From NCBI GenBank assembly GCA_051313645.2, contig JBNRSN020000017.1:41168001-41232000 (forward strand): 64,000 bases of DNA, read 5' to 3'. Positions within the stretch are counted from its first letter, which is position 1, and each line of letters opens with the position of its first letter. The stretch is from Centroscyllium fabricii (taxonomy: Eukaryota). Below the pieces are notes generated by a model, which saw only the letters and a list, made by a program, of their open reading frames with translations, made no database searches and was not told where the DNA came from. A program made the position numbers and the translations under genes. Shown piece after piece: positions 1-64,000 of this stretch.

Positions 1-455
1 TACTACTAACATCTTCAAAAACTCTAACAGATTTGTCAAACATGATTTCCCTTTCATAAAACCATGTTGACTCTGCCTGCTCATATTACGACTTTCTAAG
101 TGCCCTGTTACCACTTCCCTGATGCTGTAATAGATTTGAGCATTTTGCCTACTACTGATGTCAGGCTAACTGGCCGATAGTTCCCCATTTTTTCTCTTCC
201 TCCTTTCTGAAATAGCGGGGTTATGTTTTCTACCTTCCAATCCTTGGGGACTGTTCTACAATCTAGGGTACTCTGGAAGATTAATACCAGTGCATCCACT
301 ATCTCTGCATCTACCTCTTTTAAAACCCTAGGATGCAGGTCGTCAGGTCCAGGGGATTTGTCGTCACTTAGTTCCATTAATTTCTCCAGTACTCTGTTTT
401 TACTTATACTGATTTCTTTAAGTTCCCCATTCTCTCTAGAGCCTTGGTTCTCCAA
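1..455 (-). mobile_element. CR1 LINE ORF2 (reverse transcriptase) fragment
   Basis: Motifs SPGPDDLHPRVLKE, DWKVENITPLFQKGG, NYRPVSLTSVVGKML, then QSQHGFMKGKSCLTNLLEF near the window start. Confidence 0.9.
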
Positions 456-479
456 TATTTCTGGAATGTTTCTTGTTCT

Positions 480-1800
480 TCTTTTTCAAATGCTTACCTA
501 ATTACTAACCCTTTTAAATTATGTTATGTAAATAGAACACAAGGGATCCTTACGACACACCACAATACACATCCAATCAATTTGAAAAACATAGATTTTT
601 GCTTTCTATCCATGCATCGACACGTTGTTTCAACACCATTTGCCTTACTTTCTGTAACGAGTTTCATATGTGACACCTAATCAAGTTCCTCCTGAAAATT
701 CATCTCGACAACATCTACTGCATTCCCTTTATCTAATCATTCTGTAATTTCTTCCAAAAATTCAATTAAGTTAGTCAAGCACAGCTTGCCCTTTGCAAGT
801 CCATGCTGACTGTCCCCAATTAGCCCAAGCCTGTATAAATGTTCATTAATTTTATCCCACATTATGAGCTCTACGGCTTGGATATACCCAGTGCATTTGA
901 GTGAGAGCTGGAGACAGGGCTATGGGAACCAGTCAATTTCTCAGCTTTTCCCACCAGTGCACTGCTGATCTCAGGTCAGGACAGAAGTGGAGTGCGCAGC
1001 AGTTGCCCAATCAGCGGCAGAAGGACCCCCGAAGGCACTGACGGAGGGAAGGTGGGCTCTTCACAAGCCAATTCAGTGAAAGATCATTTCATTTCCAAGG
1101 ATCTCGTGCCCCCTTTTACTTCAGCTCCTCTGGTGCCGCAGTGAGGGCCCTTCTGCAGCATCGCTGGGTTTTACTTGTTCGGGGGTGGTGTGCGCCCCCT
1201 GTGGAGCGCAGATACTACAGACTAGGGAGCACTCCCTGCATGTATGATGACCAGGAAAATGGATCAGGGTCATGGAGGGGTGGGGTGTGTGGCCGGAAGT
1301 CCTCCTCACCTCTGGCAACAAAACCACCATGCAGGGAAATCCAGCCCTAGAAGCTTATCCTTAACTGGCTTTTAATTTCTGGCTTATCCATTTTCCCTTT
1401 CCTGAACAAGGGTGTGACATTTGCCACTCTCAAGTCCTTTGGCATAGTTTCCATTTTCAAAGCTTTTTGGAAAATTAGGGTTAATGTTTCTGTTATCTCT
1501 CCACCACCCCCCTCCCCCAACCCAATGTCCTTCAGTATTCTGGGTGCTTTCCACCTGAGCCTACTTTTCTACTTTCAGTCTCTTTAACTATATTTAATAC
1601 AGTTTTGTTTCAGGTAGTTATCTTCAGTAGTGGCTCTTCCACATCCTGCACAGACACTCTTACAGGCCTAATTTCACCTTCCTCTATAAAAATTGAGGCT
1701 AAGTACTCACTAAGTATCACTGCCATTACCCCACGCTCAATTACAAGGTGGCCACCTTCATATTTAAGTGGTTCCATCCTTTCTTTGACTATCCTTTTAC
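480..1800 (-). mobile_element. Older degraded CR1 RT fragment, interrupted by an insertion at ~875-1347
   Basis: Minus-strand reads DSQHGLAKGKLCLTNLIEFLEE (~740-820) and DLRVANVTPLFRKG (~1395-1440), with stops and frameshifts. Confidence 0.7.
875..1347. mobile_element. Old MITE-like insertion
   Basis: Degenerate inverted ends ggcttggatat / aaatccagccc; splits the CR1 fragment. Confidence 0.4.
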
Positions 1801-1804
1801 TTCA

Positions 1805-2300
1805 ATGTACACTGATGATACTCAGCTTTACCTCTCCACCACGTCTCAACCGCTCTATCGTCTTTGTCCGACTCCCATTGTCATCTCTAGATTTGGCTAT
1901 TCCAATGCTCTCTTGACCAAGCTCTCATGCCCCACCCTCTGTAATGCTTCACATCACCCAAACCTCTGCTGCCCATATCCTATCCCTTACCAAGTCCTGT
2001 TGACCTTTCATCCCTGTTCTCAATGGCTCCCAGTCCCCAAATGCTTCAAATTTAAAGTTCTTAGCCTTTTGCTTAAATCCCTTCATGGCCTTGTTTCTTC
2101 TTATCTCTGTAACCTCCTCTAGCCCTGCAACACGCCACCTTCCCCCAAACTCCCTGTTCCTCCCAATCCTTTCCCCCACTTATTGTACAATCCTCCCGCA
2201 CCCACTTTGCCCACCAGTAGCTGTGGCTTCAGCCATCCTGACCCGACACTCTGAAATTTCATCCTGTATTTTGTCCATCTCATATTTAAATACAGGGTAT
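1805..2300 (+). mobile_element. L2 LINE 3' fragment
   Basis: YTDDTQLYLS (YADD RT motif), SRFGYSNALL, QWLPV...FKVLSLLLKSLHGLVSSYLCNLL. Confidence 0.8.
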
Positions 2301-2467
2301 CTCCACTGCTGGTCCACTGTTTGATCTGCCATCCTTTCCCAACCAATTAATCTAGGCAAGGACCCCTTTCCTCCTACTGAATTTGCTTAATTTCCAGTCC
2401 AACACCTTTAGCTTCAACTCTCATTTTTCTATATTTATTGAACAACGGCCTCTTCTCACTGCTGTGG

Positions 2468-2737
2468 TCAGGAAAATGCTACCGCAGCATTAAGACAAAC
2501 ACAGAGAGGCTTAGGAGGAGCTTTTACCCCCGGCCATCCGGATCCTAAATGAAGACGCTGCCAAGGGTCGGCATACTGACGATTGAATGCCTTTCTTCTT
2601 ATAATTGCTAATTTATTGTTTGTATTTATTGTTATCCGGAGAGCATAGACATGGAGCTTGCGACTAAGCATTTCATTGCACTTTGTACATGTATAATGAT
2701 GTATATGACAAATAAAGTAAACTTGAAACTTGAAACT
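2468..2737 (+). mobile_element. Rex1/Babar LINE 3' end
   Basis: SGKCYRSIKTNTERLRRSF C-terminal motif, then aataaa and an (aacttga)n tail. Confidence 0.7.
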
Positions 2738-3697
2738 TAGAAACATAACATAGAAACATAGAAGATAGGAGCAGGAGTAGGCCATTCGGCCCTTCGAGCC
2801 TGCTCCGCCATTCAATGAGATCATGGCTGATCATTCAAACTCAGTACCCTGCCCCTGCCCTCTCCCCATATCCCTCTCGAGCCTGCATCGACACATATTT
2901 AAAACTGAGATGAGGAGAAACTTCTTCACTCAGAGGGTGGTTAATCTATGGAATTCGCTGCCTCAGGGAGCTGTGGAAGTGGGAACATTAAATAAATTTA
3001 AAACAGAAATAGACTGTTTTTTAGCAGACAAGGGAATTAGGGGTTACGGGGAGCGGGCAGGGAAGTGGACCTGAGTTATGGTTAGTATAGTAAGACCTGA
3101 GTGATCTCCTGGACAAGTTTCGATCGCCTGGATTGGGGTCGGAGAGGAATTTCCCGGATTTTTTTCCCAAATTGGACCTGGGTTTTTATCCGGTTTTTCG
3201 CCTCTCCCAGGAGATCACATGGTTCTTTGGGTGGGAGAAGGGTGATAGGGGTATGAAGGTTAGGGTAGGATCAGCAATGATCTTGATGGGTGAGGGGGCG
3301 GGCTTGGGGGGCCGATTGGCCTACTCCTGCTCCTAATTCTTGTGTTCTTGTGTCCTTATGTTCAGCCATGAATGTATTGAATGGCGGTGCAGGCTCGACG
3401 GACCGAATGGTCTACTCCTGCACCTATTTTCTATGTTTCTATGTTTCTATATCCCACCCTATCCCCGTAACCCCACATATTCAATCACCCTAACACTAAG
3501 GGTCAATTTATCCTGGCCAATCAACCTAACCCGCACATCTTTGGACTGTGGGAGGAAACCGGAGCACCCGGAGGAAACCCACGCAGACACGGGGAGAATG
3601 TGCAAACTCCACACGGATAGTACCCGAGTCTGGATTTGAACCCGGGTCTCCAGTGCTGTGAGACAGCAGTGCTAACCACTGTGCCACCGTGCCGCCC
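2738..3697 (-). mobile_element. HE1-type V-SINE split by a CR1 insertion
   Basis: Tail (2738-2898) and tRNA-like head plus V core (3451-3697) rejoin into the SINE consensus (gacacatat|cccaccctatcccc) once 2899-3450 is removed. Confidence 0.85.
2899..3450 (+). mobile_element. CR1 LINE 3' end with structured 3' UTR module and doubled tail
   Basis: FKTEMRRNFFTQRVVNLWNSLPQ...FKTEID C-terminus; terminal ggccgattggcctactcctgctcc; (ttctatgt)n tail. Confidence 0.9.
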
Positions 3698-5184
3698 TAA
3701 CTTATTTTCATTGCGAACCTAATTGGGAAACTGACCATAACCTAAGTGTTCTCATAACTTCAGATCCCTTACTTATCTAATATTATTAACTAGAACCAGA
3801 TCTGGCACTGCATCATTTTTTGTTGGCCATGCAACATTAAGGAAACAATTTTAGGTGCCATTCTAAGAACCCCTCCTCATTTTGATCACAAATGTTTGTC
3901 TATTCCCAGCTAACGCTGTAAACATCTTGGCTACAAATCACATCCTCAATTTCTTTCCCACCATTTGGCGGGCTATAATGTACTCCTAATATGGTAACAT
4001 GCTCCTTTATTATTTCTTAATGCGACCCAGACAGAGCCCAGCTAAGCATTGCCATTGATACAAATATTTTCTTTCAAATGTCTGCAAACAGTTCTGTAAT
4101 GAACCAGGCCTTTTCTTCCTTTGGTATCTCTCCTGTTTATAGCCAGGAACAAATTGGGCCCTGTTTTCCTGTGCTCCAGAGGAGCTGCACACTCACGAAG
4201 GGGGGTCAGAAATGCCCCATGGGTGTGCAGCACGGGGGATGCCCACGAACGGTAATTTCCTGTGCTGATGGGCAAGGCCCGTCAGCTTCCAACGCAGGAA
4301 GACCTTGCACTGACGATTTCCTGTCAGAACGGGTGATTTTTGGAGAGTGATTCCGTGTGCAACTGGCTCACAAGCTGCACACAGAAAAACCAGTAGTAAG
4401 AGGGAGAAGATTTAGTTACTGAAGCAGGTAAGTTAATTTTTTAACTTTAATTTAAATTTTTTACAGTTTTTGGGAGTAGTGTGGCCAGATCGGTAGCGTT
4501 AAATTTTTAATTTAAAGTTTTTTAAAAAAAATTACAAATCCGATTTTAAGTTAATTTACCTGTTTCAAATCGCTAATTTTTAAAGTTAAATTTCTGAAAT
4601 TTTTAACTCTCTAGCTATTAAAAAATCTAAGAGGACAAAATGGGAGACTTACCTTCCGTTTCTTCCTCTGAGAAGCTGCTGTGCCCGCGCTGCTCCCCCG
4701 CCGAGTCTGTGAGTGCAGCTCCGCACTTCCCTGCTCTCACAAAGGTCCGACTCGGGATCTGTTTATTTAAATTAGGGATCTGGGGGCGTTTTTAATTTAA
4801 ATTTCGGATCTGTGGGCGGGGCATACACTGCGCACCTAGCGTGGCTGGACTGCCACGCAGCGCAGGAACGGGGAGGAAATTGACGGTGAAACTTCTGTGC
4901 GATGTTGGCAGTGTTGTCCGTGAGCGCGCTAAATGAGCGCGCGTTCACGAGCGCGTTCACATTTTCGTGAACGCTGAACGAGCGCGCTCTTTCCCAGCAG
5001 CCTGAGCGAAAACGTGAGCGTCGCTCAGTTTGCAGGGAGTGAGCGGCGCTCTTGCAGCGCTCTTGCGGTATGTGACGCATGCGCAGATCGTCTCCCAGCG
5101 ACACGAGTCGCTGCTGCCTTCCATGCGGGTCGGATCGGCGTCTCATGAAGCCATCGACGGTGAGTGTGCCGGACCTGCTGGCTG

Positions 5185-5835
5185 CTCTCTCCTGTCTGCT
5201 CTGCGGGGCAAAGCAAAGCTCTCTCCTGTCTGCTCTGCGGGGCAAAGCTCTCTCCTGTCTGCTCTGCGGGGCAAAGCTCTCTCCTGTCTGCTCTGCGGGG
5301 CAAAGCAAAACTCTCTCCTGTCTGCTCTGCGGGGCAAAGCAAAGCTCTCTCCTGTCTGCTCTGCGGGGCAAAGCAAAACTCTCTCCTGTCTGCTCTGCGG
5401 GGCAAAGCTCTCTCCTGTCTGCTCTGCGGGGCAAAGCTCTCTCCTGTCTGCTCTGTGGGGCAAAGCAAAACTCTCTCCTGTCTGCTCTGCGGGGCAAAGC
5501 AAAGCTCTCTCCTGTCTGCTCTGCGGGGCAAAGCAAAGCTCTCTCCTGTCTGCTCTGCGGGGCAAAGCAAAGCTCTCTCCTGTCTGCGGGGCAAAGCAAA
5601 GCTCTCTCCTGTCTGCTCTGCGGGGCAAAGCTCTCTCCTGTCTGCTGTGCGGGGCAAAGCAAAGCTCTCTCCTGTCTGCTCTGCGGGGCAAAGCAAAGCT
5701 CTCTCCTGTCTGCTGTGCGGGGCAAAGCAAAGCTCTCTCCTGTCTGCTCTGCGGGGCAAAGCAAAGCTCTCTCCTGTCTGCTCTGCGGGGCAAAGCAAAG
5801 CTCTCTCCTGTCTGCGGGGCAAAGCAAAACTCTCT
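5185..5835. repeat. Minisatellite, 29/34-bp unit ctctctcctgtctgctctgcggggcaaag(caaag)
   Basis: About 20 tandem units inside the hAT element; stop-free, which explains the long overlapping ORFs. Confidence 0.95.
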
Positions 5836-5849
5836 CTCTCTCTCTCATC

Positions 5850-6119
5850 TGCCTATTTAGAGATAGCAGGAGATTCAGCCCTTAAGCCTGCTCCACCATG
5901 CACATATCGAGCCTGCACCGACACATATCCCACCCTATTCCCATAACCCCACATATTCAATCCCCCTAACACTAAGGGTAAATTTATCCTGGCCAAAAAC
6001 CCACGCAGACATGGGGAGAATGTGCAAACTCCACACAGATAGTACCCGAGGCTGGATTTGAACCCAGGTCTCCAGTGCTGTGAGACCGCAGTGCTAAGCA
6101 CTGTGCCACCGTGCCGCCC
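5850..6119 (-). mobile_element. Internally deleted HE1-type SINE nested in the hAT element
   Basis: Reverse complement begins gggcggcacggtggcacagtgcttagcact with A/B-box-like head. Confidence 0.85.
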
Positions 6120-7851
6120 TATATACTCAGCCTGTGTATATACATACAGACAGTTCTCTATTTGTTCCTCCTGCTTCATAATTTGCATTGCCCCAAACTG
6201 ACTCTACCCCCTGCATAATAGGAAACTACTGACACAATGATTCAGTGATAAAACTTATAAAGTAATCAGCTTCTATTATTCTTTAATGGGCTGTAGCAAT
6301 GATTGGGGGCTGTCAGTGGATGGATAAGAGGATGTTCTATTGAAAAATAATAGCTCGGTGCAGCGCATTAAAAGAAAAGAAAAAAAAAACGAACTTTGAA
6401 CTAGTTCATTTTTGAGCTGCGAACTTAAGTTCAAAATTCAAAATTATGAACTATGAACTTGAACTAGTTCATTTTAAAATGATTGAACTGAACTTTGAGC
6501 TAGCTCTTGTTAAGTGTGAACTTTCCCAACACTGGATGTTGGTGCGTGCGATTAGGAGTCCACAGGGTCCTAGCGCACGCACTAACCGGCACACAGGAAA
6601 ACAGGGCCCAATTGTGTTTCCAGTCCCACCCCACATGAAACAAGGTTGCAGTAATGGCTACAACATCAAATCCATCCACTCTCATTAGTGCCTCTAGTTC
6701 CTGATTTCATTTCTAATGCTTTGTAACACTATAAACACTGCAATTCTGATCCATTCATATTCCTCAGTATCGCTTTGCCTTCTTCTTAATTATTCTTTCC
6801 TCCACTGCCCTTTTTAACCTCTCGCAATACACCACCCTTGAACATAATTGCTGAGACTTCTTTGCCCTTAACTGTGCTTAGTCATAAACTCCTCCACTTA
6901 TGTTCTTACAGTAAATCTCTTCATTCCACCCCCAGAACTTACAAGTTTAAACTCACACCAAGTTTGAATTCAAGTCCTTAAAATTACTTGCAGTTCACCT
7001 GAGCTTATAAAATTAGAATCAGCATGTTGTCTTCCTCGGGGTGGGTAGCGATGCAAGAGTGGACAGGAAGCTCCTTTATACAGATATTCCCTGTACTGCC
7101 AGTGGTTATGCAAAATGATTGAATTCGGAGTTTATTTTCATGAATGACTGCACAAATAAAATTTATTAACAAGGAATTTGAGGAAATCATTGAAAGACGA
7201 TTTCCTGTCTACCACAGCAAGTACTTGCACTTGGAATTTCCTGTCCTCTGCTGCATCACCATCAAGAAGGCTCAGTAGAAATGTTGTACTTTTCAAAACC
7301 CTGGGCCAGTTGTCTGCAGTTTCAAGCAAGCGCCAGCAACATTACAGGAACAAAAAAAATGATCGTAATGCTAAAAGACTGTTCAGCCCACACATAGTTA
7401 GAATTTAGGCTTTGTTGCCCTTTTAAAAAGCACCAGCAGAAATGTTGTTTGCAATAGCTTATTAAGATATCCAATCACGGCAACTCCATTTATGTGGGTC
7501 AATGAGTTATTTGCCCAGGCTTCACCTCAAATCATGCTCTTGTTAATTTGTAGGAACACCATCTTTTGGAATTCATTTTCATCTGGATTGATTCCAAATT
7601 CACAATAATCTGCCTTGTTTTCACAGTTCTTCTATACCATTACTCCCCCAAGATTTAAAAAAATATTTTTTATTGAGCACTAATGGGTCCCTTATTAACC
7701 CTTTCACTGGTGTGAATGTGTAGTCTTGTGTTATTTTCAAGATGGGATGTGTATTATTGTGATCCAGAGATCATTTTGCCTGAGTCACCAATAAGCATAC
7801 GAAGCATTTAATCCAATCTTCATGCATACCAAAACTTTTTAAAACATATGT

Positions 7852-8253
7852 GGGCGGCACGGTGGCATAGTGGTTAGCATTGTTGCCTCACAGCACTGGA
7901 GACCCGGGTTCGAATCCGGCCTCGGGTACTATCTGTGTGGAGTTTGCACATTCTCCCCGTGTCTGCGTGGGTTTCCTCCGGGTGCTCCGGTTTCCTCCCA
8001 CAGTCCAAAGATGTGCGGGTTAGGTTGATTGGCCATGATAAATTGGCCCTTAGTGTTAGGGGGATTGAATATGTGGGGTTACGGGGATAGGGTGGGATAT
8101 CTGTCAGTGCAGCCTCGATAGGGATCGAGGGATATGGGGAGAGGGCAGGGGTGGGATACTGGGTTTGGATGATCAGCCATGATCTCGTTGAATGGCGGAG
8201 CAGGCTCGAAGGGCCGAATGGCCTACTCCTGCTCCTAGTTTCTATGTTTCTAT
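7852..8253 (+). mobile_element. Full-length HE1-type V-SINE
   Basis: tRNA-like head (tggcatagtgg, ggttcgaatcc), V domain gtggagtttgcacattctccccgtg...tccggtttcctcccacagtccaaaga, CR1-derived tail. Confidence 0.95.
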
Positions 8254-10298
8254 ATCAGTATAAAATTGCAGGAATGTTACAACACAAACTGCAAAGTGTT
8301 CACATAAATTAACAGGCAGTTTGACGAGTGACAAAATGCCTTTGCCTGACATGTGAAGCATTTACAGTTAATATTTTTTGGATTTTTACTCAAGATGTTT
8401 CCCTTGGTTACAACCTGACTGACAAGCAGCATGACCAGACACCTCTCCCCCATGAACCAGAGTCTGCCTTCACCTGCCCAACATCTCGGTGCATGCCGTA
8501 AGGCCCAGGACTTGAACAGAGAACCCTTGTCACTGTTCTCCAGCTTCCGGGATGTTGCCACATGATCTTCTGCACTTCACTCGGCAGAAGAATAAAAAGT
8601 GCAGCTTAAGCTATAATCTACAAGACAGGTTTGTTGAACATTAAGCAGATACAGCGCCCAACATAACAGTGTGTTTACAGTAAGTACGAATTTTACTATT
8701 CTTCTTCAAACATCTAAAACAACAGATGCTTTCTTGCACTAATCTTCATCATAAAAGTGCCCCTTGAGCTGCAGTTTCATTACTTCATGCGTGGCTATCT
8801 GTTACCACACATCCTCTGATTAACCCCATGCATCTAATGACCTCAAACTAACTCTCAAATTTCTTTGAAAATATCTCGGAACAAAGGGACATTAAAAACT
8901 GCATCTCCTGTAGTTACATCCGCCATTCCCAGGATTGCAGCTACAAAGGATATTTCCTGATCACAGTCATCTCTAGCACCCTTTGAAGCTCAAGACCTGT
9001 AATTTTAGGACGTTTACACTTATCCAGACAGCTATCAGGGACACTGCCGAACAAGATGACATTAATGGTTCTGCATTTAACCTGCATTAGCATATTAAAC
9101 TATCTTTTGTTCCGCACAAAGAAGGTACGGATGCATATTAATATCTTTGGCATGCCAATATAATGCATATTGTCCAGAACTTGATGAATCAGCACTTCAT
9201 TTTAATCCTATGAGCACTGTAATCAGCAAGACAGCATCCAATATGTAATCCATCATGAAAAAATGTCTAATTTTTGTCACTGTGCAGCACTTAGCCACAC
9301 CTTTGCACCACCGTTTTCATCTTTCTAGTTAAGCTATTTGACAATTTCCTTCGAACAATTCAATAAGAATTTTAACAAAGTGCAAACGATATCAATAATT
9401 ACCAAACAAAATCAAAATCGGTAATAACTTCAGAACAGCCAGAATTTAGATCTGCTCAGAAAGCACAGGTATGGTCAGAACTAGACAGTGATAGAGGTCA
9501 AACCTAAGGCCCTAAGATTCGCAATCCTCAATCGACACCTCAGGTTATGTGGTCCCAAATGATGCTGATCCATTTCCCCCACCCGCCGTTATCGAGTGGA
9601 CAGTACATTCTACGCGGTCATAAATTGTGCATGCTTTGGATTCAATTTCCTATCAGCTGAGCGATCCGTTAAAAGTGTTCCATACATTTTTAATTGAATA
9701 TATAAATGATTTTAACATATGTGCATTTCTGGGGCGGGGGGATGATATTTATGTCTAAATAGCCAATCTTGCTCCATCACATCTGGTGTGTGGCTCAAGC
9801 AGCAGCAGGTTTGTGATGTATGGGGGTGAAAATATGTTGAAAATGTTTCCAAACGAGCAGCTTCCAAGCCAATCGGGTATTCAGATACAGCAGATAAAGC
9901 CACATGCTGAAAGGGTTAATGTGCGGCTGTTGTATTAAAGCTGTCGCCTTTAATTAGGGTTGTTAAAAGTTTAACTAGTTCCACTAAAGTAAATGAGAGT
10001 CTGTAAATTCCAACTGCAGATGCCCAACTCCCACATGGAGTCACCTTTCCCCCTCAGAAAGTCACCCCCATTGTGACAGATGGACATGAAACATCTGTGC
10101 TGCTATGTTCAATGCACAGTGTGAACAATTCCACCTCCAAGCAACATAGGACATACAAGGCACCAGTTCCACTGTAGAACTGTAGTTGGTGCTCCATTAA
10201 CTGTCATTTCTAAACATAATTTGCAGGTATGTTACAAACAAGTTGTAGATGTGATGAAGATTATACTTGTGGGTGGGATAGCTGCTTAACCTTTTGTG

Positions 10299-10510
10299 AT
10301 GTGGAGGTGCCGGTGTTGGACTGGGGTGGACAAATGTAAGAAGTCACACAACACCAGGTTATAGTCCAACAGCTTTATTTGAAATCACAAGCTTTCGGAG
10401 CGCTGCTCCTTCCTCAGGTGAAGTGAAGAGATGCATATAGGCACAGCATATATAGTCAGAAAACAATGCCAGATGATTACAGCTAATCTTTCCAACTGCC
10501 CTTTATCACA
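10299..10510 (-). mobile_element. Short Penelope-type terminal-repeat element carrying a hammerhead motif
   Basis: Flanked by near-duplicated accttttgtg / acctttttgtg; contains the hammerhead at 10385-10421. Penelope assignment is by analogy with the 49007 copy. Confidence 0.65.
10385..10421 (-). ncRNA. Minimal type-I hammerhead ribozyme motif (intact core)
   Basis: Minus strand: UCAC-CUGAGGA-A-GGAGC-AGC-GCUCC-GAA-AGCU-U-GUGA. Stem I 4 bp, stem II 5 bp, palindromic AGCU helix III, predicted cut after CUU. Confidence 0.8.
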
Positions 10511-11950
10511 CCTTTTTGTGGAAGACTGACCCGTACCGATTTGTTCAAAGCATTCTGACGGGGTTGAGAATATACATTGGGACATTTGAACAAGTGGGTT
10601 AATTTGTAAACGGATGTGTAATAGGGCACAATAGGGATGAGAACTAAACTTCTCTTGAGTTTATTATGCTTTGGAAACCCTACTATTCAATCCCCGCATT
10701 TTATGTTTGAAAATGCAGCCCAGTCCCCGATCTGTGTTGGTTTAAACTTTCAACGCTGAGCTGCTCATTGTTAAAGGATCTAAATCAGGTGGCAGGGCTG
10801 GCTGTTGGAGAGTAATGTGAATTTGGATGGCCTGCTGATTGATGTAAAAGCCGATTCCACCCATCTCACGCTTCCAATGTGGAAGTTTGGCAAAACAGCA
10901 GGATTTCATTTGTTTTCTTTAATGATTGGAATGTACCTTTCTTTCTGTTAGGGGGAAAACAACGTAGTCTCAATCAATCAGTGATAAAATCCTTCATTCA
11001 GCACTTTTCATTACTGCTGTGTTGAATCCATTTTTACTACAACTTTGGCCCTAGTTTGTCCAATCCAACATTATTGATGTAATTTATGAGAGAGAGAGAG
11101 ATGGCCACAGTTGCATTCAGCAACGCACATCTAAGACTCCATTACAACAGGTCCAATTGTAGGGGGGGAAGTAGGTGGGAATGCATCAAATCATCAACAT
11201 CACTAAATAATTCAAAAGCTATCAAAACTATCAGAAATTTAGAATAAACTGTACATTCAAGTTGAATATATTCCGCTGCCCCCAGATCACACATATAGAA
11301 AGTCACATATCAGGCTTGCTGGCAAATCGTAACAAAATGGTTACATTCTCATACAGGGACTCAACCATCATTCTACAGTGACAAAGAGAATAATGACCTA
11401 TAATTAATGTGTTTGTCATTTTAAAGTTTTTTATTCCCACGAGAGAGCACTACAGCTTTAAGAGTGAAGAGGAACTGCATGATACACAAGTGTGCAGCGC
11501 TCTGCCAAGAGCATGCTCCAGCACTCACTGGCAGCCACTAACACACCAGAGAACAATGACTTCTGTATTCAAACAGGGAGAGTGCGAGAGAGAACAAGTC
11601 TGTATCAAAAAAAATAATTTTTAATAGTAACAGCTGTCCCTGGAGCCGTGACCCTCACAACGTTGGAACACTGAAGCTCTTTCAAGGAGTGACAAAATAA
11701 GCACCGATGCAGCTGTGCAAGGGAACTCATTTACAGTTCAGGCAGATTAACGCACATGTCCTGAATAGGAGACAAGAATTTTGATTTACGGAAGCCAAAG
11801 ATTAACTCTTAGGGGTCAAAATAATTCTAACACAGATGAGTAACGACACACAAGTGTGAAGACATCTCTGGGCACATCCAGGCCATAAATAGGACTTTTC
11901 CAGTTAAATTATCAGTGGGATTTTGAGTACTGGAGAGGCATTTCAATACC

Positions 11951-12177
11951 TGTATGTGTGTGAGTATATGTGTGAGTGTGTATGTATGTATGTATATATA
12001 TAAAATATATATATGTATATGTGTGTGATTATATATATGCGTGTGAGTATATATATGTGTGTGTATGTGTGTGATTATATATATATATATGCGTGTGAGT
12101 ATATATATGTGTGTGTATGTGTGTGATTATATATATATATGTGTGTGTGAGTATATATATATATATACACACACACA
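11951..12177. repeat. Compound (TA)n/(TG)n microsatellite
   Basis: Direct inspection; a similar tract lies at 12705-12768. Confidence 0.95.
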
Positions 12178-12704
12178 CAGGTTGTGCACCGGTAATCCGT
12201 TACCCGAAACGCCGGCAACTTCAGTGGTCCAGTATAAATCGCCCCGACTGCCCTGCGCATGCGCAAAATGGCAGCCGCGATCGAGGCTTCGGCGAATGAT
12301 GTGCGCATGCGCCGCCGAACGGCGAGCGCATGCGCAGATCATTCAAAACGGTTGCTGGATGTTTTGAATGATGTGCGCATGCGACGCCGGATGGCGAGCG
12401 CATGCGCAGATCATTCAAAATGGTCGCCGGACAAGCCGGGCCTTCCGTGGCGTCAGGGCGCGGCGGCTCGCGCCGCGTTTTGAATGTGCGAGTCCCGAGC
12501 GCCCGCCATGGTGAAGCGCACGGTTCCCTGGAGCAGCCTGCAGGCCGTCATCAGGAGGCACAAACCGCAGCTGAGACTCAGCAAGGACGTTCGGCGGCCA
12601 TTTCCAATGTTGCATGCGCACTGACCGACTTCATTCTACCGATATTTTCACTTTCCCGGCACGGGCATGGTCCCACCTGTGCCGGATTACCGGTGCTCAA
12701 CCTG
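12178..12704. mobile_element. Tc1/pogo (Tigger-like) MITE with internal palindromic repeats
   Basis: TIR caggttg(t/a)gcaccggtaatccg; right end followed by TA; same TIR as the 30291/32840/36341 family but a different interior. Confidence 0.85.
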
Positions 12705-13524
12705 TATATATATATATATATATATGTGTAAATATATATATATATGTGTGTGTATGTGTGTGTGTGTGCATAAAACAATAATATTCTGCACATTTCTCCA
12801 ATTCTATTTCATAATAATATCCACCATTAGAAAACCAGATAGAAGGTGGAACTGGGTAGTACAGTGGCAAAGAAAATTATTTTACTGGCGTAACACAACA
12901 TAAAACACGGGGATTTTGAAAACGGACAAAAATTCAATGTTCAGCAGGTTAATCCTACATTTAGTGATGGTTCTTAACAGGCACACTGCTGCAGCATAGT
13001 CCTCGGACCCAAGAATTCTGATGGAGGGAACATGCTACAACACAGCACAAAATGGGACGAGAGGCTAAAAACAAGCTGTTATGATTTTTCTGTATGATTT
13101 ACATGTGACCTCTTAACAAGCCAACGTGGTTACATCTCATTTCATTGTAACAGAATTCTGAGTAAGATCAATGTGAAAGTCTAACGTTGCAATTCCCAGT
13201 ACAATGTGAGCAATGTCTGGGTCCAAAAACAGAACGCGTAGATCACGCTGCTTGTTCAATAGATCCAAGCTGCAACAGCAATTATTGTGTTTTTGATGTT
13301 GAGGCTGATCAATTTTTATCTTGATCTTGCATTGCGGATTTCGAAAACAACAACTACAAAATAACTATTCCGTTCACTGCACTGCAACAGTTTGTTTTCA
13401 ACTCATGCGATGAGAGATTTGATTGTGATACAAGATCCATACGACAACTGAATCATGTTCACATCATACTTGTTGGCAATATACGTACTTTTTCCACTTA
13501 GTGATCATATAATAGATATACAAT

Positions 13525-14188
13525 GGGGGGAAAATTCAGTATCGCCCCTATTGGGGCGCCATTATCGGCCGTGCGCAAAGTTTAGCGCCTGGCGCTAATT
13601 ATTGCCTCCGATGGCAAAATTGGCTTTTATCGCCTCCTGGAGGTGTTTGGAGCGCTAAATTAGGCCCTTCACACTTGTCTTAAGGCGCAAAGGCCGAGGA
13701 GCGAGGCGCTACCTCAGAACGCTGGCGAAGCAAGGAAGGGCAAATCAAAATGAACCTGCAAAGTGCTGCTCAGTACCCAAAACCCCTTCACACAGCGTTG
13801 AATTTCTCCAGAAGTCTCTCTCTCTCTCTCAGAATGCGTTACACGAAAATGTCACCAACAAAAAAAGGCAGGAAGCGGTCGCCTTTAAATAGCGCTCCCC
13901 CAGCCCCTTTCTGACTGCAAAACGCTCCCCTCAAGCCGTCGTTGCTAGCGGCAGGCGGTAAGGCAGGGAGCGCCACTCAATATCCGGTCCAGGGCGCTAC
14001 GTACTCGACTGATGTCACGATCCAGGGCGCAGGAGATCGTGGCGGTAGTGTTTAGCGCCGCCGCAAAATGTCTAGTTAATTTTGCAAGCGGCGCAACCAT
14101 CACCGCGCCCGGCCGCTAGTTGCTTTGCGCCCCATTAGCGCCCTCTTAAGGCGCTAACGGGAGGCACAAACAACTGAATTATTCCCCC
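13525..14188. mobile_element. CpG-rich GGG-terminal MITE (PIF/Harbinger-like)
   Basis: Ends ggggggaaaattcagt / actgaattattccccc; homologous in opposite orientation to 47371-48188. Confidence 0.8.
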
Positions 14189-15163
14189 TATGTGTATAGG
14201 CCCCTAATACTATCCAGGTTGGCATCCACAAACCGCTAATTCACTGCAGACGAGAAACAAATTAAAGCTTTGTCTTTCTGTACCAAAGATTATTCCAATA
14301 ATAGCATTAAACTGCTCTTTTTAAATGTTCATCATCCCAGAAATATCCTGTCGGATGTGCTTTAAAAAAAAACCCTCACAGGATCCATTGCTCATGCTGA
14401 TACAACTCAAGGCAATAATTCTCCTGGTCACCCCTCTTCTCATGCACCTCCGGTAAAATCAGTCGCCTCCTAGACAGCCCTGACGGAATCTGGGCCTGAG
14501 CATTTGAAGGCACCACCTCTATATAAAAAATCCCTCTTTCAAACAGTTAACAGGAGAAAAATATCTGTTGCGAGCTCACCCATCTCCTGCCCTTTCACCA
14601 CTGTACTCATTTCAGAGTTAATCATTCTTACTTTAAATTCACTTTTTTTATTGGCCATGTTACAATCAAGAGGGAAAAAAGAGTGGAGAGAAAAATGTTA
14701 AAAAATGCATCGACACTGTAGATTGGATTGTGTCGGGTTTTTTTAATTCCCACTTTTTCCCCTCAATTCTAACATGGTCAGAAGAAAAGGCTGATTCATA
14801 TTAAGAATAGATGCTAAGTGGGAGGGCAGCAGACAGGCATGCTGGCTGTAGCCAGGACATTTCACCACCAAAATTTCAGTAGTTGGAGCACAGCAGCATC
14901 TACACTGGTGGAAGATCTGTATTTAATGCATTTGGAGTATGAGAAACCCACGCACAGAAAGTCAAACAGGAGCCAAATCATTTGACGTTTTTTCAACAAA
15001 TCTCCTTCCATTTGGTACCTAAAGCAACTCCACTCCAGGCCACTCTTCACAAAGCATTTGCTGATCTGTTAAAATAGAATTTGTTTGCAGATGGATATTT
15101 GCAGAATATATTGCCAAAGATTTGTTCTATGTAGACAATTACAGAATACAGAACTTCAGTAAC

Positions 15164-15564
15164 GGCGGCACGGTGGCATAGTGGTTAGCACTGTTGCCTC
15201 ACAGCACTGGAGACCCGGGTTCAAATCCAGCCTCGGGTACTATCTGTGTGGAGTTTGCACATTCTCCCCGTGTCCGCGTGGGTTTCCTCTGGGTGCTCCG
15301 GTTTCCTCCCACAGTCCAAAGATGTGCGGGTTAGGTTGATTGGCCAGGATAAATTGACCCTTAGTGTTAGGGGGATTGAATATGTGGGTTTACGGGGATA
15401 GGGTGGGATATGTGTCGGTGCAGGCTCGATAGGGATCGAGGTATATGGGGAGAGGGCAGGGGTGGGGTGCTGGGTTTGGATGATCAGCCATGATCTCATT
15501 GAATGGCGGAGCGGGCTCGAAGGGCCGAATGGCCTACTCCTGCTCCTATGTTTCTATGTTTCTA
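15164..15564 (+). mobile_element. Full-length HE1-type V-SINE
   Basis: Near-identical to 7852-8253. Confidence 0.95.
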
Positions 15565-15783
15565 ACAGCTCTGCAAATAGGGTCATACATTGGAATCACA
15601 CAGAAATCATCGGCCTGTAGAACACCATTCATCGCTGCAATAAAATGGCTCCTCAGGCTCTCCTCACATCTCAGCCTCCACAACCCCTGCTTATGGACAT
15701 CTGTGGTGCCTCAGCTTGTGCAGAGCCGTGTAACGTCCTTGACAGTGTGATTAGCTCAATTCAATCCACTGTATAACTATAAT

Positions 15784-16503
15784 GGCCCAGAAATTAGGGC
15801 CGCATCGCGCGAGTACGGACGGTGTACTCACGCGTGCGGCCCTCAGAAGTGTTGGTTCTGTGCGTGCACCAAGCATGCGCACAGAACCAGCACTTCCGAT
15901 GCCGGGTCTGGAGGGGTCAGGAGCCAGAGCGCGTTGGCCTGCGTACCAGGAGGTGCGCAGTGCACTTCCGATTTTTTGGTAAGTTTTTTATCAGGGTAAG
16001 TATCGGGATTAGCAGGTAAGTCTCTATTTTATTCAATTTAATTATTCCTTTCACAGTTTTTTTATTTTTAAATAATTTAAACAAAGGTAAGTAGTTTTTT
16101 AGCCCAGTTAAAAACATAAAATATTTTTTCAAAATTTTTTTTGTTTGTTTAAAATAGGTCATTTATGTTAGTGATAGTAATGTTAAAAAATGTGTTTTTA
16201 AAAATTTATTTTAATGTTTAGTGTGTTTTTGGGGCTCTTGCATTTCATAACTTTGACAAATCTGTCGGTCAAAGTTATGAATGGAGGAATCTTGGCAGTG
16301 ATTGGCTCCCCGTGGACCACGTGGTCCCGCGCGGCGTCTCGCACTAACTCTGATGCTGAGTTGCCTCAGCGCGGCGCGTGGGGCTTGGAGCAGGGCCGAG
16401 CATCGGGAGTTCAACTCCCAGAAGAGGACAAAGTTCTGTGCGCTCCGTAAGTGTGGGTTGGAGACTTGCACTCGCAGGAAGCCTCCAACCCAAATTTCTG
16501 GGC
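15784..16503. mobile_element. MITE with GC-rich arms and AT-rich core
   Basis: TIR gcccagaaatt / aatttctgggc; several GGTAAGT motifs at the arm/core boundary. Confidence 0.75.
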
Positions 16504-16544
16504 ATGGCTGAATCATCTATATATCGATAAATATTATTTTTTTA

Positions 16545-16925
16545 TTCGCTTATGGCCAGCATTTATTGCCCATCCCTAGCTGCAGTCTGTGTGGTGAAGG
16601 TAATCCCACAGTGCTGTTAAGGGGGGAGTTCCAGGATTTTGACCCAGCGACGATGAAGGATCGGCCGATATATTTCCAAGACAAGATGGTGCGTGATTTG
16701 GAGGGGAACTTGGAGGTGGTGGTGTTCCCATGTGCCTGCTGCCCTTGTCCTTCTAGGTGGAAAAGGTCAAGGGTTTGGGTGGTGCTGCTGATGAAGCCTT
16801 GGCGAGTTGCTGCAGTGCATCTTGTAGATGGTATACACTGCAGCCATGGTACACCGGTGGTGGAGGGAGTGAATGTTTAAGGTGGTGGATGGGGTGCCAA
16901 TCAAGCGGCCTGCTTTGTCTTGGAT
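16545..16925 (-). mobile_element. CR1-group LINE 3' fragment (second family)
   Basis: Same family as 28185-29220 and 55765-56275. Confidence 0.85.
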
Positions 16926-17353
16926 AATTTAAAAAAACTAAGAATCTTGAAAGGAACAATGTTGTACTAGTATAGAGATAGATACCCCAATGGTTTGACA
17001 GTAAATGCACCGTCCAGTGTGGCATGGAACCGTCTGGTTTGCAAAGGTCCTGGGTTTGATGCCTGGTTCATACTGAGAGTGATAGTCAGAGCACCTCCTG
17101 GGCTGTTCCTGATAGTGAATCAGCTCGAAGGTGCATATGGTGAAGATTGGGTGAGGACACGATTGCACCTGGTTCTGAAGAACCCAACTGCTGAACAGCC
17201 TGCCTGCACTTTAAGGGGACATTTTATGAGTATGCAATGAAGATGAAGAATCTTGCCCATTGCCTTTGCATATCAGAAAACGGCACCCAACACACCTGCG
17301 ATTTTCCACTGTGCCAGCGGCCAGTGAGATTGCTCATCACCGGCACATACTTA

Positions 17354-18175
17354 GGGGGGGGAATTTTCCTGCAGGTGCGGCGAATTGGCGGGTTTTGGGC
17401 AGGTCGGGTTTCTGGCCCGCCTGCTCAAGGGCCTGGGAGGACCACGCAATTTTGGCTCAATTGGCCAATTAATTCCCCGCCTGTCAGAGCCGATTCAAAT
17501 ACACACTTTCCAGTCAGAAAGCGTCGGGGGTAGTGAATGGTTTTGTCTCATTGTCGGCCTTTTGATTGACAGCTGTGAAGTGGCTGGATACTCACACACT
17601 GTTTGCACAGTCCTTTGTGACATCACAATGAAGTGTAAACAGATTGCTAACCACAAAAGAGTTGATTGACAGCTGTGAGGATGTGCTGGGATTCTCACAG
17701 AAAGGAGCAGCTCGGTATCTGAGGTTTTAGAAAGCATCTAATAGGTAAGTTCCTGAAAGGTGTTTCACACAGCTGATTTTGACCCCCGGGAAACAGTTGC
17801 ACCTCCAGGGTGTTGAAGGCCTGGGAGACATTCTTCTGCAGGTGCTTCAATGCCTTGAAGGTGAACGTGAAGACACAGATAGTGTTCCCGCCAGGTTTCA
17901 CTGGCGGGGTTTCCCGACGGTGCAGAATGGGTCTGAAATGCTTGGAAATTGCGAGGGGCCCTTAAAATGGAATTACCAATGCCAATTAAGGGCCCCTAAT
18001 GAGCACAATGATCAGCTCTGCCGGGTCGGGCGGGAAAGCTTCGGGCGGGAAAACAGGCCCGCGGAAAATTGCAAATCGGTGGGGATCCGGCGGGGGGTCG
18101 CGACCCCCCGGTTTCGCGATTTTAGGCCCCGCCCCACCGGAAACCCGCCCTCACGGACCCGGGAAAATTCACCCC
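17354..18175. mobile_element. PIF/Harbinger-like MITE
   Basis: TIR ggg(g)gaattttcc / ggaaaattcacccc with tta/tta 3-bp TSD; related copies at 35034-35770 and 56718-57507. Confidence 0.8.
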
Positions 18176-18650
18176 TTAGAAAATCTAAGCTCCACTGCCC
18201 TGAATTGTACGTAATAGATGGCCACGTGGGTGAGCTACCGGAGGATTACTGGTGCTGAAGGAACTGAACCCCCAGCATAAGTTAGAACTTCAGAGGAGGA
18301 AGAAAATTCTGGATGAAATTATATGCGTCTATACCAGCAGTGGAGAATAACTTAACTGGACAAGTTTTAAAATAAAAGAATTTACACATTTGTCTTTAAT
18401 TCGTGTCATATCATAACTAGTTAATTGTGTCCATAATTGAACTATTTAAAAATCATACATGAACCCAAGGAGCAATTCATCTAAAATAAGTCAGCAGAAT
18501 TATAAAGTGCACCATTTATGTGACCATTTAAAAAAATATTGATAGCTTTATATGGACTGCTTCGTACCAAATTTGAGGCAGAACAAGTACGAGAGACTTG
18601 CCCGTTAGTCTTGTCTTTCATTTTGCCTCCTCTTAAGCAAGATAATAATA

Positions 18651-19830
18651 CAGGAAACTCTTGTTTCAACGGCACCTAAATATCCGGAATTCTCTATTAT
18701 CCGGCAAAATTCTCATCCGAAAACAACACCTCAATAACCGGCAATGTTGCCGAGTCCGAGTCTCCTGTGGTGGCCGAGTTCATCAGTGGGGGTAGTTCTG
18801 CAAACTGCCACTACTCGGCTTCTTGGCGCTGTCGGAAGTCGGAACACCTCAAAACCCCTGTAACGGGAGTCTGACTCTCCCATAAGAACATAAGAAATAG
18901 GAGCAGGAGTAGGCCAATTGGCCCCTCGAGCCTGCTCCGCCATTCAAGATCATGGCTGATCCGATCCTAACCTCAATTTTATTTTTACTCTCCACCCCGC
19001 CCAGACCCATGTGATCACCTGGGAGAGGCGAAAAACCAGATAAAAAACCCAGTAGCCAATTTGGGAGAAAAAATCAGGAAAATTCCTCTCCGACCCATCT
19101 AGGCAATCGAAAACTGGTCCAGGAGATCACATGGCCGATCTGAACCTAGCCTCACGTCCACTTACCTGCCCGCTCACCATAACCCCTAATTCTCTTTAAT
19201 TTCAGGAAACTGTCTATCTCAGTTTTAAATTTATTCAACGCAGTAGCTTCCACAGCTCTCTGGGGCAGCAAATTCCACAGCCCCACCACCCTCTGAGTGA
19301 AGAAGTTTCTCCTCAACTCAGTTTTGAAATGGCAGCCCCTTATTTTAAGATTATGCCCCCTAGTCCTAGTTTCACCCACCATTGGGAACATCCTCACCGC
19401 ATCCACCCGATCAAGCCCTCTCACAATCTTATATGTTTCAATAAGATCGCCTCTCATTCTTCTGAACTCCAATGAGTAGAGGCCCAATCTACTCAGCCTC
19501 TCGTCATATGTTAGCCCCCTCCCGCTGCCGGTAGTCTCTTCTGATCCGCCATTTTACAGGGAGTACTGTGTGTCTCCCACGTTGCTGGTAGTCATTGCAT
19601 TGCATTACCCTCAACTGGCAGAACTGTACTTAATCAAGCATCTTCCACCATCGATCTAACACAGCATTCTGTAGGCGAGTACCCAATTACTGTATACTGC
19701 ACGTTTCTTGATTTTTTTATTTTTCTTCGTGAAAAATTGCCTCGGTAGATGGCCCTCTCCATCATCCGGAATTTTTGATCAACCGGCAACACGCCGGTCC
19801 CGTCGGTGCTGGATACCAAAGAGTTTCCTG
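18651..19830. mobile_element. Tc1/pogo-type MITE with nested CR1
   Basis: TIR caggaaactctt / aagagtttcctg; TA on both sides. Confidence 0.85.
18882..19520 (-). mobile_element. CR1 LINE 3' end (ORF2 C-terminus plus 3' UTR module)
   Basis: ORF 19152-19487 GLYSLEFRRMRGDLIETYKI...TRGH...RRNFFTQRVV. Confidence 0.92.
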
Positions 19831-20967
19831 TACTGTGCCAGTCCATAATTGCTTCATAATTGCTTCAATGTTCTTTTGTTCTGGAAAATAAAATTGCTGG
19901 AGATTTCTGCTCAGAATCTTTGACTCAGAAATGACTAAAGTTGATGAAATTGCCAGCACTGACCAGAACATGCGAGAGAAATTCATTTTTTCCCCAGACA
20001 CTGAAGAAATCCCCTTTTAAAATAAAGTGTTCTCATCATTAAGTTCCAGAAAAAAATTCAGGAAGGATTGCAATTCCATTTCCCCATAAAATGATGAAAT
20101 TGTTCAAGTAGCAGGAATAACCAGAAATGTTAGAAGAAAATAACCTCCCATTCCCTAGACACCAAAGACATCTTTTCTCTCTGTGGGAGTGATGATCATT
20201 TTTACCATCTGGGCAAGTGATTACAAACTCATGAAAACACTGGAGCAGGAACATACTGGCAACTGGTTTCAAATGCTTTCCGAGTCTCTCTATTTTTGTG
20301 GGGAGAGGATAAGAAGGAATCCCAAGAAATTTGCAACAGATTTTCTGATTGATACTTTTTTTTTTAGCTATGTAACTGAAGAGGAAAAATAACCTAGTTT
20401 AAAAATGTCTTCAAACCAAAATGTTGATCCTGACAACAGTTAAGCTAGCTAGTCAAGAATTGTCGGATCAGAACTTCTACAGACTGTTTTCAGGGGAAAA
20501 TAAATAATTGCAAAATGTGTACCTCGACAACTAAATGCACATTCAAATACAAAAACCCTTCGTTATTTAAAAAGAAAAATTCACTGGAGTGAATTATCAC
20601 TTAACCACCTCAACTTCGTGCAACGTTCCGGAACAATTGTAACAAGCACGCTAACATTCCTTAAAGGATTGCACACCCGCTAAAACAATTGAACAAATAA
20701 AATGTTACAACTGAGGGTGTATTACAAACATGTTTTCTTTAGAAATACTGTTAACTCATTTGTACCAGTTGTCTGTTTTTTCAGGTTGCAGATGTACTGC
20801 AGCCCATGGTCGTAAAGCGGTGTTTGACAAGTGTGACGTGTACTCAGGAATAGACTGCAAAGTGCACATCACTGTCCGTCGCACTCCTGCCACCTCGGTG
20901 TTACACTCCTCGGTTGGCTCGTTGTTTAATGTTGAGAGAAACGCAAGGTGGGGAGGAAGGTAGACCA

Positions 20968-21200
20968 TAAAAGAAAGAAAAAAGAGAAAGATTTGCATTT
21001 GTACCGCGCCTTTCACGACCACCGGACGTCACAAAGCGCTTTGCAGCCAATGAAGTCCTTTTGGAGTGTAGTCACTGTTGTAATGTGGGAAACGCGGCAG
21101 CCAATTTGCGCACAGCAAGCTCCCACAAACAGCCATGTGATCATGGCTGGATAATCTGCTTTTGTTATGTTGATTGAGGGATAAATATTGGCCAGGCCAG
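20968..21200 (-). mobile_element. DeuSINE/SacSINE-type 3' fragment (L2-like tail)
   Basis: ttgcatttgtaccgcgcctttcacgaccaccggacgtcacaaagcgctttgcagccaatg..., matching the 41660 copy. Confidence 0.75.
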
Positions 21201-22594
21201 GAGTGGAGAAGGGGAAGGTCGGGGCGGTGGGATGATGGTGGGGAGAAGGTTGAGGCAGAAGAGGGAGAAGATAAGGAGCATTCATTTTCTCTTCATACTG
21301 AAAGATAACTAAAAGTAAGTTAGGGTCATCTGGGTACATTTAAATGCGGCTTTGCACTGGGCTAGAATTATACTGCACCCAATGCTAACTCAGTGGTGTG
21401 AAACAGCATACGAGTGAGGTCCTGCATCATTCGGTTTCAGATTGGGATTGGACTACTGAGCCTCCCATCAACATAAAAGTGGCAGTATAACTGCAGTCCT
21501 ACACTCATTTGGGGCCACCAGTAGGAAACCTTGCATATACTTTTTACATGTTTTCTAGGCACATGGCTTGAAACCCAGTCCAGCTGAAGTTACTTAACAC
21601 AATGAGGGTTGTATATAGTTATACAGCTTTATGCATTAGGCTCTGAGTGCTCAGTGTCAGGGTCAGAGTCAGGGTCATTCCTCGTCAAGCGGTTGACTGG
21701 GGTAGGCAAGGCGTGTGAGCGCTTCACATTCGTTGAGGCAGCAGTGTGTCCATTTTGGTGTTGAGCAGAGCACCAGGGCCTGTCTCTTCAGCAGTCAGCC
21801 TGAGGCTTGGTGTTTGGGCTTGAGGTATAATTATCATAATATTTGGAGACTAGTCTGTTAAAATATGATGCATTTAGAAGCAATTAGTTACATGTTGTCT
21901 TTATTGAATCTTGACCAGAGCTGGGACTGCACACACTGGTACTGGGTCTCCACTAGCAACCTCGACGTAATTGGCACAGTTTTGTTGTTAGAATTCACTC
22001 ATTGCCAACTCAGAAACTCTATATATTTTCAATGAAACTCTCGTTTTATTGCCAGTTATGTGGGCCACATTACCTCTGAACTTGTTATTTGCCACTCCAG
22101 AGGAAAAACCTGATAAAACACAGTTGTTCCCAAGTAACAAGAATTCAAAACTTAATTGACTAGGCGTAGATTTTGGCTGTCGAAAAAAAAAGTTACTTTT
22201 CCCCGCAAAAGAATATTTTGCTCCACAAAGGCGACCGCTGGCCAGTTTGAAATTAAGAACTAGTTCGTGAGAGCTGAGGAACAAATTCGCTTACCTAATC
22301 CATTATTATTTCATATGCTGAATTTCACTGCTGCACTCCTCGTTTATGACTTTAATGAACATGTTTTTAGCAACATTACCCATGCAGCTCCAAGAGAAAC
22401 CTCCCAATAAATTTACCTTTATTCTACGCCAATTTTCTCAGGGCAGCGTTGACCTCCTGCTTCCGCTCCATCACACGTGGCATCGGAGGTAGCTTCGGGG
22501 TTGGGCTGGTGCTCATCTAGGCTCACAGCTGGAGGATGTCCATCTGCCCCAATCAATGTCGAGCCCATTCCAAGTCAGGCTGAACCCTTTAATG

Positions 22595-23050
22595 CAGCGG
22601 TCCCCAACCTTTTTTGGACCACGGCCTATTTTGAGCTAGACAATTTTTTCACGGACCGGTGGGGGTGGAAGGGGGGTGGTGCTGGCGGAGTTTTTTTCAC
22701 TGACCGGTGGCGGCGGGGGGGGTGCTGCCGGAGGTTTTTTCACTGACCGGGGAAGGTGCTGCCGGAGGTTTTTTCACAGACCGGGGGGGGGGGGGGTGTG
22801 CTGCCGGAGGTTTTTTCACGGACAGGGGGAGGGGGTGCTGCCGGGGTTTTTTTTCACTGACCCGGGGGGGGGGGTTGCTGGCGAGGGTTTTTCGATGGAC
22901 CGGGACGGGGGGTGCTGCGGTGCGGGCGGCGAACATTCCTTCTGCGGCTGCGGCCCGGGGCGGAAGGAGCTGGGGTGCGGGCGGCGAACATTCCTTCTGC
23001 GGCTGCGGCCCGGTAAAAATGTTCCGCGGCCCGGCGGTTGGGGACCCCTG
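22595..23050. mobile_element. hAT (Charlie-like) MITE with G-rich internal tandem repeats
   Basis: TIR cagcggtccccaacc / ggttggggacccctg; 8-bp TSD ctttaatg/atttaatg. Confidence 0.9.
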
Positions 23051-24154
23051 ATTTAATGTACACGGGTACTTCTTTGTTTAACTTACGCCTGTAGTTTATT
23101 TCGAATGGAACTAGTAAACCACTCAGGAACTCTGACTCACGTCAAGTCTGGGAGTAGTGAGCAACATGTTCTCTCCAGGCAGTGCCCTTCAGTCAGAGGC
23201 TTTGGTTGGCAAAATACTTCAGTACTCCCTTCGGTAAATGCTCTCAGGAAAAAAAAGTCATCTCTGCTTTTCCAATTTTCTTTGTTGAATTTCCAGTCAG
23301 GCAAACCAAACTCCCTCTAGCATAGCCTTAGTTAGTGATTGTGCTTTTTAAGTGGAGGAGAAAGAAACACATTTGAGTGTTTTGACTTTGTACAAGCTTT
23401 TAACATTGTAAGATTTAAAAACACCGCTGTGTGCTAGAAGTCCCTGTGCAGAGATATTTGCTCGTGGGCACCTTGGTGAGGTGGGGGAGGGGGTCAAGCA
23501 AACATTGGGCCCGTACAAGATTAGTTGTTTCTTCAGAGAAATGTTACATTTTTCCAGCCCCTGCAAAGGCATTGATTGGGCTGACCGTGCAAAGCAAAGG
23601 CTGTTCCTGACGGTGCAGCCAGCATACTATTTGTCCACTAGACTTTTAAAGAAAAACAACCTCGCACAAATAAGGAGCTCTCATCCCAGAACAATACAGC
23701 TGCCCCGACTAAGAAGCTGCTTCAAACATGGCATTTTTGAAAAAAAGTTTCATTTTTCCACAAAGGCATTCTCTTAAAATTTCAGCCATTGTAGAGTTCA
23801 AATTGTGTTGATTATAACAGCCGTTAACAGGGGTGCAGAACAGAATAAAGAAACCAGCTCAGTTTTACTGTGGTTTCACTGCAGTTGGGTGTCCCCACAA
23901 ACTGCTCTTAAGCCACCGCAGTCTGACTGAATCAGACACGGACGGCGCGCGTGCTGGGAAAACTCTGACCCACTTTTCTGTCCTTTGCAGACCAGACTGT
24001 ACTGGCACTGGAAACTGCTCCAGTTTGCAAAGACCAATACAAACTGAGTCGAACCTTTTGAATCCACACCGTTAACAAGTTCTGAACCAGTCACAAACAA
24101 GGGCATTGTTTAGTGGGGCAAAGGGAACTTGAGTTTGCCTGAAAATTTCAGCTC

Positions 24155-24731
24155 TAAGATAAGATAAGATTCAATTTATTGTCATTGTAAAGTGAACATA
24201 CACACAAAACAACGAAATGCAAACATGCAATCTCCCAAATTATTAAATGTCCTTGGTCCCAGTCTGATCCATTCCATCCCACCAGGCGCTGCAGCCACGA
24301 TGTGCCCGGTGCCGGCCACGCAGGCCCTGGCGCTCCAGCCACGACGGCCTCGCAGCTCCCGGCCCCACAGCTCTCCGAGCCCGACGGCCCCACGGCTCTC
24401 CGAGCCCGACGGCCCCACGGCTCTCAGACCCGACGGCCCCACGGCTCCCCGAGCCCGACGGCCCCACGGCTCTCCGAGCCCGACAGCCCCACGGCTCCCC
24501 GAGCCTCACGGCTCTCCGAGCCCGACGGCCCCACGGCTCTCCGAGCCCGCTCTCAGCACCCCGGCACTCCGACGACCACGACGGCTTCTTCAGCACCGGT
24601 GCCCCGATTGAGGAGCACCGGTGCTCTACTCCACCGACCCCGCCGTCCTCTCCAGGAACAGTGCGGGAACCAGGGACACTAAAAATTCGGGAGACGCAAA
24701 GCCGCTGCGTCTATGCGCGCCGCCATCTTGC
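24155..24731 (-). mobile_element. Short non-autonomous Rex/Babar-like retroelement with an internal 25-bp minisatellite
   Basis: 5' end gcaagatggcggcgcgcatagacgcagc; 3' aatgacaataaa plus (cttat)n tail; unit ctctccgagcccgacggccccacgg at ~24360-24550. Confidence 0.6.
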
Positions 24732-24767
24732 CTATTAATCTATTTTCTGCTACCTGTTTAGCATTGC

Positions 24768-25250
24768 TCAATTCAATTCAATTCAAGTTTTATTGTCATT
24801 GCAGAGTACTAGTATAATACAACGAGACGAAGACTCGACGCTCCCGAGAGTAGTGCAAATAAATTACATGCAAATTGCATACAGTAAAGTACATTTTCAG
24901 GTGTGCAGGTACCGGAGTTTCTTTTTAGAGTTCAGGAGGCTGACAGCCCTGGGGAAGAAGCTGTTCTTAAATCTAGTCGTGCGGGTGCGAATTGATCTGT
25001 AGCGTCTCCCGGAGGGCAGGGGGGCGAACAGACTGTGGCTGGGGTGTGTGGAGTCTTTAATAATGTTCAGAGACCTCCGTAGGCAGCATTTGAGGTAGAT
25101 GCTTTCCATTGACGGTAGCTGGGTGCCGGTGATTCGTTGGGCAGTTTTGACTACCCGCTGCAGGGTCTTCCGGTCCGAGATGGTGCAATTTCCATACCAG
25201 ACTGTGATGCAGCTTGTCAGTATGCTTTCGATTGTGCAGCGGTATGAACA
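24768..25250 (-). mobile_element. Rex1/Babar LINE 3' fragment
   Basis: HPSHSLFAPLPSGRRYRSIRTRTTRFKNSFFPRAVSLLN; (ttgaa)n tail. Confidence 0.9.
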
Positions 25251-25719
25251 TCAGTGAGCGCCAAATAAGGTGTAGGTCTCAGCCAAATGCCAGTTCAGCC
25301 GTATTGGGCAACTGGCAGTAAGCGCTGGCAGCTAAACATGCAACCTTGCTCCTACCAATCTCTTAGCCATTAGTTCTCTTCAATATCATTACCCCCTGCT
25401 ACACCAGCTGGTTGTGCTAAACATGAAAAATGAAAATGATGTTAACATTTTCTTCTGGGCTCGAACATGAGCACTTTACCAGTTCCATTTTAATCCTAAT
25501 TAGTTTTTAGTACGGGAAATAGAATCAGCAGGCAGAAAGGGGAGGGAGCAGGCAGTGGAGGTATAATCATTCTATGGATGCCAGCACCATGTATCTGGTT
25601 GCTGGGGGGGAAAAAAGACAAGCTATTTGACACTTCTACAAAGAACCGGTCAACAGGAAAGCCTGACTCAGGAAACATATTGCAATTTCTTACCAAACTC
25701 ATTTGAAATTGGACGAACA

Positions 25720-25957
25720 ACTCTCACATCTTTACACAAAGAATTGTTAGAGCATTGAATTCTTTGCCACGGGGAGTGACTGAGGCAGAGACCATTGCAT
25801 CTCTTAAGGGAAGAGCAGATAAACATTTGAAGCAGAAACGATGCAGGGCTATGGAGAGGCAGCAGGGCTCAATCTCGAGTTGCTCGAGCAAAGAACCTGC
25901 ACGGAATAAATGGGGCGAATATCCTTTTGCTGTACTGTAAATTTCTACAGTTCTATG
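25720..25957 (+). mobile_element. Old CR1 3' end
   Basis: Degenerate FTQRIV..NSLP..V.EAETI and ttctat tail. Confidence 0.65.
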
Positions 25958-26697
25958 GTTCCAAAATGCAGATGCTATTAATGTTGATACTGCTTTCAAA
26001 ACAAAGCAGAAAACAAACTCTGCATATACCAGGACAAACACACCACTCTCAGTGTTTACAGCACCCACATCTTGAATGTTCATTGGCAATTTTTTAAAAT
26101 TTGTATTGCATAAGAGAAATAAACATACTTATTTGCTGTATGATCACCTAATATTTGATATATAAACAATTTTACACTCGGGTCTGTCAAATTCATAGGT
26201 CTCCACCTAAATTCAGAATGACGGAACTTTCAATATTTTATTCAAACAGCTACTTGAGGACGAAAGGAGATCCAGTTGTAATATTACCTGACAAGTCACA
26301 GAAAAACAACTTTTTAATCCATATAGCTAAAGGCCACATGAGTGATATACAGTGTAACAAGCTGATTAATACTTTTAATATATTGGTGCAGTGAATGAAG
26401 TCGGGACTGGTAAAGGGCAGCCCTAGAGGCCGTCAGCAAAGCCAAATTTGAAACAGTAAGATTAATGATTCTGTTGATAGGAAAAGTTCTCTCCCAGCCT
26501 TGTCAATGCCTTTTGCCTCTCATGGTTTGGAATAAAAATCTAAAGTTAAAATCCTTCTTTGATTTCAGGGTCCTTCCAAAGTAGGAAAAGAGTTTTAAAA
26601 GAGGATCTGGTTAAGCCATGGCAGAACAGTGGATATTTCCAAATACCTTCTTTTGGTCATACTGCTCTCATTCAGTTCCCATCACATGGACCTGAAC

Positions 26698-27245
26698 TGG
26701 GTGGCACAGTGGTTAGCACTGTTGCCTTACAGCACTAGAGACCCGAGTTCAAATCCGGCCTCGGGTACTACCTGTGTGGAGTTTGCACGTTCTCCCCGTG
26801 TCTGCGTGGGTTTCCTCCGGGTGCTCCGGTTTCCTCCCACAGTCCAAAGATGTGCGGGTTAGGTTGATTGGCCAGGATAAATTGACCCTTAGTGTTAGGG
26901 GGATTGAATATGTGGGGTTACGGGGATAGGGTGGGATGTGTGTCAGTGCAGGCTCGATAGGGATCAAGGGATATGGGGAGAGGGCAGGGGTGGGGTACTG
27001 GGTTTGGATGATCAGCCATGATCTCGTTGAATGGCGGAGCAGGCTCAAAGGGCCGAATGGCCTACTCCTGCTCCTATCTTCTATGTTTCTATGTGTCGGT
27101 ATAGGGATCGAGGGATATGGGGAGAGGGCAGGGGCGGGGTGCTGGGTTTGGATGATCATCCATGATCTCGTTGAATGGTGGAGCAGGCTCGAAGGGCCGA
27201 ATGGCCTACTCCTGCTCCTATCTTCTATGTTTCTATGTTTCTATG
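26698..27245 (+). mobile_element. HE1-type V-SINE with tandemly duplicated 3' tail
   Basis: Tail segment atagggatc...ctatgtttctatg occurs twice (~26957-27093, ~27101-27245). Confidence 0.92.
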
Positions 27246-28184
27246 ACCACAAGCTCTTTGCTTTCACATTCATCTCTCCTGACCCAGTTGGTGTTTACAA
27301 CAATACCTGATCATCAGCTCTACGTGTGCTGTGGTCAGCGCTTGTGCTCAGTGACCGGGGAATCTGAACCAGATTGCTCGTATCACTTTGAATGGGATCT
27401 TGCTGTTCTAGGGCTGCCTTTACACAACCAGGGCCAGAGGAAAGGGTGCTGCACCCTTTACACCCGCACGAGTAAAGTGAAACAGCTGTACATTTAGAAC
27501 AGAGGTAAATTTGCAGCTACACTGCGAACAGGGGTTATCTTTCATTTGGAATTAGTCAGAGGACTAGTACAACAGTCAGAAAAGAAACATGTGCTGCACA
27601 TTCATGTTAGGATTTTACAGGAGTTCCAGCTCAAGCAAACTAAAAATGTTGCCTGTTCCCACACTCAGGGCAAGAGGACCAACACTCAATTCTACATCAC
27701 AGTGGTAGAACAGTTTATTGTATTCCTGGTTATAATGAATGCTCCAATGTGTCTCAGCCCCCTTTTACACGGTACCTCCAACGGGACAGAAGTCGCTTCC
27801 AAGAGGAGTCGTTTGACACACTGGAGCAACTTCCTGTGTCTCCGCATCGTTTAGATCACACAATAAACTCCCACTCACCTGGAAATCAGCTCTTCTGGCA
27901 ATGCATAGAAGAAGAGGTGAGCAAACAAAACAAGATCCGACCAGAAAAGACATGTACCGAAACCTGCTCCCAACAAAATATGTCCACACCACCAACCTCT
28001 CCACCTGGCCTGTGGCACTTGGGGGCAGCGTGATCGTGCAGGCACCATGATGTGGAAGCGCAGTGTGCTGCCCCCCCTCCAATGGATTTCAGGCACAGAA
28101 GAGGAGGTACTGGCATCAGAGGCACACTGTCTGGCGGCTTCCCCACCTTCAATGGCACTGCCACCACATTTTGTTATTTGTTTA

Positions 28185-29220
28185 TATTCATTGATGGGAT
28201 GTGGGCGTGGCTGGCTGGCTAGGCCTGCATTTAGTGCCCATCCCTAATTGCCCTTGAGAAGATGGTGGTGAGCCACCTTCTTGAACCGCTGCAGTCCATA
28301 TGGTGTAGGTACACCCACAATGTTGTTAGGAAGGGAGTTCCAGGATTTTGGTCCAGCGACAGTGAAGGAGCGGCGATACAGGTCCAAGTCAGGATGGTGT
28401 GTGGCTTGGAGGGGAACTTGTAGGTGGTGCTGTTCCCATGCGTCTGCTGCCCTTGTCCTTCTAAGTGGTAGAATTCGCGGGTTTGGAAGGTGCTGTTGAA
28501 GGAGCTTTGGCGAGTTGCTGCAGTGCATCTTGTAGATGGTACACACTGCAGCCACAATGCGCCGGTGGTGGAGGGAGTTAATGTTGAAGGTGGTGGATGG
28601 AGTGCCAATCAAGCAGCCTGCTTTATCCTGAATGGTGTCGAGCTTCTTGAACGTTGTTGGAGCTGCACTCATCCAGGCAAGTGGAGAGTATTCCATCACA
28701 CTCCTGACTTGTGCCTTGTAGATGGTGGAAAGGCTTTGGGGAGTCAGGAGGTGAGACACTCACCACAGAATTCCCAGCCTCTGGCCTGCTCTTGTAGCCA
28801 CAGTATTTATATGGCTGGTCCAGTTCAGTTTCCGATCAATGGTAACCCCCAGGATGTTGATAGTGGGGGATTCAGCGATGATAATGCCATTGAATGTCAA
28901 GGGGAGATGGTTAGAGTCTCGCTTGTTGGAGATGGTCATTGCCTGGCACTTGTGTGGTGCGAATGTTACTTGCCACTTGTCAGCCCAAGTCTGAATGTTG
29001 TCCAGGTCTTGCTGCATATGGACACGGACTGCGTCTGTATCTGCCGAGTCTCGAATGGTGCTGAACAGTGTGCAATCATCAGCGAACATCCCTACTTCTG
29101 ACCTTATGATGGAGGGAAGGTCATTGATGAAACAGCTGAAGATGGTTGGGCCTAGGACACTGCCCTGAGGAACTCCTGCAGTGATGTCCTGTGGTTGAGA
29201 TGAATGACCTCCAACAACCA
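28185..29220 (-). mobile_element. CR1-group LINE ORF2 3' portion
   Basis: GVPQGSVLGP, FADD, YKAQVRSVMEYSPLAW, SWNSLP motifs; one in-frame stop joins ORFs 28760-29260 and 28244-28759. Confidence 0.92.
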
Positions 29221-30290
29221 CAGCCAACTTCCAATGATTTACATTGTTTAGTGCCTCCAACAGCTAGCATTGGATTGGAGGAAACCCTTCACGGTAAAAA
29301 GGGGGGCCTTTAGGCGCAATGGTCAAAAGGTTGATCGAAGGGCAAAGCGCATCTGAAACTCCTGAATCTCATTCTCCCAATCAGGAGGAACACGTGATCA
29401 TATTGACCATCTTAAGTTTGCCATCTTGCCGACCAATGGAAATAACTTATTGTTTGCCTATTGTACCCCTTCATAATCTTTAAGTCCTCTATTGTGACAC
29501 CCCTTAACCTCAGCTCCAGTGGAAAAAAAAGCTCTCAAGTCTCTCTTTATAACTAAAACCACCTAATCCCCTTGTAACATCTTAGTGTATCTAAGCTGGG
29601 ATCTTTCGAACGCTCGCTTGATCTCTCTTCTTTTGCATGCGTCTTTTCTCTGCAGCTTTTGCTTCCTTCCTCCATATGCTGAGAAATTAGCAAATGTAAT
29701 CCTGTTGTTTGATGACAGTTTGTTCCCTTCAACCGCCACAGATCCAGAGTTGTCCCCCGTTGCTAACCACAAATCCTAAGTCAGCCACCAATCCAGAACT
29801 GCCTGACCCAGAGACCTCTGTTTTCAATTTCGTTTCTCCCCAACCTTAACTGTATTTCCTGTGTGCTTTGCCAAGTGGTACATGCAGAAGAATTACTGGC
29901 GCCATTCTGAATTCAGCCATCACTGCAGTTATTTTTGCTGTGGCTTCTGTCCTTTTAGTTCCCAAGTTGGTATGTGGAAATGCCATATAAAAAACACCAA
30001 TTTCTGGGAACTCCTGTTTAAATTGGAAGAATAAGACCCAGCAAGTCCAATTTTTAAGCAGGTTTCAGGTCCTACACTTGTCCACATTGTCATTACTGAG
30101 AGTATCATAGGTATGATAAAACTTGAATTGAATTGAATTGAATTGTATTGTATTGCTCCCATTTAAAGGATCCTCTATACTTGGTGGAGTGAATTTAAGA
30201 ATTGATTGAGATCCAGGGTTTACATGAACTTGGTCCAAATTTGCTGAAAAGACACTGAAACTCCTACCAGGAAGACTGAACAAATTAATA

Positions 30291-30642
30291 CAGGTTGAGC
30301 ACCGGTAATCCGGCACCCGATGGTCCGGCACCTTCGGTGGTTTGGGACGATTGTAAACCAGTGCTCTTCGTTTTGCAGAGCAGCCGCTCGGCGGCGCCAC
30401 CGTTTCCCGGGAAGGGTGAGTGAGCGCCGAAGGCGTCGGGCGTTTGGGTTTCTGTTTTTTTAGGTTTTGTAAGTGTTCTATCCCCGGGCTCCCTCCCAGG
30501 AAGCGTTCTACCCACGCGCTCCGGGCCCCGGGGAGTGTTATACCGCGCGCCCCCCCCCCCCCGAACCTTCAGTGGTTCGGAATTTTCAGTGGGCCGGCAC
30601 TGGCCTGGTCCCGAGGGTGCCGGATTAACGGTGCTCAACCTG
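30291..30642. mobile_element. Tc1/pogo (Tigger-like) MITE
   Basis: TIR caggttgagcaccg(g/t)taatccggcacc; TA TSD. Confidence 0.92.
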
Positions 30643-32839
30643 TACCATGTTTGAAAAGTAGGTATTCAAAGAATCCTGCAAAACAGAATAGTTACACCTA
30701 ATTTGGAGATCTTCAAATTGAGGAATCTTGTATGAATGATCCTAGTTACCATCAGGTTGTCATGACAACATGCTGGAGTAATGGAATTCAGATCTATGTC
30801 GCTAATAATTTTCCCACAGTCAAAGTTTGATCGATAGATTTTTGTGCTGTAAGGGTATCGAGGGTTAATGAGCCAAGGCAGGTAAATGGAGTTAAGATAC
30901 AGATGAGCCTTGATTGAGCTGGATGGCGGAACAGGCTCGAGGGGCTGAATGGTCTCTGTTCCAAAGTTGCCAGCCTCAACTGTGCCATCAATGCAAGGCG
31001 TGGAGCAAATGTCAGGCACTTCCCCGTGAGGAAGGAGGAGAAATCAACTTCAAACATTGGTGTGCACCTCCTGCTGGCAGGGTTACATAGCAGTGTCGTC
31101 AAAGTCTCGCAGCACCACATGAAAACTGCCCTCACCGAGAGAGAGTGACGCACAGTGTGGAAGGAACAAAGAGTGGGAAGAAAATGGTAAACATTTAAAT
31201 ATATAGGAGTTTACAAATACAAAGATACATTCTGATTGCAATGACTCGCTGAGCCTCCATTCGCTGATTGGACCAGTGCATCGATGTGTATAAAGCACAC
31301 CGTATTTTTTTGTTTACCGCATATCTAGAAACTGTCAAGTGGTATATTTCTATTAAACAATCTCCTAATCAGCTGTAATTTAATTAGCCACTTGTAATGT
31401 GGACTTTTTCGAACATTGCTTTCATAAGATTTACTGTAATCTTAAATGCTAATTACAAGGTGCTCTGTGACTTTAAAGGGAATCCTATCACTGCTCCAGG
31501 GCACATTTTAATTTGAATGCCCTCAATGTACTAACTCTGACCTGTTACACACTGCTCCCTAATCGCAATCAACTATTAATTTGAACCACATATAAACTGT
31601 ATGCTCTGTTTAAGCTGGGACTCTGTTTAAACTGGGTTTCTGATTCGCAGAAACGATTGCAAGTAGTACAGCAAGAGAACATTCAGCTTAATATTTATAA
31701 AACTAAAGGAGGTTATCATTTACTATAACTGCAGTAAAGTCTGCCAAGTGAAGTGCCAAGCCCAACAAAAAAAATCTCTTTCACCAAGAGCCAGGGGCAT
31801 TCTGATGGAGAAATTATAACTGAAATCGAACCCTCTGCCCCCATTGTCTCCTCACAATGAATGCATTTTAGACAAGATGGAGGAACAGAAAGAAAATACA
31901 ATTAACCTTTTCAAGACTGAATTTTCTATTGAAATCATGTCAAAGATTTTAACTCCTTCAGAACCAAAGTGCTCTGGCAAACATACATCACACACTATTG
32001 TTTCATGACTTTCTGACATCGCTTTTTGACAGTCTTACCATTAAAAGCCCCTTTTTGGGACCAAAAATCACCTTTACCTGGGAGGCAGCAGAGGCCAGGC
32101 TAAGAGCGCCGTCAAAAGCTGCTGTGAATGCCATCCTATCACCATGCAAACTGGCAGGTGTAGCTGGAAGAGACCGATAACACCAGTTCCCTTTCGCTCC
32201 TCTTCCCCCCTGGCACTGATGCGGTGGAGGGGTGAGCTTAGGATGCAAGAGTTTTGTGTGAAGGGCTGACATTCGGTGAGGTCAGGAGGACAGAGCATTC
32301 AAAGGACAGGGAGATTTTGGCAGTAGCTTAAAATCAGAGGATAAGGAGTTGCTTGGCAAAGCAGCTCGGGAAGGAGAGAAGGATGAAGATCTCGGCAAGG
32401 AAGTTGTGCAAAGAATTGTACAACAACTTTAATAAAACCAGATTTCGGTAGCAATGTGATCAGACAAAGTTTCTTTCTTGGAAACAGATCCACCCCAGAG
32501 GAACAAGAGCCCAATAATTACCAGTTTCATTATTAAAAATATATATTTTTAATCAAGGTGGAAGGGTCCCTTTAGAAACAGGTACATAGCCATTCAAGTT
32601 GCAGAACAAAAGGACATAGAATGGTCCAAATTATAGTATCATCTAACTCGGATGAAGGTTTAGTGGAAAAATGCAATAAAGTATCAAATGTGTACAATGA
32701 AACAGACCACGATGATAACTTAGTACTATTGCCAGTCAATAAGAAAGCACATTCCTCAGACACTTGAGGAATGTGTGCAGATAGTGCTCAGTTTAAGAAA
32801 AATGTGTTTGTTTTCTGCCATTTTTAATATTACACAATA

Positions 32840-33168
32840 CAGATTGAGCACCGTTAATCCGGCACCCTCGAGACCAGGCCGGTGCCGGACCACTGAAAAT
32901 TCCAAACCACTGAAGGTTCGGGGGAGCGTGCGGGTAGAACACTCCCTGGGGCCCGGAACGCGTGGGTAGAACACTCCCCGGGAGGGAGCCTGGGGATAGA
33001 ATACATACAAAACCTAAAAAACCAGAAATCCAAACGCCCGACGCCTTCCCGGGAAATGGTGGCGCCGCCGAGCAGCTGCTCCGCAAAATGAAGAGCGCCG
33101 GTTTCCAATCGTGCCGAACCACTGCAGCTGCCGGACCATCTGGTGCCGGATTACCAGTGCGCAACCTG
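32840..33168. mobile_element. Tc1/pogo MITE, same family, opposite orientation
   Basis: Homologous to 30291-30642; TA TSD. Confidence 0.9.
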
Positions 33169-34254
33169 TATTCTAAAATGGCTAAAGAAGTTTCATTGTG
33201 AAACCGAACACCACACTTTGAGGTGTAACACGACATTCCTTCGATTGCCACCATTTCATATATTAGCTCTAATCTTGAAAAGCTAGCAGAACAATATTTA
33301 TCAATTCCTTCACAATCAGCAAAGCAGGGGGCGGAGTGGGGTGGGGGAGGGTGGGTTTGTATGTATTAGAGATTCAGAGAAGAAATGACAACAAGGGAGT
33401 TATCTAACTGTTCATGTCGCTAAATATTTACTTGTTCAACATTGCTCTGTTTGTGCTTTGGCGACTGTTCAGTTCCTTCAATACGCTGATTCATTTTTGC
33501 ACCCAGTGAAAAGCATTCTGAGGTCAGGTATAAACTGGCGAATGCACAGCCCCACAAAACAGCATCACTTCCCTCTCTCCTTTCCACTCTGCCAAATTGG
33601 ACAAACTAGCAGGGTTTTTTTTTCTTTAAAGCAGGAGCAGCAACCAGTTTGTTTACTGTTCTTTGAATGCTAAATACATCCAATGCAAAAAATTATCCAA
33701 TTCTATATAAAAAAAAAATTTTAAGTGCTTTTAACAAAGCTAAATTAAATTTGTGCAGCGAAATACCTTTTTCAAGTTGAATCTTTTGAATGCTTCCTTG
33801 ACTGAACGTTTGTTGTGATTTTGTAAAGATTGATATAAGTGCAATAGAAAAACCTCAAAGCCGGAGTTACAATGCACTGTTATTAGATTCAATCCACGGT
33901 TTACTCTGCAGGACTGCTCCTGTGCTAGACACATGTTCACAATGACATTCAGTCACTAGGGTGCTAATGTTATAATAACACTCAGAATGTTCCACTGGTC
34001 TGAAATATCTTCGCACTGGTGACATGTTTAACCCCTTTTAGGACTGCAGGAGACAAGAATGCTCAGTATAAACAATAACTGACCTCTTCCCGAGGCATCA
34101 TTCTCTGTTTCCTTGATATCAAAATGCAGGAACTTAAAGTAGGTTCAAAATGGCTCGCTTTCTTGTCACTGATCCATGTCCAACTGAATTAGAAGTCTTG
34201 GTCCACTGGACTATGGTCCCGACTCATCACTTATGACTAAGAACATGCACTTCA

Positions 34255-34750
34255 ATAACAGCAACAACTTGTGTTTATATAGCAGCTTTAAAGTAGTAAA
34301 ACGTCCCAAGGCGCTTCACAGGATTATTCTAAGACAAAAATATTGACACCGAGCCACATAAGGAGAAATCAGGGCAGGTGACCAAAAGCTTGGTCAAAGA
34401 GGTAGGTTTTAAGAAGCGTCTTAAAGGAGGAAAGAGAGGTAGAGAGGTTTAGGCAGGGAATTCCAGAGCTTAGGGCCCAGGCAGCAGAAGGCACGGCCAC
34501 CAATGTTTGAGCGATTATAATCAGGGATGCTCAAGAGGGCAGATTTAGAGGAGCGCAGATATCTGGGAGGGGGAGGGGGGGTCGGTTGTGGGGCTGAAGG
34601 AGATTACAGAGATAGGGAGGGGTGAGGTCATGGAGGGATTTGAAAACAAGGATGAGAATTTTAAAATCGAGGCATTGTTTAACCAGGAGCCAATGTAGGT
34701 CAGCGAGTACAGGGGTGATTGGTGAACGGGACTTGGTGCAAGTTAGGACA
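34255..34750 (-). mobile_element. L2 LINE 3' fragment
   Basis: SPITPVLADLHWL..KQCLDFKILILVFKSLH..PPYL. Confidence 0.88.
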
Positions 34751-35033
34751 CTATGTACAGAATGCATTTTATTAGTACACCACATCTTGATTTAATTATT
34801 ATCTTTTACTGAAACAATACAATTCTCAGTTTATTGAACATATTTAATATTATTAACCCTATCCATTGGTGGTCCACTGATCTACTAATAGCTACACTGT
34901 GGGTGGTGCTGTCAGATTTGTGTAGGGCTCAGGACCAAGGACATTTGCATTCTTCCAAATCTAAGGCAATATCGTCACTTTACAATAATTTGCAGCCAGG
35001 TTACTAGATTTGACTTCTCCCGCTAGTGACATC

Positions 35034-35770
35034 GGGGTGATTTTTGCGGGTCCATGAGGGTGGCTTTCTGGTGGGGCGGGGCCTGAAAATCGCGAAACCA
35101 GGGGGTCCCAGCCGTCCCGAATCTTTCCCGCCCGCCGCTGGCAGGGATGCTCGTTCAGCTAATTGAGGGCCCTTAATTGGACTGGATAATCCCATTTTAA
35201 GGGCCCTCACCTATTTTAAACCCTTTCCCACCCAAACCCCGCCATCCTGAAACCCCGCTGGTGAAACCCAGCGGTAGCACAGTGGCCGTGGTCATTTTCT
35301 CCTTCAAGGCGTTGAGGGACCTAGAGCAGAATGCTTTCCAGGCCTTCAACACCCTGGAGGTGTAAGTGACTCCCTTTTCTGAGGGCCATCTGTGGAGAAA
35401 AACCTTGAAAATGTAATCTTGACAGATGGATTGAGAGACGGTCCCTAACTGTGAAAGATTTCCAGAGCATCCATGCACCTGGCCGTCAACCCACTTGGGC
35501 TTTGCGATTGGTTGCACTCCATTGTGATGTCACAATGGAGTGTTTCCATGGAAACTGACAACAGACAGTCCCTACAACTGTCACTCAAAGTCCTCACTCC
35601 TAGCTGCAGCGCCTTGATTGCCGACTCGAGTCAGGCAATTGGAAGTGGGGATTTAATTGACCAATTTAGGGAAAATTGCGTCGGGTTTCCAGGCCCTTGG
35701 GCGGGTGGGCGGGCCAGAAAACCGGCCCGACCAAAACCCGCCAGGTTCCCACACCTTCAGGAAAATCCCC
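35034..35770. mobile_element. PIF/Harbinger-like MITE (17354 family)
   Basis: ggggtgattttt / gaaaatcccc ends; reverse-orientation similarity to 17354-18175. Confidence 0.75.
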
Positions 35771-36340
35771 AATTTAACTCATGTTCAAAAGTAAAGATGC
35801 TGCTGAAAATATAATGTAGTCATACTACTTCAGCACTAATAGTAATAGCTCCAGTTTGAAAAATATGGGTGAAAGATCAAAGTGACGAAACCAAACATCA
35901 CAAGTTGAATCAAAACTGCTCACTGACCCATTATCAGCAGAGACACATTCCCTACACTCGATACTTGTGTTGCACTGTGTACTTCACAACTGCTGTCAAT
36001 CAGTTGACAGAAGGTAATCTTGCAGTGCCGTTGGTTAAGTCAGTTCTACTTCACTGAGAAGTAGTCCTGGTTTGGCAAAGTGCTCAATCTCCAAACTCAG
36101 CTGTAAACCAAAAGAATCCCTCCCAATAATGGCAGGTTGACTAAGTGACGAGTGACCCTGAGACTCAAAACCAACCACCAACTGGTTGGGAGACAGGTGT
36201 GCTACTATCTTTGCTACCAAGTTTCCTAGCACATTATAAAATCTTACAGATTTAGACTTGGATAATGTACAGTAAATATTCTTTTCTATTTGTGATAAAG
36301 CATACTTTTACAGCCTATTTAAGATACAGGAAAGAAGCTA

Positions 36341-36687
36341 CAGGTTGAGCACCGGTAATCCGGCACCCTCGGGACCAGGCCAGTGCCGGACCACTGAAAA
36401 TTCCGAACCACTGAAGGTTCAGGGGGAGCGCGCGGTAGAACACTCCCTGGGGCTCGGAGCGCATGGGTAGAACACTCCCCAGGAGGGAGCCCGGGGATAG
36501 ATCACTTACAAAATCTAAAAAAACAGAAACCCAAATGTCCGACGCCTTCGGCACTCGCTCACCCTTCCCAGGAAACGGTGACGCCACCGAGTGGCTGCTC
36601 CGCAAAATGAAGAGCGTCGGTTTCCAATCGTGCCGAACCACTGAAGCTGCCGGACCATCGGGTGCCGGATTACCAGTGCTCAACATG
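36341..36687. mobile_element. Tc1/pogo MITE (30291 family)
   Basis: TIR plus TA TSD. Confidence 0.9.
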
Positions 36688-38002
36688 TATTCGTTTTACA
36701 ACTTGCCTATGTAGACCCAATCAAGCTAAAGATTCAAAAGAGTCTAGTTATTTGCCATGCAGGAGTAATAGATTTATTTCGATCCTACATTTCATAGATT
36801 TATTTTCTTATATCCTATTGACTATTTTGATATTGGTCATCAAAGTGTTAAGGGATCAACACAATGCCCTTAAATCCTCAGAAACGCCACCTCCTCAAAT
36901 CAGTTCAATGATAGACAGAAAGACAGGCAATGTTGGCACGGTGCATTGAGCACTGGCATCGAGCCCAAATCCAGTTTGACAATTTGCCAGCTGGCTCCTA
37001 CATGCCGGGGCCTGCTCGTATGAGGCATGCGGCTGCCTAAACTGTATTAGTGGAGTCCTCATTGAATCGCAGTCTGTCGGAGCAGTGGAGAGTAATCATC
37101 CTGAATGGGGCAGTCAGCGCCCCAGTGTTAATGATGACATGCTTCAGTGGGGAACAGAGGTGATTAAGATTCACTGAGTTTTGTATATAGAAATAAAGAA
37201 AAAGGACACAGTCTAAGACTTGAGATGCCCTAAGATCTTACAATAGGAAAAATACCAGCGATAAACTGCTCCTAATATTCATCAGTCGAGTACAACCCAG
37301 AATGTTTTAGTTAGTAAATCTGGTGGGGATAAGCAAACTGTTAGTTTTTGACTTCTCCAATTAAGACAAGTCATCTGATGTGCCAGCCACTCATCCACCC
37401 TAAAAGGTCACACGTACAATCCCCACATACATGCGTAAGGAGACTTATTAGCCAAAAAAGGTTTGTAGGCTTTATGCACTAACTGCACTTGGTGTATGCC
37501 TGACTGTACCTACCCCACCCTTTAGTTCACTTTCTTTTCCCTAAATTAGAAACTGATCAGTGGCAATGATATATTACCTTGACAGGCAGGCACTATTTGC
37601 ACATGTGCAGAAAGGCCAACCATTTGTTTGTATGTCTATAGTCACATACCTTATAATTCTTCTGATCTGTAGTTTGATTTTTAGATGTGGCACTGTTTAT
37701 TCTTCTTAAATGCCTGTGGCTAAGGGGTGTGCAAAATTAGGCTACAGCCTTAAGGATTGGGGAATTTGCTTTGATATACTAGCCTTTGATCTTTTCAATT
37801 GGCTTTTATTTTACTGCAAGTGGGTTAAAATTGCGCAATTTTGTGGAGCAGAATATTTGCCAGATGTTTTCGTTTCTCAACATGAGGGTGACTTTAATGC
37901 AATATTATTTTAATAATAAAAAATTATTTCCCTGCTCTTTAACCCCCTTTTAAATCAAATCATAGACTGGTGCAGTAGAAGCAAAGGACAAACAGACATA
38001 AA

Positions 38003-38327
38003 GGGCAGCACGGTGGCATAGTGGTTAGCACTGTTGTCTCACAGCGCCAGGGGCCCGGGTTCAAATCCGGCCTCGGGTGACTATCTGTGTGGAGTTTGCA
38101 CATCCTCCCCGTGTCTGCGTGGGTTTCCTCCGGGTGCTCCGGTTTCCTCCCACAGTCCAAAGATGTGCGGGTTAGGTTGATTGACCAGGATAAATTGACC
38201 CTTAGTGTTAGGGGGATTGAATATGTGGGGTTACGGGGATAGGGTGGGATATGTGTCGGCGCAGGCTCGATGGGCCGAAATAGCCTCTATCTGCACTGTA
38301 GGGATTCTGCGATTCTATGATTCTATG
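38003..38327 (+). mobile_element. HE1-type V-SINE with the alternative short tail
   Basis: Same head and core; ends gggccgaaatagcctctatctgcactgtagggattct...(gattctat)n. Confidence 0.92.
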
Positions 38328-39242
38328 CTGTCATCTAAACCTGCCCAAACTGATCCAATCCATTGGGAAATGAAGGGTGGCTTCCAAAAAGGAAGAAACA
38401 TTTTGTTGCTATCAATTGCTCGACTTTTCGGAACTGGATCACCTGCCGCACCACAAAGGAAGCCAACTCACTCTTCTTTTCATTGGTTACAGGGACAACA
38501 TTTATCCAGTGTCTATCAGATCATTTTAGAGATTGGGTGATTGTCCCTTCAGGTATCCATACTGTGTTTTCGGATGGCCCCATTTTTTATAGACAGCATA
38601 TACAGGCCGGCTGGAGAGTTTCCAAAAGACATCTGGAAAAAGAGTTAATCTGGAAGGCAGAATTGGGGAAGTTGAGCGCACTGATTATACTGTTCTACAC
38701 TGTACTGCCTGTATCTGAAGCTCTGGTAATTATAGGTGAAGTTTAGAACATTGTTTAGCTGTTGGTTGGGTATGGGGGTCGGTTTCTTTTGTGCATCGCG
38801 CTGTGTTTTGTTTTGTTTTGGACGGTTTTGTTTTACATTCTATAGGAATATAAAAAGCTGATTACTGCTGTCTGATCATATTTCCTATTGTAGTGGCTGA
38901 AAAATGCATTGTGGAAGGAGAGGAACAGGCATCAAAGGACTGCAGCAAGCAGGTGTCTGCCGTTCGCTGTGATGCAGTTCTCCAACGTGATCAGCAATTC
39001 CTATTGCACACAAGCTGAATATAGGATAGTGTTTACATAGGCTTAAGATAATGGGAGCAGGTTCCTTCTGAATCTGAGCCTATTATGTCTAGTGGTTTAT
39101 TTCTACTCTTTTATTAGGATGATTTTCAAATTTCATGACATTTTCTTTCTCTGTCTAGCTGACTGTCTGGTTTTGTAGTGGGAACGAAATTCTCCTCACT
39201 GTTAGATAGCTAGATGGCCTCCTTCTGTGCTGTAAACTTCGA

Positions 39243-39998
39243 GGGGCCTAAATTTGTCAGCCCACGTTTTGTGGCGCTGACCCGGGCACAGCGCTATTTT
39301 TAGCGCCAGCGATAATAGGGCCGAAATTGGCCTGCATCGCCCATTATGGGTGCGCGGGCGCTAAATCTGGCGGGCCGCCTCGCTCTTGGTGCGAGGCGGC
39401 TGAATATCGGGGCGCAGCGCTGCGCCGATGAGCGCGTAGCGGCGGCCCGCGGTACGGCAGGCCGTCCTCCCTGATTAAAGGGGAGGGGCCTAGCACGGCT
39501 GCGGCCGGAGCCCCGCGGGGCCGCCGTGGGACCAGGAGCGGGAGAAGGAGCCCGGCACCGGAGGGAAGTGCCGGGCGCAGTTGCCGGAGGCCTGACCCCG
39601 CCGGGGGAGCAGTGGGGGAGCAGCGGGGGAGGCCGAGCGGGAAGGTGCTGGCAGTCGGCCAGCAATAAAAATGGCCGACCGTCGCACTCCCCTTCAAGCA
39701 GCGCTCCAGCGCTGCTGTTACGGCCCCAGAAAGCTGGCGCGGGCAGCGCCCAGTGATAAATCGGCGGGCGCTGCCCAATTTCAGCCACAGGCGCCTCCCA
39801 GGCGCTGCGCAGCGTAATGACATCATTCCTGACATCCAGCTGGGCTCTAAATTCGTTGGGGCATTACCAGTTAGCCCACAACTTAGCGCTCAGCTGAACT
39901 TAGCACTGGGCGCGATCCCCAGCGCTAATTCTGCAGCGCCCAATTAGCGCCCATTTTGGGCATTAATGGTCCGGCGCTAGAGCGCCAATTTCGTGCCC
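39243..39998. mobile_element. Very GC/CpG-rich GGG-terminal MITE
   Basis: ggggcctaaattt / aatttcgtgccc ends; repeated agcgcc motifs as in the 13525 and 42888 elements. Confidence 0.7.
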
Positions 39999-40001
39999 TT
40001 A

Positions 40002-40596
40002 AGGCCCTGTCACACCTAGACGTTTTAGCCAGCGTATGCAAATTTGGCTAAAACGCTGAACTTTTGACTTTTTTTCAGTTTTGGGCGTATAATAGCGTAT
40101 TCATAACGTATGCATAACGTATTAGTAACGTACACAGAACATATCGATAACTTACAGATAACTTATACCAACGAATGCTTAGCGTGTTGTCGGCGTTCAC
40201 AACTTATGCCCAACGATAGTCTAACGTATGCATAGCACGCGGCAGCGTATCGCCGACGTTTTAGATAAATTTTGATACGTTGGCATACGCTAGCTTAAAT
40301 CGTCAAGGTGTGACAGGGCATGACAGGGGCACAGGTAAAGTGTGTTCAACGTTCGCCTAACGTGCCTACAACGTATGGCCAGCGTATGCGGAACGTGTGA
40401 ATCATACGCAGGATACGTCGAGATTTTTTGTGCATGCTCAAAAAATCTCGACTTACTCGAAGTACAACGACGCATGCAACTTATGCCCAGCGTATGCCCA
40501 GCGTATGCATAACGTACCCATAACGTATCCGACGTAACCCAGCGTTTTAGCCAAATTTGCATACGCTGGCTAAAACGTCTAGGTGTGACAGGGCCT
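40002..40596. mobile_element. Young PIF/Harbinger MITE
   Basis: ~57-bp perfect TIR aggccctgtcacacctagacgttttagccagcgtatgcaaatttggctaaaacgctg; tta/tta TSD. Confidence 0.92.
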
Positions 40597-40841
40597 TTAT
40601 ACCTTGGTATTTGTTATTCATAAACAACTTTATTGGTCCCTCATTTGATTTTCATTCCTTTATTATTTTGAAGCAAATATAGGTTCCTGATTATAATGTA
40701 TAAACGCCGATGAAAAATACATTTTCTACACTTTCTGTGGAGGATACCACTTTTCTGTTCATCACTTCTGTCAATTTGAAAGTTTAGTTGACAAAAGGAA
40801 TCCCAAATATTTCACGGTGTGAAATTAGAACACACCTCAGG

Positions 40842-41000
40842 CAACATTCCCGCTAGGCTGCGGGGCCGTCTGGAGATCCTGTGCAGGCCATTCACGGGCT
40901 TTTCGATGTGAAGGACGGCGCATGTGGAAAAAAACAGAATCAGCCACGCAGCCAGTTAAAGGGCCCGCGTACTAAAAAAACCAAATTACAGGGAACGCTG
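40842..41000. mobile_element. Small hAT-like MITE
   Basis: caacattccc / gggaacgctg ends; 8-bp flanks acctcagg/gcctcagg. Confidence 0.65.
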
Positions 41001-41748
41001 GCCTCAGGCTGCAAGTGTGTGGGAAATCTAGCCTATGAACCAGTAATCAGGTAAACCCAAATATGGGAAATATGAAGGAACTTCTGTCCAAGAAGATACT
41101 CTAAAATATGGATCTTTGTCAATTTACTGTGGCATAAATGTAATTTGTTTTTCTTGAAACAGCAATTATTATAACAATAAACAGATTTTTAAAAACACAG
41201 AAATGTGTAAAACTGCTATTTTCAGTGGGTTGTGCCACCTTCGCAGAATTGTAAAATTTCTGCTTGGCCTGTCAGCCATGACATAAAAATGATGTTTAAA
41301 TTCTACATGATATGCTGACCTGGAACAAATGCGTCATTGTGATTGCTGAAAAATGTACAAACAGGGAATTCTGGTCTTTCCCGACAGACTGTCAAACAAA
41401 TTTCAAATGGCATTTTTGAGTTATCTCCCACTCCTAAGTGGGTTAATAAACATCATCTAGAGCATTTCAAAAAACAGATTTGCAGTGAAAAATTTAATTT
41501 AAATGTGTTTCAAAAGGTTTCTGGTTACTCTTTTTCAGCTTTTAAATTGGCTTATGCTTCACTGACTCTAGAGCTACTCTTCCAGAAATGAAATGGGACA
41601 AAATTGTCTAATTTTAAAAATCAGTGGGTCCCACTTCTGTTGGTAGCTCCCCTTTATCTGAAAGGAAAGAAAGGCTTGCATTTCTATAGCATCTTTCATG
41701 ACCTCAGGATGTCCCAAAGTGCTTCACAGCCAATGGAGTACTTTTGAG

Positions 41749-42106
41749 TACCCAGCTACCGTCAATGGAAAGCATCTACCTCAAACGCTGCCTACGGAGG
41801 TCTCTGAACATTATTGAAGACCCCACACACCCCAGCCACAGTCTGTTCGCCCCCCTGCCCTCCGGGAGACGCTACAGATCAATTCGCACCCGCACGACTA
41901 GATTTAAGAACAGCTTCTTCCCCAGGGCTGTCAGCCTCCTGAACTCTAAAAAATAAACTCCGGTACCTGCACGCCTGATAATGTACTTTACTGTATGCAA
42001 TTTGCATGTAATTTATTTGCACTACTCTCGGGAGCGTCGAGTCTTCGTCTCGTTGTATTGTACTAGTACTCTGCAATGACAATAAAACTTGAATTGAATT
42101 GAATTG
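41749..42106 (+). mobile_element. Rex1/Babar 3' fragment (near-identical to 24768 copy)
   Basis: ORF 41744-41956; (ttgaa)n tail. Confidence 0.9.
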
Positions 42107-42330
42107 AAGTGTTGTCGCTGTTGTAATGACTGAAACGCGGTAGCCAATTTGCGCACAGCAAGGTCCGAGATAATCTGGGTTTTATTTAGTGATGTTGGTT
42201 AAGGGTTAAGTATTAGCCAGGCCACAGAGTGAGCTTCCCTGCTGTTCTTAGAATAGCGCCGTGTGTTCTATTACGCCCAGCTGAGAGGGCAGACAGGGCT
42301 TCGCTTTGGCATCTCATCCGAAAGCCGGCA

Positions 42331-42660
42331 ATAAGGAGCTCCTGGGTTCGAATCCTGCTTGGCCCCGGGGACCTCTCTGCGTGGAGTTTGCATGTTCTCC
42401 CCGTGTTCATGTGGGTTTCCTCCGGGTACTCCGGTTTCCTCCCACCACCCAAAGACATGCAGGTTAGGTGAATTGGAGATACTAAAAATTGCCCAGGAGT
42501 ATGTGTGTAAGATATAGTTCTTAGAGATGGGGGTGTCAGGGGATATAGGGAGAGGGTAGGAGGGGGGTGCTGGGTTTGGATGATCAGCCATGATCTCGTT
42601 AAAATGGCAGAGCAGGCTCGAGGGGCCGAATGGCCTAATCCTGCTCCTATCTTCTGTGTA
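42331..42660 (+). mobile_element. 5'-truncated divergent V-SINE
   Basis: B box ggttcgaatcc, V core, CR1 tail. Confidence 0.8.
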
Positions 42661-42887
42661 TCCCCAACAGTGCCGCACTGGAGTGTCAGCCTAGATTTTG
42701 TGCTCAAGTCTCTGGAGTGGGACGATGAACTCACAACCATTGGACCCAGGAGCAGGAGTGTTCCCACTGCGCCATGGCTGACAGCATTGCTGTAGGTTTG
42801 CACTCATCTCATAGAGACCTGGAAATACCTGTCGCGCAAAATTGCAAAAAAAGAAACATTAAATACTGCACCGCTTGTGCTAGTGCA

Positions 42888-43647
42888 GGGGGGGTGAAAT
42901 TCCCATTTGTGCCTCCGGTGGGAGGCGCTAACGCGACACAAATGGCTTTTCACACCCTGCCCCCGGCGGTAACCGCGAAATTCCACGGGAGGTTATCGGC
43001 AGCGCTACCGGATATTGCCCCGATCTTCTGTGCCCAGAGATCATGACATCATCTCTGGGCACAGCGCTCCGGGAGAAAAATCTGCACTCGCGCCCCGCGG
43101 CAGCGCCGGGCAATGTACCCGACTGCTGCAGGGGTAGCGAACAGTGAGGCCGGCCGGCCGCTCGCGATGCGCAACTTGAAGGCGCGGTGGGCGGCCGGGC
43201 CAAATAAAATGCCGATTTAAAAAAATGTATTTTAGGCCACCGGTCGCGGCATCCGTGCAGCGATCGCTCAGCCCGACACTCTGCTCGAGTGCCAGGCTGA
43301 TCGCATGGCACTCCCGCTCCCCCCGCTGGCCCAGAAATCTACAATGAAACCTGCAGAGCTCGCAGCGCAGGACCCTTCCCTTTAATTGAGGGAAGAGCCG
43401 CTGCAATGTGGCAGCACCACGTTTTGGCCACTTGCGGCGCTCCTGAGCACATCGCCCCGGATCGGGACAGTCCCCACCTCTTGCGCTCCAAGAGGCAAGT
43501 TGAGCCCTTGATTTAACACTCCACTTCGCTCTTGGAGCAAAAAGTGGGAAATTAACAAATGTTTGAAAAGTTTAAGGCCTGGCACTAACTTTCCAAACAT
43601 TTTTCACTTAGTGCCCCAAACGGCCCTCTGGGGGAATTTCTCCACCC
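42888..43647. mobile_element. GC-rich GGG-terminal MITE
   Basis: ggggtgaaattccc / gggaatttctccaccc ends. Confidence 0.7.
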
Positions 43648-44457
43648 AGGTCTCCAGAAGACAAGTCCTATTAAGTGTTGATTACTTTTGTTGCTTGTGC
43701 CAACTTGAGGCTGTATGTGCAACAACCGTGTGTGTTCAGTAATGTACTTCAAACACTTTAAAGCTGTTCAGTGATATTTCTTTTGAATCTGACATGAAAT
43801 CTAGCGAAGTTTATATCTATCAATGTAACCCTACAACATCGAAATGACTGCGAGAACTGTTATTGAAAAAATGCTCTTGTCCGTATTTTTTTATTTTAAT
43901 GCAGGTGTTACCATTTATTTTAAATGACTTAATATCTCCATTAAAATAGCAGAGGCGCATTTGGTGATGGTTTATTCAAAATGTACAGTGGCCCGTGCTG
44001 TTCATAACAGTTTTATATTCATCGTTCTATTTGTTAAAAAAAACACTATTTAAAAAGATAAAATGCTATATTGAATAATCCAATGACAACAGACCTTTAA
44101 AACAGTTGAGAGTTCCAACTTTGAAATGTAATAGTCTAATATCTTCATTGCAGCAAGATGTTTACATGTTAGAACTGCTTACAATTTAAATAAATTCCTA
44201 ATTAAAGGGAACAGAATAATCAACCCACAATGTTTCCTTTCAAATAGTTTCATTTAATCTGTAAATGAATGGCTGGTGGGGATGATTAACCTATTAAGAA
44301 AACAGTCTGGGCAAAGCTCTTAGATTCTTACTGCACTGTTTTGCAGCAAAAGATTACTTTAAAGAATGACACTTTTTCACCTCACATCAAACTGTACAAA
44401 ATCAGCCGATCAGAAACTCTAAGGTCAATTCATAGGGTAAACATTTCCATATATACA

Positions 44458-44843
44458 AGCGCTCTACTCGGAGCTCCGGCACGGCAAGAGAGCCCCAGGC
44501 GGGCAGAGGAAACGCTTCAAGGACACCCTCAAAGCCTCAGTGAAAAATGTAACATCGCCATCGACACCTGGGAATCCCTGGCCCAAGACCGCACAAAGTG
44601 GAGGAGAAGCATCCGAGAAGGCGCCGAACACCTCGAATCTATTCGCCGGGAGCAAACGGAAGCCAAGCGCAGGCAGCGCAAGGAGCGCGCGTCAACCCAA
44701 GCACCCCACTCACCCGCCCCTTCAACCACCGTCTGCCCCACCTGTGACAAGATACTGTAGGTCCCGCATTGGACTCATCAGTCACCTGAGAACTCATTTT
44801 TAATGTGGAAGCAAGTCATCCTCGGTTCCGAGGGACTGCCTGA
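44458..44843 (+). mobile_element. RTE (BovB-like) LINE 3' end
   Basis: YSELRHGKRAPGGQRKRFKDTLK...WESLAQDRTKWRRSI...CPTCD...SRIGLISHLRTH, with frameshifts. Confidence 0.9.
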
Positions 44844-44895
44844 GAAGTATATACACACACATACATACATACGAAGGTATAGGGTTTTCTGTACG

Positions 44896-45115
44896 ATAGC
44901 AAAATACTGCGGATGCTGGAAATCTGAAATAACAACAGAAAACGCTGGAGAAACTCAGCAGGCCAGGCAGCATCGGTGGAGAGAGACGCAGAGTTGACGT
45001 TTCAGGTCGATGACCTTTTTTCAAAACTGGAGAAGCCGGGAGGGGGGATAGATTTAAAGGTGGTGGGGGCTGGGGAAACCGGGGGGTGGGGGGGGGGGGG
45101 CTGAAAGAACAAGGG
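44896..45115 (-). mobile_element. Penelope terminal-repeat fragment with a decayed hammerhead (44992-45028)
   Basis: Homologous to 49340-49482. Confidence 0.8.
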
Positions 45116-46357
45116 TTTTCTGCATATGTGCATGTAACTACTTCAAGTTAAACTGAGACAACAGGACAAGGGGGCATAGGTTCAACCTGGTGAAAGGCAA
45201 ATATCAGACTGGTGTTAAAAAGTTGTTTTTCCACACAAAGAGTGATCAACATTTACAATGGACTTTTAGATAGGACAGAGAGGATAAGAAATCTTGGAAT
45301 CATTTAAGAGACCGTGCTGAGGGGAATTGTCGGTTTTTCTAGATGGATTAGCTAAAGCGGGCCAAAGCAGGCAATCTCATCTGTATTTATCTTGTGATTT
45401 TGTGAAGAGAGGTTAACAACAATGGTGATGTCTCCCAGCCATGGATTAAACATAACTACATTTTAAAAACTCTGAAAAATCAAGCAGTTATTCATTCTGG
45501 GACTGAATCAATGAAAAGGGATGTTGGAAGGTGTGGTGCCTTTAGAATTACATTTGAATGCTGTGGGCAGGGCTTAAGTACATAAACTGTTCTTTTCCTG
45601 ACGATTAAGTAAACAGCACAACAAATCAAAGGAACATCTGTCAGAGGCAGCGCTCATTTTAAAGTGAACGGCAGAGGCTGACAAAGGTTTCAGCACAAAG
45701 TATGAACAATAGATGAAAGAAAAAAGATGATTAGAAAAAGAGATTAAAAATAACATGCAAGAGGATAAAATAAAAGAACGAATAAGGGAAACAACAGTAA
45801 AAGAAGACTAGTATAAAGCAAATAAGAGAAAACAAAAGAAAGAATGTGAAGCAAAAAATGAAGAGAAAAGGGAACTTGTGAACAAAGGAACTTATTAACT
45901 CTGGTTACCCAAGATCAAAGGTCGTGAGCTGAGCTAATCAGATGCAAGTTAGTTGGGGGCATGGTGGAGGTGACTCCTGAAATCAGATTTTGCTGAGGCA
46001 CTGAAATACAATGGTTACAGCAAACAATTTGAACTTTATATTCATAGAGATCATGTATATTTACCCAACACGTAACCCACAGGAATTTAAAGAAACTAAT
46101 AAGCTACGGTTATTATTGTGAAAGGATGAGATGAAATGAGCAAAGGGCTTTCTTCACTCGAATCTTCTGAGTATTAATTCAGTCCTAACTGCAGGCTTCC
46201 CAACACTCCTGTCTTTGGTCAAATGGGTTAATAAACATCGACCAGAGTATTTAAAAAACTGATTTACATTTAAAAACTAGCCTTTAGCTAAATTTAATTC
46301 ATGGTGGTGAGAGATTACCACTGTCTCATGCATGAGACTGCGCCCTGCTACCTACCA

Positions 46358-46848
46358 AAAACAACTTGTATTTATATAGCGCCTTTAACGTAGTACAACG
46401 TCCCAAGGTGCTTCACGGGAGCGTTATAAAACAAAATTTGACACCAAACCACATGAGGAGGTATTAGGGCAAATGATGGTCAAAGAGGTGGGTTTTAAGG
46501 AGCATCTTAAAGGAGGAAAGAGCAGCAGAGAGGAGGAGAGGTTCAGGGAGGGAGTTCCAGAGTTAAGACAGCTGAAGGCACGGCTGCCAATGGTGGAGTG
46601 ATTAAAATCGGGGGTGCTCAAGAGGTCAGAACTGGAGGAGTACAGATATCTCAGGGGGGTTGTGGGCCTGGAGAAGATTAGAGATCGGGAGGGGGCGAGG
46701 CCAAGGATGGATGTGAAAACAAGGATGAGAATTTTAAAACTGAGGCGTTGCTTAACCGGGAGCCAATGTAGGTCAGTGAGCACAGGGGTGATAAGTGAAC
46801 GGGACTTGGTGTGAGTTAGGACACGGGCAGCTGAATTGTAGATGACCT
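46358..46848 (-). mobile_element. L2 LINE 3' fragment
   Basis: LTDLHWLPVKQRLSFKILILVF; similar to the 34255 copy. Confidence 0.88.
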
Positions 46849-46854
46849 CCCCAC

Positions 46855-47221
46855 GTTGAATAAATTTTAAACTGAGATAGACAGTTTCCAGGAATTAAAG
46901 GGAATTAGGGGTTATGGTGAACGGGCTGGTAAGTGGACGTGAGGATAGGTTCAGATCGGCCATGTGATCTCCTGGACCAGTTTTCGATCGCCTAGATGGG
47001 TCGGAGAGGAATTTTCCTGATTTTTTTTCTCCCAAATTGGCTACTGGGTTTTTTAATCTGGTTTTTCGCCTCTCCCAGGTGATCACATGGGTCTGGGCGG
47101 GGTGGAGAGTAAAAATAAAATTGAGGTTAGGATCAGATCAGCCATGATCTTGTTGAATGGCGGAGCAGGCTCGAGGGGCCGATTGGCCTACTCCTGCTCC
47201 TATTTCTTATGTTCTTATGTT
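46855..47221 (+). mobile_element. CR1 3' end with 3' UTR module
   Basis: Near-identical to the reverse complement of 18882-19240. Confidence 0.9.
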
Positions 47222-47370
47222 ATTGCAAAATGGTGGTTACAGATTGGTGACAGTAATGGAAGCAAATTGAGATTGTGAATTAAGTGTATTGCACAAGAAG
47301 TCTGTATCAAAGCATTAGAGGAGTTTGGCTAAAGTGAGATGTTTCCTTTAGTGCTTTGTTACCAATATAT

Positions 47371-48188
47371 GAAGGGAGAAACATTCGTTTGGTTTCACGC
47401 CTCCTGTTAGCGCCTTAAGAGGTTGCTAATGGGGTGCAAAGTACTAGCGCCCGGGCACGGCGATGTTTGCGCCGCTCATGAAATTGACTAGACATTTTGC
47501 AGCGGCACTAAACACTACCACCACGATCTCCTGCGCCCGCAGATCGTGATGTCAGTCGAGCATGCAACAACAGGTTGAGCGGAGCGTTTTGCGGTCACGA
47601 AGGGACTGGGGGAGCGCTATTTAAAGGTGACCGCTTCCTGCCATTTTTTAATCGGCAACATTTTTTCACCAGGCATTCTGAGTGAGAGAGAGAGAGACTG
47701 CAGGAGATATTCAAAGCTGTGTTGAGGAGTTTTGGGTACTGAGCAGCACTTTGCAGGTTCTTTCTGATTTGATCTTCCTTGATTCGATTTAGAAGAGACT
47801 ATGGGGGCTGCACTCTGAGCTCTTTCCCTGGGCCTCTCCATTGTTCTTTCCAATCGGTCTCTCCAGGCCGAGATTCAAGGCTGCAATGAGCAAAGTGTGG
47901 ATGGAGAGCAAGATCGACCCTCCCTTTTAAGAACTGGCCGGCGCCAGTGTGTCTGCGTTCCATTGCTGACTGACATCACATGAGCTTCGCCAGCGCTCTG
48001 AGGTAATGCCTCGCTCCTCAGCCTTTGCACCTTAAGACAGGTGTGCAGCACCTGATTTTGCGCTCCAATCACCTCCAGGGGCGATAAAAGCCAAGTTTGC
48101 AGTCCGAGGCAATAATTAGCGTCAGGCGCTAAACTTTGCCCCCAGCCGATAATCGCGCCCCAAACAGGGCGATACTGAATTTCTCCCC
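47371..48188. mobile_element. CpG-rich MITE (13525 family)
   Basis: Reverse-orientation homology to 13525-14188. Confidence 0.8.
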
Positions 48189-48993
48189 TTGGGTGTCTAG
48201 TATAACACTTTGCAGAAAAGTATCTTGCAAGACACTGTACATATTAATATGCAATATACATATTAATACATAGTGAAGAGCACAATGAAACTATCAGTGA
48301 TAATGATATTGTAACATAGCGTCACATCCTGCACGGCAGAATTTGTAGTTTTTAATCACAGTTTTGAATTTTTTTTGAATATACAATTAAACTACTAGAT
48401 TAGGAATAGCCAAAGGACATAATTTACTTGGATTTTCAGAAGACGTTTGATAAAATGTCTCAAGTATGTCTCTTAAGGCTCATGGAATTAATGGTTAATT
48501 AGCTTGCTGAATTGAAAACCAGTTTGGCAAAGGTGGCGGGGTGGGGGGGCGGGGAAGGTAATGCTAAATGGAAAGCACTGAGCTGGTGGGGGGTTGGAGA
48601 ACAGCAGTGACGAGTGGGGCTCCACAGGGGTCTGTCTGAATTCTCTGCTGCTCCCACTGTTGATGAATAGTTTAATGAAGAGTGCTTCTTATAATAACAG
48701 TATATCTGCTGATGATGCCAAGCAACATGGACAGGTGACAAGTATTGGGGACAGGGGCTGCATTCAAGGCAATCTGGAACAATTGAGTCGATGAGCGGAG
48801 AAATGGCATCTGCATGTTACTATAAATATAAATGCACAGCATATTGAAACAGTAATGCCAACATGCAAATGTAAAATACAAAAAGGATTTGGGTGTGTCT
48901 ATCGATCATTCACTGAAATTTTCCAGTCCAGTTGAAGCTGATCAAATATTACGGTGAATCTCTGTAGGTCCAAAGACTTTATTCTGACCTTGT

Positions 48994-49488
48994 ACAATAG
49001 CAAAATCAACAACACCTCATCTTCCGATTAGGCACTTTACAGCCCTCCGGACTAAATATCGAGTTCAACAATTTCAGATCATAACCATTATATTTTTACC
49101 TATTTTTATCCACACCTTTTATTTGGCCCCCCTTCTCTCTTTTTTCTCTCTCTCCCACATGGCAGCCGCCTCCCATTCTGCCAGTGCTTTTCACACCCTA
49201 TCTATAGCTGTCTCCTGTCCCCAGCCCCATCACTATCTCATCTCATTTTGAATACCTCTTCATGGCTTTTCTCTTTTGTTTTCTCTTCCCTTTTTTTCTC
49301 TCCCAGCTCCCCCGGCCTTCCTGCCTGTTTCATTTCCTTGCTTTAGTCTTGACAAAGGGTCCTAACCCGAAATGTAGACTCTATATTTCTCTCTCCACCG
49401 ATGCTGCCTGGCCTGCTGAGTTTTTCCAGTATTTTCTGTTGTTATTTTGGATTTCCAGCATCTGCAGTATTTTGCTATTGTACGTGTG
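48994..49488 (+). mobile_element. Penelope-like retroelement 3' fragment (GIY-YIG C-terminus, UTR, hammerhead relic)
   Basis: 49007-49084 encodes QQHLIFRLGTLQPSGLNIEFNNFRS*; 16-bp duplication tttattctgaccttgt at 48978-48993 and 49489-49504; short inverted 5' piece. Confidence 0.85.
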
Positions 49489-49729
49489 TTTATTCTGACC
49501 TTGTTTCAATCAGTGGAGATGACACATGTGGAATATGTGTGCAGTCTTAGGTGCTGTATATTCAAACGCACATTGGCTCATTAGGCAAAGTCCAGACTAG
49601 ACTGGGACTTAGAGCTTTAAATTACATAAGGAATCTTGCACAAGAGAGATTCTCTTCACTGGGGGAAAGGCCACCGAGGGAAACATGATCCCAGTCTTTA
49701 TAAAGTTAAGAGGTATAGGTCATATAGAA

Positions 49730-49955
49730 AAGGAAAATACTGCAGATGCTGGAAATCTGAAATAAAAACAGAAAATGCTGGAGATACTCAGCAGGTCAGG
49801 CAACATCGGAGGAGAGAGAAACAGAGCTAACGTTTCCGGTCGATGACCTGACCATGTTCTGACGAAGGGTCATCGACCTGAAACGGTAGCTCTGTTTCTC
49901 TCTCCACCGATGCTGCCTGACCTGCTGAGTATCTCCAGCATTTTCTCTTTTTATT
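49730..49955. mobile_element. Inverted (fold-back) pair of Penelope terminal repeats with a hammerhead core at 49855-49891
   Basis: Arms ~49770-49848 and ~49868-49946 are near-perfect reverse complements; flanks aggtcatataga/aggtgatataga. Confidence 0.85.
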
Positions 49956-50997
49956 ACAGGTGATATAGATGTGAGCAGATGATTGAGCTTCCATAGTAAA
50001 CACAAAACTTGAGTATAGTCAAGACTGTACATTAGATTTTTTTCCCCCTGATGAGGAATGAAGATCTGGAACAGACTCTCAGAAAAATAGCTGGGTCAAT
50101 ATCTGGTTGGGAATGAGGGTTATAGGGGTACGTTTAGACTGAGATTATCAAACACTCCGTGGGCCGCAATGGTTCCTAGGTTTATGATGTTGCGGAGAGG
50201 GTGTTGCCTGTGGAGAGCAGATAGCCAGAGATGAATAGTTGAGCTGTGGGCAGATATACTGGAGTTTTTGCTTGATCGTTTGTCAGAGTCAGGGAACATT
50301 TTGCAGGACTCTCCATATGGAGATTCAACAGGAGTAGAACGGTGTGTCCGAATCCATGCACAGATTGTCCATGATCTGCAGCGAGAGCAGGCACGATGGG
50401 CTACACTTCTTGTCCTTATCCCACACTTTCTCAGGCTCTTAAATTAAAATGGGTAAGTGACAAACATGAAAAATGATTGTATCAGAATCTTTACTACATG
50501 ATTTGGTTGCCACGCATATTGCAGGAGTTGATTTTCAAGCATTATATGTAAAAGCCTACAGCGATACTTGGTAATAGTTCTTTAAAATGGAAAAAGAGAT
50601 GAATTACTTCAGTCCTTCACACTGTATAGGCACTGCCCTTGTCCGGATCTACTGGTTTTTACACATCATTGTAGACAGCACCAATGTTAACACCATGTGC
50701 ACTGGCTGATCATCCTCATACAATGAACACTTCCCTTTTACAATTAACAAGCCGGTCCTTTGGTTCCTCTTGTGTCCTTCCCTTTCATTCTCAAGCATTT
50801 ACCTTTATCTGATCACCTTTTCTCTCTCAGTGCCTTTGTGCAGAAAGGACGTGCAGAGAGTTCAATGTTTTGAACAAATATTAATGCCACATTGTAAACG
50901 CTTGTATTGCAGCAGATCCAGCATCTGGTGCGGATGAGCGCGTCGTCACAGCCAACACAAGAGGAAGTTCTCAGGGCAGGCTGTGCCTGACTCTTCT

Positions 50998-51391
50998 GGG
51001 CGGCACGGTGGCACAGTCGGTAGCACTGTTGTCTCACAGCACTGGAGACCCGGGTTCAAATCCAGCCTCGGGTGACTATCTGTGTGGAGTTTGCACATTC
51101 TCCCCGTGTCTGCGTGGGTTTCCTCCGGGTGCTCCGGTTTCCTCCCACAGTCCAAAGATGTGCGGGGTTAGGTTGATTGGCCATGATAAATTGACCCTTA
51201 GTGTTAGGGGGATTAAATAGGTGGGGTTACGGGGATAGGGTGGGATATGTGTTGATGGATGCTCGATAGGGATATGGGGAGAGGGCAGGGGCGGGGTACT
51301 GGGTTTGGATGATCAGCCATGATCTCATTGAATGGCGGAGCAGGCTCGAAGGGCCAAATGGCCTACTCCTGCTCCTAGTTTCTATGTTTCT
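50998..51391 (+). mobile_element. Full-length HE1-type V-SINE
   Basis: As 7852-8253. Confidence 0.95.
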
Positions 51392-52745
51392 GGGATCTGG
51401 GCCTGCTCGAAATTCCCCAGTACGGCAACATCACCCCTTTAAATGACCCTCACACAGCACTCTGAAAACAAAATAATAATGAACGGCAACCTCCAAAGGA
51501 GTCGTAACCTTATGATGTCGTATTTCATTTGAGTGATTTCGAAACTATGAGAAAACTTTTATTAGAAATACATTAATTTATTAACTACTGTGTTATTTTA
51601 ATTTATTATGTGAAGCTTATTATAGCAGCAATGTTTTACAAATCACCATGTCACACCAAGGTAATTAGTAGTGACCTTTTGCAACATGAGAATGCATTGT
51701 GAAATCCTTCATAGATCATGCACTTGCAAAGCACTCTGCATTTACGTACTGTAAACCACTCCAAGAATCCATTCACTGTGTGTATTGGGTGGGGTCTCTT
51801 TATTGCACTGCTAATCTAAAATTCAATCTGAAATGTCTTGTTAATGAACCTTTTCATGTGCACATTTACTTTCCAGGAGCGCAGTAATGATTTATAAAAT
51901 AGTTTTTCAAGTACAGGATAGAGCCAAGAGAATGCACTTCTCCAAATGAATGAGAGATTCTCCAGCAAACTTTATAAACGTAAAGATTTATGGGTTCACT
52001 TGTAAATCAGCCCGAGTGCGCAGAGATCACTACTTGGCTGAGTATGTTTCTGACGCTAACCTTAAAGGGGGAACTTGAGCCTCTTTTGAAAGACAGCAGA
52101 TTTCTTTCGTTTATTCACACGAATCCTCTGCCCGTGTCTGGTCCCGTGTGACATTGCTGCCTCGCTATTCCTAGTAATACACCAGAGCGATGGCATGGCT
52201 GCATGTGGGCTGTAATTTTGCCATACAACTTTCCACAGAACCCTTGGCTCATAAAATAAAAGTAAATGGGCGCATTTCTCCTCAAAATTTCAAATACTTC
52301 TCGGAATTTAACATGTCAGAAATGAATTCTCCACAGTAAGAAACAACAATGGTTTCCCACCCAGGCACAACATTACCACCCTGATATTTCCACAACACAG
52401 CAGCATCTGGTTAAGAACGTTTTGCAGAGGATTGTGTTTGTTAGTAAACTATTAAAATGCACTATCCCGTAGATAAGATCAAGGTCCCCTTTAAACTGCC
52501 AAGGAGGGTGTTAGGACAAAAGGGGTCCTGTAGGTTCAGGATTCAACCTGTATTATTCACAGGGAGACAAGCTTCTTTAAATCTGTTAAATGGGTAATGT
52601 TTTGGAAAGTCAGTTGGTTTCACAGGAAGTGAGACGTTCTCATCAGTTTGACCAGAAATATCACATGGTACACTTGTGGCACTGGCAAAGCATGGGGGTT
52701 TTGTCATACGTTTATCAGAATCCCCAGCAAAAACCGCTGGGAATA

Positions 52746-53192
52746 ACACACACGCACACACACACACACGCATACATACATGCACGTACATGCACACACA
52801 CACTAACATACATACACACACACGTACATGCATACATGTACATACTTACATACACACATGTATCCACACACATACATATGTACACACGTGTACACACATA
52901 CACACACGTACACATACACACACATACCCACACATGTACACACACACGTACACACCCACATACATACATGCACACACACGTACACGCAGATACATACATG
53001 TGCACGCACACATACACACACATACATGCACACACGTACATACACACGTACGTACACACACGTACATATGTACACATACACACATACATACACGTACACG
53101 TACATACATATACGTATACACACGTACATACATACATGTATACACACGTACATACATACACGTACACATGCATACGTGCATACACGTACACA
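52746..53192. repeat. Compound (CA)n/(TACA)n/(CACGTA) microsatellite
   Basis: Direct inspection; runs into an assembly gap. Confidence 0.95.
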
Positions 53193-53324
53193 NNNNNNNN
53201 NNNNNNNNNNNNNNNNNNNNNNNNNNNNNNNNNNNNNNNNNNNNNNNNNNNNNNNNNNNNNNNNNNNNNNNNNNNNNNNNNNNNNNNNNNNNNNNNNNNN
53301 NNNNNNNNNNNNNNNNNNNNNNNN
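53193..53324. other. Assembly gap (N run)
   Basis: 132 Ns. Confidence 0.99.
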
Positions 53325-55764
53325 TTTAGCAGAAGATCATTTTGGCTGTAACAATGGAGTGGAAATACATTCCCAAAATTTAAAGCTGCTAGGCTTATCA
53401 ATGTTAGGAAGGTTAAAAAATACCTGTAAGTCGAAGCTTAATCATGGGGAAATTGTGAGAGGTATGTTTGTAACAGACCTTTATCTCAATGAGAACAATG
53501 AGGTTGAATGGGTGTTTCTGTTTTAAAAAGATTGGCTTCTTGTTCATTGTTGGATATAGATCAATTATAGATTGTGAATTAATTTTTATACAATGTAAAC
53601 ATTGTTGCCTGGAAATTACAAACGCTTAATGTGTTTGTATCAAATTCCTCTCTCTGCTTTTTTACTGGTGGCGTGAACGATGTATTTTAAATGAATTAAT
53701 GCTTCCATTAAAATAGAAGAGGAACTTGATACAAGTGTGTTAAGTGTTCAGATGATAACATCGTTCACAGTCATTACCAGGCTTACATGAGTGCGAAGAG
53801 AAGTTGCAACGCTTCATATTAAACAGGATTTTGTATCAGCACAAAATTACCCGGCATCATGAGAAATCTGCTTTTGACTCACCTGAAATTAAATTTCAAT
53901 GTTGTCACTGATCTGTCATCCCAGAGGGATCCCTGCTGACTACATATACAAGAATCTGGCTCTAGAACAGTTGCTCCCCCTAAAGCATGCACAGTGTATT
54001 CGTGCAGTCCCATCCTTATCTGAAATAAATCCTTATTCAGTAAGAGCCTTAACAAGTGCCCTTTCCACCCTGTTCAATGTCAATTTGTACTTTTCTATCA
54101 TTTGCTGCTGAAGGAATATAGAGTTTGGTTTGTGAAACTGATGCTGATAGTCATTCTTTCTGTGCACTGATATTCAATTCGAATATATCCCAGGCTAGCC
54201 TGCAGTATTTACTAATAAAGTTTCAAATTATATTAGTCATGCTTAAGACGCAATAACAAAAATGTTACAATAAACTGGTGATAGTGAAGAGTATCTTCTG
54301 TTGCTTTGACCGGCGATATGTTTAAACCCAGCGACTGAGTGTTACAAAAATATCCTGTCCTTTCCCCCCACTTAGAAATAGCAGGAATTTCCAGTGTTCT
54401 GGGGAGAGTTTTCAGCTGTTTTGGCAACCCTGGATAGGTATGGTTCGAGCACTCTGGTGAATGCATCAATGGTCTTGAGTTTAGCCCCCACTCACTCCCA
54501 CCGATGGGCGGGAGAGGGTCACGGGGGTTAAAGTATCAGGGTTGAGCAACCAGATCCCATTCTCTCCCCTTTATATTTTAACGTGAAGAAATCAGGCAAT
54601 GGACGAGGATTCTCCAAAAGGCAGGCGGAGGCCTAATTAACATGCCAACGTCGCGACCTGATGACATCAATGAAGCAGCAACTTAAATTTAGCAGTAAGT
54701 GATGGGGAGCCTCCCCTTTTCCCGACAACCAGCCTCCCTCCTGCTACACCCGATACTCCCCCGCCCTCCGATCATGGCCTGCCTCTGATGCTGCCGTTCC
54801 AGTGTCGGGGACCATCCCTGGCCTCCTGCCAGTGTTCCCGCCCACTGCCGGCCAGGCTGTCCACTTGGCTGGATGGGAGGTGAGCCTACACTCTGTGAAT
54901 GAGGCCCTGGCATTATGATCCACACCCCGGGCTAATTTCGGCGTCCCCAGCACTCTCCCCAGCTCCCCGTTAATATCGGGGCCAATAAGCGAAATTGATT
55001 CCATCAAGAATTAGGCTAAAGTACAATTCAAAAATAGTATTAAGTGAGATGAGATTTGATACAGATATTTTTTCTCACATGCTGCTATTTCTCCATTTAT
55101 CCTCATGGGGCAGCTGGCTAACATAGAACTTATAGAAAACCTCAGATAGGATATCAGTTGCGACATTCGATCCATCTTTAAGATGGTATCTCTCTACTGC
55201 AATACCAAAGAGTGTGTGAAAGGGAGGAAAATAACTGCATGGTTAGAGAAATGGCAAGGGGACAGAAAGCAAAGAGTAGGAGTAAATGGATGTTTTTCAG
55301 ATTGATGGAATGTGGGTGTCGTGTGCCCCGGGGATCTATACTTGGATGTCTCTCGTTTTCCATTCATATAAATGGTTTGGAATTAGTCACAAGAAGAATT
55401 ATATTGAAGTTTCTTGACAATACCAAATTAGAGGCCATGGGAAAATCATAAGGAAGAATTGCAGGAGGTCATGGGCAGGTTTGTGGCGTGGGCAGACAGG
55501 CGGCGAATGCAGTTCAATGTATCCAGCAGTTTGTCAGTGTAATCCTTTGTAGCAGAAGTGAACAAGATCATTGCAGAGAAACACGAAGCAGTAACTATAC
55601 CCTAAATCATAAGATTCTGTAACAGAATGGGAGAGCAAAGAGTTCCGAGGAAGCAGAAATATATATCTTGAAAGCCGAGAATACCGTCAGAAAAGGCCGT
55701 AAAAGGATAAGGAAGTATTCTGGCTTTTATAAATCGGGGCATTGAATATACTTTTAAAAATCTG

Positions 55765-56275
55765 TTCCTGGGATGCGGGCATCGCTGGCAAGGCCAGCAA
55801 TTACTGCCCATCCCTAATTCCCATTAAAAAGGTGGTGGTGAGCCGCCTTCTTGAACCGCTGCAGTCCGTGTGGTGAAGGTACTCCCACAGCGCTGGTAGG
55901 GAGGGAGTTCCAGGATTTTGACCCAGCGACGATGAAGGAACGGCGATACATTTCTAAGTCAGGATGGTGTGTGACTTGGAGGGGAACTTGGAGGTGGTGG
56001 AGTTCCCACGCGCCTGCTGCCCTCGTCCTTCTAGGTGGTAGAGGTCGCAGGTTCGGGAGGTGTTGCTGAAGAAGCCTTGGCGAGTTGCTGCAGTGCAGCT
56101 TGGAGATGGTACGCACTGCAGTCATGGCGTGCCAGTGGTGGAGGGAGTGAATGTTTAAGGTGGTGGATGGGGTGCCAATCAAGCATTTCTGCTTTGTCCT
56201 GGATGGAGTCGAGCTTCTTGAGTGTTGTGGGAGCTGCGCTATTTCCAGACAAGTGGAGAGTATTCCGTCACACTC
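55765..56275 (-). mobile_element. CR1-group LINE 3' fragment (28185 family)
   Basis: ORF 55814-56278 ...SKSWNSLP...QRFKKAAHHHL. Confidence 0.9.
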
Positions 56276-56717
56276 CAAGTGATGTTAAATTTGTAAAAGA
56301 CATTGGTCAAGTTGGAGTATTGCAGACAATTATGGGCATGTGATTATAAGAAGAATATTAGAACCATGGAAAGGATACATCAAAGATTCACTAGAATGAT
56401 ACTAGGAAATAAGAGGCTAGTTATAAAGAAAAATTAGGAAAAGTTTCACAAGAACAGAGAAGGTTAAGGGCAGATCAATTAAAAGTTTTCAAAATTATGA
56501 AAGGTTTTGAAAGAGTAAATAGTGAAGGATTGTTTCCACGGGTTGCTGAATCACTAACAGAGCTTAGACTCAGAATTGGATGATACACACCAACATGGAC
56601 TGGTGGAGCAGATCGGCCTATTTCCACATTGGAATTTCTATGTAATTCTGTAATTTTCACACAGCGATTTTAGAAGTGAAAGGATTTGCCACACGTGCCT
56701 ATTGAAATAGAGACTAC

Positions 56718-57507
56718 GGGGGGGGGGGTAATTTCATGTCCCCGTGAGGCAGGGTTTTCGGCGGCCCGGCCAGCAAAATAGCGGAACCGGCGGGTCCCGA
56801 CCTCCCCCGACGTATCCCCGCCGCTTTCTCATTTTCCCCCGCCCAGATTCCCCGCCCCGAAACCTTCCCACCGCCGGCCGGCGGGGATGGGTTGTCACCT
56901 CGTTAAGGGCCCTTAATTGGCATCTTTAATGCCATTTTAAGGGCCCTCAGCCATTTTGCCCTGTTTCCCACCCTAACCCTGTCACCTTAAACCCTGCTGG
57001 GTGAAACCCAGCGGGAGCACAGCGCTGGTCATTACTTTCTCCTTCAAGGTGTGAAGGACATGCTGCCAAATGCTTGGCATGCCTCCAGCATCTTAGAGGA
57101 GTAAGTAACTCCATGCTGGCTGCAGCAGCTGTCAGCAGAAACTGAGAAACCTCAGCTCTGCACATTTCCTGCGAGCTGTCAAGGATTCTGAGCCCGCCCG
57201 CCCACCTGTCAGTCACCAGCACTTGACCTTTCCCATTGGTTCCACTCGACTGTGATGTCACAGTGGAGTGTTTCCATGGGAACTGTCAACAACCAGTGCT
57301 GGAACTGTCAATCAAACTCCTCGCAGCCCCGCTGGAGCCCGACTCAATTGAGTTAATTACCACCCGCTGCCGCCAGCATGGATTTAACAACTCAATTAAA
57401 TTAAAATTGCGTGGCCTTCCCAGCTGTTTGGGCAGGCAGGACAGGAAGCTGCCCAGACCAATCCCCGCCAGGTTCCCGCCCTTCCGGCAAAGTACCACCC
57501 CCCCCCC
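56718..57507. mobile_element. PIF/Harbinger-like MITE (17354/35034 family)
   Basis: Poly-G/poly-C ends; shared aagggcccttaattgg and tgtgatgtcaca motifs. Confidence 0.7.
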
Positions 57508-57641
57508 ATGTCACAATCTTAAATAGGAATTGAGTAAATATTCAAAAAGAAAGAAGGCTATGGGGAAAAGGTAGGGAAATGGAATTAAGAGAAGACCACT
57601 GCAGTTGAACAGTTAGCACCGGACATGCCAAATGACCTTCA

Positions 57642-58035
57642 TATAGAGTCATAGATGCTTACGACACAGAAGGAGGACATTTGGCCCATCGTGTCTGTGC
57701 CAGCTGAAAAAGAGCTATCCCGCCTAATCCCACTTTCCAGCTCTTGGTCCGTAGTCTTGTAGGTTATGTCACTTCAAGCGCATATCCAAGTACTTTTTAA
57801 ATCCGATGAGACGTTCTGCCTCGACCACCCTTTCAGGCAGCGAGTTCCAGACCCCCACCACCCTCTGGGTGAAAAAAGTTCTCCTCAACTCCCCTCTAAT
57901 CCTTCTACCAATTACTATAAATCTATGCCCCCTTGTTATTGATCTCTCTGCTAAGGGAAATAGGTCCTTCCTAACTAGGCCCCTCTTAATTTTATGCACC
58001 TCAATTAAATCTCCCCTCAGCCTCCTCTACTGCTA
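57642..58035 (-). mobile_element. CR1 3' end
   Basis: TRGHRF...RRTFFTQRVVGVWNSLPERVVEA. Confidence 0.9.
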
Positions 58036-58639
58036 AAAACTTGTTCTGCTTTGGAATTTCTATGATTCTGCAAAATACAAAACACCTTACTTACTGTGAG
58101 CTCAGGCATCGAAGATTAGTTTTCTTTACCAAACTAGGTAAATGACATGAGTGTATCCGCGCACTATGAAATGAATAGTTATCAATGGATTTACATATAC
58201 TGCATGTCACTGTAAATCTGCCTCAGTCAGGTACACCAAACACAATTGTCAACACAAGCTATTTAAAGGCATGTTGCAGAAGAGTAATTCATTTCATATG
58301 TACACATATTAATGAAAGTATGATATCGGCTACCAACTGTAGGTCTGTTGATCAGGTGATGGTATCTGCAGTCAGACAGTGGCCTCCAGAGTAAGTGGTG
58401 GGTTTTCAAATGCTCAGCAACTACATGAATGTTGGTGAGTGATGCACTTATTTCACCCAAATATGCTCGTATCGTTATAGATTTTGAATTTTGACCAAAA
58501 TAGGGATACAGAGTTTCGATGGTGTGGAACCACATTATGAGTTTTATGCACATTTTAGAATTAAATTGTGTAATGAGGCACATTTTAGGAATGAAGTTGC
58601 CATTCTTATCATTGCTCTATAGGTTAACCCAATTATATA

Positions 58640-59468
58640 GGGCCCTGTTTTCCTGTGCTCCAGAGGAGCTGCACACTCACGAAGGGGGGTCAGAAATGCC
58701 CCGTGGGTGTGCAGCACGGGGGATGCCCACGAACGGTAATTTCCTGTGCTGATGGGCAAGGCCTGTCAGCTCCCAACGCAGGAAGACCTTGCACTGACGA
58801 TTTCCTATCAGAACGGTGATTTTTGGAGAGTGATTCCGTGTGCAACTGGCTCACAAGCTGCACATTTAAAAACGAGTAGTAAACTCATGCGTGAGGGAGA
58901 AGATTTAGTTACTGAAGCAGGTAAGTTAATTTTTTTACTTTAATTTAAATTTTTTACAGTTTTTGGGAGTAGTGTGGCCAGATCGGTAGCGTTAAATTTT
59001 TAAGTTAAAGTTTTTTTTAAAAATTTACAAATCCGATTTTAAGTTGATTTACCTGTTTCAAATCGCTAATTTTTAAAGTTAAATTTCTGAAATTTTTAAC
59101 TCTCTAGCTATTAAAAAATCTAAGAGGACAAAATGGGAGACTTACCTTCCGTTTCTTCCTCTGAGAAGCTGCTGTGCCCGCGCTGCTCCCCCGCAGAGTC
59201 TGTGAGTGCAGCTCCGCACTTCCCTGCTCTCACAAAGGTCCGACTCGGGATCTGTTTATTTAAATTAGGGATCTGGGGGCGTTTTTAATTTAAATTTGGG
59301 ATCTGTGGGCGGGGCATACACTGCGCACCTAGCGTGGCTGGACTGCCACGCAGCGCAGGAACGGGGAGGAAATTGACGGCGAAACTTCTGTGCAATGTTG
59401 GTGCGTGCGATTAGGAGTCCACAGGGTCCTAGCGCACGCACTAACCGGCACACAGGAAAACAGGGCCC
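58640..59468. mobile_element. Intact GGGCCC-TIR MITE
   Basis: Perfect TIR gggccctgttttcctgtg; tata/tata flanks. Confidence 0.92.
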
Positions 59469-59656
59469 TATATGTTTAAATATTATATTGATATATATAT
59501 TAGCAGAGACTGGATTAAAACATTGAACAGAGAATGTCCTGCAAATGTATTAATTTTTGGTCAGTAAGAGGACCAAATGCATTCTAGACTAGAGTTTTGT
59601 TTTAGCGGAAATGATACCTGAATCAATGACAGAATGAAGTGCTGCTTTCTACATTA

Positions 59657-61462
59657 CAGGCACACAATCCCTTATCCGCAACTCCGAAAACCGAAAAGGT
59701 CCGAAAACCGAAAGTTTGTTCAGAGCGTCACATGGCCCGAGTTGCGCCAAACAAGGTTGAGGATTTTAATTTCAAGATGCTGCTGGACCTGAACAATGTG
59801 CTGAATGGTGTCCTACTAAATGTTAATCACGTCTTGCTTGAAACAAAAGCTTCTTGCTTTCAACCCTCAATTTGCCCTTCATTAATTTTGAACTGGTTCT
59901 ATTTTCGCGGCATCATTTGAATGAATGTTCGGATTGACTTTTTTGGGGTACTGTTTAGTATTGTATACCTGTATAGGGTTTCCTCTCAGGCCGAAGAAAA
60001 TATTGCATTTGGTGACGTGACCCTGATATTTCATGTGCCTCCTGCCGCGCTCGCTCCGATTTCCTTTCTGGACTCGCTGACGCACAGGGTGAGATGGGGC
60101 GAGGGGCGGCTCGCCTCGTCCACTGTCCGCTTGGGGAGGTGCGGCCGGGGCCCGCCGTTCGCCGGCGACGCCTGGCCGAAAGGGCGGCTGGCCCGCGGCA
60201 GGTAGTCTCGGGCGGTCTCGCCGCCTGGCTGCGCGTGCACACCCTCGGTTCTGGGCAAGCGGTTTTGTTGCGCCGAGTAATCGGCTACATCGAGAGAACA
60301 GCATCTCACTGAAGCGGATGGGTGAGGCTTGTTTTAAATTCAGAATAACGATGTGTACCAGACGACGCGTCAAGCAGCAATCCGGGGAAGATCTCTGCCG
60401 ATGTAAGGCAGCAATTCTGTAGGGAGTCTCTCAGCAATACAAACCAAAGAAACCCTATTGGGCCAGAAATTCGGGTGTGCCGGTTGGTGTGGATGCAAGG
60501 ACCCTGCGGACACCTTTCGCACCGCACCAACATCGCACATTTTTTACTCCCAGACCTTCGGGTTAGCTCCGCCCCGTTCCTGCGCTGCGTGCCAGTCCAG
60601 CCACGCTAGGAGCGCAGTATATGCGCTGCCGTCGTGCGCAGGCAGCAGTGATGCCCCGCCCACAGATCCCTAATTTAAATTTAAAAACGCCCACAGATCC
60701 CTAATTTAAATAAAAATCGCCCCCTGTTTCAGAGTCGGACCTTTTAGAGAGCAGGGACGTGAGGCGCTGCACCCACAGACTCAGCAGTGAGCAGCGCGGC
60801 CAGAGCAGCTTTTCACCGGAGGTAAGTCAGCGATTTTTTCTCTTAGTTTTTTAACTTAACTAAATAGTTAAAAATTTCAGAACTTTAAATTTAAAAATTA
60901 GCGATTTGGAATAGGTATAGCAATTGAAAATCGGATTTGTAATTTTAAAAAAAAAACTTTAACATCCAAATTTAATGATACCGATCTGGCCACATTACTC
61001 CCAAAAACGGTTAAAACTTAAAATTAAAGGTAAAAAAAGTAACTTACCTGGTTTAGGAACGCACTGCTCTCCCTCACACACGAGTTACTACTGCTTTTCT
61101 CCCGTGCAGCTTGTGGGCCCGTTGCCCACAGAATCACGCAGCAATTATCACCCGTTTCCATCCGAATTTTTGGGTGCAACTCACTCCTGCGTTTGATGCT
61201 GAGGGCCCTTCTCCCTCAGCATCGGAAAGCTCCGATCCGTGGGCGTGCCCCGTGCGTTCATCGCACGGGGCATATTGGCCCCCCTCCGTGCATGGGCAAC
61301 TGCTGCGAGGCACCCGAATTTCTGGCCCATTATCTTTACTTAACTCTTGAAAAAAAATACATCTCAGGCATGCGCACTGGGCACCATTCCGAAAACCGAA
61401 AAAGCCCGAAAACCGAAACCCATCTGGTCCCAAGGGTTTCAGATAAGGGTATTGTGTACCTG
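59657..61462. mobile_element. Tc1/pogo (Tigger-like) element with a nested MITE
   Basis: TIR cagg(c/t)acacaat-cccttatc; TA TSD; subterminal ccgaaaaccgaaa repeats. Confidence 0.85.
60460..61328. mobile_element. MITE related to the 58640 family but with different TIRs
   Basis: TIR gggccagaaattcgggtg; att/att flanks; interior homologous in reverse orientation to 58640-59468. Confidence 0.9.
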
Positions 61463-61916
61463 TACCAGGATTGTCACTGACTTGTAAAAATAATTCTCAT
61501 TTGAAAAAATATTTACAGTTAAGTTTCTGAACCAAACAAGATTTTGCTGCCATTCACACCATATTAACTGCTTATTCTATCCTCGTCTCCTTGGAAGTGA
61601 CATTACTGTACCAAGCACCATTGAGGAAGGCTCTGCATACACAAGCTCACAGTTCAAAGGACTCCACACCAGTCATGCTAAGAATAAATCTTCCAAGTTC
61701 TCTCTGTTTCCAGCCTCTGTTGTGAATGTGTGTGGGGAATCCCACTGAGAGTAATATTATTCAGCCCAGGGCTGCCAGCTGTCTTTACCACCCAGACTTC
61801 GACACAGTGATGCACACAGTATCGCTCCAGCTGAAAGTGGGAAGCTTTCTTTAGATTTAGACTTTGCGCAAAGATTTGTCGAACCGCTTGGGACGCTCCT
61901 CGGCCGGGTTTCTTAC

Positions 61917-62087
61917 CTTCGTGGGAGTGGGAAAACCAGATCTGTGACGTCGCCGAGTGGGGGCTTCGGAAGGCGGGCTCGGAGGGGGAAGACGTAGGTC
62001 CCGCAGGATGAGCAGGTGCTGACCCCAAGCTGCTGGCTAGGAAACTTCCCATGAATGTGGCTGATGAGTTTCCCATCAGTGCGTTGC
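61917..62087 (-). CDS. BAHCC1: Internal coding exon (exon 2-like) of BAH domain and coiled-coil containing 1
   Basis: Translates (G)[56 protein letters not shown](G). This closely matches recalled human BAHCC1 '[57 protein letters not shown]' and fits paralog TNRC18 less well. Acceptor ctaat...ttttcttttctttggacgcatcAG (AG 62089-62088); donor GAAG|GTAAGA (GT 61916-61915); 171 nt, phase 1 at both ends. Confidence 0.9.
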
Positions 62088-63654
62088 CTGATGCGTCCAA
62101 AGAAAAGAAAAACAGCGGCGAGATTAGTTCCGTCGTTCAATCGGACATTTATTTTCCCCTACAAACTTTCTATCATGAGCAGTCTTTATCAAATGTTTAT
62201 ATTGCCGCTATCTTAATGGGTTTATCACGCGCAAACAGCCCGAGGCAAGCGTGAGGCATTAAACACGAGTAAACAGAGGTGAGATGGGTTGCTGCCACTA
62301 TAACTATTAACTACGGCATTAAATGATATAACCACTGTTCCTTTTAGGTTCTGTAAACCCCAAATCATACTTCTGCTTTACTATTTGATCGGAGAGTCTG
62401 TATTTGTATTTAAAATTGCACAGTTCTGGGATGAAAGCCAACTCTCAAGGGTCCTACTTGAAGTGAGTTTGGGCACTTTCAACCCAGATCTTGGTGTGGC
62501 CCACAGCACAAAACCGCCCACAACTTGGCACAAATTTGCATTCTCATTCAGAGAGACTGTAAAGATAGCTGGGATTGGAAGAACAATTTTTCTGTGGTTG
62601 GGGTTAAGGCAACACGGGGCAGAGAAAAAGGAGCTTTGTTTTGCATCTGTCTGGGCTAAATCAGAACTGGGAGAGTTTGATACTCGCCCCGAGTGGCAAA
62701 AATAGAAATGTATTTAATTCCCTCCCCTACATTGACATCCCTCCTGCTGATCAGCACAAACATATAAACACTGTATATTCAGCAGAGACGATGCACCAGA
62801 CAACAATTATGGTGGGATTTAGGGGAAAACGCAAAACCACTAACATGTAAATTAGTCAGCAAAATTCGATTTAAACTGGGGGGGCCGAAATTCTAGACCC
62901 ACTCCCAGAAGGGCCACAAACTAGACTGTGTACGGACATTGCCCGGGGGTTTCCTTTGACCCATGTTTGGGGCAGAGCCGCCGCCCACCCTAAATAAGAC
63001 CATTGAAGTAGGGTGGGGGCAGAGCAGGGAACAGGGACCTCCCAAGTCTGGGAGTTCTCACAGCCCCGGCCTAGAAAATGGCAGTCAAGGGACTGACTGC
63101 CAATATGCCCAGAAGGAATTAACACATTGGCCTCAGGAGTGCAGGTGTGAGGCCCAATTTGGGTGGCAGCCAGCCTTCTCCCAGCCCGACACAAAACTGT
63201 TTAGACCAGCCCCCTTGGCAAGTCTGGTGGGCCCGGGTGCATCTCGGGTGCCCACTGACGGTACTTAAATTGGGTGGCCTCCCCCGATGCCACATACTCT
63301 GATGTGGTCAGCGGCAAAGGTTACCTGGCCATAACTATTGGGATCGCTGGTTTGCTCCATTTGTGGCCACTGCACGTGTTTAAAGTGCTCCCTTGAAAGC
63401 CCGATGAATAAGTGCACTGTAGATCTGAATGCGAGAAGGGACCCCAGCCCACATTTACATGATCTAAATAATACTAAAACGAAAAACTCCAAATGGTGAA
63501 AATCTAAAATCAAAAATGCTGGATGTTTCCTACAGGCATCTGCACCTTGACATCATTTTTATTCTGGATCAAATGGTTCAAAATGAGTTGCATCTATTGA
63601 CCAATATTATTTGTGGACCTGAAAAATCTGCATCCAGGTCTATCCAGCCCAAAT

Positions 63655-64000
63655 CTCAGCTTGGCTCAGTTGTGAACATTCTTGCTTCATCATCGGAAGT
63701 GTGTGGTTTCAAGGCCTACTCCAAGACTGGAGCAAATAAACCATGCTGACACTTCAGACAAGTATTAAAGGAGTGTTAGTGGTGCCAGCTTTTGGATAAG
63801 ATATTAAATCAAGGCCTGTTTCGGTGAAAAGACTCCCTGGCACCATTTGAAGAGGAGCCGGGAAAGACATTCCCCAAAGCAATGAATGACTTTTGAGGTT
63901 TTACTCATTGTTGTTATGGAGACCAGCACAGAAACTCATTTGTAAAGTCCCACAAACAGCAATGAGACACATGACCAGTTAATCTGTTTTGTTGGTTGTG
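63655..64000 (+). mobile_element. Old DeuSINE-type SINE
   Basis: Degenerate tRNA-like head tggctcagttg, gctgacacttcag, ggcaccatttgaagaggag core. Confidence 0.6.

Follow-up and report, generated by a model that had tools for sequence, protein, structure and literature searches.

A minimal hammerhead motif in a BAHCC1 intron of Centroscyllium fabricii is the truncated tail of a Penelope-like element and most likely an inert passenger

Minimal hammerhead ribozymes of Penelope-like elements (PLEs) are a class of motif already published in 2014 (PMC4209133). It was proposed there that the tandem precursor RNA of the element is cleaved by dimers of the motif; in the in vitro work described, the monomer showed no cleavage and dimer and trimer constructs had low activity. 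In the account of PMC8557442, Neptune and Nematis elements have a CX2-5CxxC motif in the linker between reverse transcriptase (RT) and endonuclease (EN), and Penelope/Poseidon elements are without it. Both of these papers, as far as their accounts extend, leave open whether minimal hammerheads cut host RNA in vivo. Hammerheads within introns of RECK, CTCL and DTNB are reported to be conserved across amniotes (PMC6155905). Non-LTR retrozymes are described as tandem arrays tied to PLE pLTRs, one chondrichthyan being included, and more than 40% of the Xenopus copies overlap introns, where they are depleted compared with intergenic DNA (10.64898/2026.07.22.740005).

We have analysed a 64,000-nucleotide stretch of DNA from the cartilaginous fish Centroscyllium fabricii (the window), in which a minimal type-I hammerhead motif occupies 10385..10421 on the minus strand. 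It is a real, intact copy of the dimer-type self-cutting motif from the end of PLEs. From 5' to 3' it consists of the 5' arm of the 4-bp stem I, UCAC (10421–10418), the catalytic box CUGAGGA (10417–10411), an extra A (10410), a 5-bp stem II (GGAGC at 10409–10405 and GCUCC at 10401–10397, joined by the 3-nt loop AGC), GAA (10396–10394), the palindrome AGCU (10393–10390), U17 (10389) and the 3' arm of stem I, GUGA (10388–10385). Hammerhead numbering puts the predicted cut between 10389 and 10388, directly 3' of the CUU triplet; CUU obeys the NUH rule, the fastest triplets being given as GUC and GUA (PMC3138052). The minus-strand reading in the preliminary description, with boxes intact and stems I and II paired, was exact.

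The motif has what defines a minimal hammerhead: the CUGANGA and GAAA boxes, U16.1 and H17, helices I (4–5 bp) and II, an extra nucleotide between 9 and 10.1, a G10.1–C11.1 pair, and a palindromic 15.2–16.2 region (AGCU) with no stable monomeric helix III. With the motifs described in PMC4209133 it shares the type-I topology, the 4-bp helix I, the extra nucleotide between A9 and 10.1, the G10.1–C11.1 pair and the palindromic helix III region, and the family resembles them in that solo copies from truncated PLEs predominate and close inverted pairs occur. It differs in having a helix II of 5 bp, against 7–8 bp in the Schistosoma families, and in the 4-nt AGCU as its palindrome. Measured against the commonest letters of the copies, the window copy deviates only at N7 and at one flank position, and to judge by its sequence it is catalytically complete; in the isolated 37-mer, helices I and II are predicted at 0.65–1.0. 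A chance origin was rejected, the motif pattern giving one match in the window at up to 3 mismatches and none in 100 dinucleotide shuffles, and a general minimal-hammerhead descriptor matching only this motif there and nothing in 200 Markov-simulated windows. The folding energy is unremarkable (z = −0.71). An Rfam scan of 8000–13000 (E ≤ 5) gave no hammerhead family, only microsatellite-driven miRNA matches and weak snoRNA and lncRNA matches.

The motif lies within a 217-bp fragment at 10297..10513 (minus strand). Other genomic copies align to 10297–10513 with 94–98% identity and, since they match that far and no further, the insert in the window can be put at 217 bp. Its identity to the hammerhead-bearing 3' ends of loci with RT is 88–97%, and 91–97% for copies such as L141, L144 and L147; from this match we regard it as the 5'-truncated pLTR tail of a Penelope-like retroelement. 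Longer copies extend upstream into a frame with RT and a GIY-YIG-type endonuclease, which bears out the earlier view of the motif as a Penelope-type minimal hammerhead with a palindromic helix III. Pfam RVT_1 (PF00078) matches three frames, with E-values of 7e-10 (L150), 2e-6 (L147) and 2e-6, one of them (L150) above the curated cut-off. The L147 ORF holds the RT match and a VVCLI...YIGET motif in one frame; Pfam gave no GIY-YIG match in the element frames, a C-terminal 352-aa piece included, and it is by the YIGET-containing motif that the endonuclease is recognised. The RT–EN linker, CHSNLCKTC, fits the CX2-5CxxC motif. By its sequence the parent is thus an EN+ PLE with RT and C-terminal GIY-YIG, of the Neptune/Nematis type according to the linker.

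A sense hammerhead match is found downstream of RT in 16 of the 20 RT-bearing loci, and in 6 of the 20 an antisense hammerhead lies upstream of RT, an arrangement characteristic of PLEs, whose 5' pLTR is inverted. The placing of a GIY-YIG-type endonuclease C-terminal to RT, the CX4CxxC linker, the internal cysteines, the 5' truncation and the inverted 5' pLTR are all shared with the Neptune and Nematis elements described in PMC8557442. They differ in that no direct tandem 5' pLTR was found here in the 20 RT-bearing loci (1.5 kb upstream covered), and the clade assignment is a reading of the linker, not a phylogeny. Same-strand hammerhead pairs 3–5 kb apart (L031, L032 and L033) were considered as full-length PLEs and rejected, as no pair consists of pLTRs flanking a PLE ORF: an LTR-retrotransposon-like ORF set lies between the hammerheads in L032 and a LINE-like ORF in L033, and L031 has no match to a PLE protein.

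Some further features of the elements were seen. In L015, L024, L030 and other loci, a hammerhead-like remnant (CUGACG-U, hairpin, GA) directly follows the PLE stop codon; in longer copies it precedes the intact motif by ~370 nt. It is without A9 and GAAA and is possibly a decayed older ribozyme. Subfamilies in L034 (2300–2800), L046 and L048 have the last ~125 bp (ribozyme and tail) in common and unrelated upstream 3' UTRs, which suggests that a constant ribozyme module has had the sequence ahead of it swapped. Near BAHCC1 there are also pieces of another PLE endonuclease, a distantly related one (L045:2025–2516, minus, and L049:369–782, plus; 33–36% identity to P0030).

The family is very large. 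A genome-wide motif search, put forward in the preliminary description as a check, found 52,225 exact matches to the 28-nt core pattern in 7.2 Gb, or one per 138 kb, and none to the reversed control. For comparison, PMC4209133 gives about 4,000 minimal hammerheads in coelacanth and 9,000 in Xenopus, numbers obtained by different counting methods. We found no description of this particular PLE hammerhead family in the open-access literature, and chondrichthyan terms are absent from two of the three supplementary files of PMC4209133. Many of the intact cores (G000:C1) form inverted pairs 6–900 bp apart, as in PLE inverted junctions, and such pairs would form long hairpins in pre-mRNA. A tandem retrozyme array was rejected for the window, which has a single copy of the motif and no tandem repeat at the locus. 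The window copy resembles the non-LTR retrozymes in that its unit derives from a PLE pLTR and carries a type-I hammerhead; unlike them it is a solo fragment, where an active call as described needs two consecutive hammerhead units (10.64898/2026.07.22.740005).

The host gene was identified from a coding exon with AG/GT splice sites at 61917..62087 (minus strand), which has 79% identity to proteins named BAHCC1 by NCBI/UniRef (E about 1e-14) and lies upstream of the intron that carries the motif. In a tblastn search with nine of these homologues, which covered the window and 120 kb of adjoining sequence, the next coding exon was in locus L039 at about 1929–1802, ~8 kb past the low end of the window, and further exons in L040–L044 were, every one, on the minus strand. 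No second BAHCC1 match was found within the window by the same nine homologues, and Pfam found nothing in the BAHCC1 exon. The host intron is therefore bounded by flanking exons that are all minus, and the earlier placement of the motif in an intron, on the sense strand of BAHCC1, holds: the intron spans ~70 kb, and 51.5 kb of it precede the motif. A search reaching 40 kb upstream did not find exon 1, and one reaching 80 kb downstream did not find the C-terminal exons. Elsewhere in the window, 5184–5836 is a GC-rich minisatellite with a period of ~34 bp and 20 copies.

With uniform placement assumed, the probability of at least one copy in a 70-kb intron is 0.40 and that of a sense copy 0.22; given the 52,225 exact cores, a sense copy in the BAHCC1 intron is thus expected ~22% of the time. 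The family has 12 matches in a 184-kb region around the window; relative to BAHCC1, 5 of them are sense and 7 antisense, and both boxes are kept in 4 of the 5 sense copies, the window copy included. The closest intact sense copies that could act as partners lie ~72 kb away on the upstream side and ~81 kb away on the downstream side. The upstream one may be inside BAHCC1, but only if exon 1 is farther out; the downstream one is probably within the gene, because the C-terminal exons had not been reached. The other sense copy in the host intron is without CUGA, and an antisense copy ~17 kb downstream, also in the host intron, is 92% identical over 131 bp.

The age of the insertion can be judged from relatives. 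Contigs of organism D (one sample, two runs) join 10289 to 10512, skipping 222 bases, and so present an empty site in flanks about 95% identical to the window (35 of 790 and 27 of 590 positions differ). The filled site has an imperfect 9–10 bp target-site duplication on the minus strand, with its 5' copy at 10511..10520, partly overlapping the element end, and its 3' copy at 10290..10298; the empty site of organism D keeps one copy. This joint has the signature of a pre-insertion allele, and a precise deletion in organism D would be the less likely explanation. The insertion is most likely recent, since a relative ~95% identical carries the empty site. Flank contigs from organism C (two samples in two runs) enter the element on either side, and the contigs listed include no empty-site joint. 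A 22-nt insertion in organism D at about 9763 of the window is similar to the stretch of the PLE that holds the stop codon. The window copy resembles the amniote RECK, CTCL and DTNB hammerheads in being a type-I hammerhead within a host intron; however, those described in PMC6155905 are conserved across vertebrate classes, whereas the window copy is absent from the orthologous site of a close relative and is without a monomeric helix III.

To follow decay, copies were anchored on sequence outside the ribozyme, which gave 9,227 indel-free anchored matches. The sample was 94 of the 100 copies listed from these, indel-free and with exact anchors; every one lies within the first 88 Mb of a single contig. 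We counted departures from the commonest letter of each column, excluding four flank columns in which variants are common. Non-CpG core positions departed in 16 of 846 cases (p = 0.47 against the flanks), non-CpG stem positions in 40 of 1692 (p = 0.91) and flanks in 39 of 1598 (93 of 1974 with the four variable columns kept). At CpG sites, G-to-A changes were about as frequent at the catalytic G8 (5/49) and G12 (7/80) as at non-catalytic positions (9/81; p = 0.81). Forty of the 94 copies are fully intact and 26 have a broken core. In the preliminary description, a lack of preferential conservation of core and stems among other copies was to count against its proposal, and at the level of inserted copies we find none. 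By this measure inserted copies decay neutrally, with no selection after insertion; the test is family-wide, and selection at a single locus is beyond its reach.

The picture among the source elements is of another kind. At the N7–G8 CpG, C-to-T and G-to-A changes number 34 to 5 (p = 2e-6), the other two CpGs being unskewed (13:9 and 13:7), and N7 is G in 10 of the 94 copies. Together these indicate that N7 varied freely among source elements and that G8 did not. Stem II is kept through G–U pairs in subfamilies. A second minimal-hammerhead family, with 1,906 exact cores, has stem II AGGUC/GACCU, the palindrome ACGU and stem I AGUU/AACU, so that stems I and II differ yet pair around an identical core. 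One copy of this second family is at L044:3310–3350 (plus; G000:C678 about 41,111,316), antisense to BAHCC1. Selection on the motif is, from these comparisons, visible only among source elements. Because the motif is conserved among source elements and across families, it is probably functional in the replicating element's own RNA.

Folding was predicted with a nearest-neighbour model, outside which lie tertiary contacts, proteins and co-transcriptional folding. The probability of helix I is 0.11 with ±10 nt of flank and about 0 with ±30 and ±60 nt. In the MFE structures CUCUUCA (10424..10430, minus strand) is predicted to pair with the UGAGGAAG core, competing with helix I. Among intact natural copies at 10 nt of flank, helix I has a probability of 0.17 where N7 is G (n = 6) and 0.94 where it is C (n = 19), the lower value being consistent with pairing of the upstream CUCUUCA to the core. 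For two strands, the double-hammerhead dimer is predicted at −19.1 kcal/mol and a pair of separate monomers at −20.0 kcal/mol; the most stable two-strand fold, at −28.9 kcal/mol, is non-catalytic. Helix I is thus predicted to misfold in its native context, and the predicted energies do not favour the dimer.

We conclude with considerable confidence that a 217-bp truncated PLE tail sits in a BAHCC1 intron and that the minimal hammerhead it carries is most likely an inert passenger. In the source element, dimers of two copies joined through the AGCU palindrome would likely help to cut the tandem precursor RNA, as proposed in PMC4209133. Reverse transcription that stopped early would have left the truncated fragment with its short target-site duplication, and from its orientation the fragment should be transcribed as intron RNA whenever BAHCC1 is. 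With no helix III of its own, no nearby partner and a predicted misfold, it would make little or no cut in the pre-mRNA before splicing, and a host function of the window copy is unlikely. The suggestion that BAHCC1 pre-mRNA is a likely cleavage target finds no support, the copy being statistically expected and absent at the orthologous site of the relative. Nor is there support for cutting through a second copy: the closest intact sense partner is about 72 kb away, and the dimers described in PMC4209133 cleave only weakly. Against the passenger reading, more than 52,000 intact copies amount to a non-negligible nuclear pool of potential partners.

That pool is one reason to weigh low-level incidental cutting, in which occasional pairing in trans or in long-range cis would nick the intron and lower the mRNA slightly or leave it unaffected, with no selected role. 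The core and palindrome are intact, there are 52,225 exact cores in the genome and at least two further intact sense copies downstream, probably in the same gene, and dimers do cleave weakly in vitro (PMC4209133). However, the helices are of only 4 bp, the dimer is unfavoured even at standard state, misfolding is predicted in context and the partners are 72–81 kb off. The 5 sense and 7 antisense copies in 184 kb show no obvious avoidance, numbers too small for a test. We consider such cutting improbable, though it fares best among the alternatives. A genome-wide network, in which the pooled intronic RNA supplies enough partners sharing the palindromic helix III for sense intronic copies to be cut in trans or long-range cis, and which so shapes where elements persist, finds no positive support and is more doubtful still. 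The intronic depletion of retrozymes does speak for genic copies carrying some cost, but it concerns retrozymes and not strand.

An effect on the host could also come from the element without ribozyme cleavage. An AATAAA hexamer, a putative poly(A) signal just 3' of the ribozyme and sense to BAHCC1 (10374..10379, minus strand), is followed by GU-rich sequence, which might allow intronic polyadenylation, and the antisense copy ~17 kb downstream in the host intron (92% over 131 bp) might form a duplex. That antisense copy, however, has its own adjacent inverted partner, and we hold either effect to be very unlikely. Domestication as a regulatory ribozyme of BAHCC1, like the amniote RECK, CTCL and DTNB hammerheads, has the sense orientation, the intact core and a precedent (PMC6155905) on its side, but the window copy is without a helix III for monomer activity and cannot be told apart from other young copies, and the empty orthologous site largely refutes domestication, leaving it next to no credence.

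As an inert passenger, the single copy in BAHCC1 matters little, being one more of a class described in 2014. The size of the family, on the other hand, offers a clean test of host-RNA cutting in vivo, from the strand bias of intact against broken cores in introns. If sense copies did cut pre-mRNA in trans, the cutting would amount to a new kind of repeat-mediated RNA processing.
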